Assembly (NCBI GenBank): GCA_964594835.1
Contig: CAZQNA010000001.1
Coordinates: 192,989-256,988 of the forward strand
Source of the DNA: an uncultured Nitrososphaerota archaeon
Lineage (GTDB): Archaea > Korarchaeota > Korarchaeia > Korarchaeales > Korarchaeaceae
Direction of reading: 5' to 3'
Length of the DNA stretch: 64,000 nucleotides
Below are positions 1-64,000 of the stretch, in pieces (within the stretch, counting starts at the first letter, position 1; every line of letters begins with the position of its first letter). Under the pieces are notes generated by a model. That model saw nothing but the letters and a program-made list of their open reading frames with translations. It had not been told where the DNA came from and searched no databases. A program made the position numbers and the translations under genes.

Positions 1-1
1 G

Positions 2-835
2 GGTCACGAGAGGATACACTTCGTCGAGCTTGATCCCGAGAAGTTCGTCCAGGAGTGCGTGGACATTGTGAGGAGGGCCCAGGATAAGGGGATAGTGATC
101 AGGATACTGGGGGCCATGGCCGTCTACGTCCACACCCAGGACAACCCAAGGGCCCGGGAGATCCACCAGACGAGGTTCGGGGCTGGCGTCCCAATGTTCA
201 CCGACCTGGACGTGATGGCCTACAAGAAGCAGAAGAAGAAGATCAAGGAGTTCTTCGAGAAGGAGCTGAAGTTCCTGCCCGACAAAATGATCAACGCCCT
301 CTTCGGTGACAGGAGGCTCATCTACTACCACCCCCAGGGGAAGTACCACGTGGACGTGTTCTTCGACAAGCTGGAGTTCAGCCACGACGTTCCCTTCGGG
401 AGCAAGCCCGGTGAGGGGAGGCTCGAGCTCAGCTTCCCCGCTATCTCTCCGACCGACGTGGTTCTCGAGAAGCTCCAGATCCACGAGATCAATCCAAAGG
501 ATTTGGTGGACCTTATAGTGCTCTTCCTGACCCACGAGATCGCCGAGGAGGAGGGAGACGGCAGGATCAACGCCGGGTACATCGCACGGCTCCTGTCAGA
601 GGACTGGGGCTTCTGGTACGACGCTGTTAACAACCTGAACTTGGTCAAGAAGTACGCGGATCAGATGGTCGAGGAGGGCAGGCTCAAGGCGGAGGAGCGA
701 GACGTGGTCCACCAGAAGGTTGACCTTCTGCTGAAGAGGATCGAAGAGGAGCCGAAGTCCAAGAAGTGGCAGAAGAGGGCGAAGGCCGGGACCAAGAAGA
801 AGTGGTGGAGGGACGTTGAGGAGGTCGTGAGATAG
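2..835 (+). CDS. Putative nucleotidyltransferase-fold (Pol beta superfamily) protein, possibly 5'-truncated by the window edge
   Basis: Frame is open from base 2; the track starts it at GTG 59. ILGAMAV...TDLDV (hG[AS]...DxD) followed by VDVF matches the minimal NTase pattern. Confidence 0.6.
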   Translation, partial: GHERIHFVELDPEKFVQECVDIVRRAQDKGIVIRILGAMAVYVHTQDNPRAREIHQTRFGAGVPMFTDLDVMAYKKQKKKIKEFFEKELKFLPDKMINALFGDRRLIYYHPQGKYHVDVFFDKLEFSHDVPFGSKPGEGRLELSFPAISPTDVVLEKLQIHEINPKDLVDLIVLFLTHEIAEEEGDGRINAGYIARLLSEDWGFWYDAVNNLNLVKKYADQMVEEGRLKAEERDVVHQKVDLLLKRIEEEPKSKKWQKRAKAGTKKKWWRDVEEVVR

Positions 836-884
836 ACCTCCTCAACTGCAAACTATTTGAGGGGTCTCCCAGCGGGCGCGGTCG

Positions 885-2270
885 ATGCCCGACCTTGAGA
901 GGCTTGTTGAGAGGGCCGAGTCCCTCGGCGCCGAGTTCGCCGAGGTCAGGTGGCAGAGGGTCGAGAGCACCCGCCTCGTCGTGGTGGATGGCACCCTGAG
1001 GGAGCTCAACACCGGGGTTCGCGAGGGCTTCGGCATAAGGGCGTTCGTTGGCGGCGCCTGGGGCTTCTCGACCGTCCACGGCGGAGACGAGTCAGCTGCC
1101 CTCGGGGCCGTCGAGGAGGCGGTTAAGCTGGCAAAGGCCGCCTCCAAGCTGAAGTCCGAGAGGTTCAACATCTCGGGAGAGCCCACCACCGGCTCCTGGG
1201 AGACCTCGGCGAGGGTGGACCCCAGAGAGGTAGACGTCTCTCGGAAGATCGAGTTCACGATGGGGATCAACGACTCGGCCAGGGCCGTGGACCAGAGGGT
1301 CAAGAACGTGAACGTCGCCTACGTCGACACGGTCTCGCGTGAGAGCGTGGCCAACACGATCGGGACGAGGGTGACCCAGGAGGTGATGAGGACCCGGGCC
1401 GCCGTCCAGGTGTTCGCCCACGAGGCCGGGACGACCGAGAGGGCGTTCGAGAGCGTCGGAGGGCTCGGGGGCTTCGAGGTGGTCCAGACGGACAAGGCAC
1501 TCGGCATGGGCGAGGAATCCGCCAGGCGCGCCGTGGATCTCCTCTCTGCCAAGTCGGCCCCCGCCGGGCCGTTCCAGGCGATACTCGATCCGAGGCTCGC
1601 GGGGGTCTTCATACACGAGGCGTTCGGCCACGCCTGTGAGGCAGACGAGGTCCTGGCCAAGATGAGCATACTAGAGGGGAGGGTCGGGGAGAGGGTCGGG
1701 AGGGAGATCGTGAACGTCGCCGACGATCCGACCCTCCCAGGCCTCTACGGGTCATACGCCTTCGACTCGGAGGGGTCGAGGGCCGTGAAGAAGTACCTCG
1801 TCAGGGGGGGCGTCCTGACCTCCTTCATGCACAACCTCGAGACGGCCAGCCGAATGGGGACGTCGAGCACCGGCAACGGCAGGGCGACGGACTACTCCAG
1901 CCCGCCCATCGTCCGCATGAGCAACACGTTCATCGAGCCGGGGGACTGGACCGTGGACGAGATGTTCTCGGAGGTGAGGGATGGGATATACGCGGTCGGC
2001 AGCCTCTACGGGTACACGGATCCCGCGAAGGGGGAGTTCGTGTTCAAGGCGGAGGGCGGCTGGCGCGTCAAGAACGGGGAGCGCGTCGAGAGGCTCAGGG
2101 AGGTCGCCATCACGGGGACGATCCTCGAGATACTCCACAACATCTCCGCCGTGGGTAGGAATCTCGAGTACGACCCTGGGCACTGCGGGAAGTTCGGACA
2201 GTGGGTGCCCGTGACGACAGGGTCCCCCCACATCCTGGTTGACCGGGTCGTGTTCGGGGGCATGAGGTGA
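885..2270 (+). CDS. tldD: TldD family metalloprotease
   Basis: HEAFGH (HExxxH) motif, DDPT, RMSNT and C-terminal CGK. Confidence 0.9.
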   Translation: MPDLERLVERAESLGAEFAEVRWQRVESTRLVVVDGTLRELNTGVREGFGIRAFVGGAWGFSTVHGGDESAALGAVEEAVKLAKAASKLKSERFNISGEPTTGSWETSARVDPREVDVSRKIEFTMGINDSARAVDQRVKNVNVAYVDTVSRESVANTIGTRVTQEVMRTRAAVQVFAHEAGTTERAFESVGGLGGFEVVQTDKALGMGEESARRAVDLLSAKSAPAGPFQAILDPRLAGVFIHEAFGHACEADEVLAKMSILEGRVGERVGREIVNVADDPTLPGLYGSYAFDSEGSRAVKKYLVRGGVLTSFMHNLETASRMGTSSTGNGRATDYSSPPIVRMSNTFIEPGDWTVDEMFSEVRDGIYAVGSLYGYTDPAKGEFVFKAEGGWRVKNGERVERLREVAITGTILEILHNISAVGRNLEYDPGHCGKFGQWVPVTTGSPHILVDRVVFGGMR

Positions 2271-3610
2271 TCGGGATGGTCGATCTGCTTGGCCTGGGGG
2301 AGGATGCCGTCAGGAGGGCGACCTCCGCGGGCGCCGAGGAGGCTGAGGCCTTCCTGGTGTCCGGCAGGAGGATCACCGTCGAGGTGGAGAAGGGAGAGGT
2401 GAAGACCGCGAGGTCCGAGGTCGTCTCGGGAGTCGGGGTCAGGTCCGTCGTGGGGGGTAAGGTGGGGTTCGCCTACGCCACCAGCCTGGCCGACGCGCTC
2501 GAGGTGGCCGAGAAGTCGGTCAGGAACGCCGTGGCCAGCAGGCCAGACCCCCACTTCAGGGGTCTCCCGGACCCGGGTCGGCCGACCCGGGTGGAGGGTC
2601 TCTTCGACCCAAGGGTGGCCGAGCTAGACGTCGCTGAGGCCGTGGAGTACACCGGAGAGATGATATCCGCGGCGAGCTCAAAGCGGGGGGTGGTCTCGGT
2701 CGGCGGGGCCATGAGCGCCTCGGCCCAGGAGGTGGCCGTGGTCAGCAGCCGCGGCGTGGGCGTGTCGGAGAGGAGGACCTCCACGTCCCTCTACGCGTTC
2801 GTCGCGGCGAGGGACGGAGACAGGAGCAGCTCTGGCTTTGAGGTCAACTCCGGCCGGTTCCTGAGGGAGATCAACCCCACCTGGGTGGGGTCTCAGGCCG
2901 GAGAGCTGGCGTCCGCCCTCCTCGACGCCGTCAGGGTCGAGACGGGCACCTACCCGATGGTGCTGGACCCCCTCACCATGGGGCCCTTCATCGGCTTCGT
3001 CGTCTCGTCGGCCGCGAACGGCGAGAACGTGGTCTACGGCAGGAGCTTTCTCACGGGGAAGCTCGGCCAGAGGATAGCCTCCGAGGCCGTGACGCTGCTG
3101 GACGACGGGACGCTCGCCGGGGGAGAGGCCAGCGCCAGCTTCGACGGCGAGGGGGTCCCCACAAGGAGGACGCCGGTGGTTGAGGGGGGAGTCCTGACCA
3201 ACTACATCCACAACTCTTACACGGCCGGGAGGATGGGGGCAGAGTCCACCGGAAACGCGACAAGGTCATTCGACTCGCTCCCCGGCGTGGGATCGCACAA
3301 CGTCGTCCTCGAGGCCCCGAAACTTGAGGTCTCGGAGGAGGACCTGTTGGACGTGAGGAGGGGGATACTGCTGAAGCTGACCGAGGACAGGCCCAACCTG
3401 GCCAACGGGGAATTCAGCGGTATGGTGTACATGGGGTTCCTGATCGAGGACGGCGAGGTTAAGACTGGAGTCAAGGAGGCCAGCTTTGGGATACGCCTCG
3501 TGGACCTGATGAAGGGGATAGAGGCCGTGGGCAGGGAGAAGAGGTCCGTGATGGGCGTGATCTCTCCGCTGGTGAGGGTGGCGTCGGTGAGGGTCGCTGG
3601 GCCCTCCTGA
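2267..3610 (+). CDS. pmbA: PmbA/TldE family protein
   Basis: GTGA overlap with tldD. FDGEG and STGNA motifs, no HExxxH. Confidence 0.88.
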   Translation: MIGMVDLLGLGEDAVRRATSAGAEEAEAFLVSGRRITVEVEKGEVKTARSEVVSGVGVRSVVGGKVGFAYATSLADALEVAEKSVRNAVASRPDPHFRGLPDPGRPTRVEGLFDPRVAELDVAEAVEYTGEMISAASSKRGVVSVGGAMSASAQEVAVVSSRGVGVSERRTSTSLYAFVAARDGDRSSSGFEVNSGRFLREINPTWVGSQAGELASALLDAVRVETGTYPMVLDPLTMGPFIGFVVSSAANGENVVYGRSFLTGKLGQRIASEAVTLLDDGTLAGGEASASFDGEGVPTRRTPVVEGGVLTNYIHNSYTAGRMGAESTGNATRSFDSLPGVGSHNVVLEAPKLEVSEEDLLDVRRGILLKLTEDRPNLANGEFSGMVYMGFLIEDGEVKTGVKEASFGIRLVDLMKGIEAVGREKRSVMGVISPLVRVASVRVAGPS

Positions 3611-3673
3611 CCGCCCCCTCATATAACCTCCGTTGAGTTTTAATCTGGCTGGTGGATAACACCGTGATAGGAT

Positions 3674-3907
3674 ATGTTGCTGGAGTCCCACATTCGGATG
3701 CTTAGAGAGGTCGCGGAGGCGGGAGACGAGGGTGTGCCAGCCAGCGAGCTGATCCCCAAGAGGGAGTACAGGGACTTCGTCCTGAAGTTCCTCTCCCGCA
3801 AGGGGTACATTAGGGTGAAGAGGCAGGGAGCCGGCGGGAGGGTCTACATAACCCCCAAGGGCCTGAGGCTCATAAGGGCCCGGGCGAGATCGGAGAAGAG
3901 GGCCTGA
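3674..3907 (+). CDS. Small winged-helix protein
   Basis: 77 aa; LKFLSRKGYI...VYITPKG is a typical wHTH wing signature. Confidence 0.65.
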   Translation: MLLESHIRMLREVAEAGDEGVPASELIPKREYRDFVLKFLSRKGYIRVKRQGAGGRVYITPKGLRLIRARARSEKRA

Positions 3908-3919
3908 GGACGGGCTGGA

Positions 3920-4369
3920 TCACACGGTTCCCCTCTCTTTCTCGAGCACCTCAATCCGCTCAATCCTGGTGTAGGGGTACTGTCCACGCTCGTCCTTCTC
4001 GTACCGCTTTACCATGTCCCACACCGCAAGGAGAGCGGCCGACACCCCCGCGAGGGCCTCCATCTCTACGCCCGTCTTCCCGACGCTCTTGACCGTCACC
4101 TCGATTTCTACCCCCTCTTCCAGGGTCCTGAACTCGACCTCGACCCCCGTTATGGGAATGGGGTGGCAGAGGGGCACGAGCTCAGGGGTCCTCTTGACCG
4201 CCATTATGGCGGCCACCCTTGCAACAGAGGATACGTCTCCCTTCTCCACCCTGCCCTCCCTTATCCTCCTCAGGCTCTCCTCGGTCAGCCTGATGAATCC
4301 ACGGGCCCTGGCGATCCGGAAGACGTCCCCCTTCCCCGTTATGTCGACCATCCTAACGTCCAACGGCAC
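3920..4369 (-). CDS. moaC: Cyclic pyranopterin monophosphate synthase MoaC
   Basis: MVDITGK, KGDV, LVPLCHP and TGVEMEAL motifs. Confidence 0.95.
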   Translation of the reverse strand: MPLDVRMVDITGKGDVFRIARARGFIRLTEESLRRIREGRVEKGDVSSVARVAAIMAVKRTPELVPLCHPIPITGVEVEFRTLEEGVEIEVTVKSVGKTGVEMEALAGVSAALLAVWDMVKRYEKDERGQYPYTRIERIEVLEKERGTV

Positions 4370-5330
4370 CTCCCCCCGCGGCGGCCTCCGCCCTCGCCAC
4401 CGGGATGACCCACCCGAAGTACGGCTTCCTCAGGGACACGGCCCTGAGGTATATCAGGGTTAGCTCTTCGTCGCTGGCCCCGGCCCTCATGGGCCCCAGG
4501 AAGTCCACCGTGTTGTCCTCCAAGAACAGGCACGGCTTGAATCGGCCGTCGCTCGTTATCCTGATCCTCGTGCACCTGGCGCAGAAGTCTGGGTTCCCCA
4601 TGGGGCCCACGAGTTCCACCTCGACCCCGCCCACGTCGAAAACGAGCCGGTTCTGCATGTCGTGCCTGATGTGGACGAGCCGACCCCCGAGTCCCCTGAC
4701 GGTCTCCACCAGCTGGTCCAGGGAGATCCCGTACCTCCTCATGAGGGGGGAGTCAGGATCCGCGTCCTCCAGCTGTATGAGCTGGACAACGGCCCCCACG
4801 CGCCTGGCGAACTCGATCAGATCGGGCGTCTCGTCGTCGTTGACTCCCCTCAGGAGGACCCTGTTCAGCTTCAGCTGCCTGAACCCCTCGGCCGAGGCGG
4901 CCTCTATCCCCCTCACGACGTCTCTGAGGGCGTCCACCCTGGTTATCTCCCTGAACCTTTCCGGCCGCAGGCTGGGCAGGCTCACGTTCACCCTGTCCAG
5001 CCCGGCCTCCCTCAGCTCGGAGGCCAGCCCTGCCAGCCTAGATCCGTTGGTCACCATGCTCAGGTCGGTTATCCCTCCGACCTCGGAGATCCTCCGCACG
5101 ACCTCGGCTATGTCGTCCCTCACGGTCGGCTCGCCCCCGGTGAGCTTCACCTTGTGCACCCCGTGGCGCGCCAGGACCCCCACTATCCTGCCTATCTCGT
5201 CCGGGGTCATCTCTCTTCCCCTCGGGACGTAGCCCTCCCTGTGACAGTAGAAGCAGGAGAAGTTGCAGGCGCTGGTTACGGATATCCTGACGTTGTAGAC
5301 CGGCCGATCGAACGGGTCGACAACCCTCAA
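4353..5330 (-). CDS. moaA: GTP 3',8-cyclase MoaA
   Basis: CNFSCFYCHREG radical SAM motif, LTGGEP, and FCARCTRIRITSDGRFKPCL twitch motif. Confidence 0.93.
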   Translation of the reverse strand: MRVVDPFDRPVYNVRISVTSACNFSCFYCHREGYVPRGREMTPDEIGRIVGVLARHGVHKVKLTGGEPTVRDDIAEVVRRISEVGGITDLSMVTNGSRLAGLASELREAGLDRVNVSLPSLRPERFREITRVDALRDVVRGIEAASAEGFRQLKLNRVLLRGVNDDETPDLIEFARRVGAVVQLIQLEDADPDSPLMRRYGISLDQLVETVRGLGGRLVHIRHDMQNRLVFDVGGVEVELVGPMGNPDFCARCTRIRITSDGRFKPCLFLEDNTVDFLGPMRAGASDEELTLIYLRAVSLRKPYFGWVIPVARAEAAAGGGAVGR

Positions 5331-5370
5331 TCCGATCGGAGGCCCGGTGATCCTAGAGGTAAAAAACCCC

Positions 5371-6051
5371 CTACCCCCAGGGGGTCCCCTCCTCGACCCA
5401 GCGGCCTCCCCCCTCCGTGACCTCCTTCTTCCATATGGTGACCCTTCTCTTGACAGAGTCGACGATCCCGGCCAGGGTCTCGAAGGCCTCCTGCCGGTGC
5501 TCCGACGCCACGGCCACGAGCATCACCCGCTCCCCCGGCTCCCTGGCTCCGACGGTGTGGTAGATCACCACCTCCTTCACCCCGGCCCTCTTGAGCGCCT
5601 CTTCTCGTATGGCCTCCATCTCCCTGAGGGCCATCTCCTCGTAGGCCTCGTACTCCAGCCTGAGCACCCTCTCGCCGGCCGAGCTCCCCCGGACGACCCC
5701 CACGAATATGACCACCGCCCCGGCCTCTCCCGCCCCCGGAGAGACCTCCGAGAACAGCTCTTCCAGGGAGGGAAGCTCTCGAAACAGCCCCACCTTCGGA
5801 CCACCGCCCGACACGGGGGGGAAGACCGCGACCGAGTCCCCTTCCCTCAGCGGGTCTCCAGGCCTGGCGAAGCGTCCGTTGACCGCCACTATCGCGCGCC
5901 CCTCCCTAAGCCTCTCGGATATCCCGGGAACCAGGCCGTCGAGCTTCCTCACGAGGTCCTCCACCTTCGAGCCCTCTCCCAGCTCCAACTCGAGCTGGGA
6001 CCGACCCGCCGCCTCCCTGAACGAGGCGAAGAGCTTCACGCTGACGCGCAC
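5371..6051 (-). CDS. moaE: MoaD-MoaE fusion (molybdopterin synthase, MoaX-like)
   Basis: Ubiquitin-like N-terminus VKLFASFRE...FPPVSGG fused to MoaE (FVGVVR, LEYEAYEEMA, HR, IWKKE). GTG 6051 chosen as start. Confidence 0.88.
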   Translation of the reverse strand: MRVSVKLFASFREAAGRSQLELELGEGSKVEDLVRKLDGLVPGISERLREGRAIVAVNGRFARPGDPLREGDSVAVFPPVSGGGPKVGLFRELPSLEELFSEVSPGAGEAGAVVIFVGVVRGSSAGERVLRLEYEAYEEMALREMEAIREEALKRAGVKEVVIYHTVGAREPGERVMLVAVASEHRQEAFETLAGIVDSVKRRVTIWKKEVTEGGGRWVEEGTPWG

Positions 6052-6123
6052 GCGGATCGCGCGTCCGGGTGGGAAATAAAGCCGAGGTTCCACCTTATAG
6101 CCACCACCACCGTCGGCCGCCAG

Positions 6124-7080
6124 GTGCCGCTCCGCCCAGGGCCCGTCTACATGGAGATCCTGAGGGCCGCGGAGTCGGTCCCCAGGGGGAGGCTGACCAC
6201 CTTCGTAGAGATAGCCAGGGCCTTAGGAGATTTCAGGGCCGCCAAGGCCGTAGCTGAGGTCATTTCCGTCATGGGTGGGCCCTACGGGGTCCCGTGGCAC
6301 CGGGTCGTGTCCTCCAGGGGGGAGGTGCTGAGGGGGGCCGAGGCCGCCCTGAGGGCCGAGGGGGTGGAGGTCAGGGACGGCAGGGTGGTAGACCTCTCCC
6401 GCAGGCTGGTCCCGGCAGACGAGCTCGAGGCGAGCCCAGTCCTGGCCGAGATGAGGAGGGCCCAGCGCATCCTCGCCGAGAGGGTGATACTGGAGGGCGA
6501 GCTCGAGGAGGCCTCCCTCGTGGCGGGGGCAGACGTGGCGTATCGCTGGGAGCGCGGCGAGGGGGGCCTCCCGATCGAGGTGGCCAGGGGGGCCGTCGTG
6601 GTGGTCGACGAGGAGCTCAGGGTGGTGGACGGCTCTATAAACGTCTCCCCGGCTCAGATGCCCTACGTGCCGACGTATCTGGCCTTCCGAGAGTTCCCGG
6701 CCGTCGCGAGGGTGCTGTCCAGGCTGGAGTTCGACGCCGTAATGGTCGACGGGCACGGCATCGCCCACCCGACGTTCTTCGGAGAGGCGAGCCACCTGGG
6801 CGTCTGCCTGGACGTCCCGTCTGTCGGCGTCGCCAAGAGGAGGCTGGTCGGCAGGCCGAGGGGGGAGGAGCTGATCTACATGACCCGGCAGGTGGGGTGG
6901 GCGGTCCCCATCAGGCCCGGCGGCAAGCCCGTGTACGTGTCTCCAGGCCACAAGATCTCCCTTGAGGGAGCTTTAAGACTCTTCAAGAGATTCCGGGGAG
7001 GAACCAGGGTCCCCGCCCCTGTGAGGCTCGCTCACAGGCTCGCGGAGTTTCCCAAGGGCGGGGGGACGTCCCTGCCCTGA
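6124..7080 (+). CDS. nfi: Alkyltransferase-like (ATL) domain - endonuclease V fusion
   Basis: N-terminal VPWHRVV. EndoV motifs GADVAY, PYVPTYLAFRE, VDGHGIAHP, GVAK and YVSPGH. Start GTG 6124 or ATG 6151. Confidence 0.88.
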   Translation: MPLRPGPVYMEILRAAESVPRGRLTTFVEIARALGDFRAAKAVAEVISVMGGPYGVPWHRVVSSRGEVLRGAEAALRAEGVEVRDGRVVDLSRRLVPADELEASPVLAEMRRAQRILAERVILEGELEEASLVAGADVAYRWERGEGGLPIEVARGAVVVVDEELRVVDGSINVSPAQMPYVPTYLAFREFPAVARVLSRLEFDAVMVDGHGIAHPTFFGEASHLGVCLDVPSVGVAKRRLVGRPRGEELIYMTRQVGWAVPIRPGGKPVYVSPGHKISLEGALRLFKRFRGGTRVPAPVRLAHRLAEFPKGGGTSLP

Positions 7081-7127
7081 CTTGAAGTCTTTTACGTTTC
7101 TACTCGCGGAGCCCCCCACGATCCGAT

Positions 7128-8573
7128 TTGCCGCGGAGGCTGGTCTCACACCCAATACTCGAGTTCGAGAGGGGTAGAGAGGTCGAGTTCACCTTTGAGG
7201 GGAGGAGGATAAGGGCCTTCGAGTTCGAGAGCGTCGCGGCCGCGCTGGTCGCGGAGGGGATAATGACGCTGGGCTGGAGCCCGAGGAGGCTGAGGCCCAG
7301 GGGATTCTTCTGCGGAATCGGAAAGTGCTCCTCGTGCCTCATGACGGTCGACGGAGTCCCGAACGTGAGGACCTGCATCACCCCGGTCAGGGAGGGGATG
7401 GAGGTGTGGAGGCAGAGGCCCCTCGGGGAGCTCCCGAGGGCCCCGCCGCCGGCGGCCAAGGCGGGAGAGCTGGACGTCGACCTCCTGATCGTGGGCGGGG
7501 GGCCGGCGGGGCTCTCGGCCGCCATAGAGGCGGCCAGGCTGGGGGCGAGGGTGGCCATAGCCGACGAGAACCTCAGGCCGGGGGGCCAGCTGATCAAGCA
7601 GACCCACAAGTTCTTCGGCTCGAGGGAGAACTACGCCGGCGTGAGGGGGGTGGAGATAGCCAGGATCCTCCTGAGGGAGCTGAGGGAGATCGGGGAGAGG
7701 GTCACCTGGCTGACTAGGGCGACGGTGGTCGCCGATTACGTGGGATCCGCCCACGACGTCGTGATAAGCACGCCCGAGGGGCCCTGGAGGGTCAGGGCCG
7801 ACGCGGTCGTCGCGGCCACCGGCGCCATGGAGAACATGATCCCCTTCCCGAACAACGACCTCCCCGGGGTGATGGGGGCCGGGGGCCTGCAGACCCTCAT
7901 GCACGTCTTCGGGGTCGTGCCTGGGGAGAGCGCGCTGGTGGTCGGGGCCGGGAACGTGGGGCTCATACTGGCCTACCAGCTCCTCCAGGCTGGCGTGAGG
8001 GTGGAGGCGATCGTGGAGATCATGCCCAAGATCGGCGGGTACGCGGTGCACGCCGCCAAGGTCAGGAGGATGGGGGTCCCGATCCTCCTGAGGCACACCC
8101 TCAGCAGGGCGATCGGCCGGGAGAGGGTCGAGGCCGCTGAGGTGGTCCGGGTGGACGAGAACTTCAGGCCCATGGAGGGCACAGAGGAGCAGTTCGACGT
8201 CGACATGATCGTGCTGGCAGTGGGGCTGACCCCCTCGACCGAGATCCCGAGACAGGCCGGCGCGGAGTGGGATTACGTCCCGGAGCTTGGAGGGCCCGTC
8301 CCCGTGCACGACGTACTCCTGAGGACCACCGTCGAGGGGATGTACGTGGCCGGGGACTCCTCGGGTATAGAGGAGGCCACCACGGCCATGCTCGAGGGGC
8401 GGGTGGCGGGCGCCGACGCGGCCGCCGAACTCGGGATTGGCTCGGACAGGGCCCGGGAGGTCATAGAAGAGGCCCTTCACCAGCTCGAGGAGTTCCGGAG
8501 GGGTCCCTTCAGCGAGAGGGTCGTGAGGGGAAAGCGGAGGATATGGGAGAGGGCAAGGGAGGTGATCGGATGA
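7128..8573 (+). CDS. 2Fe-2S / FAD-NAD(P) oxidoreductase, alpha-type subunit of a dye-linked L-proline dehydrogenase / sarcosine oxidase-like complex
   Basis: FCGIGKCSSC...RTC, GGGPAG, KQTHKFFG, GAGNVG and AGD motifs. Confidence 0.85.
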   Translation: MPRRLVSHPILEFERGREVEFTFEGRRIRAFEFESVAAALVAEGIMTLGWSPRRLRPRGFFCGIGKCSSCLMTVDGVPNVRTCITPVREGMEVWRQRPLGELPRAPPPAAKAGELDVDLLIVGGGPAGLSAAIEAARLGARVAIADENLRPGGQLIKQTHKFFGSRENYAGVRGVEIARILLRELREIGERVTWLTRATVVADYVGSAHDVVISTPEGPWRVRADAVVAATGAMENMIPFPNNDLPGVMGAGGLQTLMHVFGVVPGESALVVGAGNVGLILAYQLLQAGVRVEAIVEIMPKIGGYAVHAAKVRRMGVPILLRHTLSRAIGRERVEAAEVVRVDENFRPMEGTEEQFDVDMIVLAVGLTPSTEIPRQAGAEWDYVPELGGPVPVHDVLLRTTVEGMYVAGDSSGIEEATTAMLEGRVAGADAAAELGIGSDRAREVIEEALHQLEEFRRGPFSERVVRGKRRIWERAREVIG

Positions 8574-9052
8574 GCGAGCCCGGCGTTATCCCTGAGGACG
8601 TGCTGTCCAGCCTCCTGCCGCCGGACGAGAAGGCAGAGGGGAGGGCCGTCGCGGTCATAGAGTGCCACGAGGAGATACCCTGCGACACCTGCCGTTGGGT
8701 CTGCCCCGTCAAGGCCGTCATCAAGCCTTCCGTCACGACCCCGCCTAGGTGCAACTGGGACGCGTGCATAGGGTGCGGGACCTGCGTCCTGGCCTGTCCG
8801 GGTCTGGCGATCTTCATGGTGAAGCTCGACGGGGAGTGGGCCGAGGTGTCAGTCCCGTACGAGTTCCTGCCCGTGCCCGAGAGGGGGGAGGTTGTCTGGG
8901 CCCTGGACAGGGTGGGGAGGAGGGTGGCCAGGGCCGAGGTGGTGAGGGCCGTGACGTCGAAGGACAGGACCTCCATGGTGACGGTCAGGGTGCCGAGGGA
9001 GCTGGCTCACACCGTGAGGGCCATTCTCCCGCCGGAGAGGGGGGAGGGGTGA
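8570..9052 (+). CDS. 4Fe-4S ferredoxin subunit
   Basis: ATGA overlap. CHEEIPCDTCRWVCP and CIGCGTCVLACP motifs. Confidence 0.85.
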   Translation: MSEPGVIPEDVLSSLLPPDEKAEGRAVAVIECHEEIPCDTCRWVCPVKAVIKPSVTTPPRCNWDACIGCGTCVLACPGLAIFMVKLDGEWAEVSVPYEFLPVPERGEVVWALDRVGRRVARAEVVRAVTSKDRTSMVTVRVPRELAHTVRAILPPERGEG

Positions 9053-9055
9053 GGC

Positions 9056-9379
9056 ATGGCGCGCGAGGACGAGATCACGATCTGCAGGTGCGAGGACGTC
9101 ACGGCCGCCGAGGTCGTGGAGGCGATAAGGGTCTACGGGGCGAGGACCCTCGAGGAGCTCAAGAGGATTCTGAGGATAGGGATGGGGCCCTGCCAGGGTA
9201 GGACCTGCCTCAGGCTGGCGGCGGGGATACTCGCGAGGGAGCTCGGGGTCCCCACGGCGGAGGTGATGAGGGGGCTCCCGCGCGTGAGGCCCCCCATCGT
9301 CCCGGTGCCCGTAGGTCACCTCGCCCTGATCGAGTCGACGGAGGGCGAGTCGGAGTCTGGGGGAGGGGGGGAGGATTGA
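9056..9379 (+). CDS. BFD-like (2Fe-2S)-binding subunit
   Basis: ICRCEDV...GMGPCQGRTC...RPP. Confidence 0.88.
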   Translation: MAREDEITICRCEDVTAAEVVEAIRVYGARTLEELKRILRIGMGPCQGRTCLRLAAGILARELGVPTAEVMRGLPRVRPPIVPVPVGHLALIESTEGESESGGGGED

Positions 9380-10533
9380 GGCGGCCTAGGGAGAGATACG
9401 ACGTCGTGGTGATAGGCGCGGGGATAGTGGGCTGCGCCACGGCCTACTACCTCTCCGCGAGGGGGCTGAGCGTGGCGGTCTTCGACCGCTCCTACATAGC
9501 CTCCGGCTCGACGGGGCGGTGTCCCGGTGGGATAAGGCAGCAGTGGGCCACGGAGGACCACGTCAGGCTTGCCATGAAGAGCGTCGAGATCTACAAGAAC
9601 CTGGACCAGGAGCTGGGGGTGGACACGGGGTACAGGCAGGGGGGCTACCTGATCATCGCCAAGACCGAGGAGGAGGTGAGGCAGTTCCAGAGGAACATGA
9701 GGATTCAGAGGTCCCTGGGCCTCCCCGTGAGGTGGCTCGAGCCTGGGGAGATCAGGGAAGTGGTGCCTGAGCTGGACGTCGAGGGGATAGGGGCCATCGG
9801 CGCGGCCTGGAATCCAACGGACGGGTACGCCGATCCCTTCAAGGTGACGTACGGCTACGCCAGGGCTGCCGAGAGGCTGGGGGCCGAGATATTCACGTTC
9901 AACGAGGTGAGGAGGGTCGTGGTCGAGGACGGCCAGGTCAGGGGGGTGGAGACCCCCCGGGGGGTGGTCAGGGCCGACTGGGTCGTCAACGCGGCCGGGG
10001 CGTGGTCGAGGCCCATCGCAGAGACGGCCGGGGTGAGGCTTCCGAACAGGCCGTACAGGCACGAGATACTCGTGACAGAGCCTGTGAAGCCCTTCCTCCG
10101 CCCAATGGTGATATCCTTCCACGACAACGTCTACTTCAGGCAGTCCTCCAGGGGCGGCATAATCGGGGGTTGGGGCGACCCCAACGAGAGGCCTGGGTAC
10201 AACTTCAGGTCCAGCCTCAGGTTCCTCGTCACGATGACCAGGCTCCTCTCAACGTACCTCCCCTCCCTGAGGGGGATCAGGGTGGTCAGGCAGTGGGCGG
10301 GCCTCTACGACGTGACGCCCGACGCCCACCAGATAACGGGTCCGGTTAGGGGGGTCGAGGGCTTCGTCCAGGCCAACGGCTTCAGCGGCCACGGCTTCAT
10401 GATGGGACCGGCCACCGCCCACCTGGTGGCCCAGCTGATATCGGGCGAGACTCCAGACCTCCCGCTGGACCCCTTCCTTCCGGAGAGGTTCGAGAGGGGA
10501 GTCTCAGCCGGAGAGACCGCCGTCGTGGGCTAA
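9376..10533 (+). CDS. FAD-dependent amino-acid oxidoreductase (DAO family), beta-type subunit
   Basis: VIGAGIVG, GSTGRC, RQWAGLYD and GFSGHGFM motifs. Confidence 0.88.
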   Translation: MRRPRERYDVVVIGAGIVGCATAYYLSARGLSVAVFDRSYIASGSTGRCPGGIRQQWATEDHVRLAMKSVEIYKNLDQELGVDTGYRQGGYLIIAKTEEEVRQFQRNMRIQRSLGLPVRWLEPGEIREVVPELDVEGIGAIGAAWNPTDGYADPFKVTYGYARAAERLGAEIFTFNEVRRVVVEDGQVRGVETPRGVVRADWVVNAAGAWSRPIAETAGVRLPNRPYRHEILVTEPVKPFLRPMVISFHDNVYFRQSSRGGIIGGWGDPNERPGYNFRSSLRFLVTMTRLLSTYLPSLRGIRVVRQWAGLYDVTPDAHQITGPVRGVEGFVQANGFSGHGFMMGPATAHLVAQLISGETPDLPLDPFLPERFERGVSAGETAVVG

Positions 10534-10548
10534 GCACGCGCCGCGGGG

Positions 10549-11379
10549 CTACTCCAGGTGCCTGGCTATGGCCCTCAGGAGATCCATCTCCGTGACTATC
10601 CCGACCAGCCTGCCGGCCGTGACCACGGGCAGGGCCCCCACCCCCGCCTCGGTGGTCCTCCTCACGGCGGCCATGACGCCGAACTGAGGGTTGACTTTCA
10701 GAGGACTCTCGGTCATCACCCTCCTCACTGGACCGAAGAAGGCGTCGGAGGCGGACGGGTCCTCCTCACAGCCCGAGGCCAGGGCGACGAGGTCCCTGGC
10801 CGTCACTATCCCGACGAGCTTGCCGACCTCATCCACCACTGGGTACCTCCTGAACCCCCCCTCCACCATCCCCCTGACTGCCTTGTGGACCGGATCCTCC
10901 GGGCGCAGCGTCCTGACCTCGCGGGTCATTATCTCCCTGACGCTCTCGCGAACCTCTACGGCATCCTTGAGCGCGTTGAGGAGGTCCCGCTCGGTCACTA
11001 TGCCAAGGAGCCTCCCCCTCTCGTCCACCACGAGGGCGGCCCCCGCGTCCGTCGAGAGCACGGCGTTCAGGACCTCTCTGATCGGCGCGAATGGATCAAC
11101 GATGGCCGGTGGAGAGTGGAGGACGCTTCTAAGAGGCTTCCTAAGGGCCTCTATGACGCAGGCCCTTCCCGCATCTGGAGAGATGGCCTCTGAGATGGCC
11201 TTGAGGACGTCCCTGGCCGTCACTATCCCCACGACCTCTCCGTCCTGGAGGACGGGGAGGCGCCTGAACCAGCCCCTGGTCATGACCTTCGCGGCCTTGA
11301 GAATGGCGTCCTCCGGTCGGGCGGTGACCACAGACAGTGTTGAGATCTCTATGGCCTTCTTCTCCAGCCCCTGACCCAC
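10549..11379 (-). CDS. Tandem CBS-domain protein (4 CBS)
   Basis: Four repeats ending in GIVTARD, GIVTERD, GIVTARD and GIVTEMD. Confidence 0.9.
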   Translation of the reverse strand: MGQGLEKKAIEISTLSVVTARPEDAILKAAKVMTRGWFRRLPVLQDGEVVGIVTARDVLKAISEAISPDAGRACVIEALRKPLRSVLHSPPAIVDPFAPIREVLNAVLSTDAGAALVVDERGRLLGIVTERDLLNALKDAVEVRESVREIMTREVRTLRPEDPVHKAVRGMVEGGFRRYPVVDEVGKLVGIVTARDLVALASGCEEDPSASDAFFGPVRRVMTESPLKVNPQFGVMAAVRRTTEAGVGALPVVTAGRLVGIVTEMDLLRAIARHLE

Positions 11380-11455
11380 GTGGAGAGGCTGTGGACCAAT
11401 TTGTTTAAAACATTTACTTAATGGCCGGAGAATCTACCTGAGGACGCGCAGACCC

Positions 11456-11755
11456 TCAGGGGAACATGGGCTCCGCCCTCTCTGAGTTCGGGTTCCAAAC
11501 CATCAACCTCTCGCCCTTCTTCTCCTTCGGGATCACCAGCAGACGTCTGTGAGACTGCCTCAGCGGCAGCACGAAGTACTCCTCCACGGTGCCGTCGTCT
11601 CCCAGAAGCACAAGCTTGTACTTGTCCTCCGTCCTCTCCATCGTGTCCGGGTCTCGATACTCGATCAGGGCAAACCTCCCCCTCCTGACCAGCGTTCTGA
11701 CCTCGACCTTTCCCTTCTTCGATACGGTCAGGACCTCCTCTGGGACCTCCCCCAT
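11456..11755 (-). CDS. Hypothetical protein (about 99 aa, beta-rich)
   Basis: Protein-like composition from ATG 11755 with normal codon bias. Confidence 0.55.
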   Translation of the reverse strand: MGEVPEEVLTVSKKGKVEVRTLVRRGRFALIEYRDPDTMERTEDKYKLVLLGDDGTVEEYFVLPLRQSHRRLLVIPKEKKGERLMVWNPNSERAEPMFP

Positions 11756-11802
11756 CTGGGATCGGGGCGAGATGCCGCCGGGAGTCAAAAACGCTTTTCC
11801 AC

Positions 11803-12477
11803 TCAGCAGTCTCCCTGGGCAGCTATCGGATCCAGGGCCCTCTGGATGTCCTCCCAAACCTGATCTATCTCTTTGCACCCGTCCACCTCGATGAGGATGC
11901 CTCTCTGCCTGTAATACCCCACGAGGGGCTCGGTCTGCCTGTGATAGACCCTGAGCCTCTCCCTCACGACCTCCTCCCTGTCGTCGTCCCTCTGGACGAG
12001 CCTCCCCCCGCAGCGGTCGCAGACGCCAGGCACCCTGGGGGGGCTGTAGTCCAGGTGGTAGATGGCCCCGCAGCTCTCGCAGACCCTCCTCCTGGAGAGC
12101 CTCCTGACGACGGCCTCCTCCGACACCCTCAGGTAGAGCACGGCGTCGAGATCCTTGTTGGCCTCCCTGAGCATCCTGTCCAGCGCCTCGGCCTGGGACA
12201 GGGTCCGCGGGAACCCGTCGAGGATGAACCCCCTCTCGCAGTCAGGCCTGCATATCCTGTCCCTGACCATCTCCACCACGAGCTCGTCCGGCACGAGTTC
12301 GCCCGACTCCACGTACCTCCTCACCCTGCTTGCCAGCTCGTCCTCCCTCCTGAGGATCTCGCGGAACATGTCTCCCGTGGACACGTGGGGTATCCCATAC
12401 TTGGACGAGATCCGGGCCGACTGGGTTCCCTTTCCGGCCCCCGGGGGGCCCACTATGACGAGCCTCAAGGGGATCAC
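11803..12477 (-). CDS. adk: Adenylate kinase (bacterial/long type with zinc LID)
   Basis: GPPGAGKGTQ, STGDMFR, LDGFPRT, CESC...CDRC and QRDDD. GTG start overlaps the upstream TGA. Confidence 0.95.
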   Translation of the reverse strand: MIPLRLVIVGPPGAGKGTQSARISSKYGIPHVSTGDMFREILRREDELASRVRRYVESGELVPDELVVEMVRDRICRPDCERGFILDGFPRTLSQAEALDRMLREANKDLDAVLYLRVSEEAVVRRLSRRRVCESCGAIYHLDYSPPRVPGVCDRCGGRLVQRDDDREEVVRERLRVYHRQTEPLVGYYRQRGILIEVDGCKEIDQVWEDIQRALDPIAAQGDC

Positions 12478-13130
12478 CCGATCGAGGCCGCAACCAGCCT
12501 GCCGAGGGGGGTGAGCTCCACCGCGGTCTTTCGACCGATCCTCGTCACCTTCACGAAGCCCATGGCCTCCAGGCCCGGGGTCCTCTCTGACCCCCTGATG
12601 TGGTAGCTCAGGAGGGCCCGGCTCATGGCGGTCTTCTGGGACAGGTTGTCGAGCCCCTCCACCCTCCCCCCCTCGGACCAGAGTGCGGCGAGGATGCTGA
12701 GCTTCTCCTCGCTGAGCCCGACCCTGAGGCCGTTGGGCGGGGTGGGGAGGCTGATTATCCTCCCGTTTACGACGTCGAAGCAGGGGAGGCCGTGGGCCAT
12801 GGCCGCAAGGAGGCCGGCGACGGCCTGGCTCTTGTCCGCCGCCCCTATGTTGACCTCGATGGAGGTGTACTCCTCGCACAGCTCCCTCATGGCCTCTCTC
12901 ATGATGGTGGCCATCTCCTCGGGGCTTTTGGAGTCCTGGTAGGGAACCAGCTTTATTGGGAGGCTCAGCAGGGCGCTGAGGACATCGGACTGGGCTGTCA
13001 CTGCCTCCATCTCCTCCCGCCGAAATATCAGGACGAGACCGTGGACCTGTCTCTCCCTAAGCGCGGCCGTGAGTGCGTCGGTGAAGCTGCCAGAAACCAG
13101 CGCGAGCTGGCAGACTCGCTCCTCCTGCAA
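12474..13130 (-). CDS. CARF/Rossmann-like domain + wHTH transcriptional regulator (Csa3 / HFX_2341-like)
   Basis: VNIGAADKSQAVAGLLAA resembles the CARF beta4 motif. C-terminal HTH LSQKTAMSRALLSYHI...LTPLG. TTG 13130 lies about 28 nt from TTATAAA. Confidence 0.7.
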   Translation of the reverse strand: MQEERVCQLALVSGSFTDALTAALRERQVHGLVLIFRREEMEAVTAQSDVLSALLSLPIKLVPYQDSKSPEEMATIMREAMRELCEEYTSIEVNIGAADKSQAVAGLLAAMAHGLPCFDVVNGRIISLPTPPNGLRVGLSEEKLSILAALWSEGGRVEGLDNLSQKTAMSRALLSYHIRGSERTPGLEAMGFVKVTRIGRKTAVELTPLGRLVAASIG

Positions 13131-13265
13131 TGGAACCCCTCTGGGCACGCGGAGACAATTTATAAGCTCTCCGCACGACAGTCAAGCGCGATACTGCCAG
13201 AGGTCCGACGGGGCGCTGGGAAGGGGTAAATAGGCGGGGAGAGATCTCCCCTCTGGTGCGGAGAT

Positions 13266-13706
13266 TTGAGCCAGGTGGAGACCAGGGGTGAGTTGGTCTT
13301 CAGGGATCCAGAGTCCCTGTCAGCGGTTCTGAGGAGGCTGCCTGGGGGCGAGTCTGCGGCGTCCTGGCTGGAGGGCCTGAGGTCCGAGGGCAGGGCGGGC
13401 CGCCTAGAGCTTCAATCGGTCTCCCTGGAGGAGGCGATCGTGGACGAGACGGGGCTGGTCCACGTTAGGTTCTCGGGGAGGGAGGACTGGCCCGCGCCCG
13501 CCGCCCCCGCCGACGAGAACCCGGTGGACTGGATCAGGTCACAGACCGTGGCTGGCGTGTGGGAGTCGGAGGTCTCGAAGTCCATAGACAGCTGGGGGGA
13601 CCCGTCCTCCTTGGCGTACTACACGGAGGAGCAGATCGAGCAGCGGAGGAAGGAACTCCTGAACTGGTGGATGGACGCCCTGGGGGACGTGATGGGGGGC
13701 CTGTGA
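13266..13706 (+). CDS. Hypothetical protein
   Basis: 146 aa ORF ending 1 nt before the protease gene; no family recognised. Confidence 0.55.
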   Translation: MSQVETRGELVFRDPESLSAVLRRLPGGESAASWLEGLRSEGRAGRLELQSVSLEEAIVDETGLVHVRFSGREDWPAPAAPADENPVDWIRSQTVAGVWESEVSKSIDSWGDPSSLAYYTEEQIEQRRKELLNWWMDALGDVMGGL

Positions 13707-13707
13707 G

Positions 13708-15711
13708 TTGGCGGAGCGGAGGGCGTCGCTGGCCGGGGCCCTCCTGCTCATCTCGATCTGCTCTTCTGCGGCTGCGGCCCTCAGCTCGGCCGGGCCGGCG
13801 GCCTACCCCGGGCAGGCATCTCTCTCGGTCCCGGCCGTCACCACGGGCGGAGAGGGGGTGCTCAGCAGGCTAAGCGTTAGGGTCGAGCCCGGGCACGGCA
13901 GGGTATACTTCTCGGCCGACCCGCTCACCCAGCTCGACACCCAGTCGGCGGCCAGGACCGCCGCCCTGGTCGCCTGCTCCCTCCTGGGGGTCGACCCGTC
14001 GGACTACGACTTCTACGTCTCCATGGAGTCCGACAGCCTCATAGTGGGCGGCCCGAGCGCGGGGGCCGCCATGGCCGTGGCCATGGCCGCGGCCATCGCC
14101 AACCTGAGCCTGAGGGGCGACGTCGTCATAACGGGAATGGTGAATCCGGACGGCACCATAGGCCCCGTGGGAGGGGTGCCCGAGAAGCTCCGGGCGGCCG
14201 CCGAGGGGGGAGCTCACGTCTTCCTGGTCCCGGCCGGTCAGAGCGTCGTGGTGGAGAGCAGGGTGGTGGAGGAGAAGGGGCCGTTCTGGGTCACCAGGAG
14301 GGTCGTTAGGGAGCAGGTCAACGTCACCCAGCTCGGCCTCGAGCTGGGCGTTGAGGTCAGGGAGGTCCTCACCGTCAGGGAGGCGCTGTCCGTCTTCACG
14401 GGGTTGGAGTCGACCGTCGAGACCCCGAAGTCGATTGACCTCCCCGAGGAGGTGAGGACGGAGATATCGAGGTGGCTCGAATCCTACTTGGAGGCCTACA
14501 GCTCGTCCAGGGATGAGGCCGCCTCCGTGCTGGACGGTATATCCAGCAGACCGCTTAGAAGGTACGTCTCCGACGCCCTCTCGCTTGCCGACGGGGAGGC
14601 GGCGGCCGCCCGGGATCTGGCCTCCCGGGGGAGGGTGTACTCAGCCGTCAGCGCGGCGTTCAGGGCCGCCATGGAGGCGGACAGATCCATGCTGGTGGCT
14701 CGTATGGCGACTTCCAAGTCGCCGGACGAGGTCCTTCTCTCGTACGCTTCACAGGCCAACGCCTCCATCTCGTCCGCCGAGTCCCTCCTCTCATCGGAGT
14801 CACCGGGATCTCTGAGTGAGCTTGAGATCCTAGTGGGGGCCTGGGAGAGGTTGTACGACGCCAAGAAGGCCATGAGCAGGGCCGACTCGGCGTACAGGTC
14901 CGGAGATCTGATCTCGGCGGCGGAGTGGCTGTGCTACGCCAGGTGGAGGGCGCGAACCGCTGAGGACTGGGCGTCCCTGGAGGTCTCCGGCGGGCCGGCC
15001 CCGCCGCCCGAGTCGGTCTCTGGGGTCGCCTCCACTATGATGTACGAGGCTGAGAGCGTCGTGGGGTACGCCACCACCCTGCTGGAGGAGGTGGGGGCGG
15101 GAGGCGACCTCCTGGAGAGGGCCACCTCTAGCCTGGAGATGGCCAGGGAGGCCGAGGCGGAGGGGAGGATCTACGCCGTGATAGGGCTCTCGGCCGAGGC
15201 CATAGCGTACTCCACCATGGCCGTACACGGGGTGTTCTCGACCGCAGATCTCGAGTCCCTCATCATGGCGATATCCAACGAGTCTAGGGGGCTGGTGTGG
15301 AGGGCCATGTCATCCGGGGCCGTTCCGGTCCTGGCCCTCAGCTACATGGAGCACGCGGAGGTCTCCGAGTCCGGGGGCGACCTGAAAACCGCCCTCCTGT
15401 TCTACGAGCTGGCGGCGACGTACGCTAACCTCGACTGCCTCCTGGCGCGCGCCAGGCCGCCGCGCCTGATCCCGACCGAGACCCCTGAGGCCCGCCCCGC
15501 GCCTCGACAGCCCAGGGAGACCCCGGCCCCAGAGCTACCCGGGGGTTTCGGGTGGGGGGCCGTCGCCGTCGCCGGCCTGGTCGGCTTCGCGGCCGGGTCC
15601 GTCGCGGCGCTGGCGCTGTCACGCCGTAGAGAGGATCAGAGAAGCGGCGGATCGAGCCTGATCAGTACCACGCCTCCGCCCTCCGGCCGGCGAGGAACCT
15701 CCAGCCCATGA
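13708..15711 (+). CDS. Secreted/membrane-anchored S16 (Lon C-terminal type) serine protease
   Basis: Signal peptide, GGPSAG catalytic Ser, ITGMVNPDGTIGPVGGVPEK (Lys), long helical region and C-terminal TM followed by RRR. Confidence 0.85.
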   Translation: MAERRASLAGALLLISICSSAAAALSSAGPAAYPGQASLSVPAVTTGGEGVLSRLSVRVEPGHGRVYFSADPLTQLDTQSAARTAALVACSLLGVDPSDYDFYVSMESDSLIVGGPSAGAAMAVAMAAAIANLSLRGDVVITGMVNPDGTIGPVGGVPEKLRAAAEGGAHVFLVPAGQSVVVESRVVEEKGPFWVTRRVVREQVNVTQLGLELGVEVREVLTVREALSVFTGLESTVETPKSIDLPEEVRTEISRWLESYLEAYSSSRDEAASVLDGISSRPLRRYVSDALSLADGEAAAARDLASRGRVYSAVSAAFRAAMEADRSMLVARMATSKSPDEVLLSYASQANASISSAESLLSSESPGSLSELEILVGAWERLYDAKKAMSRADSAYRSGDLISAAEWLCYARWRARTAEDWASLEVSGGPAPPPESVSGVASTMMYEAESVVGYATTLLEEVGAGGDLLERATSSLEMAREAEAEGRIYAVIGLSAEAIAYSTMAVHGVFSTADLESLIMAISNESRGLVWRAMSSGAVPVLALSYMEHAEVSESGGDLKTALLFYELAATYANLDCLLARARPPRLIPTETPEARPAPRQPRETPAPELPGGFGWGAVAVAGLVGFAAGSVAALALSRRREDQRSGGSSLISTTPPPSGRRGTSSP

Positions 15712-16300
15712 CGGCCCCGACCAGAAGGCCCAGGGCGTGGGCGACGACATCGACGCCCTCGAGGAATCCGCCTCCGACCACCAGGAGCGCCACGATCACG
15801 GTGCTTGAGGAGATCCGGCCGAATCTGACCCACTCGAGCACCATGGCGACCCCGAAGAGCCCCAGTATCCCGCCGGAGGCGCCCACCGACACCCCCCATG
15901 GGGTCAGGATCGCCGACCCGAGACCGCCGACCAGCGCGGCAGAGAAGAAGGTGGTCAGCATGCGGGTCGACCCCAGGACGCTCTCGGTGATGGGCCCCAA
16001 CACGTAGAGGGCGTACAGGTTGAACGCCAGGTGTACTAACCCCGCGTGGAGGAAGATAGACGTCAGCAGGGTGTAGGGGCGACCGGAGACCATCGCCTCA
16101 AGGGAGGAGCCCCATCGGTAGAGGATCTCCTTGGACGGAAAGGGTGGCGACCCCATAGAGGCCACGTAGCCAGCCACCATGAGGGCCAGGAGCGACGATG
16201 TGGCCCACGGAACCCTGGCCTGTCTCCTGAGGATGACCGCGCTCAAGGCGCCAGCCAAGACCGAAGCTGCGAGCCTCAGCACCCAAGTCAAGTCGATCAC
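15662..16300 (-). CDS. Rhomboid intramembrane serine protease
   Basis: FLHAGLVHLAFN, VGASGG and AHALG motifs. Confidence 0.9.
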   Translation of the reverse strand: MIDLTWVLRLAASVLAGALSAVILRRQARVPWATSSLLALMVAGYVASMGSPPFPSKEILYRWGSSLEAMVSGRPYTLLTSIFLHAGLVHLAFNLYALYVLGPITESVLGSTRMLTTFFSAALVGGLGSAILTPWGVSVGASGGILGLFGVAMVLEWVRFGRISSSTVIVALLVVGGGFLEGVDVVAHALGLLVGAVMGWRFLAGRRAEAWY

Positions 16301-17460
16301 CGCCCAGCGACCTCGACCAGCAGCCTCGCAATGGCCCCGGCCGCGGCCCGGGGTGAGATGGCCGCGGCCCGGGCTGCAGCCCAGGGGCTCAAAATCTTGA
16401 GCGCCGACCTCCCCTGTAGGTCCACGTCAAACTCCCTCCGCAGAACGTCCTCCCTCTCTTTGAGTAACCTGAACAGCTCATCCAACTCGTCGGGCCGAAC
16501 CCTCTCTAGGTACTCCCTGGCCGCCAGGGAAATGGCCACTTCCCTCCCAAAGAGCTTCCACCACCCTCCCCCGTAGTCCGGCGATCGCGCGCCCCCCTCG
16601 GAGTGCCTGAGGATCGACTCGGCGGCCATCCTAGCCGCCGATACCCCCCAGTAGATGCCGCCCCTGCTTAGGGGCTTCACCTGCCCGGCTGAGTCGCCGA
16701 CGAATACTATCCAGGACCTTCCAAACCTGAAAGTCGTCCGCCTCATCGGCTTCCTCGGAATCAGACCTCCCCTCACGTCTCTTGGGCTGCAGGGGGACTG
16801 AGACAGGGCCCACCTCAGGACCTCGACCCCCCTCCGCCCGAGGGCTCCGGCCATGACCCCTCCCTCCGCGGGATGCACCCAGGAGAAGCTAGAGCCCCCC
16901 CTAAGGCGGACGACGTAGCCGTCGATATCCCCCCCAGGACACCTCGCGTTGACTCCCACCTCGAGATCCTGCCTCCCGATCCCCAGAACCCTCCTCACGC
17001 TTGAGTCAGCCCCGTCGGAGGCGATCAGGTACCTGAAGCAGACGGCCAGCTTCTCCCCAGATCTCCTGGCCGTCGCGGTTCCTGGGGATAGCCCGACGAG
17101 CCTGGCCGAAGTGATCAGGGTGGCTCCCTCCGACTTGGCGCACTCCGCCATGTCGAGGTCCATAGACTCCCTCCTCACAACCCGCGCCAGACCCCGGCGG
17201 CGGACGAGGAGCTCCTCCCCACCAGGAGAGACGAACCTGGCCCAGTTCACCTGCCCGACAACCCAGTCCTCGCGCCTCAGGGGGAGGGCCTTCCACGCCA
17301 GTCCCCCGAGTATCCCCGAGCAGGCCCTCCTCAGGCCCGGCCTCGACCTGGCCTCCAGCACAACGACCCTCATCCCTGCCCTGGCGAGCGTGAGCGCCGC
17401 AGTCGATCCGGCGGGACCAGCCCCAACTACGAGCGCATCAGCCCTCAGCTCGCTCGACAA
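16297..17460 (-). CDS. Geranylgeranyl reductase family flavoprotein
   Basis: VGAGPAG, ACSG, DGADS and VGDSAGQVKPLSRGGI motifs. Confidence 0.8.
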   Translation of the reverse strand: MSSELRADALVVGAGPAGSTAALTLARAGMRVVVLEARSRPGLRRACSGILGGLAWKALPLRREDWVVGQVNWARFVSPGGEELLVRRRGLARVVRRESMDLDMAECAKSEGATLITSARLVGLSPGTATARRSGEKLAVCFRYLIASDGADSSVRRVLGIGRQDLEVGVNARCPGGDIDGYVVRLRGGSSFSWVHPAEGGVMAGALGRRGVEVLRWALSQSPCSPRDVRGGLIPRKPMRRTTFRFGRSWIVFVGDSAGQVKPLSRGGIYWGVSAARMAAESILRHSEGGARSPDYGGGWWKLFGREVAISLAAREYLERVRPDELDELFRLLKEREDVLRREFDVDLQGRSALKILSPWAAARAAAISPRAAAGAIARLLVEVAGR

Positions 17461-17689
17461 TTCGAAGCAGCTCCTCCTCGGTCAGGGGGCCCTGGTGGAC
17501 CAGCCTCCCGTCTACTAGCAGAGCCGGCAGGAGCTTGACCCCGGCGCTCAGGGCCAGCCTCTGGCCCTCCATGGTTCTCACGGATACCTCCTCGTACTCC
17601 AGCCCCCTATCCCGGCAGAACCTCCTCACCAGCCTGGCCGCGTCCAGGGAGGGATCGCAGAGGGGGGAGACGAGGATGGTGATCTTCAC
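17438..17689 (-). CDS. Thioredoxin/glutaredoxin-like protein (CxxS)
   Basis: SPLCDPS active-site region and cis-Pro motif LPALLVDG. Confidence 0.7.
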   Translation of the reverse strand: MKITILVSPLCDPSLDAARLVRRFCRDRGLEYEEVSVRTMEGQRLALSAGVKLLPALLVDGRLVHQGPLTEEELLRIVERAEG

Positions 17690-17732
17690 CCGCGACCACC
17701 CGAAGGAATTCTCCCCGGCGTCCTGCGGTCCC

Positions 17733-18404
17733 TCAGCCCTGGCTCCAGGGCGCCCTGACGAACTTGTACCTTATCGGCCGGCCCTCTATCCTCTCAACGT
17801 ACCCCTGGGCCTCCAGCCTCTTCAGGTAGTCCCTCGCCGTGGGGTCTGCCACCCTCAGGTAGCTCGCCACCTCGACGCTTGTCTTGGGCCCCTGAAGCTC
17901 CAAGAACCTGAGGGCCCTCAGGCCCTTGTCCCTCTTCGTAAGCTCCGCGATGAGCTTCTGGATGATCTCCGACTCGACCTCCACCCCGACCCTCTTCCTG
18001 GCCTCCAGCTCGGCGGCCATGGATATCAGCTCCTCCATCCTGCCGACGAGTTCCTCCACGACCTCCCCGCCCGTCCACCTGAACATGCCCTCCACCAGCT
18101 CCGGTATCAGCTTGACTAGGTCGGTCAGCAGAGTGCTGTATGTATCGTCGAATACGGCCGAGACGTTCTCCTCCAGGTCGTCTCCGCAGCCGCCGAGCGC
18201 CAGCTTGAGCCCATTCAGGAGAATCTCCCTGTAGTGGCCCTTCTTCAGGTTCATATGCTCTATGACCTTCCTAGAGAGGACTCCACTCAGCTCCGAGGCG
18301 AAGTCCCTCCTTAGCCTGTCGAGGTCCCCCAGGTATCTCTGCCTGAACTCCCTTTCAACCTCTTCCTTGATCTCGCCGAAGGAGTCCTCTTCCGGGTGAT
18401 CCAT
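17733..18404 (-). CDS. Helical N-terminal domain + C-terminal wHTH protein
   Basis: GPKTSVEVASYLRVADPTARDYLKRLEAQGYV...GRP. Confidence 0.75.
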   Translation of the reverse strand: MDHPEEDSFGEIKEEVEREFRQRYLGDLDRLRRDFASELSGVLSRKVIEHMNLKKGHYREILLNGLKLALGGCGDDLEENVSAVFDDTYSTLLTDLVKLIPELVEGMFRWTGGEVVEELVGRMEELISMAAELEARKRVGVEVESEIIQKLIAELTKRDKGLRALRFLELQGPKTSVEVASYLRVADPTARDYLKRLEAQGYVERIEGRPIRYKFVRAPWSQG

Positions 18405-18472
18405 AGCCTATCCTCCTCTCTTTTGACGTGAATAGGCCGGGAGGGCCCGCAACTCATGGGCGGACCCAATTA

Positions 18473-19348
18473 CTATAAACTTGGGTCGCCGCGGCCCCGC
18501 CCCACGGGCCGCGCCTCCACATCCACCCTGAACTTCCACCTTCGCGGAGAGTAGCTCCCGACCTTCCTCCAGCCGAGAACCCTGGTCTTCAGGCCAAGCT
18601 TGCCCGCTGCCTCTCTGATCAGCTCTGCTGCCCTCCGTGGGGCGTCCTCTCCCCCCCAGTAGTAGAAGTGGATCACCCCGCCCTCGGGTCGGAGGCACCT
18701 CAGGGCTAGGTCAAGGAATGCGTAGGCCCCCTTCGGGAGGGGCATCACGACCCTGTCGAACCGGCCGAACAGGGAGGGGCACACTTCTCTGACGTCCCCC
18801 AGGATCGCCCTGACCTTCCCCTCCAGCCTGTTGAGCCTTATGTTCTCCTCGAAGTACCTCACGGCGTCGGGATTTATCTCGACCCCTACAACCTTGGCCA
18901 CCCGCGGCTGGGCCCTAGCTATGGCGACCGCGTACGGGCCGACGCCAGCGAACATCACGAGGACGCGCTCGCCCGGACCGACCATGGCCGCCACCTCGGC
19001 CCTGTCCGTGGCCTCCCTTGGGGAGAAGTAGACCCTCCTCGGGTCGAGCTTGAGCCTGTACCCGTGCTCCCTGTGGATTACCTCGGTGTTCTCGTCTCCC
19101 CAGGCTAGCTCGTATCGTCTGAGCCTCTCCTCACCCTCCCTGGGTCCGAGCTTTATGAGGACGGACTTAACGTGCTTGTGCCTCCTCGCGACCTCCCTGG
19201 CCGCCTCCTCGGGGTCCACCCCCGCGGGGACCTCCACGATGGCGACTGCCCCGGTCTCACGGGATCCCACCAGATCGTACGCTATCCTCCCGGGCCTGCC
19301 CTCCCCCCTCGGAGCACCCTCGGGCCGCTGCCCTGGCGCCAGGAACAC
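18473..19348 (-). CDS. Trm5/Met10+ family tRNA-37 methyltransferase (Trm5a/Taw21-22-like)
   Basis: VYFSPR, MFAGVGPY, EINPDA, RVVMPLPK and YSP motifs. Confidence 0.85.
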   Translation of the reverse strand: MFLAPGQRPEGAPRGEGRPGRIAYDLVGSRETGAVAIVEVPAGVDPEEAAREVARRHKHVKSVLIKLGPREGEERLRRYELAWGDENTEVIHREHGYRLKLDPRRVYFSPREATDRAEVAAMVGPGERVLVMFAGVGPYAVAIARAQPRVAKVVGVEINPDAVRYFEENIRLNRLEGKVRAILGDVREVCPSLFGRFDRVVMPLPKGAYAFLDLALRCLRPEGGVIHFYYWGGEDAPRRAAELIREAAGKLGLKTRVLGWRKVGSYSPRRWKFRVDVEARPVGRGRGDPSL

Positions 19349-19363
19349 CCCCCGGCCGCCGGC

Positions 19364-20146
19364 TCACCTTAGGCCGTACACCTCAAGGGCGTTGGAGGTC
19401 GTGATCTCCGCCAGCTCCTCCGGCTTCATCCCCTTGGCCTTGGCCAGGAATCTCACGGACTTCACTATGTTCGCCGGCTCGTTTCTGCCCTTCGAGTCTG
19501 GGCTCAGGACGGGTGAATCGCTCTCCAGCACCATGTAATCGACTGGGGTAGCCTCGGCCACCTTCTGGACGTTCGAGCTCTTCACGACGTTGGTGGCGAT
19601 GCTCACGTACCACCCCCTCTCCACCGCGGTCTTCACGTCCTTCTGAGATCCTCCAAAGGCGTGGAGCACGACTCTGGTGGCCCCCTCATCCTCCAGCACC
19701 CTGAGGACGGGCCTCTGGGCCCACAGGCTGTGGACGACGATGGGCTTGTCTATCTCCTCGGCCAGCCTGATGAACCTCCTGAAGACCTCCTCCTGCCTCT
19801 TCCTGACGGACTCCTGCTTGGCTATCCTGTAGTCCATGCCCACCTCGCCCACTGCGACTATGTCCCTCTCGTTCTCCAGGATCAGCCTCTCCACCGCCTT
19901 TATCTCGGACTCATCGTCCGCGTCCCTCGGGTCAAGCCCAAGGGAGACGTGAACCACGGTGGACGGGAGGAAGAGCCTGAGCGCCCTCTCCCCCTCCTCG
20001 CTGTCGAGGGAGGAGGAGACCATCCCGACGACGCCGGCCCTCACCGCCCTGTCTATGACCTCCCACCTGTCGTCGTCGAAGGCGGGATCCTCTAGGTGGC
20101 AGTGGGCGTCGAACAGCCTCAGCGGCGGCATCTCAGTTTCGCGCAC
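19364..20146 (-). CDS. tatD: TatD family nuclease
   Basis: DAHCHL, VGEVGMD, VVHS, LHAF, LESDSP and RNEP motifs. Confidence 0.92.
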   Translation of the reverse strand: MRETEMPPLRLFDAHCHLEDPAFDDDRWEVIDRAVRAGVVGMVSSSLDSEEGERALRLFLPSTVVHVSLGLDPRDADDESEIKAVERLILENERDIVAVGEVGMDYRIAKQESVRKRQEEVFRRFIRLAEEIDKPIVVHSLWAQRPVLRVLEDEGATRVVLHAFGGSQKDVKTAVERGWYVSIATNVVKSSNVQKVAEATPVDYMVLESDSPVLSPDSKGRNEPANIVKSVRFLAKAKGMKPEELAEITTSNALEVYGLR

Positions 20147-20207
20147 ATGAGGGGTAAATATGTTGTTCCATCGTGGCCCTGCGGCTCCTCAAGCTGCACG
20201 CTTGAAC

Positions 20208-21257
20208 TCAGGCCAGGCTGAGCCCCCTCGTCGGCAGGGGAACCACCTCCCCTCCCCTGAGGACCACGAGGTGGGTCACCTTCGACTCGTGGCAGTCCAC
20301 GACCGCGAGGCCCGAGTCCCCCGGCCACCCCTCCACCCTCAGCTCTGCCCAGGGGCCCGGGACGCCGGAGGTCCACAGAGCGACGGGATCGCTCAGGTCG
20401 TCGAGTGGCGCCTCTCCAATAACCCTCGCCCTTCCCCCGTGGGCCTCTACCATGTAGGCCCTCCCCCCCGACACGAGCCAGGCCTCCCAGCCGGGAGGAG
20501 TTGCGAGCGCCGCCGAGACCCCAGACGGGAGGGCCTTAGAGGCGTCGTGGATGAAGTCCGGCAGGCGGGCCAGCCTGTGCTTCATCAGCTTCACGGCGTG
20601 CGACACTGGGGCCAGTATGGCCCCGGTGAGCCTGGGCTCCCTCACCGCGAGGACTCGCCCGCCCTCCCCCAAGAGGACGGCAGCCCTGCCGACCTCTAGG
20701 GCCAGGTGCCCGTCGCTCCCGGCCGTCCAGGGGAGGCCGAGCTCCAGGGCCAGGGACCGAGCCCTCCTGTTTGACTCCCGCGGGGACCGAGAGTTGGCCC
20801 CCTCGACGGCGTCGATCGCCTGAGCGATCTCCCTAACCCCCTCGAGCCTCATGGCGTTCTTCCGGGTCCAGTCGCCGGGGTGGGGAACGGTGACGAGGCC
20901 GCCCTGCTCTCTGATCTCCTCCACGGTCTCCAGGGGGTCCCTGTTCTGCCGTACCCAGTCTGAGAGGTTGAGCCCGATGACCTCCCCGCCGGAGGTCTTG
21001 ATCTCCTCCCCGGGGATCACCGCGATGCCGAACCTCTCGGCCGCCCGCCTCAGGTCTCGGAATGCCAGGGTCTCACCGTGGTCGGTCACCGCCAGCCCGG
21101 AGAGGCCCCTCCTGCTCGCCCACCTCGCCACCGACGAGGGCCTGGAGGGGGAGTCCCTCGACCACATGGTGTGCAGGTGGAGGTCGTACCAGCCTGGGGG
21201 GACGTCCAGCTTGAGCCTCATACCATCGGGAGCCTCTATCACCGGCAGAGGAACCAC
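20208..21257 (-). CDS. PHP-domain phosphoesterase with C-terminal extension
   Basis: DLHLHT, AVTDH, GEE, PHP and GSDGH motifs. Confidence 0.8.
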   Translation of the reverse strand: MVPLPVIEAPDGMRLKLDVPPGWYDLHLHTMWSRDSPSRPSSVARWASRRGLSGLAVTDHGETLAFRDLRRAAERFGIAVIPGEEIKTSGGEVIGLNLSDWVRQNRDPLETVEEIREQGGLVTVPHPGDWTRKNAMRLEGVREIAQAIDAVEGANSRSPRESNRRARSLALELGLPWTAGSDGHLALEVGRAAVLLGEGGRVLAVREPRLTGAILAPVSHAVKLMKHRLARLPDFIHDASKALPSGVSAALATPPGWEAWLVSGGRAYMVEAHGGRARVIGEAPLDDLSDPVALWTSGVPGPWAELRVEGWPGDSGLAVVDCHESKVTHLVVLRGGEVVPLPTRGLSLA

Positions 21258-21302
21258 CTTCCCCCGGACGCCTGATCTCTCTTGGGGCCGGGCGCGGGCA
21301 GA

Positions 21303-21596
21303 TCAGAGGTCCTCCAGCCCGTCGTCCAGGGGCTCGAACTCCTCCAGCTCAACCTCCTCCAGCTCAAAGTCCACGTCCTCCAGCTCTATCTCCTCCATCC
21401 CCTCCAGCTCGGCCAGGTCGAAGTCCTCCTCCTCGAACTCGAGTTCCTCCTCCCTCAGCTCCACCAGCTGGACCGAGCCTCCCTTGATCGCGGCGAACAT
21501 CCTCGCGCCGCAGTCGGGGCACTCCACCTCCCCCTGGAAGTCGGGGGATTCCACGGCGATCCGAGCCCCGCAGATGGGACACTCCACCTCGGGCAT
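21303..21596 (-). CDS. LysW-like zinc-ribbon protein with long acidic tail
   Basis: 97 aa; ECPICG...ECPDCG, and 28 of the last 49 residues are D/E. AT-rich TATA-like element about 25-35 nt upstream. Confidence 0.75.
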   Translation of the reverse strand: MPEVECPICGARIAVESPDFQGEVECPDCGARMFAAIKGGSVQLVELREEELEFEEEDFDLAELEGMEEIELEDVDFELEEVELEEFEPLDDGLEDL

Positions 21597-21643
21597 TTCC
21601 GGGCCCGCGGACTGCGGCGGTATAAAATTAACCCTCCGCGGGC

Positions 21644-22564
21644 CTAAGCCAGCCTCTCCGGGACCCTGCCGCCGAGCCTCTCCACGAGCCTGCAGAAGGA
21701 GCACACCTCGGTCCTGCTCGGATATCCGCACCTGGAACACTCCCTGAACCCCTCCATCCTCTCGCCCAGCAGGCCAGCCCGCCTCGCAAGCTCCCTCACC
21801 GAGTCCACGAAGTTCACGGTGCTCGTGGGCCAGAGCGAGCGGAGGTCGTTCAGGAGGGGCTTGATGATCGCCTGCTTGTCCTGGCCCTCGTGCGGGCACT
21901 TGGTCGAGCACCGGGTGGCGCCGACGATCCTCACGTAGGTCTCGGCGTCGGAGTCGCTCAGCCAGAAGAGGGGCCTCACCCTACCGACCAGCTTCAGCTC
22001 CGGGATGGGCGGGGTCACCGAGTCGAGGGAGCGGAGGTAGGCGATGTTGTGGGTGATCATGTTGTTGAGGGCGAAGTAGGCCATGTCGTCCAGGTTGTGC
22101 CCCGTCGCGACGTAGTCGTAGCCCGCCTCGTGGGCCACCCTGTTCAGGATGTACCTCGTCACCGTCCCGCAGACCACGCACGCGAAGGACGGGTCATCCG
22201 GCACCCGGATGCCGAGGTCGTCCCTCAGCGAGACGTAGTGCCTCCTGGCCCCCGTCTCGGAGACCGCCCTCTCAAACACCTCGACGCAGGCCTCGTTGCC
22301 CGACACGCCCACGTCTATCATCAGGGCCCCCAGGTCTAGGCGAAACTCCTCGGCCAGCTCGGAAAGGGAGTAGAGCGCGGCTATTGAGTCCTTACCGCCG
22401 GAGACCCCCACGAGAACCCTTCTCCCCTTACCCATCTTCCTGAGGACCCTGATCACCCTCTTCCTGAAGTAGCGGAGGAAGTGCTCCGTGCAGACCCTCC
22501 CCCCGAGGTTCGGAACGAAGTGCTCCCCGGGGTTCCGGCAGTAGAGGCAGCGCTCGACGGCCAT
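21644..22564 (-). CDS. TtuA/TtcA family tRNA thiolation ATP pyrophosphatase
   Basis: N- and C-terminal zinc fingers, SGGKDS, CVVC, ATGHNLDD and CP. Confidence 0.85.
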   Translation of the reverse strand: MAVERCLYCRNPGEHFVPNLGGRVCTEHFLRYFRKRVIRVLRKMGKGRRVLVGVSGGKDSIAALYSLSELAEEFRLDLGALMIDVGVSGNEACVEVFERAVSETGARRHYVSLRDDLGIRVPDDPSFACVVCGTVTRYILNRVAHEAGYDYVATGHNLDDMAYFALNNMITHNIAYLRSLDSVTPPIPELKLVGRVRPLFWLSDSDAETYVRIVGATRCSTKCPHEGQDKQAIIKPLLNDLRSLWPTSTVNFVDSVRELARRAGLLGERMEGFRECSRCGYPSRTEVCSFCRLVERLGGRVPERLA

Positions 22565-22610
22565 CGCCCGAGCGCGGCCTCTCACCAAAATAACCGAACC
22601 GATTCCCCTA

Positions 22611-23525
22611 TCAGGCGAGTCTCAGCAGCTTGGCGATCATCGTCTTGAGGGCTCCCAAGAGGATCACCCTCGTTACCGCGCCGCCTGGGGCCTCCCAAAC
22701 CTCGGAGCTGGCCTCCTCGCTGAACTCCACGTTCACCCCCTTGAAGAGCACCGCCGGGATCCCCTCGTCGGCCTGCCCCATGATGAGGGCAGCCGCTGCC
22801 GCCAGCTCGTCGGCGACGGAGTCGTCCCCGCCGAACTTCGGCCTCCCGAAGTAATCCCTGGCCCCGAAGCGCCTGCGCACCGGGAACACGTTTGCCACGC
22901 CCACCGCGACGTCGATGGAGCCTATCTTCATGGGCTGGAACTCCGTGTCGGAGAGGATCACCCCGACCCTGGCCCCCGTGAGCTCCCGAATTCGGTCGGC
23001 TATCTCCCTCGCCTCCGCGTCTGGATCCGGCGGCAGGAGGCAGACGTGCCCCTCCGGGCAGTTGGAGTAGTCCATGCCCGCGTCGAGGAGGGTGAGCCCC
23101 CTGACCCGCATCAGCATCACGTCCCCAGCGGATTCCACCATTCGCCTCGCCTCCTCCGGGTCCTCCGAGAACCTCTCCGGGAACCCGGTCCCCCGGGTGG
23201 CCCTGGAGAATGGCATTATGAAGACGAGGCTCCCGCCCCTCCTTATGACTTCGGCCTCCCAGGGCTCTCTGCTTGAGAGTTTGGCCAGCAACCTGCTCCT
23301 GAACCCAGCGTCAACGCTCTCCGGCTTGGCGACGTATCCCTTGGCCCTCGATACCACCTTGCTGGCCACCACAACGACGTCTCCGTCCTCGATCCTCTCC
23401 CCAACATCCTCGGCGGCCCTCACGATGAGTTCTCCGAGGTCATCTCCCTTCCCAACCGTCGGGAGCCTGAGACCTATCATCCGGACGATCGGAGGGGCGG
23501 CGGGTCGAGGCGAGTCGTCGTTCAT
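22611..23525 (-). CDS. CofE-like (F420-0:gamma-glutamyl ligase family) protein
   Basis: GDDL, GDVVVVASKVVS, AGMDYSN, LLPPDPD, ILSDT, DELAAAA and GQADEGIP. Confidence 0.8.
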   Translation of the reverse strand: MNDDSPRPAAPPIVRMIGLRLPTVGKGDDLGELIVRAAEDVGERIEDGDVVVVASKVVSRAKGYVAKPESVDAGFRSRLLAKLSSREPWEAEVIRRGGSLVFIMPFSRATRGTGFPERFSEDPEEARRMVESAGDVMLMRVRGLTLLDAGMDYSNCPEGHVCLLPPDPDAEAREIADRIRELTGARVGVILSDTEFQPMKIGSIDVAVGVANVFPVRRRFGARDYFGRPKFGGDDSVADELAAAAALIMGQADEGIPAVLFKGVNVEFSEEASSEVWEAPGGAVTRVILLGALKTMIAKLLRLA

Positions 23526-23682
23526 TTGACGCCGCTTCCCCAGCTGGGCTTTTAAGCAGACCGCGACGATTTTTCCGGATGGGGCCCCCTACCGGAACTC
23601 GCTGGTGGTTCGAGAGTAGAACCCGCCTTCCATCACTTATATGGGGGCGGGCGGGAGGGCGGGCCGAGGAGCCTGGCCGGGT

Positions 23683-25095
23683 GTGAGTGCGTTGGGCGCG
23701 GAAGCCAGAGGCCTTCGACTCACGATTCAGGAGGTCGTCGCGGCCGCCTGGATCGTGGTGGGTGTCGTCGTCGTGGCCTTCACGTCTCACCAGTGGAGCT
23801 TCAGCCCCCTGACCCAGGCGGAGTTCCTCCTGCGCTTCACGGGACTCCTGGGGGCGATGGTGTTCACCGCCCTGCTCTACACGGCCTGGAGGTCGAGGGT
23901 GGAGGCCCTGCTCTCCGGGCACTGGAGGGGGGTCCTGGCGGGCCTGACGGTCATGGTGATGTTCGGCTGGCTGGACGTGGTGGAGACGGTCTTCGAGGTA
24001 CCATCCGCCGTTCACTTCTACAAGCTCGGATGCACCGTCCTCGCCACCGTCGTTGCCGGGTGGAGCCTCGTCAGCTACCTCAGCGACCTCACCAGGGGGA
24101 TCACGGCGACAAGGGCGGCTCCGAAGGTTGACCCCCTGATGGCCCTGATCGGTTGGCTGGCCCTGGTCATTGGAATGGTTCTCGCCCTGAGGCCGTGGGA
24201 CTGGCCCGTAATGGCGAGCCCCCACGTCAGGGAGGTCCCGTTCGATCTGATCAACCTGGTCTTCGACGCCTCGCTGGGAACGAAGCTCCTCCTAGAGTCG
24301 AGGAGGTCGGACTACCCGGCCAGGTGGCTCCTGAGGTGCGGGTCCTCGGCGTTGTACCTTGGGGCCACCGCCAGCGTTTTCACCACGCTGGACGACACCC
24401 TGGTGATTCCTCACGTCGTCAGACTGGTGGGAGTGAGCGGGAGCGCATCCCTCGCCCTCCTGCTGGCCGTGTCTCTTTTGACCTACTACCTGCTAGGGAC
24501 CACGGCCCTCCGGCCCCCAGAGCGCATCCCCGAGATCCCCTCCGCCGAGGCGCCGAGCGGCCCGACGAGGACCCCGCCCCCCAGGGAGTGGGGGGTCCTG
24601 GGCAGGCTCTCGGGGAGGGTCATACTCTTCGAGGTCCCGACCCAGAGGGGCTACGCGGAGGCCCTGGAGGGCCTCGTCGAGCACATCAAGGCGGAGGGTT
24701 ACAGGGTCGTCCTCATAGGCAGGAGGTCCTCGCCCGCGGCCCCCAGGGTGGCCAGGCACGCCTCGCTGACCCTCTACATCTCGGCCGGGCGGGCGGGTCC
24801 GCCCAGGCAGGTGGGGGTCGGGGAGTTCGAGATAGGCGCGGACCCTGCCATGATACTGGGGATGATATCGAGGGCCCGTGAGGAGGGGGACAGGCTTGCG
24901 GTGGTGGTGGAGGACACGTCTGGCCTCCTGGTCCTCCTGGGCGGGGAGAGCACCTACAGGCTGCTCAGGGCGCTGATCGATCAGCTGGCCGAGCACGACT
25001 CGGTAGTCGTGATGGTCCTCCCGCCGGAGGCCCACGATCCCAGGCTGGTCAACCTGCTCAGGAGCCTAGCCACCAACATAATCGACATGACCTGA
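23683..25095 (+). CDS. 8-TM membrane protein with C-terminal inactive KaiC/RecA-like (DUF835-like) domain
   Basis: Eight hydrophobic segments and a C-terminal alpha/beta domain without Walker A. Paralog at 50333-51742. Start 23641 or 23683. Confidence 0.7.
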   Translation: MSALGAEARGLRLTIQEVVAAAWIVVGVVVVAFTSHQWSFSPLTQAEFLLRFTGLLGAMVFTALLYTAWRSRVEALLSGHWRGVLAGLTVMVMFGWLDVVETVFEVPSAVHFYKLGCTVLATVVAGWSLVSYLSDLTRGITATRAAPKVDPLMALIGWLALVIGMVLALRPWDWPVMASPHVREVPFDLINLVFDASLGTKLLLESRRSDYPARWLLRCGSSALYLGATASVFTTLDDTLVIPHVVRLVGVSGSASLALLLAVSLLTYYLLGTTALRPPERIPEIPSAEAPSGPTRTPPPREWGVLGRLSGRVILFEVPTQRGYAEALEGLVEHIKAEGYRVVLIGRRSSPAAPRVARHASLTLYISAGRAGPPRQVGVGEFEIGADPAMILGMISRAREEGDRLAVVVEDTSGLLVLLGGESTYRLLRALIDQLAEHDSVVVMVLPPEAHDPRLVNLLRSLATNIIDMT

Positions 25096-25252
25096 CCGGT
25101 CGGGCTGGCTGTCGCCTCAGCGGTGCACGGCACGACGGACGGTCGTCCAGCTTTCGGTCCCCTGGACCGATGGGCCTCAGAGTTTCGTCAGCGCCCTCGA
25201 ATCCAGCACTGAATCCGGGCAAGGGCTTGGCCTCTTGAGGGAAGAGGGGGAG

Positions 25253-25258
25253 AAAAAA
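25253..25258 (-). terminator. Oligo-T terminator after tRNA-Trp
   Basis: T6 on the minus strand, 11 nt downstream of the CCA end. Confidence 0.6.
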
Positions 25259-25269
25259 GGTTTGAGTAG

Positions 25270-25436
25270 TGGTGGGGCCGGTGGGAGTTCCGCCGGGCCC
25301 ATGTCTTGGCCCGGATTCGAACCCACGACCTACGGGTCTCCCCCTCAGTGCTCCACTGACTGGAGCCCGCCGCCCTGCCTTTCTAGGGCGGCCTCGCCCC
25401 TATCATCGGGAGGCCACCTGGCTAGGCCACGGCCCC
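25270..25436 (-). tRNA. tRNA-Trp(CCA) with three introns (25381-25419, 25338-25359, 25287-25315) and encoded CCA
   Basis: Removing 39+22+29 nt gives a canonical 77-nt cloverleaf: GGGGCCG TG GCCT AGCCAGGCA GGGC G GCGGG CTCCAGA CCCGT AGGTC GTGGG TTCGAAT CCCAC CGGCCCC A CCA. Each junction forms a BHB/BHL motif. Confidence 0.93.
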
Positions 25437-25462
25437 ACCGCGGGTCCTCTCTGACCGGGCAG

Positions 25463-25469
25463 TATATAA
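25463..25469 (-). promoter_or_regulatory. TATA box of tRNA-Trp
   Basis: TTATATA on the minus strand, 27-33 nt upstream of the tRNA 5' end. Confidence 0.7.
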
Positions 25470-25625
25470 CAGTTGCGAGGACCCCCTCCAACCGAACGGG
25501 GCGTGGGAGCGTCCCTTTTCCCGCAGCTTCACCCGTGAGCGACCGAAGTCCCGGCGAGGTCGATCGCCTCGGCCTCCACGCCGCCGACCCTCCTCACCGG
25601 CCCGGCCGGGCGCCGGAGCGCATCA

Positions 25626-25660
25626 TTTATATATGCATTACATTTGTATTGCATTTGTAA
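25626..25660 (+). promoter_or_regulatory. TATA box plus tandem 11-bp repeat operator
   Basis: TTTATATA (25626-25633) followed by ATTACATTTGT ATTGCATTTGT (25637-25658). Confidence 0.6.
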
Positions 25661-25665
25661 TCAAA

Positions 25666-26169
25666 TTGCAAAGCGCGGGAAACGGGGAGGGCCGCAGGGA
25701 GAGGAAGTTCGGGCAGATCACCGTGCGGGGCGTGGATCGCTCCCTCTACAGGCGGCTGAGCCGGATGGCCAGGAGGATGGGGGTGAACGTCGGCACGCTC
25801 CTCAACCAGTCCATGGAACTCTTCCTCTCGATGTTTCCCCACGACGGGGAGTCCCCCCTCCCCGGACGGGCGCTCGGCATCTCGGCCGAGTTCATGAGGG
25901 GCTTCCTAGAGGGGCTTGGGCACGTCGTAGAGGACATAGACGAGCTCACCCTCACGAGGAGAGACCTGTTGGAGGCGGACAGGGAGCTGGTCCTCCTCCG
26001 GATCAAGAGGCTCGAGTTCGCGGACGACGTCGACGAGGAGACCTTCAGGTCTAGGGTGAGGGGAATCTATCGCTGCGGGGAGGTCGTGATCCCCGAGGGT
26101 CTCCCCAAGGTCCTGGTCCTGTCGGTCTGCCGCGGGGTCGGGAAGGTGACGGTGAGAGGCAGGAGGTGA
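25666..26169 (+). CDS. Ribbon-helix-helix regulator with C-terminal domain
   Basis: ITVRGVDRSLYRRLSRMARRMGVNVGTLLNQSM fits an RHH. TTG 25666 chosen as start. Confidence 0.7.
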   Translation: MQSAGNGEGRRERKFGQITVRGVDRSLYRRLSRMARRMGVNVGTLLNQSMELFLSMFPHDGESPLPGRALGISAEFMRGFLEGLGHVVEDIDELTLTRRDLLEADRELVLLRIKRLEFADDVDEETFRSRVRGIYRCGEVVIPEGLPKVLVLSVCRGVGKVTVRGRR

Positions 26170-26175
26170 TCGGCG

Positions 26176-28164
26176 GTGCCGGCGGGGCGATCGGGCGTGG
26201 GCGTCGCAGTCAGGACTCTCGCGATATGGCTAACGGTTGCTCTGGTGATCTCGCTTATCCCTCTCTCCCAGCCTGCGGCCCAGCGGGCGGAGGGAGACGT
26301 CCAGATAGCCGCGGTCAGGTGGGGCTGGGAGTGGGGGTGCGGGGTCTATCCGGGCGACAGGCAGGTTCCCCTCGAGGTCACCTTCGTCAACGGGGAGCAG
26401 GCAGTGGGGGCCATCTCCGTCGTGGCGCACCTGGAGGGACTCCCGTTCCGCGGCGGGGGAGGTGAGGACGATCCGAGGGCCGTCGTTTCGCCGATAGTCG
26501 TATTGCCGGGCGGGGCGTTCGAGGCCACGTTCCTCTTGGATGTCCTGGGGAACGCCACCCCGGGGGTGTACCGGATCCCGCTGACGCTCACCTACCGCAC
26601 CATCGAGGTCGATAGCAGCTCTCCGATCTCGATCAGCTGGGTGAGCAACGACACGTTCGACTCCACCGGAAGGGCCGCGGCGACCCTGCCGGTGCTGACC
26701 TACGGGCCGGAGGTCGAGCAGGAGTCCGTGATCGAGGTGGTCGTCGGCAGGCCCTGCGGGATTCTGTCCTTGGGAGTGACCCAGTATCCGTCCGTGCTCA
26801 GGGCGGGCGACGCCGGCGCCCTGATTATCTCCCTCAGGAACCTGGGCAGGGAGGCCCTCAGGGACGTGCTGGTGGAGGTGGAGCCCGTCGGAATCGGGGC
26901 CAGCTTCCAGGCTGCCGGCGGCTCACCCGGGTTCGACCTCCGGGGCCTGACGACCGGTGGCTCCTCCCTCCAGTCGTCGGGGGTGACCGTGGAGGGGAGG
27001 AGGGAGTTCTTCTTCGAGAGCATACCCCCGATGGGCTCGGCCCGCTTCACCGTGAGCGTGAGGGTGAGCGAGGGCTGCCCCAGGGGCATCTACCAGCTCC
27101 CCGTCAGGGTCTCGTACAGGAGGGTCGACGGGACCCACGTGGAGGAGTTGACCGTGGCGCAGGTCGTCGTCTCCACTCCCCTCAGCAGGCCTGCGTCGAT
27201 AGAGCCGGACAGGCCGCACATCAACATAGTCTCCGCGCTGACATCGCCAGACCCCCTGCCGGTGGGCGGATCAGGCAGCCTGACGATAGTCCTCCTCAAC
27301 GCGGGACCCGGGGACGCTTACGGCCTGTCACTGGACCTCCTCCCAGCCGGCGAGGAGGCGCAGCAGGCGTCGCTGGCCGGACTGATGGGAATGGCGGGTG
27401 GCATGCCGTACATGGGGGCCCCACAGTCCTCGCAGGCTGGGGGCGCCGAGTCTCCGCTGAGGATCCTGAGGGGGGCCAACAGGGTCTTCCTCGGAGACCT
27501 GAAGGCCGGGGAGAACGTCACGGTGAGCTTCGAGGTCGGCGTCGACCCCACTGCGGAGTCGGGCTTCCTGGAGGTTCCCCTCCTGCTGAGGTACCGGGAC
27601 GAACTCGGGAACAGGTACGAGGAGTCCCTCAGGATCGCGATCCCCGTTGCGAGGCGGGCGGAGCTCGCCCTCACCCTCGAGGACTCGCCGGCCCGCCCCG
27701 GTGAGGACGTAACCCTCAGGGGAGACCTCGTGAACCTTGGGGAGGGGGATGCCGAGGGGGTCGTGGTAGAGCTCGTCGACGGCGGCGGGTACTTCAGGCA
27801 GCTCGCCCCGGCCGTGGTGTCGAGAATCCCCGGCGGGGACAGGGAGGATGTCGGCGTACGACTGCTGGTGAGCGACGCGACTCCACCCGGGACTTACGAG
27901 CTGCCTCTCCGCGTATCCTACAGGAGCGGGCTCTCCCAGACAGTTTCCGTCGGGTTCACCGCAGTCGTGGTGGTGGAGTCTCCTTCCCAGACCTCCGGAG
28001 GGGTGAGCTTGAGGTCGCTGGCCCCTTGGATCGCCCTCGCGGCGGGATCCGGGGCGGCGGGCGTCCTCGGCCTCGCGACCGCGAGGAGGAAGCGGGAAGG
28101 GCCGCACTACGAGCCAGAGAACTTTTCCCCGGTTCCTGCCGCGGCTGGGGGTGATGGGGCGTGA
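26176..28164 (+). CDS. COG1361 S-layer-domain / CARDB-like surface protein
   Basis: Signal peptide, repeated Ig-like units (LRNLG, LLNAG, LVNLG, PGxY.L) and a C-terminal TM. Precedes an ABC exporter. Confidence 0.8.
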   Translation: MPAGRSGVGVAVRTLAIWLTVALVISLIPLSQPAAQRAEGDVQIAAVRWGWEWGCGVYPGDRQVPLEVTFVNGEQAVGAISVVAHLEGLPFRGGGGEDDPRAVVSPIVVLPGGAFEATFLLDVLGNATPGVYRIPLTLTYRTIEVDSSSPISISWVSNDTFDSTGRAAATLPVLTYGPEVEQESVIEVVVGRPCGILSLGVTQYPSVLRAGDAGALIISLRNLGREALRDVLVEVEPVGIGASFQAAGGSPGFDLRGLTTGGSSLQSSGVTVEGRREFFFESIPPMGSARFTVSVRVSEGCPRGIYQLPVRVSYRRVDGTHVEELTVAQVVVSTPLSRPASIEPDRPHINIVSALTSPDPLPVGGSGSLTIVLLNAGPGDAYGLSLDLLPAGEEAQQASLAGLMGMAGGMPYMGAPQSSQAGGAESPLRILRGANRVFLGDLKAGENVTVSFEVGVDPTAESGFLEVPLLLRYRDELGNRYEESLRIAIPVARRAELALTLEDSPARPGEDVTLRGDLVNLGEGDAEGVVVELVDGGGYFRQLAPAVVSRIPGGDREDVGVRLLVSDATPPGTYELPLRVSYRSGLSQTVSVGFTAVVVVESPSQTSGGVSLRSLAPWIALAAGSGAAGVLGLATARRKREGPHYEPENFSPVPAAAGGDGA

Positions 28165-29333
28165 CTCTCTACAGGATAGTCCTGGCGGACCTCAACCCCC
28201 GGAACCTACGGACCGTGCTCACGGCGCTGGGGATAGTCATCGGGGTGGCCTCGCTGGTCTCCCTCCTGGCGATAGGCTACGGGATGAGGGCGGCCGTGAG
28301 GGAGAACTTGGAGGGCCTGGTGAACATGGGCTTCATCCTTATGCCCTCCGGGGGGAGTTCCTCCGGTGGGTTCGGCCTGGGGTCTATGTCCCCCATGGGG
28401 GTCATCCCGGAGGGAGAGATCGAGGGCATCGACGAGATCTACGGCGTCAGCCTCGTGACGCCCGTACTGACTCAGGTCGGGTTCACCAGGCAGACGGGGG
28501 ACTCTGCCCTGCTCGTGATAGGCACCCCGCTCAGTGGGCTGGAGAAGGGGCTGCCGGGCCTCGTCGATGGGTCCTACTGGACGGGCGACAGGGAGGCCGT
28601 GTTGGGGGCCACGGCGGCCAAGATGCTGTCGGCTAAGCCTGGAGACAGGATAGAGATCCTGAAGAGGCCCTACGACGAGGAGGGGCTCTCTGTGAGGGTG
28701 GTAGGGATCCTGTCCTCAACGGGGACTTTCCTGCAGGATCAGGCGATCTACCTGCCGCTTGAGACCGTCCAAGAGTTCTACGGCCAGGAGGGCGCCGTGA
28801 ACCTGGTCTTCGTGAGGGTCGACGACCCTGAGGCGGCAGAGGCCGTGAGAGAGGTCTTGGTGGAGAGGTACCCAGACCTCATGATAGTGGAGACCGACCA
28901 GGTGATGCAGAACGTCGGCTCGATACTCAGCATACTGGACGCGGTCCTGCTGGGCATAGGGAGCATATCCATGCTGATCGCGGGTCTGAGCATAACGAAC
29001 TCAGTCATGATGAGCGTTAACGAGAAGGTCAGGGAGATCGGCATACTGAAGGCCCTCGGCTACACGAGGGGCGAGATCCTGCGCATGTTTGTCGTCGAGG
29101 GGCTGGCGTACTCGGCGGTTGGGGGGCCTATCGGCGTTGCCGCGGGCGTGCTGGTGGCCAAGTTCGTGTCCTCGGCCCTGTCCGTCAGGGGCTACGCGCT
29201 CCCCCTTGAGTTCGGCCCGCAGTCCGTGGTGGCTGGACTTGCGGTCTCGCTCGCCGTAAGCCTGGTCGCCTCCATCCCACCCGCCAGGAGGGCGGCGAGC
29301 ATGAGGGTCGTGGAGGCGCTGTCCCATGAGTGA
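28161..29333 (+). CDS. MacB/FtsX-family ABC transporter permease
   Basis: LTALGIVIGVAS, SVNEKVREIGILKALG and PPARRAAS motifs. Confidence 0.92.
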   Translation: MTLYRIVLADLNPRNLRTVLTALGIVIGVASLVSLLAIGYGMRAAVRENLEGLVNMGFILMPSGGSSSGGFGLGSMSPMGVIPEGEIEGIDEIYGVSLVTPVLTQVGFTRQTGDSALLVIGTPLSGLEKGLPGLVDGSYWTGDREAVLGATAAKMLSAKPGDRIEILKRPYDEEGLSVRVVGILSSTGTFLQDQAIYLPLETVQEFYGQEGAVNLVFVRVDDPEAAEAVREVLVERYPDLMIVETDQVMQNVGSILSILDAVLLGIGSISMLIAGLSITNSVMMSVNEKVREIGILKALGYTRGEILRMFVVEGLAYSAVGGPIGVAAGVLVAKFVSSALSVRGYALPLEFGPQSVVAGLAVSLAVSLVASIPPARRAASMRVVEALSHE

Positions 29334-30066
29334 GCCGATGGTGAGGCTGGTCGACGTCTACAAGGCATACAGGATCGGCAGGAGGTACTTGGTCGTGCTG
29401 AGGGGCGTGAGCCTGGAGGTCGGGAGGGGAGAGTCCGTCGCCATCCTGGGGAAGAGCGGCTCGGGTAAGACAACCCTCCTCAACATCATTGCTGGCCTGG
29501 ACAGACCCTCCTACGGGCACGTCTACGTCGACGGGGTGGACCTTGTCTACCTGAGCGAGGACGAGTTGACAAGGTTCAGGAGGTCGAGGGTGAGCTTCAT
29601 CTTCCAGAGCTACAACCTCATATCGGAGCTCACGGCTCTGGAGAACGTCATGCTGGCCCAGAGGGCGAGGTTCGGAAAGACTGACAAGGAGAAGGCCATG
29701 CAGATCCTGAACCTCGTAGGCTTGGAGGGGCATGCTAACCATAAGCCCCACGAACTCAGCGGGGGACAGCAGCAGAGAGTCGCCATAGCAATGGCCCTCG
29801 CGAAATCTCCGAAGCTGATAATCGCGGATGAGCCAACCGGGGCCTTGGACAGCAGGACAAGAGAGCAGGTGCTGAACCTTCTGCTGGAGGCCAAGGAAAA
29901 GCTCGGTACGACGCTCTTGGTGGTGACTCACGACGAGGATGTGGCTGAGAGGATGGAGAGAGTAGTTCGAATCAAGGACGGGGAGATAGTCGAGGTAGGA
30001 ACGAGGCGACCTCACCCCGCCGCTCTAGACCAGCCAGTTCTCCTCTCAGCGGGGGTGAGGCGTTGA
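29326..30066 (+). CDS. ABC transporter ATP-binding protein (LolD/SalX-like)
   Basis: GKSGSGKT, LSGGQQQR, ADEPTG and VTHD. Confidence 0.95.
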   Translation: MSEPMVRLVDVYKAYRIGRRYLVVLRGVSLEVGRGESVAILGKSGSGKTTLLNIIAGLDRPSYGHVYVDGVDLVYLSEDELTRFRRSRVSFIFQSYNLISELTALENVMLAQRARFGKTDKEKAMQILNLVGLEGHANHKPHELSGGQQQRVAIAMALAKSPKLIIADEPTGALDSRTREQVLNLLLEAKEKLGTTLLVVTHDEDVAERMERVVRIKDGEIVEVGTRRPHPAALDQPVLLSAGVRR

Positions 30067-31331
30067 TCGGTGTGGTGCGCGCTGTGACCGTATTCTCCTC
30101 TCTAATCTCCCTCGTCTCTGCTGCCTTGTCTACGCTAAAGCCGGAGCTAGCTGAGTTACCCTCTGAGCTCCCACTAGTGTCCGTAATAATACCAGCTCGT
30201 GATGAGGAGAGGAACATAGGATCGTGCGTGGGAAGCGTTCTACGTCAGGATTACCCCAGGAAGGAGATCATAGTCGTGGCAAACGGTTGCAGGGACCGCA
30301 CCGCGGAGATAGCGAGATCGCTTGGCGTCGAGGTCCTAGAGCTAGAGGAGGCAAGCAAGCCCAAGGCGCTGAACATAGGGGCTTCTTATGCAAAGGGAAG
30401 CTTGTATCTGTTTCTTGACGCGGACACAGTTCTCCCGCGTGGGGCAATAAGGAGTTTACTTAGACACATCTACTCGGCCGATGATATCGGCGCTGTAGTC
30501 GCTGCCAAGGACTTCGTTGGCGAAGAACTTCACTCGCTGCTCGCGAGGATAGAATACTCGATCATAGATGTGGTGAGCCGGGTTCAAGGGCTCTTCGGGA
30601 CTACGTTCATCTACTCGGGCGCCTGCAGCCTAGTAAGGAGGGAGGCCTTCTGGGCTGTCGGCGGGTTTAGCAACGTGTACCCGTCTGAGGACGGGGATTT
30701 TGGTCTGAAATTGATGGAGGCGGGGTTTAAGGTAAGATACGCTCCCGACGTCGTGGTGACGCAAAGACTAAGGTATGGCTTTGGTCGGTGGGTGAGGTAC
30801 AGGTACGAGATCTCGAGGAGCCACTTTATGAGAATGGCTGAGCACTATAAGTGCCTGCTCCGAAAGAACTCTGTGACCATACTGGCCCTTGTGGTGCCGT
30901 CCTATCTCTACTCAATCCTAATGTTGGGTCTCCTCCTATACAAGCTGCTGTCCAACCTCCTAACACTCGAGCTGGCCGGTTCTCTGAAATATGTGACGAT
31001 AACGCTGGTGTTAATCATGCTCTCCAAAACTGAGATCTACTCTATGCTCCTAGGGATATCCGCCTACATGGCTTCCTACGCTGCCTACCTTAGCGTAACT
31101 AACAAGACGAAGCTAGCGCTCCTTCTTCCTCTGTACATGATAGTCTACGCGCCCCTAGTCGGCTTTGCTGAGAGCATCGGCGTGCTATCGGCTTGCTTTT
31201 ACATCGCAAGGAGGAGAGGGAAGAAGAGCCCGCAGCTGCTTCATGATTGGGATTCCCAACAGCTTTTGACCCGCGTGAGAGGTGTCGGCTTCTCCCTTTT
31301 TAGTGCGGTAAGTGCCCTTAACCCGAGATGA
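30063..31331 (+). CDS. Family 2 glycosyltransferase (processive, membrane-bound type)
   Basis: VIIPARDEE, FLDADT, SED motif and several C-terminal TMs. Lower GC3. Confidence 0.88.
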   Translation: MIGVVRAVTVFSSLISLVSAALSTLKPELAELPSELPLVSVIIPARDEERNIGSCVGSVLRQDYPRKEIIVVANGCRDRTAEIARSLGVEVLELEEASKPKALNIGASYAKGSLYLFLDADTVLPRGAIRSLLRHIYSADDIGAVVAAKDFVGEELHSLLARIEYSIIDVVSRVQGLFGTTFIYSGACSLVRREAFWAVGGFSNVYPSEDGDFGLKLMEAGFKVRYAPDVVVTQRLRYGFGRWVRYRYEISRSHFMRMAEHYKCLLRKNSVTILALVVPSYLYSILMLGLLLYKLLSNLLTLELAGSLKYVTITLVLIMLSKTEIYSMLLGISAYMASYAAYLSVTNKTKLALLLPLYMIVYAPLVGFAESIGVLSACFYIARRRGKKSPQLLHDWDSQQLLTRVRGVGFSLFSAVSALNPR

Positions 31332-31711
31332 TGCGGATGCAGAAGACCCCATGCCGAAGATCGTTGACGAGAAGCCGCCGAACAGGTTAGCGCCCTAGCT
31401 GGAGATCCTCACTCTCCCTGACCACAGGCATATTCTTCGCTCATAGGGACTCAGGGATAATTCGGAGGCGTCGACCTCGGCTGGAACCGAGGTCCAGAGG
31501 CTGAGACCTCGCTCGCCGACATGACTGGGATACACGGTCACCACCCGTACGGGACGGGCTTTGGTTCCACGGGATCATGCTCGACCCCGTTAACCGCCTT
31601 CATGTGGACGCCCTAGGCGACAGGGAGATCACGACCGAGATTGTCCTGAGGCTCACGAGGGAGGCCTTTCACTTTATCTTAACTCGGAAGAGGCTTGGGA
31701 GGGGGTGCGGC

Positions 31712-32743
31712 TTGGAGTTCAGGCTGGCCCTCATCGGATTTGGAAACGTTGGGCAGGGGTTGGCCCGCATTCTGAGGGACAAAGGACGGATAATTAGGGA
31801 GAGGTACGGGCTGGACTGCAAAATAGTCGCGATATCGGACCCGATTAAGGGTTCAGTTTACGACGAGGGAGGGCTAGACCCAGCCACGCTCCTAGCCTTG
31901 GTCGAGAAGGACGGTCACGTCAACAACTATCCTGGCGGGGTGAAAGGCCTAGACAGCCTAGAAACCATCCGGGGGACCGATTCGAATGTGGTGGTTGAGG
32001 TCACGCCGACCAACGTCGAGACGGGAGAACCTGGTCTCACGCACATTAGGACGGCGCTAGAGGTCGGCAAACACGTAGTTACCTCGAACAAGGGCCCGAT
32101 AGCCCTAGCCTACCGCGAACTCATGGCCCTGGCCGAGAAGAAGGGGGTGATTCTGAGGTTCGAGGGAACGGTGCTCAGTGGAACGCCGGCCATAAGCCTC
32201 GCCACGGAGGCTCTGGCAGGCGCCGACGTGCTGGAGGTCAAGGGCATCGTCAACGGCACGACCAACTTCATCTTGACAAAGATGGAGAATGGCCTGAGCT
32301 ACGAGGACGCGCTTCGTGAGGCCCAGAGGCTTGGATACGCAGAGGCTGACCCCACAGCCGACGTTGAGGGATGGGACGCCGCGGTAAAACTGGTCATCTT
32401 GGCCAACGTGGTCATGGGAGCAGACATCACACTCCGGGATGTGGAGAGAGAGGGAATAACGGGGGTGACGAGGGAGGACGTCGAGGTTGCCCTGAGAGAC
32501 GGCCAGAGGATCAAGCTGATTGCGTCTGCAAGGAGAGAAGGCTCCAGAGTGATAGCGAGGGTTGCGCCGACTGGGGTTCCGCTGACCCACCCGCTGGCCA
32601 ACGTCATGGGGGCCATGAACGCTCTCACGCTAGTCACGGACCATCTAGGTGAGGTTACAGTAGTCGGCCCAGGCGCGGGAAGGGTAGAGACGGGTCAGGC
32701 AATCCTGTCTGACCTCTTGGCGATTCACAGGCTCTTGAGGTGA
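31712..32743 (+). CDS. hom: Homoserine dehydrogenase
   Basis: IGFGNVG, HVVTSNKGP, GIVNGTTNFIL, GYAEADPTADVEGWD and GPGAG. TTG 31712 chosen as start. Confidence 0.92.
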   Translation: MEFRLALIGFGNVGQGLARILRDKGRIIRERYGLDCKIVAISDPIKGSVYDEGGLDPATLLALVEKDGHVNNYPGGVKGLDSLETIRGTDSNVVVEVTPTNVETGEPGLTHIRTALEVGKHVVTSNKGPIALAYRELMALAEKKGVILRFEGTVLSGTPAISLATEALAGADVLEVKGIVNGTTNFILTKMENGLSYEDALREAQRLGYAEADPTADVEGWDAAVKLVILANVVMGADITLRDVEREGITGVTREDVEVALRDGQRIKLIASARREGSRVIARVAPTGVPLTHPLANVMGAMNALTLVTDHLGEVTVVGPGAGRVETGQAILSDLLAIHRLLR

Positions 32744-34608
32744 GACGGGTGAGCGGCGGCTATGTTGGAAGGATCTTGGAGGTGGACCTATCGAGCGAGA
32801 GAGTTGAGGTCAGCCCGCTAGACGAGAAACTTGCTAGGATGTTCATAGGGGGGAAGGGGCTGGGGGCAAAGATCTTGTATGACTCGCTGAAGCCCGGAGT
32901 AGATCCACTGAGTCCTGAGAACCTGCTGATATTTGCTACTGGCCCTCTGACCGGGACGGAGGCGCCCACATCAGGCAGGTTTGCCGTTGTGACAAAGTCT
33001 CCGCTCACTAACATCTTCTTAGACAGCCAGGTGGGGGGTCATTTCGGGCCAGAGCTGAAGTTCGCCGGCTACGACGCTCTCGTTATAAAGGGAAAGGCGG
33101 ATAGCCCGAGGTACCTCCTCATCAGGGACGACGAGGTCGAAATACTGGATGCCGCAGACCTCTGGGGCCTGACCACGGTTCAGACGGTCCAGACGATAAG
33201 GGAGAGGCACGGAGATAGAAGGCTAAGGGTCGCCAGCATAGGCCCTGCCGGAGAGAGGCTTGTCAGGTTCGCCTGCATAGCGATAGATCATCACCTTCAG
33301 CCGGAGAGGGGAGGGCAGGCTGGCAGGGGCGGTGCCGGAGCTGTCATGGGCTCCAAGAGGCTGAAAGCGATAGCCGTCAGGGGCACGGGCAGGATGGAGT
33401 ATGCAAAGCCGGAGGAGTTCAGGGAGGCCGTAAAGAGGGCCATGGAGGCGATAAGCTCCAACTCATTCATCCCGATCAGGAGGAGGTACGGTACGCCGCT
33501 CTGGGTGGGCCCAATGAACGAGATGGGAATCCTCCCGACACGCAACTTCCAGCAGTCGACATTCGAGAGGGCCGACGAGATCACCGGGGAGACGATGAGG
33601 GAGAGGATCGTTGTCTCAGACAGGGCCTGCTACAACTGCCCGATAGCCTGCGGGAAGTACAGCGAGGTTAAGTCTGGCAAGTACGCGGGCACCGCCGTTG
33701 AGGGCCCCGAGTACGAGGTGATAGCGCTCATGGGCTCCGCCTGTGGCGTGGCCCCCATAGAGGCTGTAGCTAGGGCCGCTCAGCTGATCGACGAGCTCGG
33801 GCTGGACGGGATCTCAACCGGAAACGTGATCGCGTGGGCCATGGAGTGTTACGAAAGGGGGATCTTCACCAGCGAGGATACCGGCGGGCTAGACCTCAGG
33901 TTCGGAAACGCAGACGCCATGATAGAGATGGTCGGGAGGATAGCGTACCGCGAGGGGCTCGGTGATCTCCTAGCAGAGGGGGTTAAGAGGGCCTCGGAGA
34001 AGCTTGGGAGGGGCTCGGAGAGGTTCGCGATGCATGTGAAGGGCATGGAGCTGCCTGGATACGAGCCCAGGGGATCCTTCGGAATGGCCTTAGCCTACGC
34101 CACGTCGGACAGGGGAGGGTGCCACCAACGCGCCTGGACCGTCAGGGCGGAGATCGAGGGTAGGCTCGGGCCCAGGTTCTCGATAGAAGGCAGGGCCAAG
34201 TTCGTGAAGGAGACGCAGGACGAGAGGGCTGCCTGCTTCTCCCTCGTGCTGTGCGACTTCGCTCCGCTGGAGGTAGGTCACTTCGTGGATATGCTGAACG
34301 CGGCCACGAGCTTCGACTTCTCAGAGGAGGAGTATCTGAGGGCTGGCGAGAGGATATGGAACCTGACCAGGATGTTCAACGTGAGGGAGGGGGTTAGCAG
34401 GAAGGACGACATGCTGCCTCCAAGGCTGATGGAGGAGCCTCTGCCTGACGGCCCAGGCGCCGGAAACGTGATCACGAGGGACATGCTTGACCGCATGCTG
34501 GATGAGTACTACGAACTCAGAGGTTGGGACTCTAACGGTGTGCCAACTTCAGAGAAGCTTAAAGAGCTAGCCCTCTCTGACTTGATCTCAGATCTACCGG
34601 GAGGATGA
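32740..34608 (+). CDS. aor: Tungsten/molybdenum aldehyde:ferredoxin oxidoreductase
   Basis: TKSPLT, GRGGAGAVMGSK, CYNCPIACG, EGPEYE, RGGCH and YYELRGWD. Confidence 0.93.
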   Translation: MRRVSGGYVGRILEVDLSSERVEVSPLDEKLARMFIGGKGLGAKILYDSLKPGVDPLSPENLLIFATGPLTGTEAPTSGRFAVVTKSPLTNIFLDSQVGGHFGPELKFAGYDALVIKGKADSPRYLLIRDDEVEILDAADLWGLTTVQTVQTIRERHGDRRLRVASIGPAGERLVRFACIAIDHHLQPERGGQAGRGGAGAVMGSKRLKAIAVRGTGRMEYAKPEEFREAVKRAMEAISSNSFIPIRRRYGTPLWVGPMNEMGILPTRNFQQSTFERADEITGETMRERIVVSDRACYNCPIACGKYSEVKSGKYAGTAVEGPEYEVIALMGSACGVAPIEAVARAAQLIDELGLDGISTGNVIAWAMECYERGIFTSEDTGGLDLRFGNADAMIEMVGRIAYREGLGDLLAEGVKRASEKLGRGSERFAMHVKGMELPGYEPRGSFGMALAYATSDRGGCHQRAWTVRAEIEGRLGPRFSIEGRAKFVKETQDERAACFSLVLCDFAPLEVGHFVDMLNAATSFDFSEEEYLRAGERIWNLTRMFNVREGVSRKDDMLPPRLMEEPLPDGPGAGNVITRDMLDRMLDEYYELRGWDSNGVPTSEKLKELALSDLISDLPGG

Positions 34609-34845
34609 CGTAGGCATCCTAATCTCCTAGACCTAAGTCTTCTGACCCAGCCCCACCCTCAGTTTTGAGCTGGGTGGTATGAACGTACCCTTCTTCCATC
34701 ATGCGCCGGGACTAATCACAATGTGATTCCCCCAAGACCGGCTGCTCAACACCCTCTGATTAGGCTGGATCCCTCTAAGAGGAGGTGTGGGATCGCTCGC
34801 TTATCGTAGCTTACATTGCCTTGCATGCTAAGCGCGGCGTGGTCT

Positions 34846-34877
34846 GGCCCCGGCGCCCTAATTAGTGCGCCGGGGCC
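34846..34877. terminator. Strong inverted repeat (hairpin) just downstream of the radical SAM stop codon
   Basis: GGCCCCGGCGC-C-CTAATTAG-T-GCGCCGGGGCC in the convergent aor/rSAM gap. Confidence 0.5.
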
Positions 34878-34886
34878 GACAGCAGC

Positions 34887-36338
34887 TCATGTGGCCCTGA
34901 TCTCTCGCGCCCTCGTGACGATGATGCACCCAGGGTCTGGCGCCTGCGGGTCTCTCAGATATCCGTAGGCCCTCGCTCTGCACCCCCCGCACACGTACCT
35001 GAACGGGCAGGTCCCACAGGGCTCACTCAGGGAGTCCTTATCCCTGAGCTTCCACAGGAACTCGTCGGTACGCCACCACTCCTCGAAGCGGTCTCCCAAC
35101 CCGAGCACGTTGGCCAGGGTCTTCGGGAAGAACACGCATGGCCTCACGTCCCCGTTAGGCGAGAGTCCGATGTAGAACCTGCCGGCCCCGCAGCCGCCGA
35201 TGAAGTCGGCCAGGCTCCTGAGCCTCCCGCCCAGCTCGGCGTCGTAGAAGTGGGTCGGCAGCACCAGCCTGTCCGACCCACCCTCCCTCGCCTCCGCCTG
35301 CAGGGACACCCTGGCGAACTGGGGGGCCGTGGTCAGCACCTTCGGGCTCCCTCCCTCCCTCAGCTTCTCCCAGAGCCACCTGAGCAGCTCCTCTCTCTCC
35401 TCCGGCGAGAGGTCGAACCGATCAATGAACACGCCCCTGCCCGTGGGCACGAAGTTGTATACCATGAACCACTGGGCGCCGAGTTCCCGCACGAGGTCAA
35501 CGATTTGAGGGATCTCCCGGTAGTTCAGCTTGGTCGCCGTCGTCGCCACGTTGACGAAGAACCCCCTCTTGACCGCGACCTTTATTCCCCTCACGGCCCT
35601 CTCCCAGGCGCCTGGGACTCCCCTGAACCTGTCGTGGGTCTCCGGAGAGGCCCCGTCGAGGCTTATCTGCAGGAACCTCACCCCGGACTCCCAGAGTCTG
35701 TCGGCGGTTTGCTCGTCTATGAGCGTGCCGTTCGTAGCCATCGCCACGTAGAACCCACTCTCGTATGCGTACCTGCTCAGCTCGTATATGTCGGGCCTCA
35801 CCAGGGGCTCCCCACCGGACCACGCAATCGCCACTACTCCGGCCCTGCGCAGGATGTCGATGACCCTCTTCGCCTCTTGCGTGGTCAGCTCGTCATCCAG
35901 GGGCCTGCCCGCGTTGGCGTAACAGTGCCTGCACCTGAGGTTACAGGCGTAGGTCACGTCCCAGACAACAAGGAATGGGGCCCCGGGCACGAATGGCCTC
36001 CGCACGCCGAAGGCTTCCAGTCCCTTGACCACGCTGGCTAGCGCCCTCCTCCAGTGTTCTTCGCCCATCCTATCCCTCAGCTCGGAGAAGTCGGCCCCGA
36101 ACGCCTTGGCGCCCATCTTGAGCACGAACTCGGTCAGCCTCGCGGCCGTCCGGCAGATCACTGGCAGGCCCTCTAGGTCCCTGACCCCCGCGATGACCTC
36201 CAAGGCCACTTCGAGTCTAGTCTTTCCAGTTCCAGGGCACTCCGTCATGAGCCTCCGGAGCAGCACCCTAGAGACAGGGCTCTCGACGACCTTCTTGAAG
36301 GCCCCGACGGATCCGGCCAGGTCACTCAATTTGGTCAC
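34887..36338 (-). CDS. Radical SAM / SPASM domain protein
   Basis: CNLRCRHC, SGGEP, GCGAG...PC and CGTCPFRYVCGGCRARA...DPGC. Confidence 0.92.
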   Translation of the reverse strand: MTKLSDLAGSVGAFKKVVESPVSRVLLRRLMTECPGTGKTRLEVALEVIAGVRDLEGLPVICRTAARLTEFVLKMGAKAFGADFSELRDRMGEEHWRRALASVVKGLEAFGVRRPFVPGAPFLVVWDVTYACNLRCRHCYANAGRPLDDELTTQEAKRVIDILRRAGVVAIAWSGGEPLVRPDIYELSRYAYESGFYVAMATNGTLIDEQTADRLWESGVRFLQISLDGASPETHDRFRGVPGAWERAVRGIKVAVKRGFFVNVATTATKLNYREIPQIVDLVRELGAQWFMVYNFVPTGRGVFIDRFDLSPEEREELLRWLWEKLREGGSPKVLTTAPQFARVSLQAEAREGGSDRLVLPTHFYDAELGGRLRSLADFIGGCGAGRFYIGLSPNGDVRPCVFFPKTLANVLGLGDRFEEWWRTDEFLWKLRDKDSLSEPCGTCPFRYVCGGCRARAYGYLRDPQAPDPGCIIVTRAREIRAT

Positions 36339-36663
36339 CTCCCTCGAGCAGCCTCTCCAGCTCCCAGAGCCTCTCCCTCAGGTGATCAACGGCCGCCTGA
36401 ATCAGCTCCGACGGGGGAGGCAGGAAGTAGGCGTAGGAGAGCCTGCCTCCCCTCTCCACCGGTCGCCGCCTGATCAGCCTCCTGGAGAGGAGGCGGTGGA
36501 GCCAGTCGTGTGCGGCCCTCCGAGAGATGCTGAGGGCCCTGGCCACCTCTGATATGGTGAGCTCGCCCTCCCTGGCCAGGAGGTGGAGGATCTCGGCCGC
36601 CCTCGGCCTGAGTCCGAGGGTGCGAGCTATTGTGTCAATTATCCCTTCCATCGTGTGAAGCAA
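36322..36663 (-). CDS. TrmB/ArsR-like wHTH regulator
   Basis: GELTISEVARALSISRRAAHDWLHRL...GGRLSYAY; overlaps the rSAM start. Confidence 0.8.
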   Translation of the reverse strand: MLHTMEGIIDTIARTLGLRPRAAEILHLLAREGELTISEVARALSISRRAAHDWLHRLLSRRLIRRRPVERGGRLSYAYFLPPPSELIQAAVDHLRERLWELERLLEGGDQIE

Positions 36664-36760
36664 AAAGCTTCATATCATATAAAAGTGTGACCTTCAGCGG
36701 CGTCCCGAACCTGCCGGGATGCTCACCTCTCTTCTGGCCAGCCACCCCGGCTTCCGAGGA

Positions 36761-36964
36761 TTACTCCCGTTCCCAGACCTCCTCCAGGTACCTTAGGGGC
36801 GTCTCGGCGCCTCTCCTCTTCCTCCAGGCCCTGAAGACGGCGGCCAGCGCGGCGGCGGTCAGGGCCGCGTAGATGATGGCGGAGGTCCTCGACCCTCTGG
36901 CGACGCTGGCCGCCGTCCCCACGGACCCCAAGACACAGGCCAGTGTAGCCAGGAAGAGCGCCAT
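36761..36964 (-). CDS. Small two-TM membrane protein
   Basis: Two hydrophobic segments; frame remains open a short way upstream. Confidence 0.5.
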   Translation of the reverse strand: MALFLATLACVLGSVGTAASVARGSRTSAIIYAALTAAALAAVFRAWRKRRGAETPLRYLEEVWERE

Positions 36965-37013
36965 CCCGTACCGCCTGTAACTCTCCCTCAGCCTCTGCAG
37001 GCCCCCCAGGGTC

Positions 37014-37802
37014 CTACCCTCCCTCTTCCCTCTCGAGCGCGACGACTGCCTCCAAGGCCGTCTTGATCGCCCTATCTATCGCCTCGGCCCGCCTGGGGTC
37101 GTCCTGATCGACCAGGCCGCCCTCCCCCGTGCTGAGGTTGGCGACCACCCCGTTCACCGTCCCCGCCTCCAGCCCGCGAAGGTGGCTCACGATGAATATG
37201 GCCGAGCTTTCCATGTCCAGGCTGACGATCCCGAGTTCCCTGAGCCCCTCCAGGTACTCGGGCGTCTCGGCGTAGAAGGCGTCATCGGAGCTGATTATCC
37301 CCACGTGGTGCCTGTACCCCAATGACTGGGCCGCCCTCTTCAGGGCCAGGAGCACCCTGAGGCTCGGCACGGCGGGAAAGCCCTCCGGCACGTAGAAGTA
37401 GGACGTTCCCTCATTTCTAACGGCCCCGCTCGGTATTATCAGGTCGGCCACCCTGACGTGGGGCTGGAGGGCCGCCGAGGTTCCCACCCTGATGAAGACC
37501 TCGGCCCCCACGTTCGCGAGCTCCTCCACTGCAATCGACGCGGACGGGCACCCTATGCCCGTCGAGGTTGCCGACACCCTGACCCCCCTGTAGGTCCCCG
37601 TTACGGTCAGGAACTCTCTGTTGTGGGCCACCTCCTCCGCCCCTTCCATGTGCTCGGCTATCCTCCTGACTCTACCAGGGTCGCCGGGGAGGAGGACGTA
37701 CCGGGCCACGTCCCCCGGCCTCACCTTGAGGTGATACTGGAGCCTACCCCTTGAGACCTCCCTCTTGTCGACGGTCACCCGGACCACCGGGCGCCGATCC
37801 AC
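37014..37802 (-). CDS. udp: Uridine/nucleoside phosphorylase
   Basis: LPGDPGR, STGIGCPS, IRVGT, DAFY and DMESS. Confidence 0.88.
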   Translation of the reverse strand: MDRRPVVRVTVDKREVSRGRLQYHLKVRPGDVARYVLLPGDPGRVRRIAEHMEGAEEVAHNREFLTVTGTYRGVRVSATSTGIGCPSASIAVEELANVGAEVFIRVGTSAALQPHVRVADLIIPSGAVRNEGTSYFYVPEGFPAVPSLRVLLALKRAAQSLGYRHHVGIISSDDAFYAETPEYLEGLRELGIVSLDMESSAIFIVSHLRGLEAGTVNGVVANLSTGEGGLVDQDDPRRAEAIDRAIKTALEAVVALEREEGG

Positions 37803-37842
37803 GCTCAGGTTATAACGGCCCGGGGTCTCGCCAGCGTCCCGC

Positions 37843-38665
37843 CTACCTGACCGCCGCGGCCAAGTACGTGAAGGCCCTGACGACCCTGTAGGCCTCTAGT
37901 GCGTCCTCCGCCGAAAATCTGAGGGTCGTCGGGCTTGCCCTCAGGGACTCGGGTATCAGCTGGGCGACGTCGGCCATCCCGGGGTCCGCGAACTCAACCT
38001 CGACCTCCAGCGGACCTCCGGGGGATTCGACCTCCACTCCCCCCTCGGGCGCCCTCCCCACGGCCCTGAGCGCCGCCTCTTCCAGCCCCCAGGACCCTCC
38101 GGCGAGGCGGGCAAGCAGCGGCGTACCTGCCGAGGGACCTCTTCGTCACGACGACCTCGGCCTCTGGAGTGAAATCCCTCGCCTCCGCCGCGAGGGCATC
38201 GTCCCCTGAGACCAAGACCACCGGGACGCCCATATGGTGGGCCACCAGGGCGTTCAGCCCGAGTTCTCCCACCTCCCTTCCCCCCACCTTGACGCCCCTG
38301 AGGGTGCGCCCGCTGTAGGTATGGCTGAGCACTCCCCTCCCGCCAGACATGGCGTGGTAGCCAAGGAAGAACGCGCAGTCGAACTCGGAGGTAAGCCCCT
38401 CCAGCATCCCCATGGGCTTAGGAGATCCCGTAATGAGCGTCGCCCTCGGATGCAGCTCCTCTGGGATGAGGTTCCTCATGGTCCCGTGGGAGTCGTTCAC
38501 CACCACCTCCTCGGTCCCTGCCCTGACCGCCCCCTCGACGGCCGCGTTTACCTCCTCGGTCATCCACCTCCTGGCCCTCTCGTGCTCTCGACCCTCCCTC
38601 AGGGTGTGCTCCCCGTGGACGACCCCCCACACTCCCTCAAGGTCGGCGGACACGTAGACCCTCAA
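37843..38665 (-). pseudogene. dppA: M55 D-aminopeptidase (DppA), frameshifted near 38086-38090
   Basis: SADLEG, DSHG, GYHA and HTY motifs. The C-terminal domain continues in another frame after a G5 run. Confidence 0.75.
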
Positions 38666-38743
38666 GGTCGATCCCCTCTGGACGAGGGGCGGACGGCCTT
38701 AACGGTTCCAGCCGGTCCCCCTCGGGTCTGGCTGTCCTCCGAG

Positions 38744-39463
38744 TCAGGATGAGTCCGAGCACCCCGGCTGGCTGGGGCGGGCCAGCCTTATCTCCCCCGA
38801 GCGGTCGACCTCAAACTCGACGTAGTGGGCGGCTGGTGCGATTCCCCTGGACTTGACGACGATCATCTTCCTCACAACCCGGCCGCCCCTCCGCTCCCCC
38901 TCCAGTCTCAGAACGACGTCTGCTCGGCTCAGCAGGAAGGCGTGGTGCTCCCCGTATATCCTCAGTATGTCCTCGTCCAGGGCGACGACCAACAGCCTGC
39001 CCAGCTCCTTCGTCTCTCTACCCAGCTCCCCCGAGATCGTGCCCACGAGGAACGGGAGGCTCACCCTCGTGACCATGATTGAGGGGTCGTCCACTATGAC
39101 GACCGAAGGGTTCTGGCCCTCCACCTCGCTGAGCGTGGACACGAAGAGGCTCTCCGCCTCGACTTCGGTCCCGGGGTCGGTCAGGGAGAGAAGTCTGAGG
39201 GAGCCCGACCCCTCCAGCTCGCTCAGGTCGACCCCGAGCGTGGACACCTGGGCCTCGAACATGCTCTTTGGGGTGGGTATCGTGACGAAGACGACCCTCT
39301 CCCCGGAGGAGGCCATGTGGTGGGCCATCTTTATGCAGAAGAGGGTCTTCCCGGTCCCCGGACCTCCAAGGATAAGGACCGTGTACCCCCTCGGCAGGCC
39401 GCCCAGGGCGTAGTCTATCGGTTCCACCCCGGTCTCGATCCTGTCGGCTGGCCTGGCGGTCAC
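38744..39463 (-). CDS. KaiC/RAD55-family RecA-like ATPase
   Basis: IETGV...GGLPRG, GGPGTGKT, VIVDD, ADVVLRL and VVKSRG. Confidence 0.88.
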   Translation of the reverse strand: MTARPADRIETGVEPIDYALGGLPRGYTVLILGGPGTGKTLFCIKMAHHMASSGERVVFVTIPTPKSMFEAQVSTLGVDLSELEGSGSLRLLSLTDPGTEVEAESLFVSTLSEVEGQNPSVVIVDDPSIMVTRVSLPFLVGTISGELGRETKELGRLLVVALDEDILRIYGEHHAFLLSRADVVLRLEGERRGGRVVRKMIVVKSRGIAPAAHYVEFEVDRSGEIRLARPSQPGCSDSS

Positions 39464-39604
39464 CCCAGACCACCTCGAGGGGCCCCGTGGCGGGCCCCCC
39501 GACGCATATAAAGGCGCGTCCGCCTCAAACCCTGGGCGGCCCGTGGGCGGGCCGGGGTAGTTTGGGAGGAGGTCGAACAGCCCAATGCGCCCTCCCCTTG
39601 AATC

Positions 39605-40789
39605 GTGTCCCTCGCGGTCCCTTCTCAGGCGTCCACTCCTGCCGTATTACGGGAGTATTCACTCCGGCGCAAGGGGGAATTAAGCCAAGCCGTCCAGGCT
39701 GGCCTCAGGGTCTCGCTGAGGGTCGCCATCGTCGAGGCGGACCCTGCCAGGGCCGCCGCGCTCGATCAGCTGCTGGGCGCAGTCGGTGTTCCCCGTGAGA
39801 GGGTCCGTCGGCCGGATCCCGAGAGACACCCCGTGGCGGTGGTGCCGGCGCGCGTGGGGCCCCCCGATCCGACGGTGACCTCGATCGTCTTGGGCGCCAG
39901 GGGGGCGGACGGGGGGACGGGCCTGGGATCGTCCCCGGGGACCTCGTCAGGCGTCGTGAGGGCTTTCGGGAGGGTCTTCCCGGTCGCTGGCCCGATGTAC
40001 ACCCCGCCCGGTTCTCGGGTGGACTCTAACGGGTTCATCTCTGCCGCTGGGGATGCGATCTACCTCGGACTGGACCCTGTCTCCTCCGCCCTCGAGTTCT
40101 ACTCCGGGAGGGGAGGCCCGTGCGGTCGGGGGGTCCCTCCCCTGGACTCTATGGCCGACCTCCTGAGGAGGCTGATGGAGGCCTGCTACTACTCCTGGGA
40201 CCTTCCCTTCGTGAGGCTGTGGCCCCACCCGCTGGGGGCCGACTACTCTCTGGTCGGCACGCCACGCAGAAGGCTGAGCCCAGCCCCCGACGGATCCCAC
40301 TGGATAGAGTTCATCAGGTCAGGCGGCAGGGGGGTGGTGACCTCCCTCCGGTCGGTCGGGGACAGGCCCTGCGCCGGGACTACGTTCCCCTTCCGTCCCA
40401 TGCCGAGGGGTCAGCCCCTCCCGATCCTGGAGATCCCTCAGTCCAGGCTCACCGTGGAGACGAGGAGCTGGGGGCTCGTGGCCCTCTCCTCCGGTCCCAG
40501 GGGGGCGAGCTCGTCCGCCGACCCCAGGGCCTACGCGTCGTGGTGGGTCGGGAGGCTGTCGGTCGAGGTGAACCCAGGGTTCGACGGCAGGGAGCTCTGG
40601 GTGGACCTGAACGCCGAGGGACCCATCAGGGGGATCGCCGTCGAGATCTCCGTGGCGCCCGGGTGGGCCATCGGCGCGGTCGAGTGTAGGGGCCTCGTGA
40701 GGGTGAGGAGGGTTGGCGAGTCGAGGGTGGTTGTCATCGTCGGAGAGCTGGCGGGACGCGAGGAGGTCAGGGCGGCCGTCAGGAGGTAG
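39605..40789 (+). CDS. Hypothetical protein (start uncertain)
   Basis: Longest ORF in the interval, with GC3 bias; FVRLWPHP segment. Confidence 0.5.
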   Translation: MSLAVPSQASTPAVLREYSLRRKGELSQAVQAGLRVSLRVAIVEADPARAAALDQLLGAVGVPRERVRRPDPERHPVAVVPARVGPPDPTVTSIVLGARGADGGTGLGSSPGTSSGVVRAFGRVFPVAGPMYTPPGSRVDSNGFISAAGDAIYLGLDPVSSALEFYSGRGGPCGRGVPPLDSMADLLRRLMEACYYSWDLPFVRLWPHPLGADYSLVGTPRRRLSPAPDGSHWIEFIRSGGRGVVTSLRSVGDRPCAGTTFPFRPMPRGQPLPILEIPQSRLTVETRSWGLVALSSGPRGASSSADPRAYASWWVGRLSVEVNPGFDGRELWVDLNAEGPIRGIAVEISVAPGWAIGAVECRGLVRVRRVGESRVVVIVGELAGREEVRAAVRR

Positions 40790-40919
40790 GCGCGCCGAGG
40801 GGTCGGCAAGCCGACCGTCGGCCACCCCGGGCGCCCAGCAAGTCGGCCTCCTCATCCCCCGGCGACCCTAGGGGCGGACCCACCTTATTATATTCAGGCG
40901 TCAGTCCCCCCGATCCGCC

Positions 40920-41159
40920 ATGCCTGTGGAGGCCTACACGGCGGTGAAGGTGAAGCCCCCGAAGGCGCCCAAGTTCAAGGAGGTCTTCCCCACGCTCAAC
41001 AACGTGGTCGAGGTGCTCTACGTCACTGGGCCCTTCGACTTCCTCCTGAGGATAGTCGCGGACAACACCTTCGAACTCTCGAAGGTTCTGGAGGACATAA
41101 GGTCCGACGAGGACGTCGTGGAGACCGTGACCTTCATAGTCCTGGAGAGGCTGAAGTGA
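40920..41159 (+). CDS. Stand-alone Lrp/AsnC ligand-binding (RAM) domain protein
   Basis: VTGPFDFLL...TVTFIVL; upstream TTATATAT. Confidence 0.85.
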   Translation: MPVEAYTAVKVKPPKAPKFKEVFPTLNNVVEVLYVTGPFDFLLRIVADNTFELSKVLEDIRSDEDVVETVTFIVLERLK

Positions 41160-41680
41160 CCGGGGAGGAGAGGCAGGTAAGGCTGTTCATACTCAGGCTG
41201 GAGCACGACGACCCCAGGAAGGCCACCGGCGTCAGGCTGATCAGGAGAGGCATCGCCTTGAGGGTCAGGAGGGCTCCCAGGGGGGCCGTCGTCCTGGATC
41301 CCACCTCCCCAGTCCACCTCAGCCGGGCGGACAGGGCCGCCGCGGAGGCCAGGGGGCTCGTGGCCGTCGACGCGTCCTGGCGTCGAATAGACGAGGTGCG
41401 GTGGCCGAGGGGGAGGAGGAGAGTCCTCCCGCTGCTGGTGGCCGTCAACCCGATAAATTACGGGCGGCCCTTCAGGCTCTCCACCGCGGAGGCTATCGCC
41501 GCGGCCCTCTTCATCATGGGGTGGAGGGAGCTGGCCGAGGAGGTGCTGGCGCAGTTCAAGTGGGGACCAGAGTTCCTAAGGCTGAACGAAGATTGGCTCG
41601 AGGCCTACTCTCACGCTGAGGGTCCAGAGGAGGTGGAGAAGCTCAGCAGGAGGTTCTACGAGGAGCTGGCGGGGGACTGA
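41156..41680 (+). CDS. tsr3: 16S rRNA aminocarboxypropyltransferase Tsr3
   Basis: DDPRKATG, DASW, LPLLVAVNPINYG, LSTAEA and FKWGPEFLRLN. Confidence 0.92.
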   Translation: MTGEERQVRLFILRLEHDDPRKATGVRLIRRGIALRVRRAPRGAVVLDPTSPVHLSRADRAAAEARGLVAVDASWRRIDEVRWPRGRRRVLPLLVAVNPINYGRPFRLSTAEAIAAALFIMGWRELAEEVLAQFKWGPEFLRLNEDWLEAYSHAEGPEEVEKLSRRFYEELAGD

Positions 41681-41683
41681 TCC

Positions 41684-42112
41684 ATGGGCTCTCCTCCAGA
41701 GTGGGTCGGCCGCCTGCTCGCGGCCCTCGGCGACGTGGCCACGGTCACCGTCTCCGGGGGGAGGGTCCGCGTCAGAGTGAGGTACGACCCGGCCAGAGAC
41801 CTCAGGCTCAGGCTGAGGAGGGCCCTGGCTAGGCTCAACTCCCCTCCGAGGGGGGCGCCCGACGGACTGGACAGGAGGACCTCAGATGACCTTGTGAATC
41901 AGCTGAGGGGGCTGATCAGGCGATCCCTTGACATCTACGTGGCCTGGGACCTCTCCCTCCCGCTCAGCCCACCCGACGGGATGGTGGAGGGGATAGTCTC
42001 CAGTATCTCGGAGGAGATCGATAGGGCCATGAAAGAGGCTGAATCACTTCAATCCGTGGCCAGGAAGGTCCTGGCGTACGTGAACGAGTTCTTGAGGGCT
42101 TCGGGCAGGTGA
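41684..42112 (+). CDS. Hypothetical protein
   Basis: 142 aa, 3 nt after tsr3, helical. Confidence 0.55.
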   Translation: MGSPPEWVGRLLAALGDVATVTVSGGRVRVRVRYDPARDLRLRLRRALARLNSPPRGAPDGLDRRTSDDLVNQLRGLIRRSLDIYVAWDLSLPLSPPDGMVEGIVSSISEEIDRAMKEAESLQSVARKVLAYVNEFLRASGR

Positions 42113-42168
42113 GCGCGGGGTCGAGTTGGGGTTAAATCGGTGCCCCGGCGCGCCGCGCCGGTAGGTGC

Positions 42169-42438
42169 ATGGGGCAGTACAGAGGCGACAACCCCATCCT
42201 GAACGGCCTGCTTGGGTATCTCTCCAAGTTGGGCAAAATAGAGAGCGTAGAGGAGTCAGATGCCTTCCTGCCGGACGGGACGAGGACGATCTCCTACGAG
42301 GTGCTGGTGAGGTCCAACGGGCCCATAGACCTGGTCGAGCTGGAGAGTTCCGTCAGCAGGATGGGGTTCGTCGCCACCACGTCCCAGAAGCCCCGATCCA
42401 GGGTGATCAGGATATGCCTGTGGCAGGTCGAGCCGTGA
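42169..42438 (+). CDS. Hypothetical protein
   Basis: 89 aa alpha/beta ORF with RBS-like AGGTG and upstream TTAAAT. Confidence 0.55.
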   Translation: MGQYRGDNPILNGLLGYLSKLGKIESVEESDAFLPDGTRTISYEVLVRSNGPIDLVELESSVSRMGFVATTSQKPRSRVIRICLWQVEP

Positions 42439-42463
42439 CCCCGGCAGGGAGGGCGAGCCCCTC

Positions 42464-43120
42464 ATGAGAATAGTCTTCGACGGCCTGACGACCATCCTTC
42501 AGGATTCTGGAAGCCTCCCGATCTGCTACCTGGCCGCCCTCAGGGAGCTGGGGGTCGAGCTGTCGCGGGCAAAGAAGATGGCCAGGGATCTCGCCCTCCT
42601 GGAGTCTCTCAGGCGCTCCTCTGGGGTGGTGGACAGGGGGGAGATCCTGAGGAAGTATCTGGCGGAGAGGGGCCTCACGCCGACCCCCGAGGACGTTAGT
42701 AGAGCCCTCCTGGCCTTCACGGAGGTCTGGTCGTCCACCGTCTCACCCGTCGGGGGGGCCAGGAGCCTCCTGTCATCCCTCAGGAGGATGGGCGCCTCCA
42801 CAGGGATCCTGTTCATCGGGGTGGAGGCCGGTGAGAGGGCGCCCTCGGAGGTCCTCAGGGCCACCGGGCTCGCCGGGCTGGTCGACGCCGCCCTTTACTC
42901 CGGCCGGGAGGGGTGGCTGGAGTCGCTCAAGAGGATCCTCTCCGCGCTGACAGGCGGATCCCCCGACGTCTTCGTCACGGGCGCGGCCGAGAGGGCCATC
43001 GCCAGCTCCCAGCTGGGGGTGACCCCAGTCTTCCTCGGTCAGAGGGAGTCGGTCACCAGGGTCCCCAGGGCCTCGGGGTTCGGGGAGCTGCTCAAGCTCC
43101 TGGAGGGTCTGAGCCGCTGA
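42464..43120 (+). CDS. Degenerate HAD-superfamily protein
   Basis: MRIVFDGLTTI (motif I lacks the second Asp) and HAD-like layout; motifs III and IV eroded. Confidence 0.55.
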   Translation: MRIVFDGLTTILQDSGSLPICYLAALRELGVELSRAKKMARDLALLESLRRSSGVVDRGEILRKYLAERGLTPTPEDVSRALLAFTEVWSSTVSPVGGARSLLSSLRRMGASTGILFIGVEAGERAPSEVLRATGLAGLVDAALYSGREGWLESLKRILSALTGGSPDVFVTGAAERAIASSQLGVTPVFLGQRESVTRVPRASGFGELLKLLEGLSR

Positions 43121-43126
43121 GGCACG

Positions 43127-44296
43127 TCAGCGCGAGCCCCGGACCCCCCTGCCCCAGATCAGCCGGGCCAGGGGGACCATGGCCACGAGGGCCAGGGAGC
43201 CCGAGAGTCCAAAGGCGGCCCTGGCGCCGAGGGCGTCGTAGACGAGGCCGAAGGCCAGGTTCCCGGGCATGGTGGCTATCCCCTTGGTCGCGTGGAACGC
43301 CCCGTAGGCGGTCCCCCTCAGGTCCTCCGGGACGAGGGCCGGCAGAGCCGCCCTCTCCAGCGTGTCTACCAGGGCCATGTACACCCCGAAGGCCACGACC
43401 GCCGCAGGCCCGGTCCACCTGCTCTCGGTCGACGCTATCAGCGCGGTGATGGCCAGGCTCGCGTACCCGAGGAGCAGGGCCCTGAGGTTCCCTATCCTGT
43501 CCCCCAGGGTTCCCACGGGGATAGCGGAGGAGCTGTACACCAGGTTCGCCGCGACGTAGAGGGCTATCGCGCCGCCGACGCCCCACCCAAGCTCCACCAG
43601 CCGGGTCAGCAGGAAGGCGTAGCTGAACTGGGCCACGCTGAAGACCGCCACGGACACGAGGTAAAGCCGGAACTCCGGCGTTAGGGCCCCCCTGGCCGGT
43701 GGGGCCTTCCTCCTCTCCCTTGGCCTGACCTCCACGACCAGCGCGGCCAGGACGAGGACCCCCATCAGGCCAGGTACCGCGGAGGCCGCGAAGGTCCCCC
43801 TGTACCCAACCCTGGGTATCAGGGCGAGCGCCAAGAGGGGTCCTATCACCGCTCCGGCCGTGTCCATCGCCCTGTGCAGGCCGAAGGCCCTCCCCCTGTA
43901 CTCCTCGGTCACGCTGTCAGCGATGAGGGCGTCCCTAGGAGAGGTCCTGATCCCCTTGCCCACCCTGTCCCCCACCCTGACGGCCAGGGCGTGCCACCAG
44001 CTCGTGGCGAGGGCCAGAATGGGCTTCAGCACGGCGGAGATCCCGTAGCCGAGCACGGCCAGGGGCTTCCGCCTCCCCATGACGTCGCTGAGCCTCCCAG
44101 AGGCCGCCTTCAGCAAGCTGGCCGTGAGCTCGGCCGACCCCTCGATGGCCCCGAGGGCCGCCATGCCGCTCCCCAGCTCCTGGGTCAAGAAGAACGGGAG
44201 GCCGGCGAGCACCATCTCGGTGCTGACGTCCGTCAGGAGGCTGGTCAGCCCCATGGCCACGACGTTTCTCCTTCCCACGCTCTGAGAGTCGCCCAC
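43127..44296 (-). CDS. MFS transporter
   Basis: DVSTEM, GRLSDVMGRRK, DRVGKGIRTSPRDALIA and FGLHRAMD. Confidence 0.9.
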   Translation of the reverse strand: MGDSQSVGRRNVVAMGLTSLLTDVSTEMVLAGLPFFLTQELGSGMAALGAIEGSAELTASLLKAASGRLSDVMGRRKPLAVLGYGISAVLKPILALATSWWHALAVRVGDRVGKGIRTSPRDALIADSVTEEYRGRAFGLHRAMDTAGAVIGPLLALALIPRVGYRGTFAASAVPGLMGVLVLAALVVEVRPRERRKAPPARGALTPEFRLYLVSVAVFSVAQFSYAFLLTRLVELGWGVGGAIALYVAANLVYSSSAIPVGTLGDRIGNLRALLLGYASLAITALIASTESRWTGPAAVVAFGVYMALVDTLERAALPALVPEDLRGTAYGAFHATKGIATMPGNLAFGLVYDALGARAAFGLSGSLALVAMVPLARLIWGRGVRGSR

Positions 44297-44390
44297 GGGC
44301 CTCCCGCGTTGATCGTTAGAATTAAGCGCTCTCCTCCGCCGGTCGGCTAAGGTTAATTTTCGCCCCGACCGCCGGCACATCCGATAGGCG

Positions 44391-45209
44391 TTGCTGAGAG
44401 AGAGGCTCCGCCCCTACGTCGAGAGGGCTGACAGGGCCCTCTCAAGGCTCCTGTCCCAGCACGGGTCTTCTCCGTTCGCCGCCCCCCTCGTGGAGTTCGT
44501 GTCCGGGGGCAAAAGGGTCAGGCCGGTCCTCCTCTACCTCAGCCACGAGGCCTGCGGGGGCGGGGCGGAGCCGGATCCCGACCCGGCCGCGGCGGCCGTC
44601 GAGCTGATACACACGGCCTCCCTCATACATGACGACCTCATAGACGGCGACCAGGTCCGGAGGGGAAGGCCGTCCTTCCACGCGAGGTTTGGACGGGACC
44701 TGGCGATCCTGGTATCGGACTTCGTCCTCTCGCTGGTCCTCGACATCACCGCAGACTACGGGGACTCGAGGGTCGCGAGGGTCCTGGCCCGGGCCACGAG
44801 GGTGATGAGCGAGGGGGAGGCCGAGGAGGCCAGGATCAGGTCAAGGGGTGATCGGATATCGTTTGAGACCTACCTGCGCATACTGGAGGCCAAGACGGCC
44901 TCGCTCTTCAGCGCATCGGCCGAGCTGGGCGCCATCCTCGCCGGGGCTGGGGCGGACGTCGTCGACGGCATGGCGGAGTTCGGCAGGCTGGTGGGCCTGG
45001 CCTATCAGCTAAGGGACGACCTCCTGGACCTAGGCAGGCCCGGCGAGATAAGCTCCCTGGTGGACGCCAGCCCGGTGGGTTCCATAGGGGCGGCCTCGGA
45101 AGAGTTCACGGGGAGGGCGGTGGAGCTCCTGGAGGGGCTGGTCCCCCCCTCCAGCGCCAGGGATCTCCTCCGAGAGGTCGCCGCCTTCGCCACGAGGTGG
45201 GAGGGTTGA
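44391..45209 (+). CDS. Polyprenyl diphosphate synthase
   Basis: GGKRVRP, LIHDDLIDGDQVRRG, KTA and YQLRDDLLD. Confidence 0.9.
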   Translation: MLRERLRPYVERADRALSRLLSQHGSSPFAAPLVEFVSGGKRVRPVLLYLSHEACGGGAEPDPDPAAAAVELIHTASLIHDDLIDGDQVRRGRPSFHARFGRDLAILVSDFVLSLVLDITADYGDSRVARVLARATRVMSEGEAEEARIRSRGDRISFETYLRILEAKTASLFSASAELGAILAGAGADVVDGMAEFGRLVGLAYQLRDDLLDLGRPGEISSLVDASPVGSIGAASEEFTGRAVELLEGLVPPSSARDLLREVAAFATRWEG

Positions 45210-45931
45210 GCGCCGGCCTCCCCCGAGACCTCTGGGGGAGGGTCGAGGAGCGCCTGAGGGACCTCAGGGACATCTACGAGAGGGCCAACGTGGCCATGTC
45301 CCTGGGGATCGCCGGAAGGCTCAGGAGGAGGCTGATATCCGAGCTGTCCCCAAGGTCCGGTGAGTCCGCTCTGGACGCCGGCTGCGGCCCCGGACAATCC
45401 TCGGAGCTACTTGCCGCATCCATCTCCCCCGGAGGGACGCTTATCCTCCTGGATCCGCTCGAGGAGATGCTCTCTGAGGCCAGGAGGAGGGCGGTCTCGG
45501 CGGGCCAAGGCGTGGCGGTCCTCTGCGTCAGGGCGAGGTTCGAGGACATACCCCTCGCGGACGGGGCGGTTGACCTCGCGGTCACCTCCTACTCCCTGAG
45601 GGACGCGATCGACAGGAGGGAGGCCCTGGCCGAGCTGAGGCGAGTCCTCAGGGTCGGCGGGAGGCTGGGCATCGTCGACCTCACCAGGCCCGACGGTAGG
45701 GTCCTAGACGCCCTGGCCGGCTGCTACGTCAGGTGGGCGGCCCCGGCCCTGGCGGGGCTAGCGTCCGGGAGGCTGAGCCCCTCCCCGTGGAGGGAGATCT
45801 ATCCAACCTACAGGGGGATGTGGACCTCCTCCGAGCTCGTGAGGGAGGTGTCGAGGCTCTTCGAGGTGAGGAGGGTCTTCAGGTCCGCCCTCGGGGCCTT
45901 CACCGGGGTGGTCGCGGAGAGGGTGCGGTGA
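45206..45931 (+). CDS. UbiE/MenG-family SAM methyltransferase
   Basis: YERANVAMSLG, LDAGCGPG and ELRRVLRVGG; TTGA overlap with the prenyl synthase. Confidence 0.8.
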   Translation: MSAGLPRDLWGRVEERLRDLRDIYERANVAMSLGIAGRLRRRLISELSPRSGESALDAGCGPGQSSELLAASISPGGTLILLDPLEEMLSEARRRAVSAGQGVAVLCVRARFEDIPLADGAVDLAVTSYSLRDAIDRREALAELRRVLRVGGRLGIVDLTRPDGRVLDALAGCYVRWAAPALAGLASGRLSPSPWREIYPTYRGMWTSSELVREVSRLFEVRRVFRSALGAFTGVVAERVR

Positions 45932-45966
45932 AATTTTTTCCATCTCCGCGGGGGGACCATCGGAGG

Positions 45967-47694
45967 ATGCCGAAATACGACCTCGCCCTATTCCACGCTC
46001 CCAGCGTGTTCGACTTCAGGCGCAGGGCCATGATGAAGTGTCTGACCAGCGAGGTGGTCCCCTCCTTCCAGGTGTTCGACATGTACCCCTACGGGTTCCT
46101 CACCCTCTCCACTTGGCTCTCCAGGAGGGGGAGGAAGGTGGGCATATTCAACCTGGCCTCAAAGATGATCCTCGACCCCGACTACGATCCGGTGCGGACG
46201 ATCCGCTCCGTCAGGTCCCTGGTCTACGGGGTGGACCTCCACTGGCTGGTCCATGCACACGGGGCCCTGGAGGTGGCCAGGCTGATCAAGTCAGAGCACC
46301 CGGACTCGCTGGTGGTCTTGGGGGGGATCTCCGCTACCTACTTCTGGCGCGAGATCCTTGAGGCCCACCCCTACGTCGACGCGGTCGTCCTGGGAGACAC
46401 GACGGAAGAGACGGTCGAACAGATAGTGGAGAGGGCTGAGCGCGGGAGACGGCTGGACGGAATCCCCGGGGTTGCCTGGAGGGACGCCGACGGGAGGATC
46501 AGGCTCCAGCCCCCTCGAGACCCCCCTGAGTCCCTGGACCCCTACGAGGTTGAACACGGGATCCTGGTGAAGATGACGCTCAGGGAGAGGGACCTGGCCC
46601 TCGTTGCGCCCTGCGCCTCTTTCATCAGTACACCCATAGCCGCCGTCCTGACCGTCAAGGGCTGCACGTACAACTGCGTCACCTGCGGCGGCTCCAGGAG
46701 CGCCCAGGAGAGGATCTTCGGTAGGAGGGGGGTTGCCCTCAAGAGCCCGGAGGCCATAGCGAGGGAGGCCGAGTCCATCTCATCCATGTCCAAGATGACG
46801 ATATTCTTCATCGGGGACCTGAGGCTGGGTAGGGGGGAGGAGGGGGCCCTGGAGGTGGTGGAGGCTCTCAAGAGGGCCGACCTGGACAACCCACTGATGT
46901 TCGAGTTCTTCTATCCAGCCAGCAGGAGGCTCTTGGAGGCTCTGAGGTCCCTAGGAGACGACGTTTACATACAGATCTCACCCGAAAGCCAGGATGAGTC
47001 CGTGAGGCGAGCCTTCGGGAGGCTCTACGGCAACGAGGAGCTGGAGAAGATGGTGAGGGTCTCGGGGGAGCTCGGCTTCAGGAGGCTCGACCTGTACTTC
47101 ATGATGGGGCTCCCGAGGCAGACTCCCGATATAGCGGCTGGGGTCGCCGATTACGTGGATAGGCTCATCGAGCTGCACGGTGGAGACCGGATGGACGCCT
47201 TCACGGCCCCCCTTGCCCCTTTCGTCGACCCTGGGAGCCCGGCCTTTGAGCACCCGGTACCCTACGGATATGAGATCCTGTTCAGGGACCTTGAGTCCCA
47301 CCGCAGGGCCCTCGAGGAGCCCCACTGGGGCTTCACCCTCAACTACAGGACGAGGTGGATGGACCGGCCGGACATAGTCGAGGCCAGCCTGAACGCCTCC
47401 CTCAACCTGGCGAGGGTCAAGAGGGACAGGGGGATGATAGGGGAGGACCTCTACGAGATCATCCGCGAGAGGGTGGCGCTCGACAGGGAGATATTCTCCA
47501 GGCTTCAGAGGGGCCCGCTCACGCCGGAGGAGGAGTCCAAGTTCCTGGAGAGGGCCAGAGAGCTGGTCACGGACAAGGAGGTGGCCATAAACAGGGAACT
47601 CTACCCGTCCACTCCGCTCAGCGAGTCCCTGAGACTCCCGCCTCCCCTGAACTTCCTCGTCTCCAGGGTAATAGGGCGGATCAAGTTGGCTTGA
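45967..47694 (+). CDS. B12-binding radical SAM protein (TIGR04190/Ta0216-like)
   Basis: HAPSVFDFR, DLHWLVHAHG, KGCTYNCVTCGGS and APFVDPGS. Confidence 0.85.
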   Translation: MPKYDLALFHAPSVFDFRRRAMMKCLTSEVVPSFQVFDMYPYGFLTLSTWLSRRGRKVGIFNLASKMILDPDYDPVRTIRSVRSLVYGVDLHWLVHAHGALEVARLIKSEHPDSLVVLGGISATYFWREILEAHPYVDAVVLGDTTEETVEQIVERAERGRRLDGIPGVAWRDADGRIRLQPPRDPPESLDPYEVEHGILVKMTLRERDLALVAPCASFISTPIAAVLTVKGCTYNCVTCGGSRSAQERIFGRRGVALKSPEAIAREAESISSMSKMTIFFIGDLRLGRGEEGALEVVEALKRADLDNPLMFEFFYPASRRLLEALRSLGDDVYIQISPESQDESVRRAFGRLYGNEELEKMVRVSGELGFRRLDLYFMMGLPRQTPDIAAGVADYVDRLIELHGGDRMDAFTAPLAPFVDPGSPAFEHPVPYGYEILFRDLESHRRALEEPHWGFTLNYRTRWMDRPDIVEASLNASLNLARVKRDRGMIGEDLYEIIRERVALDREIFSRLQRGPLTPEEESKFLERARELVTDKEVAINRELYPSTPLSESLRLPPPLNFLVSRVIGRIKLA

Positions 47695-47699
47695 TCTGT

Positions 47700-48929
47700 T
47701 CAAGCTCGCACGGGAATGGTGGTAGTCCCCTCCGGCATCACCACGACCTTGGGATTTGAGACCCCCCTCAGGGCCGCGTCGACCCCCTCCTGGAGAGAGG
47801 AGACCGGTTCCATCTTGTAGAGCCCCCTCACTTCTGCGGGATCCATTGAGCTTAGGAATAGGATCCTATTCCTCTCCACGGCTCTAAGGTAGTAGTAAGC
47901 CTTGTGACCGCCCAACTCAAACGTCCGCTTGAGGGCTGCCTCTACCTCAGGTGAGGTAGAGTACCTCCTCATGTATTCGACGAACTTCTTGTTCCCGGCC
48001 CCGTCCCTGCACTCAGCCACAAAGACCACCGTCCCACCAGGCTTGACGACCCTGAGGGCCATGTGAAGCGCCTTGTACGCCTGGTACAGGTCCACGTCGT
48101 GGGGATACCCGTTCGCGGCCACGATCACTACGTCCGCGGGCTCCCCCTCGTACCTCACCTTGTACATGCGGTCCACGACCCTCGCGCCAGCCCTGAGCAC
48201 ATCCCTGTGGCGTCCGCCGTGGGCCGAGACTATCTCGTGCTCGGCGTTCTGCACCACGTTCAGGGTGAACTCGGCGCCCGCCATGTCGGCGGCCTCCTCC
48301 ATGTCCTCGCTGACCGGGTTCCCGTCGAGGACCCCGACCTCCGCCCCTGGCAGGAACATCATCTTGTGGTTGGCCTGGATGGTCTCGTAGGAGCTCACCC
48401 CGGGGAGTATGCTCTTCCTCCCCCCTCCGTATCCGGCGAAGTAGTGGGGCTCGACGTCTCCGAGCAGGATCCTATAGTCGGCGGTCTGGTAGAGCTCGTC
48501 CACCGCGACGGGAGTGCCCCTGCTGGTCTCACCGAGTTCCACGTGGGCCCCCCTGCAGTCGTGACTCACGGCCTCGACCCTCCCGTGGTGTTTGCCCAGG
48601 ATCTCCCTGGCCTCCTCTGGAGACACAGGCCTGTGGGTGCCCGTGGCGAAGATGACGGTCACCATGTCCCGCGGAACACTCAGCCTCCCGAGGACGTGGT
48701 CCAGCATGACCTCGGTTGGGCAGGGCCGGGTGTGATCGTCGACGACCACCACTACCCTCCCCGCCGGCTCCTCGTTCAGCCCCGGGCTGGCTTCGTCCAG
48801 GGCCCGAGAGATCACCTCGTCCGCCGGAGCCATCGGCCTCATGGGGTTCGGCCTTAGCACGACCACCTCGGCCCCCTCCGGCAGGTTAGCGGAGACGAAC
48901 CCCTGCCCGTAGGGGAGGCGGAACATCAT
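47700..48929 (-). CDS. larA: Nickel-pincer-dependent lactate racemase family (LarA)
   Basis: DDHTRP, ATGTHR, HD, PHYFAGYGGGRKSILPG, NH and DLYQAYK. Confidence 0.88.
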   Translation of the reverse strand: MMFRLPYGQGFVSANLPEGAEVVVLRPNPMRPMAPADEVISRALDEASPGLNEEPAGRVVVVVDDHTRPCPTEVMLDHVLGRLSVPRDMVTVIFATGTHRPVSPEEAREILGKHHGRVEAVSHDCRGAHVELGETSRGTPVAVDELYQTADYRILLGDVEPHYFAGYGGGRKSILPGVSSYETIQANHKMMFLPGAEVGVLDGNPVSEDMEEAADMAGAEFTLNVVQNAEHEIVSAHGGRHRDVLRAGARVVDRMYKVRYEGEPADVVIVAANGYPHDVDLYQAYKALHMALRVVKPGGTVVFVAECRDGAGNKKFVEYMRRYSTSPEVEAALKRTFELGGHKAYYYLRAVERNRILFLSSMDPAEVRGLYKMEPVSSLQEGVDAALRGVSNPKVVVMPEGTTTIPVRA

Positions 48930-48991
48930 AGCGGGCCCGCGGTCGCGCAGGTGGATAAAACGTTTTGACGGACGGCCGAACTTGTCACCGG

Positions 48992-50320
48992 ATGGACCGG
49001 CTCTCCGCAGATCTCCTGATCAGGGCTTCGGCGGTCATTCCCATCGAGCCCCCTGGGGCGGTTATTCGGGACGGATACGTGGCCGTGGAGGGCGGGAGGA
49101 TAGCATCGGTGGGCAGGGCGGCCAGCATGCCCCCGGTGTCCGCCGAGGAGGTGATAGACGCCAGGGGGGAGGTTGCCCTTCCGGGGCTGGTCAACGCCCA
49201 CACGCACGTCGCTATGACCCTCCTGAGGGGGGTGGCGGCCGATAGCCCCCTAGCCGACTGGCTCGCCCAGGTCTGGAGGCTGGAGGCGAGAATGGGACCC
49301 GACGAGGTCTACGCCGGGGCCAGGCTCGGGATCTTAGAGATGCTGCTTACCGGCACGACGACCTTCGCCGACATGTACTTCCACGAGGACTCGGTCGCCA
49401 GGGCGGCGCTTGAGTCGGGCATCAGGGCCGTCCTCTCCTACGGGATGATAGACTCCCCGGGCTGGGAGAGAGACCCGTCGAGGACCGAGAGAGAGTTGAG
49501 GGAGGCCGAGAGGCTCGCGGACGAGTGGCACGGGGCGGGCGACGGGAGGGTGAGGGTGGCTATCGGCCCCCACTCTCCCTACACGTGCTCCCGGGAGCTT
49601 CTGAGGGCTTCGGCGTCGCTCGCCCGGTCGAGGGGTCTGCGGATTCACATCCACCTCTCGGAGACCAGGGCGGAGGTCGAGGAGGTCGAGGGGAGAACAG
49701 GGCTGAGACCTCCATCCTACCTCGACTCCCTCGGGGTGCTCGGCCCCGACCTGCTGGCGGCCCACGGGGTCTGGCTCGACCCGGACGACATCCGCCTCCT
49801 CTCTTCCAGGGAGGTAAGCGTCGTCCACTGCCCCTCCAGCAACCTGAAGCTCGGGTCGGGCGTAGCCCCCGTGGCTGACATGCTCCGCGAGGGCGTCAAC
49901 GTGGCCCTGGGGACGGATGGACCGGCCAGCAACGACTCGCTCGACATGTTCCGGGAGATGAGGCTGGCGGCGCTCCTCCAGAGGGGAACTAGGCTGGACC
50001 CCCGATCGCTGACGTCGTGGGAGGCGCTCAGGATGGCCACCCTGGGCGGGGCGAGGGCGTTCGGGCTCGCGGGGGAGGTGGGAACTCTCGAACCGGGCAA
50101 GAGGGCTGACATCATTCTGGTGAACCTCCGGGGGCCGCACGCGATCACGTACAGGGATCCGCCCTCGGCGCTGGTCTTCTCTGCGACGGGGAGGGACGTC
50201 TCGACCGTGATAGTGGACGGCAGGGTGGTGGTCAGGGGGGGAAGGGCTCAGACCCTCGACGAGGACTCCGTCAAGGAGGAGGCGCTGAGGGCCTCTGAGA
50301 GGATCCTCGGCGTAGGCTAG
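48992..50320 (+). CDS. mtaD: MTA/SAH deaminase (amidohydrolase)
   Basis: NAHTH, DMYF, PHSPYT, HIHLSET, AHGV, SNLKLGSG and GTDGPASN. Confidence 0.82.
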   Translation: MDRLSADLLIRASAVIPIEPPGAVIRDGYVAVEGGRIASVGRAASMPPVSAEEVIDARGEVALPGLVNAHTHVAMTLLRGVAADSPLADWLAQVWRLEARMGPDEVYAGARLGILEMLLTGTTTFADMYFHEDSVARAALESGIRAVLSYGMIDSPGWERDPSRTERELREAERLADEWHGAGDGRVRVAIGPHSPYTCSRELLRASASLARSRGLRIHIHLSETRAEVEEVEGRTGLRPPSYLDSLGVLGPDLLAAHGVWLDPDDIRLLSSREVSVVHCPSSNLKLGSGVAPVADMLREGVNVALGTDGPASNDSLDMFREMRLAALLQRGTRLDPRSLTSWEALRMATLGGARAFGLAGEVGTLEPGKRADIILVNLRGPHAITYRDPPSALVFSATGRDVSTVIVDGRVVVRGGRAQTLDEDSVKEEALRASERILGVG

Positions 50321-50332
50321 CCAGGCGCCGAG

Positions 50333-51742
50333 TCAGGACACCCTCCTGACGTCGGGCGGGTACGTGGTCAGGTCGACGATCCAGGTGGCCAGGCCCCTGA
50401 GCAGGTTCATCTCACGCTCTCCATGCGCCGACTGATTCACCACGAGCGCTACCACGCCGCCTCCCGGAATCAACGCATCTATCAGGGATCTGATGAGCCT
50501 GTACGCCCCGTCGAGCCCCATGAGGGCGACGACGTCGCTGACGTTCTCCAGGACCAGGGCCACCCTCCCTCCCTCGGAGGTCACCCTCCCGACGATCCCG
50601 AGGATGACTGAGGGGCTCAGCCCCACCTCGAATTCTCCGGGCGCAACCTCCCTAGGCGCGGCCACCCTGCCCGGGCTGATCTGGATGGCCAGGCCGGATC
50701 CAAGGGCCACCTCCCTGAGGGGGGTTCCTCTCCTGCCCACGGCCACCACCTTCATCCCGAGGCCCCTCAGCCACGAGGCCAGGCTGACTATCGCCTCCGG
50801 GGGAGAGATCAGGGGCTCCACCTCGACGACCACCACCTCCCCCTCCTCCCCGATGCTCAGGCCGAACTCGCCCCAGTCCACCTCGGGCTCAAGCTCCTCC
50901 CGCTCCAACGGAGCCCGGTAGGTGGTCGTGCCCAGCAGGTAGTATCCGAACCCAGAGAGGGCAAGCGTGAGCGCGACCGCCCCCGTCAGCGTGTAGCCGA
51001 ACACGTTCATGACCTTGGGCGTGCCCAGCAGATCATCCAACAGCACGTATCCCTCGGCCACGGCTCCGAGGGCCATCGCAGAGAAGGAGGCCTCCATCAG
51101 CCACCTTCCGGCCTCGGTGGGCGCCTCGGAGACGCCCCCAAGCCTCCACAGGTTCGCCACCAGGAGGGCTATGATCGCCACGTCGAGCGCGAGGTCACCG
51201 TACCTCGGCCGCGGGAGCGGGGAGAGCTTGGGGAGTGACCAGGCGGTGACGAGAATCAGGACGGCCAGCCAGGCCATCAGGATCAGCCTGGGGCTGACCC
51301 GAGGCGCGGACCTCTTCGGGGCCACGATCGACGCCAGCCTGCTCATCAGGGAGGTGAGGTACCACGAGCATATCCCGACTGACACCAGGATCGTGAGAAG
51401 CTCCATCAGGTGCACGTACTCCGGGAGAACGAACACAGCATCCACGAGTTCGATCAGGAGGAAGTAGGCCAGGAGGGCCTGACCCCAGGTGAAGTACCTC
51501 CAATCCCTCCAGAGCAGGGCCTCCAGCCTCTGGAGGACAATGAAGTAGAGGGTAATGAGCGCCGCCCCTCCCGCCAGGACTCCCACAGCCCTTCCGAGAA
51601 AACTCAGAGGGTCGACGGGCTTGGAGATCCAGTCGCGGGTGCTGCCGAGGAGCACCAGGGTGGCCAGCAGCATCCAAGCCATGGAGGCGACCTCGGGCAG
51701 GCTCACCCGGGGGGATCTCGACGCCCGCGACCTGTTCGCCAT
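50333..51742 (-). CDS. 8-TM membrane protein with C-terminal inactive KaiC/RecA-like (DUF835-like) domain
   Basis: Collinear paralog of 23683-25095 (YYLLGTT, GRR.[ST]P, GEFE.G and NLLR.LAT shared). Confidence 0.7.
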   Translation of the reverse strand: MANRSRASRSPRVSLPEVASMAWMLLATLVLLGSTRDWISKPVDPLSFLGRAVGVLAGGAALITLYFIVLQRLEALLWRDWRYFTWGQALLAYFLLIELVDAVFVLPEYVHLMELLTILVSVGICSWYLTSLMSRLASIVAPKRSAPRVSPRLILMAWLAVLILVTAWSLPKLSPLPRPRYGDLALDVAIIALLVANLWRLGGVSEAPTEAGRWLMEASFSAMALGAVAEGYVLLDDLLGTPKVMNVFGYTLTGAVALTLALSGFGYYLLGTTTYRAPLEREELEPEVDWGEFGLSIGEEGEVVVVEVEPLISPPEAIVSLASWLRGLGMKVVAVGRRGTPLREVALGSGLAIQISPGRVAAPREVAPGEFEVGLSPSVILGIVGRVTSEGGRVALVLENVSDVVALMGLDGAYRLIRSLIDALIPGGGVVALVVNQSAHGEREMNLLRGLATWIVDLTTYPPDVRRVS

Positions 51743-52065
51743 GTCAGCCCTCCTCCCCCACCCACGAGGGGCTTCGGCTTCTTCTGACGGATCGAAACAC
51801 TTGATGGGATATATGAGGAGAAAACAAACCATCTAATAGTCTTGACGCCTAATAAATTCCAGAGAGGCCCAAGTTTAGTGGAGCTGACCCGCGGGTGGCG
51901 AGATGGCAGCCGCCCGGCGAGGCCAGGAGGAGCGCATCCCTGCTCCTAGAGTCGAGCGAGGTGATCATCCCAGGCCACGGCCTCCCCTTCACTTCCCGAC
52001 CTCTCAGAAGTCTAACGTGCGCGTAGGTCGGCTGAAGGCTGGGAATCCAGCCCTCTTGATTTCCC

Positions 52066-52743
52066 TTACTCGCGCTCTATCCTGCCGTCAACAAGCCTAA
52101 CGACTCTCTCGGCGTACGAGGCCACGAGGCTGTCGTGAGAGACCACTACGACGGCGACTCCAGCCTCCTCGTTGACTCTCCTGAGGAGGCCCATTACCGC
52201 CTTCTTGGACTCCAGATCCAGGCTTCCCGTGGGCTCGTCCGCCAAGATCAGCTTCGGGTCGTTGGCCAATCCTCTGGCCACAGCGACCCTCTGCCTCTCC
52301 CCGCCGCTCAGCTGGTGGGGTCTCCGGTCCGCCTTGTCCTCGAGCCCCAGCTCCCCCAGCAGGTCGATCGACCTCTCCTTAGCCTCTTCCAGCGGGAGAC
52401 CGAGCGCCAGCATCGGGATGGCGACGTTCTCCCACGCCGCGAATTCCGGGAGGAGGTTGTGGAACTGGAACACCAGTCCGATGTTCTTGAGCCTGAACCT
52501 CGCGAGTTCGGCTCCCTTCAGCGAGGAGAGGTCCACCCCGGCTACCACCACATCTCCGCCAGTTGGCGTGTCCAGGCCTGCGATCACGTTCAGCAGGGTG
52601 GTCTTCCCGCTCCCCGACGGCCCCATTATGCAGAGGAGTTCTCCTTCGGCCACCTCTAGGTCGACTCCCTTCAGGGCCGGGACGTCGATCTCTCCCATCC
52701 TGTAGACCTTCCAGACGCCCCTGAGTTCGACCACGCTACCCAA
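52066..52743 (-). CDS. ABC transporter ATP-binding protein (LolD-like)
   Basis: GPSGSGKT, LSGGERQR and ADEPTG. Confidence 0.95.
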   Translation of the reverse strand: MGSVVELRGVWKVYRMGEIDVPALKGVDLEVAEGELLCIMGPSGSGKTTLLNVIAGLDTPTGGDVVVAGVDLSSLKGAELARFRLKNIGLVFQFHNLLPEFAAWENVAIPMLALGLPLEEAKERSIDLLGELGLEDKADRRPHQLSGGERQRVAVARGLANDPKLILADEPTGSLDLESKKAVMGLLRRVNEEAGVAVVVVSHDSLVASYAERVVRLVDGRIERE

Positions 52744-53866
52744 ACCTCAGCACCTCCGCCGGCCTGACCCTAGAAGCTCGGAACGCAGAGTACGCAGAGG
52801 AGGCAACCGCGACGAGTGTGGAGTATGCTAGACCCAGTATCGCCAGCCTCGGGGTAACCTCGACGGCTATCTCGAGCGTCTCGTGCGCCCACTCGGCCGT
52901 GACGTGGCCAACTGCTCTGGACACGACCAGGGAAATGGAGAGCCCGAGAGCGTAGCCGAGGACGGCGTAGGCGAAGGCTACCGCCAGGTATGTGAGGAGA
53001 ACCTCCTCGGAAGTTACCCCGACGGCCTTGAGCACTCCTATCTCCACGCGCTTGGACTCCACGAGCATGAGGGTCACGTTCGTTATCCCCAGCCCGGCTA
53101 CCGCCACTATGACGCACATCAGCATGGTGGAGTAGAGCCTTTCAGTCCTCAGCAGGTCCAGCACGCCCCTGGCGAGTTCCTTCCACCCGACGGCGTCGTA
53201 GCCCAGCGCTCGCAGCTCCGCGACCACTTCTCCCGCGCTCTCCAGGTCCCCCAGCCTCAGGGCCACGTAGCCGTACTCTCCCACATCGACCCCGAGTGTG
53301 TCCAGGCTTACGAGGACGAGCTGAGAGTCTAGCTTCACAGCCCCCATGTCCAGGATCCCCGCCACCCTGAGCTCGACGGTCTCCCCGGAGGGGAGCGTCA
53401 GAGCCACGAGAGATCCGGGACCCAGGCCCAGGGACTCGGCCAGACCGTCTCCTACGAGGGCCTCCCGGGGCCGGAGGGAGAGTTCCCCCTCCACGAGGCA
53501 CTCTCCCAGGTTGGAGAATCGGAACTCGGTCGAGGGCCGAACTCCCCTCAGCAGCACGCTGGCCCTGCCCTCGGCTATCGCTGGCACATCCACCCTCGGG
53601 GAGTACGACTCCACCTTCTCGATCCCTGTCAGAGCATCTTCCAGCTCCTCCAGGCTCCTTCCATCTAGCTCGACCTTGACGTGGGGGATCGTCGATCCGA
53701 GAGCCTTCTCGAGCGTAGCCTCGCGCAGGCCTGCGAGTATGGCCCCCGTGAGTATGAAGAGCGCCACCGACCCCGCCACCGCCAGTACCACGAGGGTCGT
53801 CTGCCTCCTCCAGGCGGTCACGTACCTCCTCGACAGGAACAGGATCAGCCTCCGGCTCGCCCGCAA
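52736..53866 (-). CDS. LolC/E-FtsX family ABC permease
   Basis: Four TMs with a large extracytoplasmic loop; VESKRVEIGVLKAVG. Confidence 0.88.
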   Translation of the reverse strand: MRASRRLILFLSRRYVTAWRRQTTLVVLAVAGSVALFILTGAILAGLREATLEKALGSTIPHVKVELDGRSLEELEDALTGIEKVESYSPRVDVPAIAEGRASVLLRGVRPSTEFRFSNLGECLVEGELSLRPREALVGDGLAESLGLGPGSLVALTLPSGETVELRVAGILDMGAVKLDSQLVLVSLDTLGVDVGEYGYVALRLGDLESAGEVVAELRALGYDAVGWKELARGVLDLLRTERLYSTMLMCVIVAVAGLGITNVTLMLVESKRVEIGVLKAVGVTSEEVLLTYLAVAFAYAVLGYALGLSISLVVSRAVGHVTAEWAHETLEIAVEVTPRLAILGLAYSTLVAVASSAYSAFRASRVRPAEVLRFG

Positions 53867-54426
53867 AGGATCACCTCCGCGACCTCTTCCTTGACCTTCC
53901 CAAGCAGGTCGGGAGAGAGCTCGTCCCCCAGGATCGAGATCTGGACCCCCAGCCCGTCTAGGATCGCCAGCAGGAGGAAGGCCCTGGCCCTCGCGTTTGG
54001 GACCCCGGCCTCCTCCAGAACCCTGGCTAGGTCGTCCAGAGCGCTCCTGTACACCGACCTGATGAAGGTCTCCCTCCCGGCCCTCTCGAGTTCCCTGAAC
54101 ACCTCTATCAGGAAGGACAGCCTCCTCGCGTTGTACTTGGAGGAGACCTCCAGCGACAGATCTAGGAGGGCCCTGACCTTCTCCTCGATGCTGACTTCCG
54201 AGTTGACTATCCTCCAGAAGGGTTTGGTGACAAGCCTAGCGAGGAGGAGCTTGAGGGCCTCCTCAGCTAGCTCGAGCTTTGACTTGAAGTAGTGGAACAC
54301 GGCCCCCTTGGAGACGCCAGCCTCCGAGGCAACCTCCTCCACGGAGACCTTGGAGTACGAGTCCCTCGAGAAGAGCCTCAGGGCCGCCTCGACCACGGCC
54401 TCCCTCGCGGACCCCCTCCTTGGCAT
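53845..54426 (-). CDS. TetR/AcrR family regulator
   Basis: AALRLFS...VASEAGVSKGAVFHYFKSKLEL. Confidence 0.93.
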   Translation of the reverse strand: MPRRGSAREAVVEAALRLFSRDSYSKVSVEEVASEAGVSKGAVFHYFKSKLELAEEALKLLLARLVTKPFWRIVNSEVSIEEKVRALLDLSLEVSSKYNARRLSFLIEVFRELERAGRETFIRSVYRSALDDLARVLEEAGVPNARARAFLLLAILDGLGVQISILGDELSPDLLGKVKEEVAEVILCGRAGG

Positions 54427-54450
54427 ACATACCGACCGGTCGGTATGTAT
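54425..54450. promoter_or_regulatory. Perfect 26-bp palindrome, probable TetR operator
   Basis: ATACATACCGACC|GGTCGGTATGTAT overlapping the TetR start codon. Confidence 0.8.
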
Positions 54451-54588
54451 TCAAAAAGGTTATCGAAGAAAAACCCGCAGCAGGTCTTGATCTCAGCGCC
54501 TGGACTTCAGCGCTCTCAAGGACAGTTTCAGGTAGTTCCATTGCATTTCACCAAATTCCAGTAATCCTAGACCCAAGAGTTACTCACC

Positions 54589-55953
54589 GTGAGCGTCAGT
54601 CGTTGGGTAGTCGTGATCGCCGTGTTCACTCTCGTCGCATCGATCGGAGTAGGATACATCGCGTGGACTCACATGAAGGGAGGAGCTGAGGAGCCAGAGG
54701 AAAGGCTCTCTCAGGTCAGAGTAGCCATACTGTACGAGCGAGTGACGGACGGGGGCCTCATCAACAGGAGCCTCGACGACGTAGTGCGGATAGTCGAGGA
54801 GACGGGAGCGGACATGATATTTAGGGGGTTCTGGAGGTGGAGCTCCTTCCCCGACGACTGCTCCCAACTGCCGAAGAGGCTCCAGGCGCAATGCGAGTTG
54901 GCTGGCTACAGCTACGAGCACCTCGAGGAGGCGATCGCTGCCATAAAGGAGGCCAAGCCAGACCTGATATTCTGCGGCGCGGTTCCAGCCCAGAAGGTGC
55001 AGAGGCAGCGCGAGCAGAACCCCAGGACCGGCGAGATCTTGGAGTACCCGGAGACATGGGAGCTGGCGCTCGATCCCAGCAGGTGGGGTATCAACGTCTC
55101 GAAGGAGAGGTTCCAGTGCTGGTTCGGTAAGACTCACCTGTGGGTCGACCGAGAGCTGGACTGCGTGGACTACGACCCAGAGGAGGCCAACATGTACTTC
55201 CCCGACATAACGAACGAGAAGTTCCAAGAACTCCTATTGAGCTGGGCCAAGGAGCAGATCGACCGCGGAGCCGATGCCATCTGGATAGACATGCTCGTCA
55301 CTCAGGCCAGGATCATGGAAGACCTCACCGGAGATCCGAACCACCCCGCCGTGGTGGACGCGCTGAAGGCGGCGCAGAGGATAGTTGACGAGATACACGT
55401 CTACGGGAAGTCCAAGGGAAGGTACGTCTACGTGGGGAGCTGGTGGACGGCTGCAAGGTTCTCTCACAACAGACCAGACCTTGACTTCGTGACAGTCTCT
55501 CCGACGGTCAGGGAGGTGCTGACCATGGAGTTAAACGAGAGCAGGTGGAGCGAGGTCGTTGAGCTGGTGAGGGAGAACCTGGGCGACATTCCGATATTCG
55601 CGTTCATCGACTGGGCGGGTACCGTTAGAACCCCCTTGGGCGCCTTCAGTCAGAGCCTGAGCCCCGGGCAGCAGAGGGAGTTCCTCAGGAAGGCCGACGC
55701 CTTCTTGCGAGAGAAGGGGATAGTTTTCATCTATCCCGTTCACGGCGGCTACATGGGGGTGGACGCCACCGTGCTGTCATTTGGGAGGTACAGGTTCTAC
55801 GACAGCATCGCGCCGGAGTTCCAGACTTATCAGACTATAGTGGAACTCGCCCGGTCCCGTAAGCCAACCCCTGAGATCCTTTTCGATGGGGTGATGGGCT
55901 GCGGCAGGGCCAGCTGGCGATCTCTCCGCTCACGTGCTCATCTCTGGCACTAA
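54589..55953 (+). CDS. Membrane-anchored extracellular protein, possible TIM-barrel glycoside-hydrolase-like fold
   Basis: N-terminal TM, GADMIFRG, GADAIWID and aromatic-rich sequence. Confidence 0.6.
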   Translation: MSVSRWVVVIAVFTLVASIGVGYIAWTHMKGGAEEPEERLSQVRVAILYERVTDGGLINRSLDDVVRIVEETGADMIFRGFWRWSSFPDDCSQLPKRLQAQCELAGYSYEHLEEAIAAIKEAKPDLIFCGAVPAQKVQRQREQNPRTGEILEYPETWELALDPSRWGINVSKERFQCWFGKTHLWVDRELDCVDYDPEEANMYFPDITNEKFQELLLSWAKEQIDRGADAIWIDMLVTQARIMEDLTGDPNHPAVVDALKAAQRIVDEIHVYGKSKGRYVYVGSWWTAARFSHNRPDLDFVTVSPTVREVLTMELNESRWSEVVELVRENLGDIPIFAFIDWAGTVRTPLGAFSQSLSPGQQREFLRKADAFLREKGIVFIYPVHGGYMGVDATVLSFGRYRFYDSIAPEFQTYQTIVELARSRKPTPEILFDGVMGCGRASWRSLRSRAHLWH

Positions 55954-56072
55954 GCGGCTCATCGAGAAAAGAGTTAGGAAGGCTTGTGGGTGAGGTAATC
56001 CACTAAGCGGATTCTCCAGCAACTTAAGTTAATGATCTGACCGGCCAGGGGCGATGGAGGGGTCGATCCGCA

Positions 56073-57350
56073 ATGCAGGAGAACCTCACCTCCGTCGGCC
56101 GGGCCCTGCAGTCCATAATGCCCCTGATCTACCTCATGGCCATAGGGATCGTCGCCTCCATCCTCTTCTCAGTCGTGGACATGTTCTCAATCGATAGGGT
56201 TCTGAAGCTCGTAAGGGGGAGGAGGGTCTTCGTCTTCCTCGGGAAGGAGGCGCACTACGGGAGGCTGGAGACCCCGCCGAGGAGCAAGGGGGGGTTCGAG
56301 GTGTTCTACACCGACTCCGGGATAGAGAACCCACTGTCCCTCGTGGCGTTCCTCGTGGAGAACTACCACGAGACCGGGAACAAGAAGTTCCTGGAGAAGG
56401 CAGAGATCCTCCTCCAGTACCTGAAGGACAGGGGCATGATCGACCCGGAGACCACCATAGAGGACGTGAAGATCAACTCCTGGGCCCCCCCGAGCCGGGT
56501 GTCCCGGAAGGTGTACTCGAACGAGCTTGGCGACCTCTGGATGATAATCAGCTTCGTGGACGAGATGACGGAAGAAGAGAAGCTCAGGAGGTGGAAGGAG
56601 CTCTCGGACCTCTACAGCAAGCCGTTTCTGAAGAGCGCCATGAGGAGGATCTACAACGCCCTCAGCTACGTGAAGGACAAGGTGGCGGCGGCCCTCTCCT
56701 CGTCCACCGGGGTGTTGATGTCCAGCCTACCCGCGGACCTGAGGAAGGCCGTGGAGGAGGCCCAGGCGAAGGCACTCGGAGCGGCGGTGGGCCAATCCTA
56801 CGATCCGCTGCTCGAGAACAGCATCGGCAGGCTCGTCACGGTCAGGGTCGACGACGTCGACGGTGAGAGGAAGTACTACCAGGGGGTGCTGGGGGAGTAC
56901 TCGGACAGGTACATCTACGTACTGGACGTGGACTACAGGCTCCAGCTCACGGGGGAGGTCTCGGGGGTAGAGGTGCGGAGGGTCGTCCCGGTCGTGAAGT
57001 TCTTCGGAGAGAGGCTGGATGTCGCCGGAGAGAGGCACTTCGAGCTCTCCAGGGGGAGCGGCGGGTCCTTGGAAATCAAGAACTCGTGGAGGAGGCCGAT
57101 CAAGGTGGAGAAGGTCACGTTCGGCGACAAGGAGGTCTCCGTCGGAAGGGTCCTGTTCCCCGGCGACTCGGTCGAGGTGGGGGGAGTCCCCGAGACCTGC
57201 TCCATCCACTACGAGATAGCCCTGGAGTCCGACGTGGTCTGGCCAAGATCCAAGGCCGTGATCGTGGGACTAGGGGACTATCCGCCGAGGATACTGCAGT
57301 CGGTGCTTGAGGGCCTGAAGGTCAAGAACCTGGTCAAGAGGGTGATCTGA
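56073..57350 (+). CDS. Conserved hypothetical membrane-anchored protein
   Basis: N-terminal TM, strong codon bias, and an internal segment resembling an Sm/LSm beta-barrel. Confidence 0.7.
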   Translation: MQENLTSVGRALQSIMPLIYLMAIGIVASILFSVVDMFSIDRVLKLVRGRRVFVFLGKEAHYGRLETPPRSKGGFEVFYTDSGIENPLSLVAFLVENYHETGNKKFLEKAEILLQYLKDRGMIDPETTIEDVKINSWAPPSRVSRKVYSNELGDLWMIISFVDEMTEEEKLRRWKELSDLYSKPFLKSAMRRIYNALSYVKDKVAAALSSSTGVLMSSLPADLRKAVEEAQAKALGAAVGQSYDPLLENSIGRLVTVRVDDVDGERKYYQGVLGEYSDRYIYVLDVDYRLQLTGEVSGVEVRRVVPVVKFFGERLDVAGERHFELSRGSGGSLEIKNSWRRPIKVEKVTFGDKEVSVGRVLFPGDSVEVGGVPETCSIHYEIALESDVVWPRSKAVIVGLGDYPPRILQSVLEGLKVKNLVKRVI

Positions 57351-57389
57351 CCGGCCGCCCACGGGAGCCCGGTCAGCCCGGTCCCCTTT

Positions 57390-57920
57390 CTACTCCCCCT
57401 TCCACGGGAGCCTGATCTTCGACTTGAGGAACCGGAACCTCTCCTCCTTCCCCATACCCTCCAGCACGTCTTTGTACTCCTCCTCCAGGAGCCTGAGCTG
57501 GCAGTAGACGTAGAGGGCGTCGTACATGAAGAACTGCCTCTCGAGGGCCTCGTAGTCGTCCTTCACCAGGAACATGGCGCCCCTGGCGATGGCCTCCAGC
57601 CCGGCGGCCTCTGGAGAGAGGTGCCTGTCCTTCTTGATGTCCGCGGCGTGCACTATCTTGGCCAGCTCGAGGAGGGCGGGGTCGTCCAGCCCGTACCTCT
57701 CGATGATGGTCTCGAAGCTGCACTTGCCGTCGTGGTGCCCGAGCTCCACCCCGGGTATGTCGAAGGGGATTCCGTCCTCGGGCTTGAGCTCGGTCCCCGG
57801 CCACGGGACGAACTTGAACTCCGCCTCCGGGTCTATGAATCGCTTGATGAGCCACGGACAGGCGACCCTGTCCACGTGAACCCGGGCCCGCGTCACCCAC
57901 CTCAGCCGCAACCACCGCAT
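57390..57920 (-). CDS. Chromate resistance ChrB C-terminal domain protein
   Basis: WVTRARVHVDRVACPWLIKRFIDPEAEF, IPFD, CSFE and EAAGL. Confidence 0.88.
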   Translation of the reverse strand: MRWLRLRWVTRARVHVDRVACPWLIKRFIDPEAEFKFVPWPGTELKPEDGIPFDIPGVELGHHDGKCSFETIIERYGLDDPALLELAKIVHAADIKKDRHLSPEAAGLEAIARGAMFLVKDDYEALERQFFMYDALYVYCQLRLLEEEYKDVLEGMGKEERFRFLKSKIRLPWKGE

Positions 57921-57974
57921 CAGATCGCCGTCGATACCGTAAAAAGGAGGGCTTGGAGGCTGGGCCGATCCGGC

Positions 57975-59201
57975 TTGCCCTCGGGGAAGGGAGACAGATC
58001 CCCCCAGTTCAAACTCCTCTGCCTGATGGGGGCGTTTGCGATATTCAGCTCGACCGCGTCGAAGTCCCCCCTCCTCTCCTGGTTCGCCGAGTACCTGGGG
58101 GCCACGGAGTTCGAGGTCGGCCTGATAGCGTCGGCCAGCACCGTGACGGGGGTAGTGGTGAACGTCGCCGCCGGAGCCCTGTCGGACGTCTACGGGAGGA
58201 GGAGGCTCCTGCTGGCGTCCGCCTTCGTCTTCGCCTCGGCCCCCTTCATGTACCCTCTGGTGAGGGCGCCCTGGCAGCTCGGCCTCCTGAGGGTCTACCA
58301 CGGGTTGGCCACGGCCGTGTTCACCCCCGTCTCGATGGCGACCATAGCCGACATGTTCCCGCCGGAGAGCAGGGGGAAGACCATGGGGACGTTCTCGTCC
58401 GCCACGATGGTCGGGAGGCTGTTGGCGCCGGCGGCCTCGGGCGCGCTGGTCTCCGTGCAGCTGCTGGGACCCTTCCGCCTCGCCTACCTGGTGTGCGGGG
58501 CGATGGGCGCAGTGAGCCTGGCGCTGGCCCTCAGGCTGGACGTGGGCTCCGCTGGGCGCGTGGGGGTCGGGCCCAGAGAGGCCCTGAGGGGGATCTCGTC
58601 CATACTGCGAGACCCCGTCGTGCTCCTCGTCAGCTCGGCCGAGGCGGCTTCCTACTTCAGCCTCGGCGGTGTCGAGGCGTTCCTCCCTCTGTACGCCGAT
58701 TTGGTCGGCCTGGACAGGTGGGTGACTGGGATCCTGATGGGCCTGGAGATCCTGGCGATAGCCCTGGTCAAGCCCGCCGCCGGGGCCCTCTCGGACAGGC
58801 TCGGCAGGGTCAGGTTCATCCTGATCGGGCTGGCGATAGCCGCCGCGGGGTCGGCTGGCCTCTCCCTGGCCGGCGGGCCCCTGACGATAGGTCTCTGTGT
58901 CGTCGCCCACGGGGTCGGCGTGGCCACGACCACCTCCGCGACGTCCCCGCTGATCTCGGAGGTCGCTCCGACGTCGGCGGTCGGGTCTGGCCTGGGGGCG
59001 CTGGAGTCCATCAAGGACGTGGGCCACGCGTCTGGCCCCGTAGCGGCCGGCGCGCTCGCCTGGACCTTCGGATACTGGGCGGCCTTCTTGGGCGGCGCGG
59101 CGGTGCCCCTGATCGACGCGGCGGCGCTGGCCCTTCTGCTAGCCCCCTGCTCCGGGCCAGGGGTCGCTGACGTCGTGGCGCAGCGGAGCGGAAGTTTATA
59201 G
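57975..59201 (+). CDS. MFS transporter
   Basis: GALSDVYGRRR and GALSDRLGRVR, about 12 TMs. Start 57975 or 58026. Confidence 0.88.
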   Translation: MPSGKGDRSPQFKLLCLMGAFAIFSSTASKSPLLSWFAEYLGATEFEVGLIASASTVTGVVVNVAAGALSDVYGRRRLLLASAFVFASAPFMYPLVRAPWQLGLLRVYHGLATAVFTPVSMATIADMFPPESRGKTMGTFSSATMVGRLLAPAASGALVSVQLLGPFRLAYLVCGAMGAVSLALALRLDVGSAGRVGVGPREALRGISSILRDPVVLLVSSAEAASYFSLGGVEAFLPLYADLVGLDRWVTGILMGLEILAIALVKPAAGALSDRLGRVRFILIGLAIAAAGSAGLSLAGGPLTIGLCVVAHGVGVATTTSATSPLISEVAPTSAVGSGLGALESIKDVGHASGPVAAGALAWTFGYWAAFLGGAAVPLIDAAALALLLAPCSGPGVADVVAQRSGSL

Positions 59202-59231
59202 GGCGAACGCCCGACCGTGGACCGATAGGGG

Positions 59232-59912
59232 TTGTCGGAAGCCAGACCCCCCGAATCTGCCCAGCCGCCCAAGGTCTCCGTCGAGGAACTAAGGGTCAGA
59301 CTCGGCAGGCTGCTGGCGAGCCTCATCGAGCTCGCGGTCGCGATGGGACTCCTCTTCCTCCTGGGGAGGATCCTTGACGGGGCGTCGATGGAGGTCTTCG
59401 GCATCGAGATAAGCGGGTTCGAGGTCGTCGGCGTCCTCAGGCTGGCGGCCGTGGTCTACTTCGGCTACAGCATGCTCTCCGAACTCCTGTGGCTGCTCGA
59501 CATCTCGGCGAAGAGGCTTTCCAGGCTGCTTGGGCTCGCGGAGGTTCGGGGGGTCAGGAGGATAGGGCAGGACATAATCTACCTGATGGGCCTGGCCCTC
59601 GCGTGGTACGCGGTCTCACCGCTGGTGAGCCTCATCCCCCCGGGCGCGGCCAGGCTCCTGCCCTCGCTGGGCTTCCTGGCGATAGGCGTTCTCCTGCTCT
59701 ACGACCTGGCGAAGAGCATCTACAGGCTCTTCAAGGAGAAGTTCGAGAGGCTGCTCGACGGCCTCACGGAGTTCCTCGCTCGGGGCCTCCTGGAGCAGGA
59801 GGAGGGTTCGCCCGAGCTGGAGCTGGGAGGAGAGGGGGAGCCAGGGGGCGGGGAAGCGTCCCTAGGCCCCCAGCCTCAGGAGGAGGTAGACGTCGGCGAC
59901 GGCCAGGTGTAG
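59232..59912 (+). CDS. Hypothetical 4-TM membrane protein
   Basis: Four hydrophobic segments and an acidic tail. Confidence 0.6.
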   Translation: MSEARPPESAQPPKVSVEELRVRLGRLLASLIELAVAMGLLFLLGRILDGASMEVFGIEISGFEVVGVLRLAAVVYFGYSMLSELLWLLDISAKRLSRLLGLAEVRGVRRIGQDIIYLMGLALAWYAVSPLVSLIPPGAARLLPSLGFLAIGVLLLYDLAKSIYRLFKEKFERLLDGLTEFLARGLLEQEEGSPELELGGEGEPGGGEASLGPQPQEEVDVGDGQV

Positions 59913-61154
59913 GAGCGTCATCGGGGCCCCGACCTTTACGAACTCCCAGGGGGTGAACCCCGGCTCCTCCCGCTCCAGGATGCTCACCGCGATGAGGGAG
60001 GGGGGAGAGGCGAAGTAGGTGAGGCTCCCCCCGAGGTTCGCCCCGATCGCCAGGGCCCAGGCCATCAGCGAGGCGCTCGAGCCGCCGGCGGCCGCGGCCT
60101 TCTCGACTATCGGGATGAGGGTGAGGGTTATCGGGATGTTGTCCACGATCCCGCTGGCCAGCCCGGCGATCCAGAGCGTGATGGTGGAGCTGAGCGGCCA
60201 CGGGAGCCCGTAGATCGGGGCCACCTGCCTGGCCAGGAGGTCGAGCACCCCGGCCCTCTCCTCGGCCCCCACGAGCACGTAGAAGCCGGCCAGGAAGAAG
60301 AAGGTCCCCCAGTCGAGCGACCTGAGGATGTCCTCCGGCTCGGCCGCTCCCAGCCAGAGCATGGCGACCCCGCCCATCAGCGCGACTATGTCCATCGGCA
60401 CGTTAGCCCTGTCTGAGAGCGCGAGCAGCGCGATGAAGGCGACGAATATGACCCCGGAGCGGAGGAGCGACCACACGCTCTTGACGGCCCTCCAGGGATC
60501 GACGTCCACGCCCACGTGGCACTCACCGTCCCGCGTGAGGCCTCCCGTCCAGAGCCCGATCGCCGTGGTCACGGCGGCGAGCAGGAGGGCGAGCGGCGCG
60601 GTGGTGGAGACGAAGTCCGTGAACGAGAAGCCGAACTCGGCCGCCACTATGAGATTGGGGATCGAGCTGATCATCAGGCCGATGGAGCCCGCGTTGCAGG
60701 CCACCGCCTCGTAGAGGATCCACTTCCTAAGCCTGATTGGCGCCTGCCTGGCCACCGAGGCGGTGATCGCCCCGATGATGAGCATGGCCGGCAGGTTTGG
60801 GATCACTAGCGTCAGGCCCGTCGACATGAACATGAAGGCGGTGAAGAGGAGCCTGACGTTCCCCCTGACCAGCCTGACTATCCAGAGCCCGATGAACTGG
60901 AACAGGCCGGACCTGGCGAGGCCCTCCATGAGCAGGAGGACGCCCAGGATGAGCCTCATCGTCGGCCCGTCGATGAACGTAGAGACGGCCTCCTCCGGGC
61001 TGAAGATGTGGTAGACGAACCCCCCGAAGTAGACGGCCAGGGCGGCGCCCAGGAGGGCCGACACCACGCGGTGGTACTTCTCCGTCACGAGGGCGGCCAC
61101 GGTGAAGGCGAAGACCAGCATCATCACTGTCTGTCCCTGAGAGGCCTCCAGCAT
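59862..61154 (-). CDS. SLC13/ArsB/NhaD family permease
   Basis: PNLI, LDWGTFFFLAGFYVLVG, SGIVDNIP and GANLGG. Confidence 0.9.
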   Translation of the reverse strand: MLEASQGQTVMMLVFAFTVAALVTEKYHRVVSALLGAALAVYFGGFVYHIFSPEEAVSTFIDGPTMRLILGVLLLMEGLARSGLFQFIGLWIVRLVRGNVRLLFTAFMFMSTGLTLVIPNLPAMLIIGAITASVARQAPIRLRKWILYEAVACNAGSIGLMISSIPNLIVAAEFGFSFTDFVSTTAPLALLLAAVTTAIGLWTGGLTRDGECHVGVDVDPWRAVKSVWSLLRSGVIFVAFIALLALSDRANVPMDIVALMGGVAMLWLGAAEPEDILRSLDWGTFFFLAGFYVLVGAEERAGVLDLLARQVAPIYGLPWPLSSTITLWIAGLASGIVDNIPITLTLIPIVEKAAAAGGSSASLMAWALAIGANLGGSLTYFASPPSLIAVSILEREEPGFTPWEFVKVGAPMTLLHLAVADVYLLLRLGA

Positions 61155-61157
61155 ACC

Positions 61158-61418
61158 CTACTTCCTCCTGGACAGGAGATACTCGAGGGCGAGCCTCTCG
61201 ACCCTCTTCTGGAAATCCTCGTCGCCCTCCAAGGACTTAAACTCATCTTCCGACACTCCCTCCGGCATGTAGACCCTTATCTTGATGAAGGGCCTGACCG
61301 CGTAGTCCACCTGCTCTCTTATCCTGGCGTACTCGTCCATCGCAACCTCGCTTGCCCTCTTCACGGGCTTCCTGCCCAGGTTCCTCTCCTCGGACTCCGG
61401 CCGGTCCGCTGAAACCAC
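61158..61418 (-). CDS. Small hypothetical protein
   Basis: 86 aa charged protein, 3 nt upstream of the permease. Confidence 0.5.
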   Translation of the reverse strand: MVSADRPESEERNLGRKPVKRASEVAMDEYARIREQVDYAVRPFIKIRVYMPEGVSEDEFKSLEGDEDFQKRVERLALEYLLSRRK

Positions 61419-61504
61419 CCGGATGCGCGTAAGCGATGAACGTGATAAAGGGTTCTCGGCCCCGCGCGGAAAAGTAGTAATCGATCCGCCGCGAAGCGAT
61501 ACCG

Positions 61505-62758
61505 ATGGACACTAGCTACAGGGTCCGGGACATCTCCCTCGCTCCCTCGGGCGCGGAGAAGATCAGGTGGGTCTCCAGGTTCATGCCCGTCCTGCGCAGG
61601 ATTGGCGAGAGGTTCAGGGAGGAGAGGCCGCTCGAGGGCCTGAGGGTGGCCGCGTGCCTCCACGTGGAGATGAAGACGGCCTTCCTAGCCCTGACCCTGC
61701 AACAGGCGGGCGCCGAGGTGAGCCTGGCCGCGAGCAACCCGCTCACGACCCAGGACGACGTCGCCGCCGCCCTGGCTGAGGAGGGGGTGAGGGTGTTCGC
61801 CTGGAGGGGGGAGACGGAGGAGGAGTACTTCGATAACATAGACAGGGCCCTCGACGTGCGGCCTGACCTAGTGATAGACGACGGGGCCGACATGATAGCC
61901 CGCCTGCATTCTCACAGGACCGAACTCCTCGATGGGGTGATGGGCGCCACAGAGGAGACCACCACGGGGGTGATCAGGCTCAGGGTGATGGAGAGGGAGG
62001 GGACGCTCAGGATCCCGGTTGTGGCGGTGAACGACGCCCTCTGCAAGTACCTCTTCGACAACAGGTACGGGACGGGGCAGTCGACCTGGGACGGCATCAT
62101 GAGGGCCACGAACCTCTTGATCGCGGGGAAGAGGGTCGTAGTGGCTGGCTACGGCTGGGTCGGGAGGGGCATAGCGATGAGGGCCCGTGGCCTTGGGGCC
62201 AGGGTGATAGTCACCGAGGTGGATCCTGTGAGGGCTCTGGAGGCCGTCATGGACGGGTTTGAGGTCATGCCCATGTCGGAAGCCTCCAAAGTCGGGGACA
62301 TATTCGTCACCGCGACGGGAGACATCCGGATCATCGGGGCGGAGCACTTCAGGTCAATGAGGGACGGTGCAATGTTGGCCAACGCCGGTCACTTCAACGT
62401 AGAGGTGTCGGTGGAAGAGCTGGAGGCCGAGGCGGTCGAGAAGAGGCAGGTGAGACCCTGCGTGACCGAGTACAGGATGTCAGACGGCAGGAGGATCTAC
62501 CTCCTGGGCGAGGGGAGGCTGGTAAACCTCGTGTGCGCCGACGGGCACCCGGCCGAGATAATGGACATGAGCTTCTCCCTCCAGGCCCTGGCCGCGGAGT
62601 ACCTGGCGAGGAGGGGCGGGGATCTGAGCCCAGGCGTGCACCTCCTGCCAAGGGAGATCGACGAGAGGGTTGCGAGGATAAAGCTGGACTCCATGGGAGT
62701 GCGTATAGACAAGCTGAGCGAGGAGCAGAGGAGGTACCTCGAGAGCTGGAAGATCTGA
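61505..62758 (+). CDS. ahcY: Adenosylhomocysteinase
   Basis: [30 protein letters not shown] and GRLVNL...GHP. Confidence 0.96.
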
Positions 62759-62840
62759 AACCAAGTTCCACACGTTTCACCCCCGTTCCGAGGTCGTCTA
62801 TTATTGCCCCCCGCGACCCAGCGGGACCGGCGAGGTCGAC

Positions 62841-63737
62841 ATGGACTCGACGGTGAGGATCGGACTGGCGCTCGCCCTCGCCTCCCTGACCGTGGGCGGC
62901 GCGCTCCTGTCTGCCGCATCGGCCGACCCGGCCCCCCAGAGGGCGGTCGTTTCGAAGATCCTGAGCGAGTACGCCAGGCTCAGGTCCTACGCCCTCGACA
63001 GGGCCAGCCAGCTGAGGGAGGAGGGCAGGGAGGACGAGGCGCAGGCGATAACCGCGGCCGTCATGGAGGCGGACGACCTCCTTAGTGAGGCTCGGGACGC
63101 GTACGAGGCCGGAGACCTGGAGACAGCGGGTCAGAAGGTTAGAGAAGCCTTCAACATCATAAGAGAATCCCTCAGGGGAACCGGAGAGGCGCCTGGGATC
63201 TCCGCCGCCAGGAGAGTGGCGGCCGGCATTGAGAGAAACAGGAGGATTCTCAAGAGACTTTCGACCGTCGTGGTCAGGCTCAGGAGCATGGGAATCGACG
63301 TTTCAGGGTTGGAATCTTCTCTAGAATCTGCTTCGATACTCCTCGACGAGGCCCAGTCTCTCCTAGAGAGGGGGCAGGTCAGAGAGGCCGCTGGGAAGCT
63401 TGTCGAGGCCCACAGGATCCTCGAGAGGGTTGCCCGGGAGATCAGAGAGATTGTCAGTAGGATCAGGCGCGTAAACGTCACTGACAGGGCCGAGAGTATA
63501 GTGGAACTCGCGGAGAAGACCATCTCCAGGCTTCAGGAACTCGAAGATAGGCTCACAGAGGCGAACCGCACGGACGCGGCGGCGAGAGTCGCCGAGGTGA
63601 GTGGACAGTTCCAGGACCTCCTCTCCCAGTTCAGGGAGCAGGTCCAGGCTGGAGACGAGGAGGGGGCCAGGCACACGCTCTCCCAGATGGTATCTATCCT
63701 TAGGAGCCTGGCCCGATACCTCAGGGCCCGACGCTGA
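62841..63737 (+). CDS. Secreted all-helical repeat protein
   Basis: Signal peptide followed by three similar helical units (EA..AYEAGD, AQSLLERGQ, QVQAGD). Confidence 0.7.
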   Translation: MDSTVRIGLALALASLTVGGALLSAASADPAPQRAVVSKILSEYARLRSYALDRASQLREEGREDEAQAITAAVMEADDLLSEARDAYEAGDLETAGQKVREAFNIIRESLRGTGEAPGISAARRVAAGIERNRRILKRLSTVVVRLRSMGIDVSGLESSLESASILLDEAQSLLERGQVREAAGKLVEAHRILERVAREIREIVSRIRRVNVTDRAESIVELAEKTISRLQELEDRLTEANRTDAAARVAEVSGQFQDLLSQFREQVQAGDEEGARHTLSQMVSILRSLARYLRARR

Positions 63738-63772
63738 GGGTCTAAGGGATCTGCTGGGGGCGCGCCCACCCC

Positions 63773-63806
63773 CCGCGGTTCGAGGGTCGAACCGCGGCCC
63801 TTTTTT
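63773..63806 (+). terminator. Hairpin plus T6 (terminator or operator/promoter)
   Basis: CCGCGGTTCGA-GGG-TCGAACCGCGG followed by CCC TTTTTT. Confidence 0.5.
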
Positions 63807-63852
63807 ATCCCCCGATTCGGGCGGGAGGCACCGAGTTCAGGAGGTGTGACTC

Positions 63853-64000
63853 TTGGAAAAGATGTATCTCGCCGTGATCGCTGTCATAGTGATCTTGGCG
63901 GTGGCCGGCGCCCTGCTGATCCCGACCGGGGACCACGAGGAGTCACCAAGGACGACCTCTCCGCCTCACACGACCTCTCAGCCGGTAACCACGGCCCCGC
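63853..64000 (+). CDS. Membrane-anchored/secreted protein, 3'-truncated by the window edge
   Basis: RBS GAGGTG, then TTG, hydrophobic leader YLAVIAVIVILAVAGALLIP and a T/S/P-rich linker. Confidence 0.6.
   Translation, partial: MEKMYLAVIAVIVILAVAGALLIPTGDHEESPRTTSPPHTTSQPVTTAP

Follow-up and report, generated by a model that had tools for sequence, protein, structure and literature searches.

Does an uncultured archaeon of the class Korarchaeia encode its tRNA-Trp in a gene that standard finders miss? In a 64,000-nt stretch of its DNA, hereafter the window, the first-pass annotation had proposed a hidden tRNA-Trp(CCA) interrupted by three introns of the bulge-helix-bulge (BHB) type at positions 17/17a, 37/38 and 59/60. 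The unspliced gene draws no ARAGORN call in the window, nor one at the locus itself in intron mode. Rfam models searched against the window gave nothing at the gathering score, and at 25100-25600 the Rfam tRNA model is absent even at E <= 10, with weak, chance-level matches only. Once the three introns are cut out by their coordinates, the four exons (17, 21, 22 and 17 nt) form a 77-nt cloverleaf that ARAGORN calls as tRNA-Trp(cca), just as had been proposed (Table 1). This product has an acceptor stem of 7 bp, a D stem of 4 bp, an anticodon stem of 5 bp and a T stem of 5 bp, all four intact, together with A73, an encoded CCA and a canonical anticodon loop. The TATA box and T6 terminator said to flank the gene are both in place, and a TATA-like element lies at the same distance upstream in the orthologous loci that we compared.

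Table 1. Coordinates of the tRNA-Trp gene, its flanking signals and its intron motifs in the window.
Feature	Coordinates	Strand	Details
TATA box TTATATA	25463..25469	-	33 nt upstream of G1
Pre-tRNA-Trp(CCA) gene, 167 nt	25270..25436	-	Encoded CCA at 25272-25270
Exon 1, 17 nt, positions 1-17	25420..25436	-	Acceptor 5' strand, D stem 5' strand, start of D loop
Intron 1, 39 nt, D loop after C17 (17/17a)	25381..25419	-	
Box-C-like RUGAU of intron 1 with 5' flank	25402..25412	-	CUCCC 25412-25408; G-A-U 25407-25405; GA 25404-25403; U 25402
Exon 2, 21 nt, positions 17a-37	25360..25380	-	Rest of D loop, D stem 3' strand, anticodon stem 5' strand
Anticodon CCA, within exon 2	25361-25363	-	
Intron 2, 22 nt, canonical 37/38 site	25338..25359	-	
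Guide-like segment of intron 2	25340..25355	-	UGGAGC 25355-25350; one nt; CUGA 25348-25345; GGGGG 25344-25340
Exon 3, 22 nt, positions 38-59	25316..25337	-	
Intron 3, 29 nt, T loop (59/60)	25287..25315	-	
Exon 4, 17 nt, positions 60-76	25270..25286	-	Includes A73 and CCA
T6 run, likely transcription terminator	25253..25258	-	11 nt after CCA

The same operation succeeds in relatives. From genomes and a metagenome scan (31 stretches) we assembled a set of 33 distinct full-length orthologous genes, leaving aside truncated copies, chance bacterial matches and Asgard-labelled genes. Removal of the homologous inserts yields tRNA-Trp(cca) by ARAGORN in 33/33 of them, so the tRNA-Trp reading is not a product of chance. 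We conclude that the locus is a real and probably functional tRNA-Trp gene.

The host genome comprises 1.82 Mb in 24 contigs, with 65% G+C and an estimated completeness of 97.39%. The first-pass annotation had named an intact tRNA-Trp elsewhere as a threat to its reading, and three genome-wide searches revealed none: ARAGORN with introns allowed made 61 calls without a Trp among them; of the 44 RF00005 matches, not one marked a further Trp locus; and BLAST of the spliced sequence returned the four exons and T-arm similarity to other tRNAs, but nothing else. The gene is the sole tRNA-Trp found in this 97.39%-complete, 24-contig assembly. A search for other hidden tRNAs with an intact T arm produced 57 candidates, of which four fell outside ARAGORN calls and none was convincing.

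The 167-nt precursor has a minimum free energy (MFE) fold of -94.6 kcal/mol (z = -3.2), a stability that none of 200 shuffles reached. Folding without constraints recovers the acceptor stem, the intron-1 hairpin and, for intron 3, the exact succession of 3-nt bulge, 4-bp helix and 3-nt bulge. Every helix that the first-pass annotation had named could be located: CUAG/CUAG and a 9-bp inner stem in intron 1, CUCC/GGGG in intron 2, and UUCG/CGGA with a 7-bp stem in intron 3. Intron 3 is a strict BHB, as stated there, with bulges AA↓U and AC↓U (arrows mark exon-intron boundaries); the T stem serves as its outer helix, and the T arm provides strands of both the outer and the central helix. In intron 1, the exon bases C12-G15 pair with an intronic CUAG to form the central helix between bulges CC↓A and AA↓A, and the outer helix is only about 2 bp long. 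Intron 2 pairs C32-C35 with GGGG next to a bulge AG↓A, and carries a small UCAG/CUGA hairpin with the loop UGGAGCA. Its BHB register, described earlier as a relaxed form, is indeed relaxed and is ambiguous in this genome, since the MFE fold prefers CUCC/GGAG, in which A38 alone is bulged and the 3' bulge is one nucleotide long. In relatives whose intron 2 ends in GAC, the BHB register is the only possible one.

The BHB helices also covary among relatives. Imposed on an alignment of orthologous precursors (A1), the BHB structure pairs 98.6% of 577 cells, versus 33-58% when the partners are slid. At D-stem position 13, which belongs to the central helix of intron 1, 15 of the 20 distinct sequences have a C-G pair with the intron and 5 have U-A, which upholds the proposal that this intron uses D-stem bases. 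As C12-G15 are borrowed in this way, the D stem can form only two of its four pairs before the intron is removed. One pair of the intron-1 inner helix is C-G in 11 rows, U-G in five and G-C in four, and the next pair occurs in five types. Compensatory changes appear in the exon stems as well, with G4-C69 replaced by A-U in two rows and U50-A64 by A-U in four. Overall, all three introns show BHB structure, strict in intron 3, with a short outer helix in intron 1 and relaxed in intron 2, and the helices that could be aligned covary. As a separate observation, intron 1 bears a by-eye resemblance to exon 2 plus intron 2; we make no claim of an origin by tandem duplication.

To see how far these introns extend, we used the 40 genomes that the collection contains for the class Korarchaeia (36 from family f1, to which the present genome belongs, and two each from families f2 and f3). 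A covariance model (R1) built from 22 two-intron precursors matched full length, at 121-158 bits, in 32/36 f1 genomes and in one more where the gene is cut by a contig end; 22 of the matched genomes supplied the training sequences, and the present locus, itself one of these, scores 127 bits. The D-loop and anticodon-loop introns are thus found in 33/36 f1 genomes. No tRNA-Trp was found in G007 (91% complete), G018 (71%) or G044 (70%), either with R1 or with a 15-nt pattern allowing 2 mismatches, and with these 3/36 genomes lacking a match the family-wide claim for introns 1 and 2 is incomplete. BLAST of the locus gave a match in 24/24 sampled f1 genomes. Intron 1 occurs in all 33 distinct orthologous genes, measuring 32-39 nt, and intron 2 measures 20-47 nt in the same set. 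Scanning one genome of each species with a sequence pattern gave 33 stretches, of which four are bacterial (chance level) and three are labelled Baldr- or Odinarchaeota; the other 26 are archaeal and carry the labels Candidatus Korarchaeum sp., Candidatus Methanodesulfokora, Thermoproteota/Crenarchaeota archaeon or, wrongly, Nitrososphaerota.

The other two families differ in their sets of introns, as established by insert removal and ARAGORN. Genes of f2 have a single intron of 56-57 nt at 37/38 and none in the D loop, and those of f3 lack an intron at 37/38 but have one of 18 nt at the D-loop site used in f1 and one of 13 nt at 59/60. The comparison indicates that introns 1 and 2 are old, being spread across family f1, with intron 1 present in a second family of the class too. 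The suggestion that this combination of sites is unrecorded for the lineage thus holds in part: introns 1 and 2 are family-wide and not peculiar to this genome, and for the full three-site set we found no record in the literature. What is special to this genome and one congener is only intron 3, and hence the three-site combination.

Intron 3 has a quite different distribution. An intron at 59/60 is found in 2/33 distinct orthologous genes, those of this genome (29 nt) and of its congener G002 (46 nt), and is absent from three other congeners and from two metagenomic variants of the genus. No alignment is possible between these two introns, whose sequences are unrelated, from which it follows that the site has probably been hit more than once; its use in family f3 as well gives it the look of a hot spot. 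Moreover, the downstream flank of G002 is closer to that of G003, which has no 59/60 intron, than to that of this genome, a hint, though not proof, of two separate insertions. We take intron 3 to be a recent insertion. No donor copy of any of the three introns was detected elsewhere in the genome by BLAST, the best non-self match being 14 nt long with E at least 0.15.

Two other readings of the locus have to be set against a functional, three-intron gene. It might be a decaying pseudogene, or might keep its inserts, with Trp decoded through a gene missing from the assembly. The gene's invisibility to standard finders and the departure of intron 2 from the strict BHB motif would fit such a history, and a second tRNA-Trp could sit in a gap between the 24 contigs of an assembly estimated at 97.39% completeness. 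However, none of the three genome searches gave another Trp gene, and the gene is interrupted in the same way in close relatives, some of whose assemblies consist of one or two contigs. Its promoter is conserved among orthologous loci, and insert removal leaves four intact stems and a canonical anticodon loop. Exons are nearly invariant among the 33 distinct genes, whereas introns vary and do so with compensatory changes, which speaks against decay; we regard this reading as very improbable. The doubt could instead be confined to the third insert, as an artefact of assembly or binning: it is present in so few of the distinct genes, and the two copies share no sequence. Yet insert and T arm together make a textbook BHB that unconstrained folding reproduces, and the insert ends restore the T loop exactly as it stands in congeners without a 59/60 intron. 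A different insert occupies the identical site in G002, the 13-nt insert of f3 lies there too, and the genome offers no other copy that could have been mis-joined. An artefact of this kind is hardly credible, and we retain the reading of intron 3 as a real intron.

The genome also encodes the enzymes that splicing of such a precursor would call for. Its tRNA splicing endonuclease is encoded by a single ORF of 363 aa in which the N-terminal and the catalytic Pfam stretch each occur twice, the catalytic domain being matched twice in one frame. The C-terminal unit most resembles catalytic subunits of crenarchaeal enzymes, 3p1z_B (E = 6e-39) and 2zyz_B, its nearest relatives being those of Aeropyrum pernix and Pyrobaculum aerophilum. 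The first-pass annotation had pointed to the endonuclease type as a check on its reading, and the fused two-unit enzyme encoded here is the type published for Korarchaeum cryptofilum. Fujishima et al. describe the K. cryptofilum enzyme as alpha2-type, with a catalytic unit that roots among heterotetrameric enzymes and has their specific loop, and they credit the enzyme with the loop that relaxed motifs require (PMC3239211). This account, together with the similarity to crenarchaeal catalytic subunits, suggests that the present endonuclease may likewise have broad specificity. A gene for RtcB is present as well.

We propose that a single functional tRNA-Trp(CCA) gene would be transcribed from its own TATA promoter into a precursor of ~170 nt, that the fused two-unit endonuclease would excise the three introns at their BHB motifs, and that RtcB would then join the four exons. 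With intron 1 borrowing D-stem and D-loop bases, the full D arm would form only after that intron has been removed. As an overall explanation we consider this very probable. The observations behind it are the anatomy of the gene, its uniqueness in the assembly, its conservation, the covariation and the enzyme genes; transcription, cleavage and ligation at this locus are what we infer.

Introns 1 and 2 carry a further signal, in that two of their loops are far more conserved than loops require. In alignment A1, the TGAT of intron 1 and the GGAGC and GA of intron 2 are invariant; in a wider set of 33 genomes, intron 1 has RUGAU throughout, save for a single genome with TGAC in place of TGAT. Intron 2 always contains (U)GGAGC, complementary to G31-A36, followed by one nucleotide and then by xUGA (xCGA or xAGA in genus g2). 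According to passages of two papers, tRNA-Trp introns of other archaea (Euryarchaeota) nest a C/D guide for Cm34 and Um39 (PMC4090602, PMC7994747). A canonical arrangement of that kind, with box C, box D and a terminal stem in one intron, is not what we found: intron 2 has CUGA and no box C, the sole RUGAU lies in intron 1, and terminal-stem-like pairing exists only between the two introns. In the longer 37/38 introns of f2 and of the Asgard-labelled genes, a GGGAUGA box precedes the same CUGGAGC segment, which makes intron 2 of f1 resemble what is left of the 3' part of such a C/D guide. As box D needs a box C and there is no other candidate, the RUGAU of intron 1 is the conceivable partner.

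This raises the tentative idea, which we think unlikely to be correct, that introns 1 and 2, in addition to undergoing splicing, make up a box C/D-like element on the precursor that guides 2'-O-methylation of C34 in cis. Pairing of their flanks, in which pyrimidines 5' of the RUGAU of intron 1 meet purines 3' of the xUGA of intron 2, would juxtapose these two motifs in a K-turn that L7Ae could bind. Neither BHB fold is compatible with this conformer, which would have to be undone before either intron is cut out, and methylation would therefore come ahead of splicing. A K-turn has three unpaired nucleotides, the third being a conserved U beside tandem G:A pairs (PMC1865073), and an N-purine-U triplet with both GA dinucleotides is present in 22/22 distinct haplotypes (one row in a manually set register). 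In C/D guides the targeted base faces the nucleotide five places upstream of box D, in a duplex of usually 10-12 nt (PMC7994747); here the nucleotide at that place, counted from CUGA, pairs with C34. The duplex, however, is only 6 bp in this genome, reaching 9-10 bp in genus g2, the box-C-like motif is without the last two letters (GA) of the consensus, and neither intron has C' or D' boxes or any complementarity to position 39.

The pairing between the introns, which starts exactly at the junction, can be weighed more closely. Across the 22 distinct haplotypes it spans 5-8 bp (mean 6.23), compared with a mean of 4.58 for shuffled partners and 2.6-5.4 for shifted registers; 0/5000 shuffles reach the observed value, a test that ignores relatedness and so overstates significance. 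Double-sided changes are seen at four pairs: -1/+1 (C-G 19, G-C 1), -3/+3 (C-G 18, U-A 4), -6/+6 (U-A 13, G-C 2) and -7/+7 (C-G 7, G-C 6), and the first inter-intron pair turns from C-G to G-C in one metagenomic variant. Splicing constraints do not explain the changes at +1, +6 and +7, because these positions lie outside the central helix of intron 2. Against this, the 5-bp core can be explained otherwise, as its C run has a G-run partner within intron 1 and the G run of intron 2 has one in C32-C35; mismatches occur at +/-6 in 6/22 and at +/-7 in 9/22 haplotypes, and the genus of the present genome has the 5-bp core only. Moreover, CUGA can also pair with the UCAG that opens intron 2, and the GA of genus g2 forms Watson-Crick pairs within a local hairpin. 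The forced conformer lies 8.1 kcal/mol above the MFE, a figure that gives no credit for non-canonical pairs or protein binding. Fibrillarin, Nop5 and L7Ae are encoded in the genome, and the sister family f3, which has no 37/38 intron, has a D-loop intron without RUGAU, both as expected if the two introns cooperated.

Related possibilities were considered and set aside. A K-turn within intron 1 alone does not work, as no second GA is followed by nucleotides that pair with the stretch preceding RUGAU. In some genera, but not in others, UGAU can pair with G37↓UCA, the 5' splice site of intron 2. One candidate for a trans-acting C34 guide, on contig C7, is treated as a chance match: its pattern occurs in 7/40 genomes of the class at non-homologous places and in 0 congeners. 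Two strict regular expressions for canonical C/D sRNA genes found 0 in the genome and a half-unit pattern found 29, versus 13 in the shuffled genome, so that the organism's own box consensus is not definable.

How does the gene compare with those already described? Three-intron archaeal tRNA genes as such are well known. In passages of PMC4090602, tRNA-Pro(UGG) of Pyrobaculum islandicum, a member of the Thermoproteales, has introns at 25/26, 37/38 and 56/57. Like the three-intron genes of Thermoproteales portrayed there, the present gene combines one canonical with two non-canonical BHB introns, is invisible to finders and needs an endonuclease that accepts relaxed motifs (PMC4090602). Of its two non-canonical sites, 59/60 is among those listed for Thermoproteales-type genes in these passages, whereas 17/17a is not in that list (PMC4090602). 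It differs from them in belonging to Korarchaeia, in its isoacceptor (Trp) and in its sites, and its endonuclease is a fusion of two units in place of the separate alpha and beta subunits of Thermoproteales.

Another close system is that of K. cryptofilum, for which passages of PMC3239211 record a multi-intron tRNA with a non-canonical intron. This organism belongs to the same class, and its endonuclease likewise consists of two tandem units with a catalytic unit of crenarchaeal type (PMC3239211). Identical D-loop and 37/38 introns occur in genes from Candidatus Korarchaeum sp. records, and we infer that the K. cryptofilum tRNA is tRNA-Trp; the passages of PMC3239211 name neither the tRNA nor its sites. 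In contrast to the third intron of the present genome and one congener, they mention none for K. cryptofilum (PMC3239211).

With the C/D-guide introns of other archaeal tRNA-Trp genes, intron 2 shares the tRNA, the 37/38 site and a complement of the anticodon loop one nucleotide before CUGA. Unlike them it is only 22 nt long and lacks C, C' and D' boxes as well as a guide for position 39, and the sole C-like motif of the gene is in a different intron; we therefore do not place it in that class. The single 65-nt intron of Sulfolobus solfataricus tRNA-Trp, which passages of PMC3326292 describe as stable as a circle and as having a second complementarity, to position 39, offers another likeness: it too interrupts a non-euryarchaeal tRNA-Trp, is without consensus C and D boxes and has a short complementarity near position 34 (PMC3326292). 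No D-loop intron is described in those passages (PMC3326292), unlike here.

Our literature search, which covered papers and left GtRNAdb, SPLITSdb and paper supplements outside its scope, turned up no description of a korarchaeal tRNA-Trp, of a 17/17a intron or of an intron-split guide, nor any record of the three-site combination. Against that literature, the new elements are the third intron with its three-site combination, the tracing of the D-loop intron through Korarchaeia and, possibly, a cooperation between two introns.

These findings extend three-intron tRNAs beyond Thermoproteales, to a lineage with a fused two-unit endonuclease. The locus offers a natural set of substrates (strict, relaxed, D-loop and T-loop) for probing the specificity of that enzyme. 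Korarchaeal genomes annotated with standard tools will seem to be without tRNA-Trp, and the locus can serve as a test case for intron-aware finders. If the proposal of cooperating introns were true, a guide RNA split between two introns would be a new way to build a guide, and modification would be tied to the order of splicing. Across the class, the site sets are 37/38 alone in f2, 17/17a with 59/60 in f3, 17/17a with 37/38 in f1, and all three in two genomes, a pattern that condenses into one gene a history of introns gained, lost and regained at fixed sites.

The splicing endonuclease of the korarchaeon, whose type the first-pass annotation had asked to be identified in the genome, proved to be a fused two-unit enzyme: a single 363-aa protein with both units in tandem, encoded outside the window. 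The nearest relatives of its C-terminal unit are crenarchaeal catalytic subunits, and the protein agrees with the fused enzyme that has been described from K. cryptofilum (PMC3239211).

Genome features outside the window
Feature	Locus position	Genome contig	Strand	Length
Splicing endonuclease gene	L021:1462-2553	C4	minus	363 aa
Candidate C34 guide	L109, ~position 891	C7, ~108180-108198	minus	

The tRNA-Trp genes of Baldr- and Odinarchaeota-labelled records and metagenome contigs (L079, L080, L084, L114 and L128) contain an insertion of about 30 nt in the D loop and a 66-nt intron at 37/38. This intron holds, in order, a guide for position 39, UUGA, GGGAUGA, a guide for position 34 and GUGA, and satisfies for both C39 and C34 the rule that the target pairs with the fifth nucleotide upstream of box D. 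At their 5' ends, these 66-nt introns showed no box C.

Over the whole korarchaeal genome, two standard C/D sRNA patterns returned zero genes; a half-unit pattern gave 29 matches, a slight enrichment over the 13 obtained from a shuffled genome. The genome does encode fibrillarin, Nop5 and L7Ae, and the boxes of guide RNAs may be unusual in this lineage. In one candidate guide (see table), a GAUGA box is followed by 10 nt, the last of them UGGAGCC, and then by CUGA; the candidate would likewise point to C34, the wobble base of tRNA-Trp. Its surroundings lack a long minus-strand ORF, and it is not conserved among congeners. Just upstream of the tRNA-Trp promoter (window 25567-25596, minus strand), Rfam weakly matched the C/D sRNA family sR53 over its 3' half, at chance level (14.8 bits, E = 0.54).

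tRNA-Tyr(GTA) is missing from the 61 ARAGORN calls for the whole genome and was not found by a T-arm/acceptor scan of it either; the gene may be another hidden, interrupted one, or may lie within an assembly gap. The intron mode of ARAGORN called two tRNA-Arg(cct) and one tRNA-Glu(ctc) in the window at 3277-3411, 15360-15941 and 27641-28726, with introns of 43, 486 and 1012 nt. Rfam and plain ARAGORN gave no tRNA at these three places, and the calls with long introns are probably spurious. Spliced tRNA-Trp shares its 3' 32 nt, without a difference, with the 3' part of tRNA-Pro(TGG) (C13:3832-3863).

The tRNA-Trp exons of genus g5 (L016 and L018, Candidatus Methanodesulfokora records) have A-U in place of G4-C69, and A or U at position 1 opposite C72, so that the first acceptor pair is mismatched.

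In a congener (G002, locus L005), the 59/60 intron of tRNA-Trp is a 46-nt, unrelated T-loop insert; a perfect box-C heptamer, GUGAUGA, lies close to its 3' end. Among sister families within Korarchaeia, f2 has an intron at 37/38 only (L056, L057) and f3 has introns at 17/17a and 59/60 (L098, L107). With these differing intron sets, the tRNA-Trp gene is a compact example of intron turnover at fixed sites.
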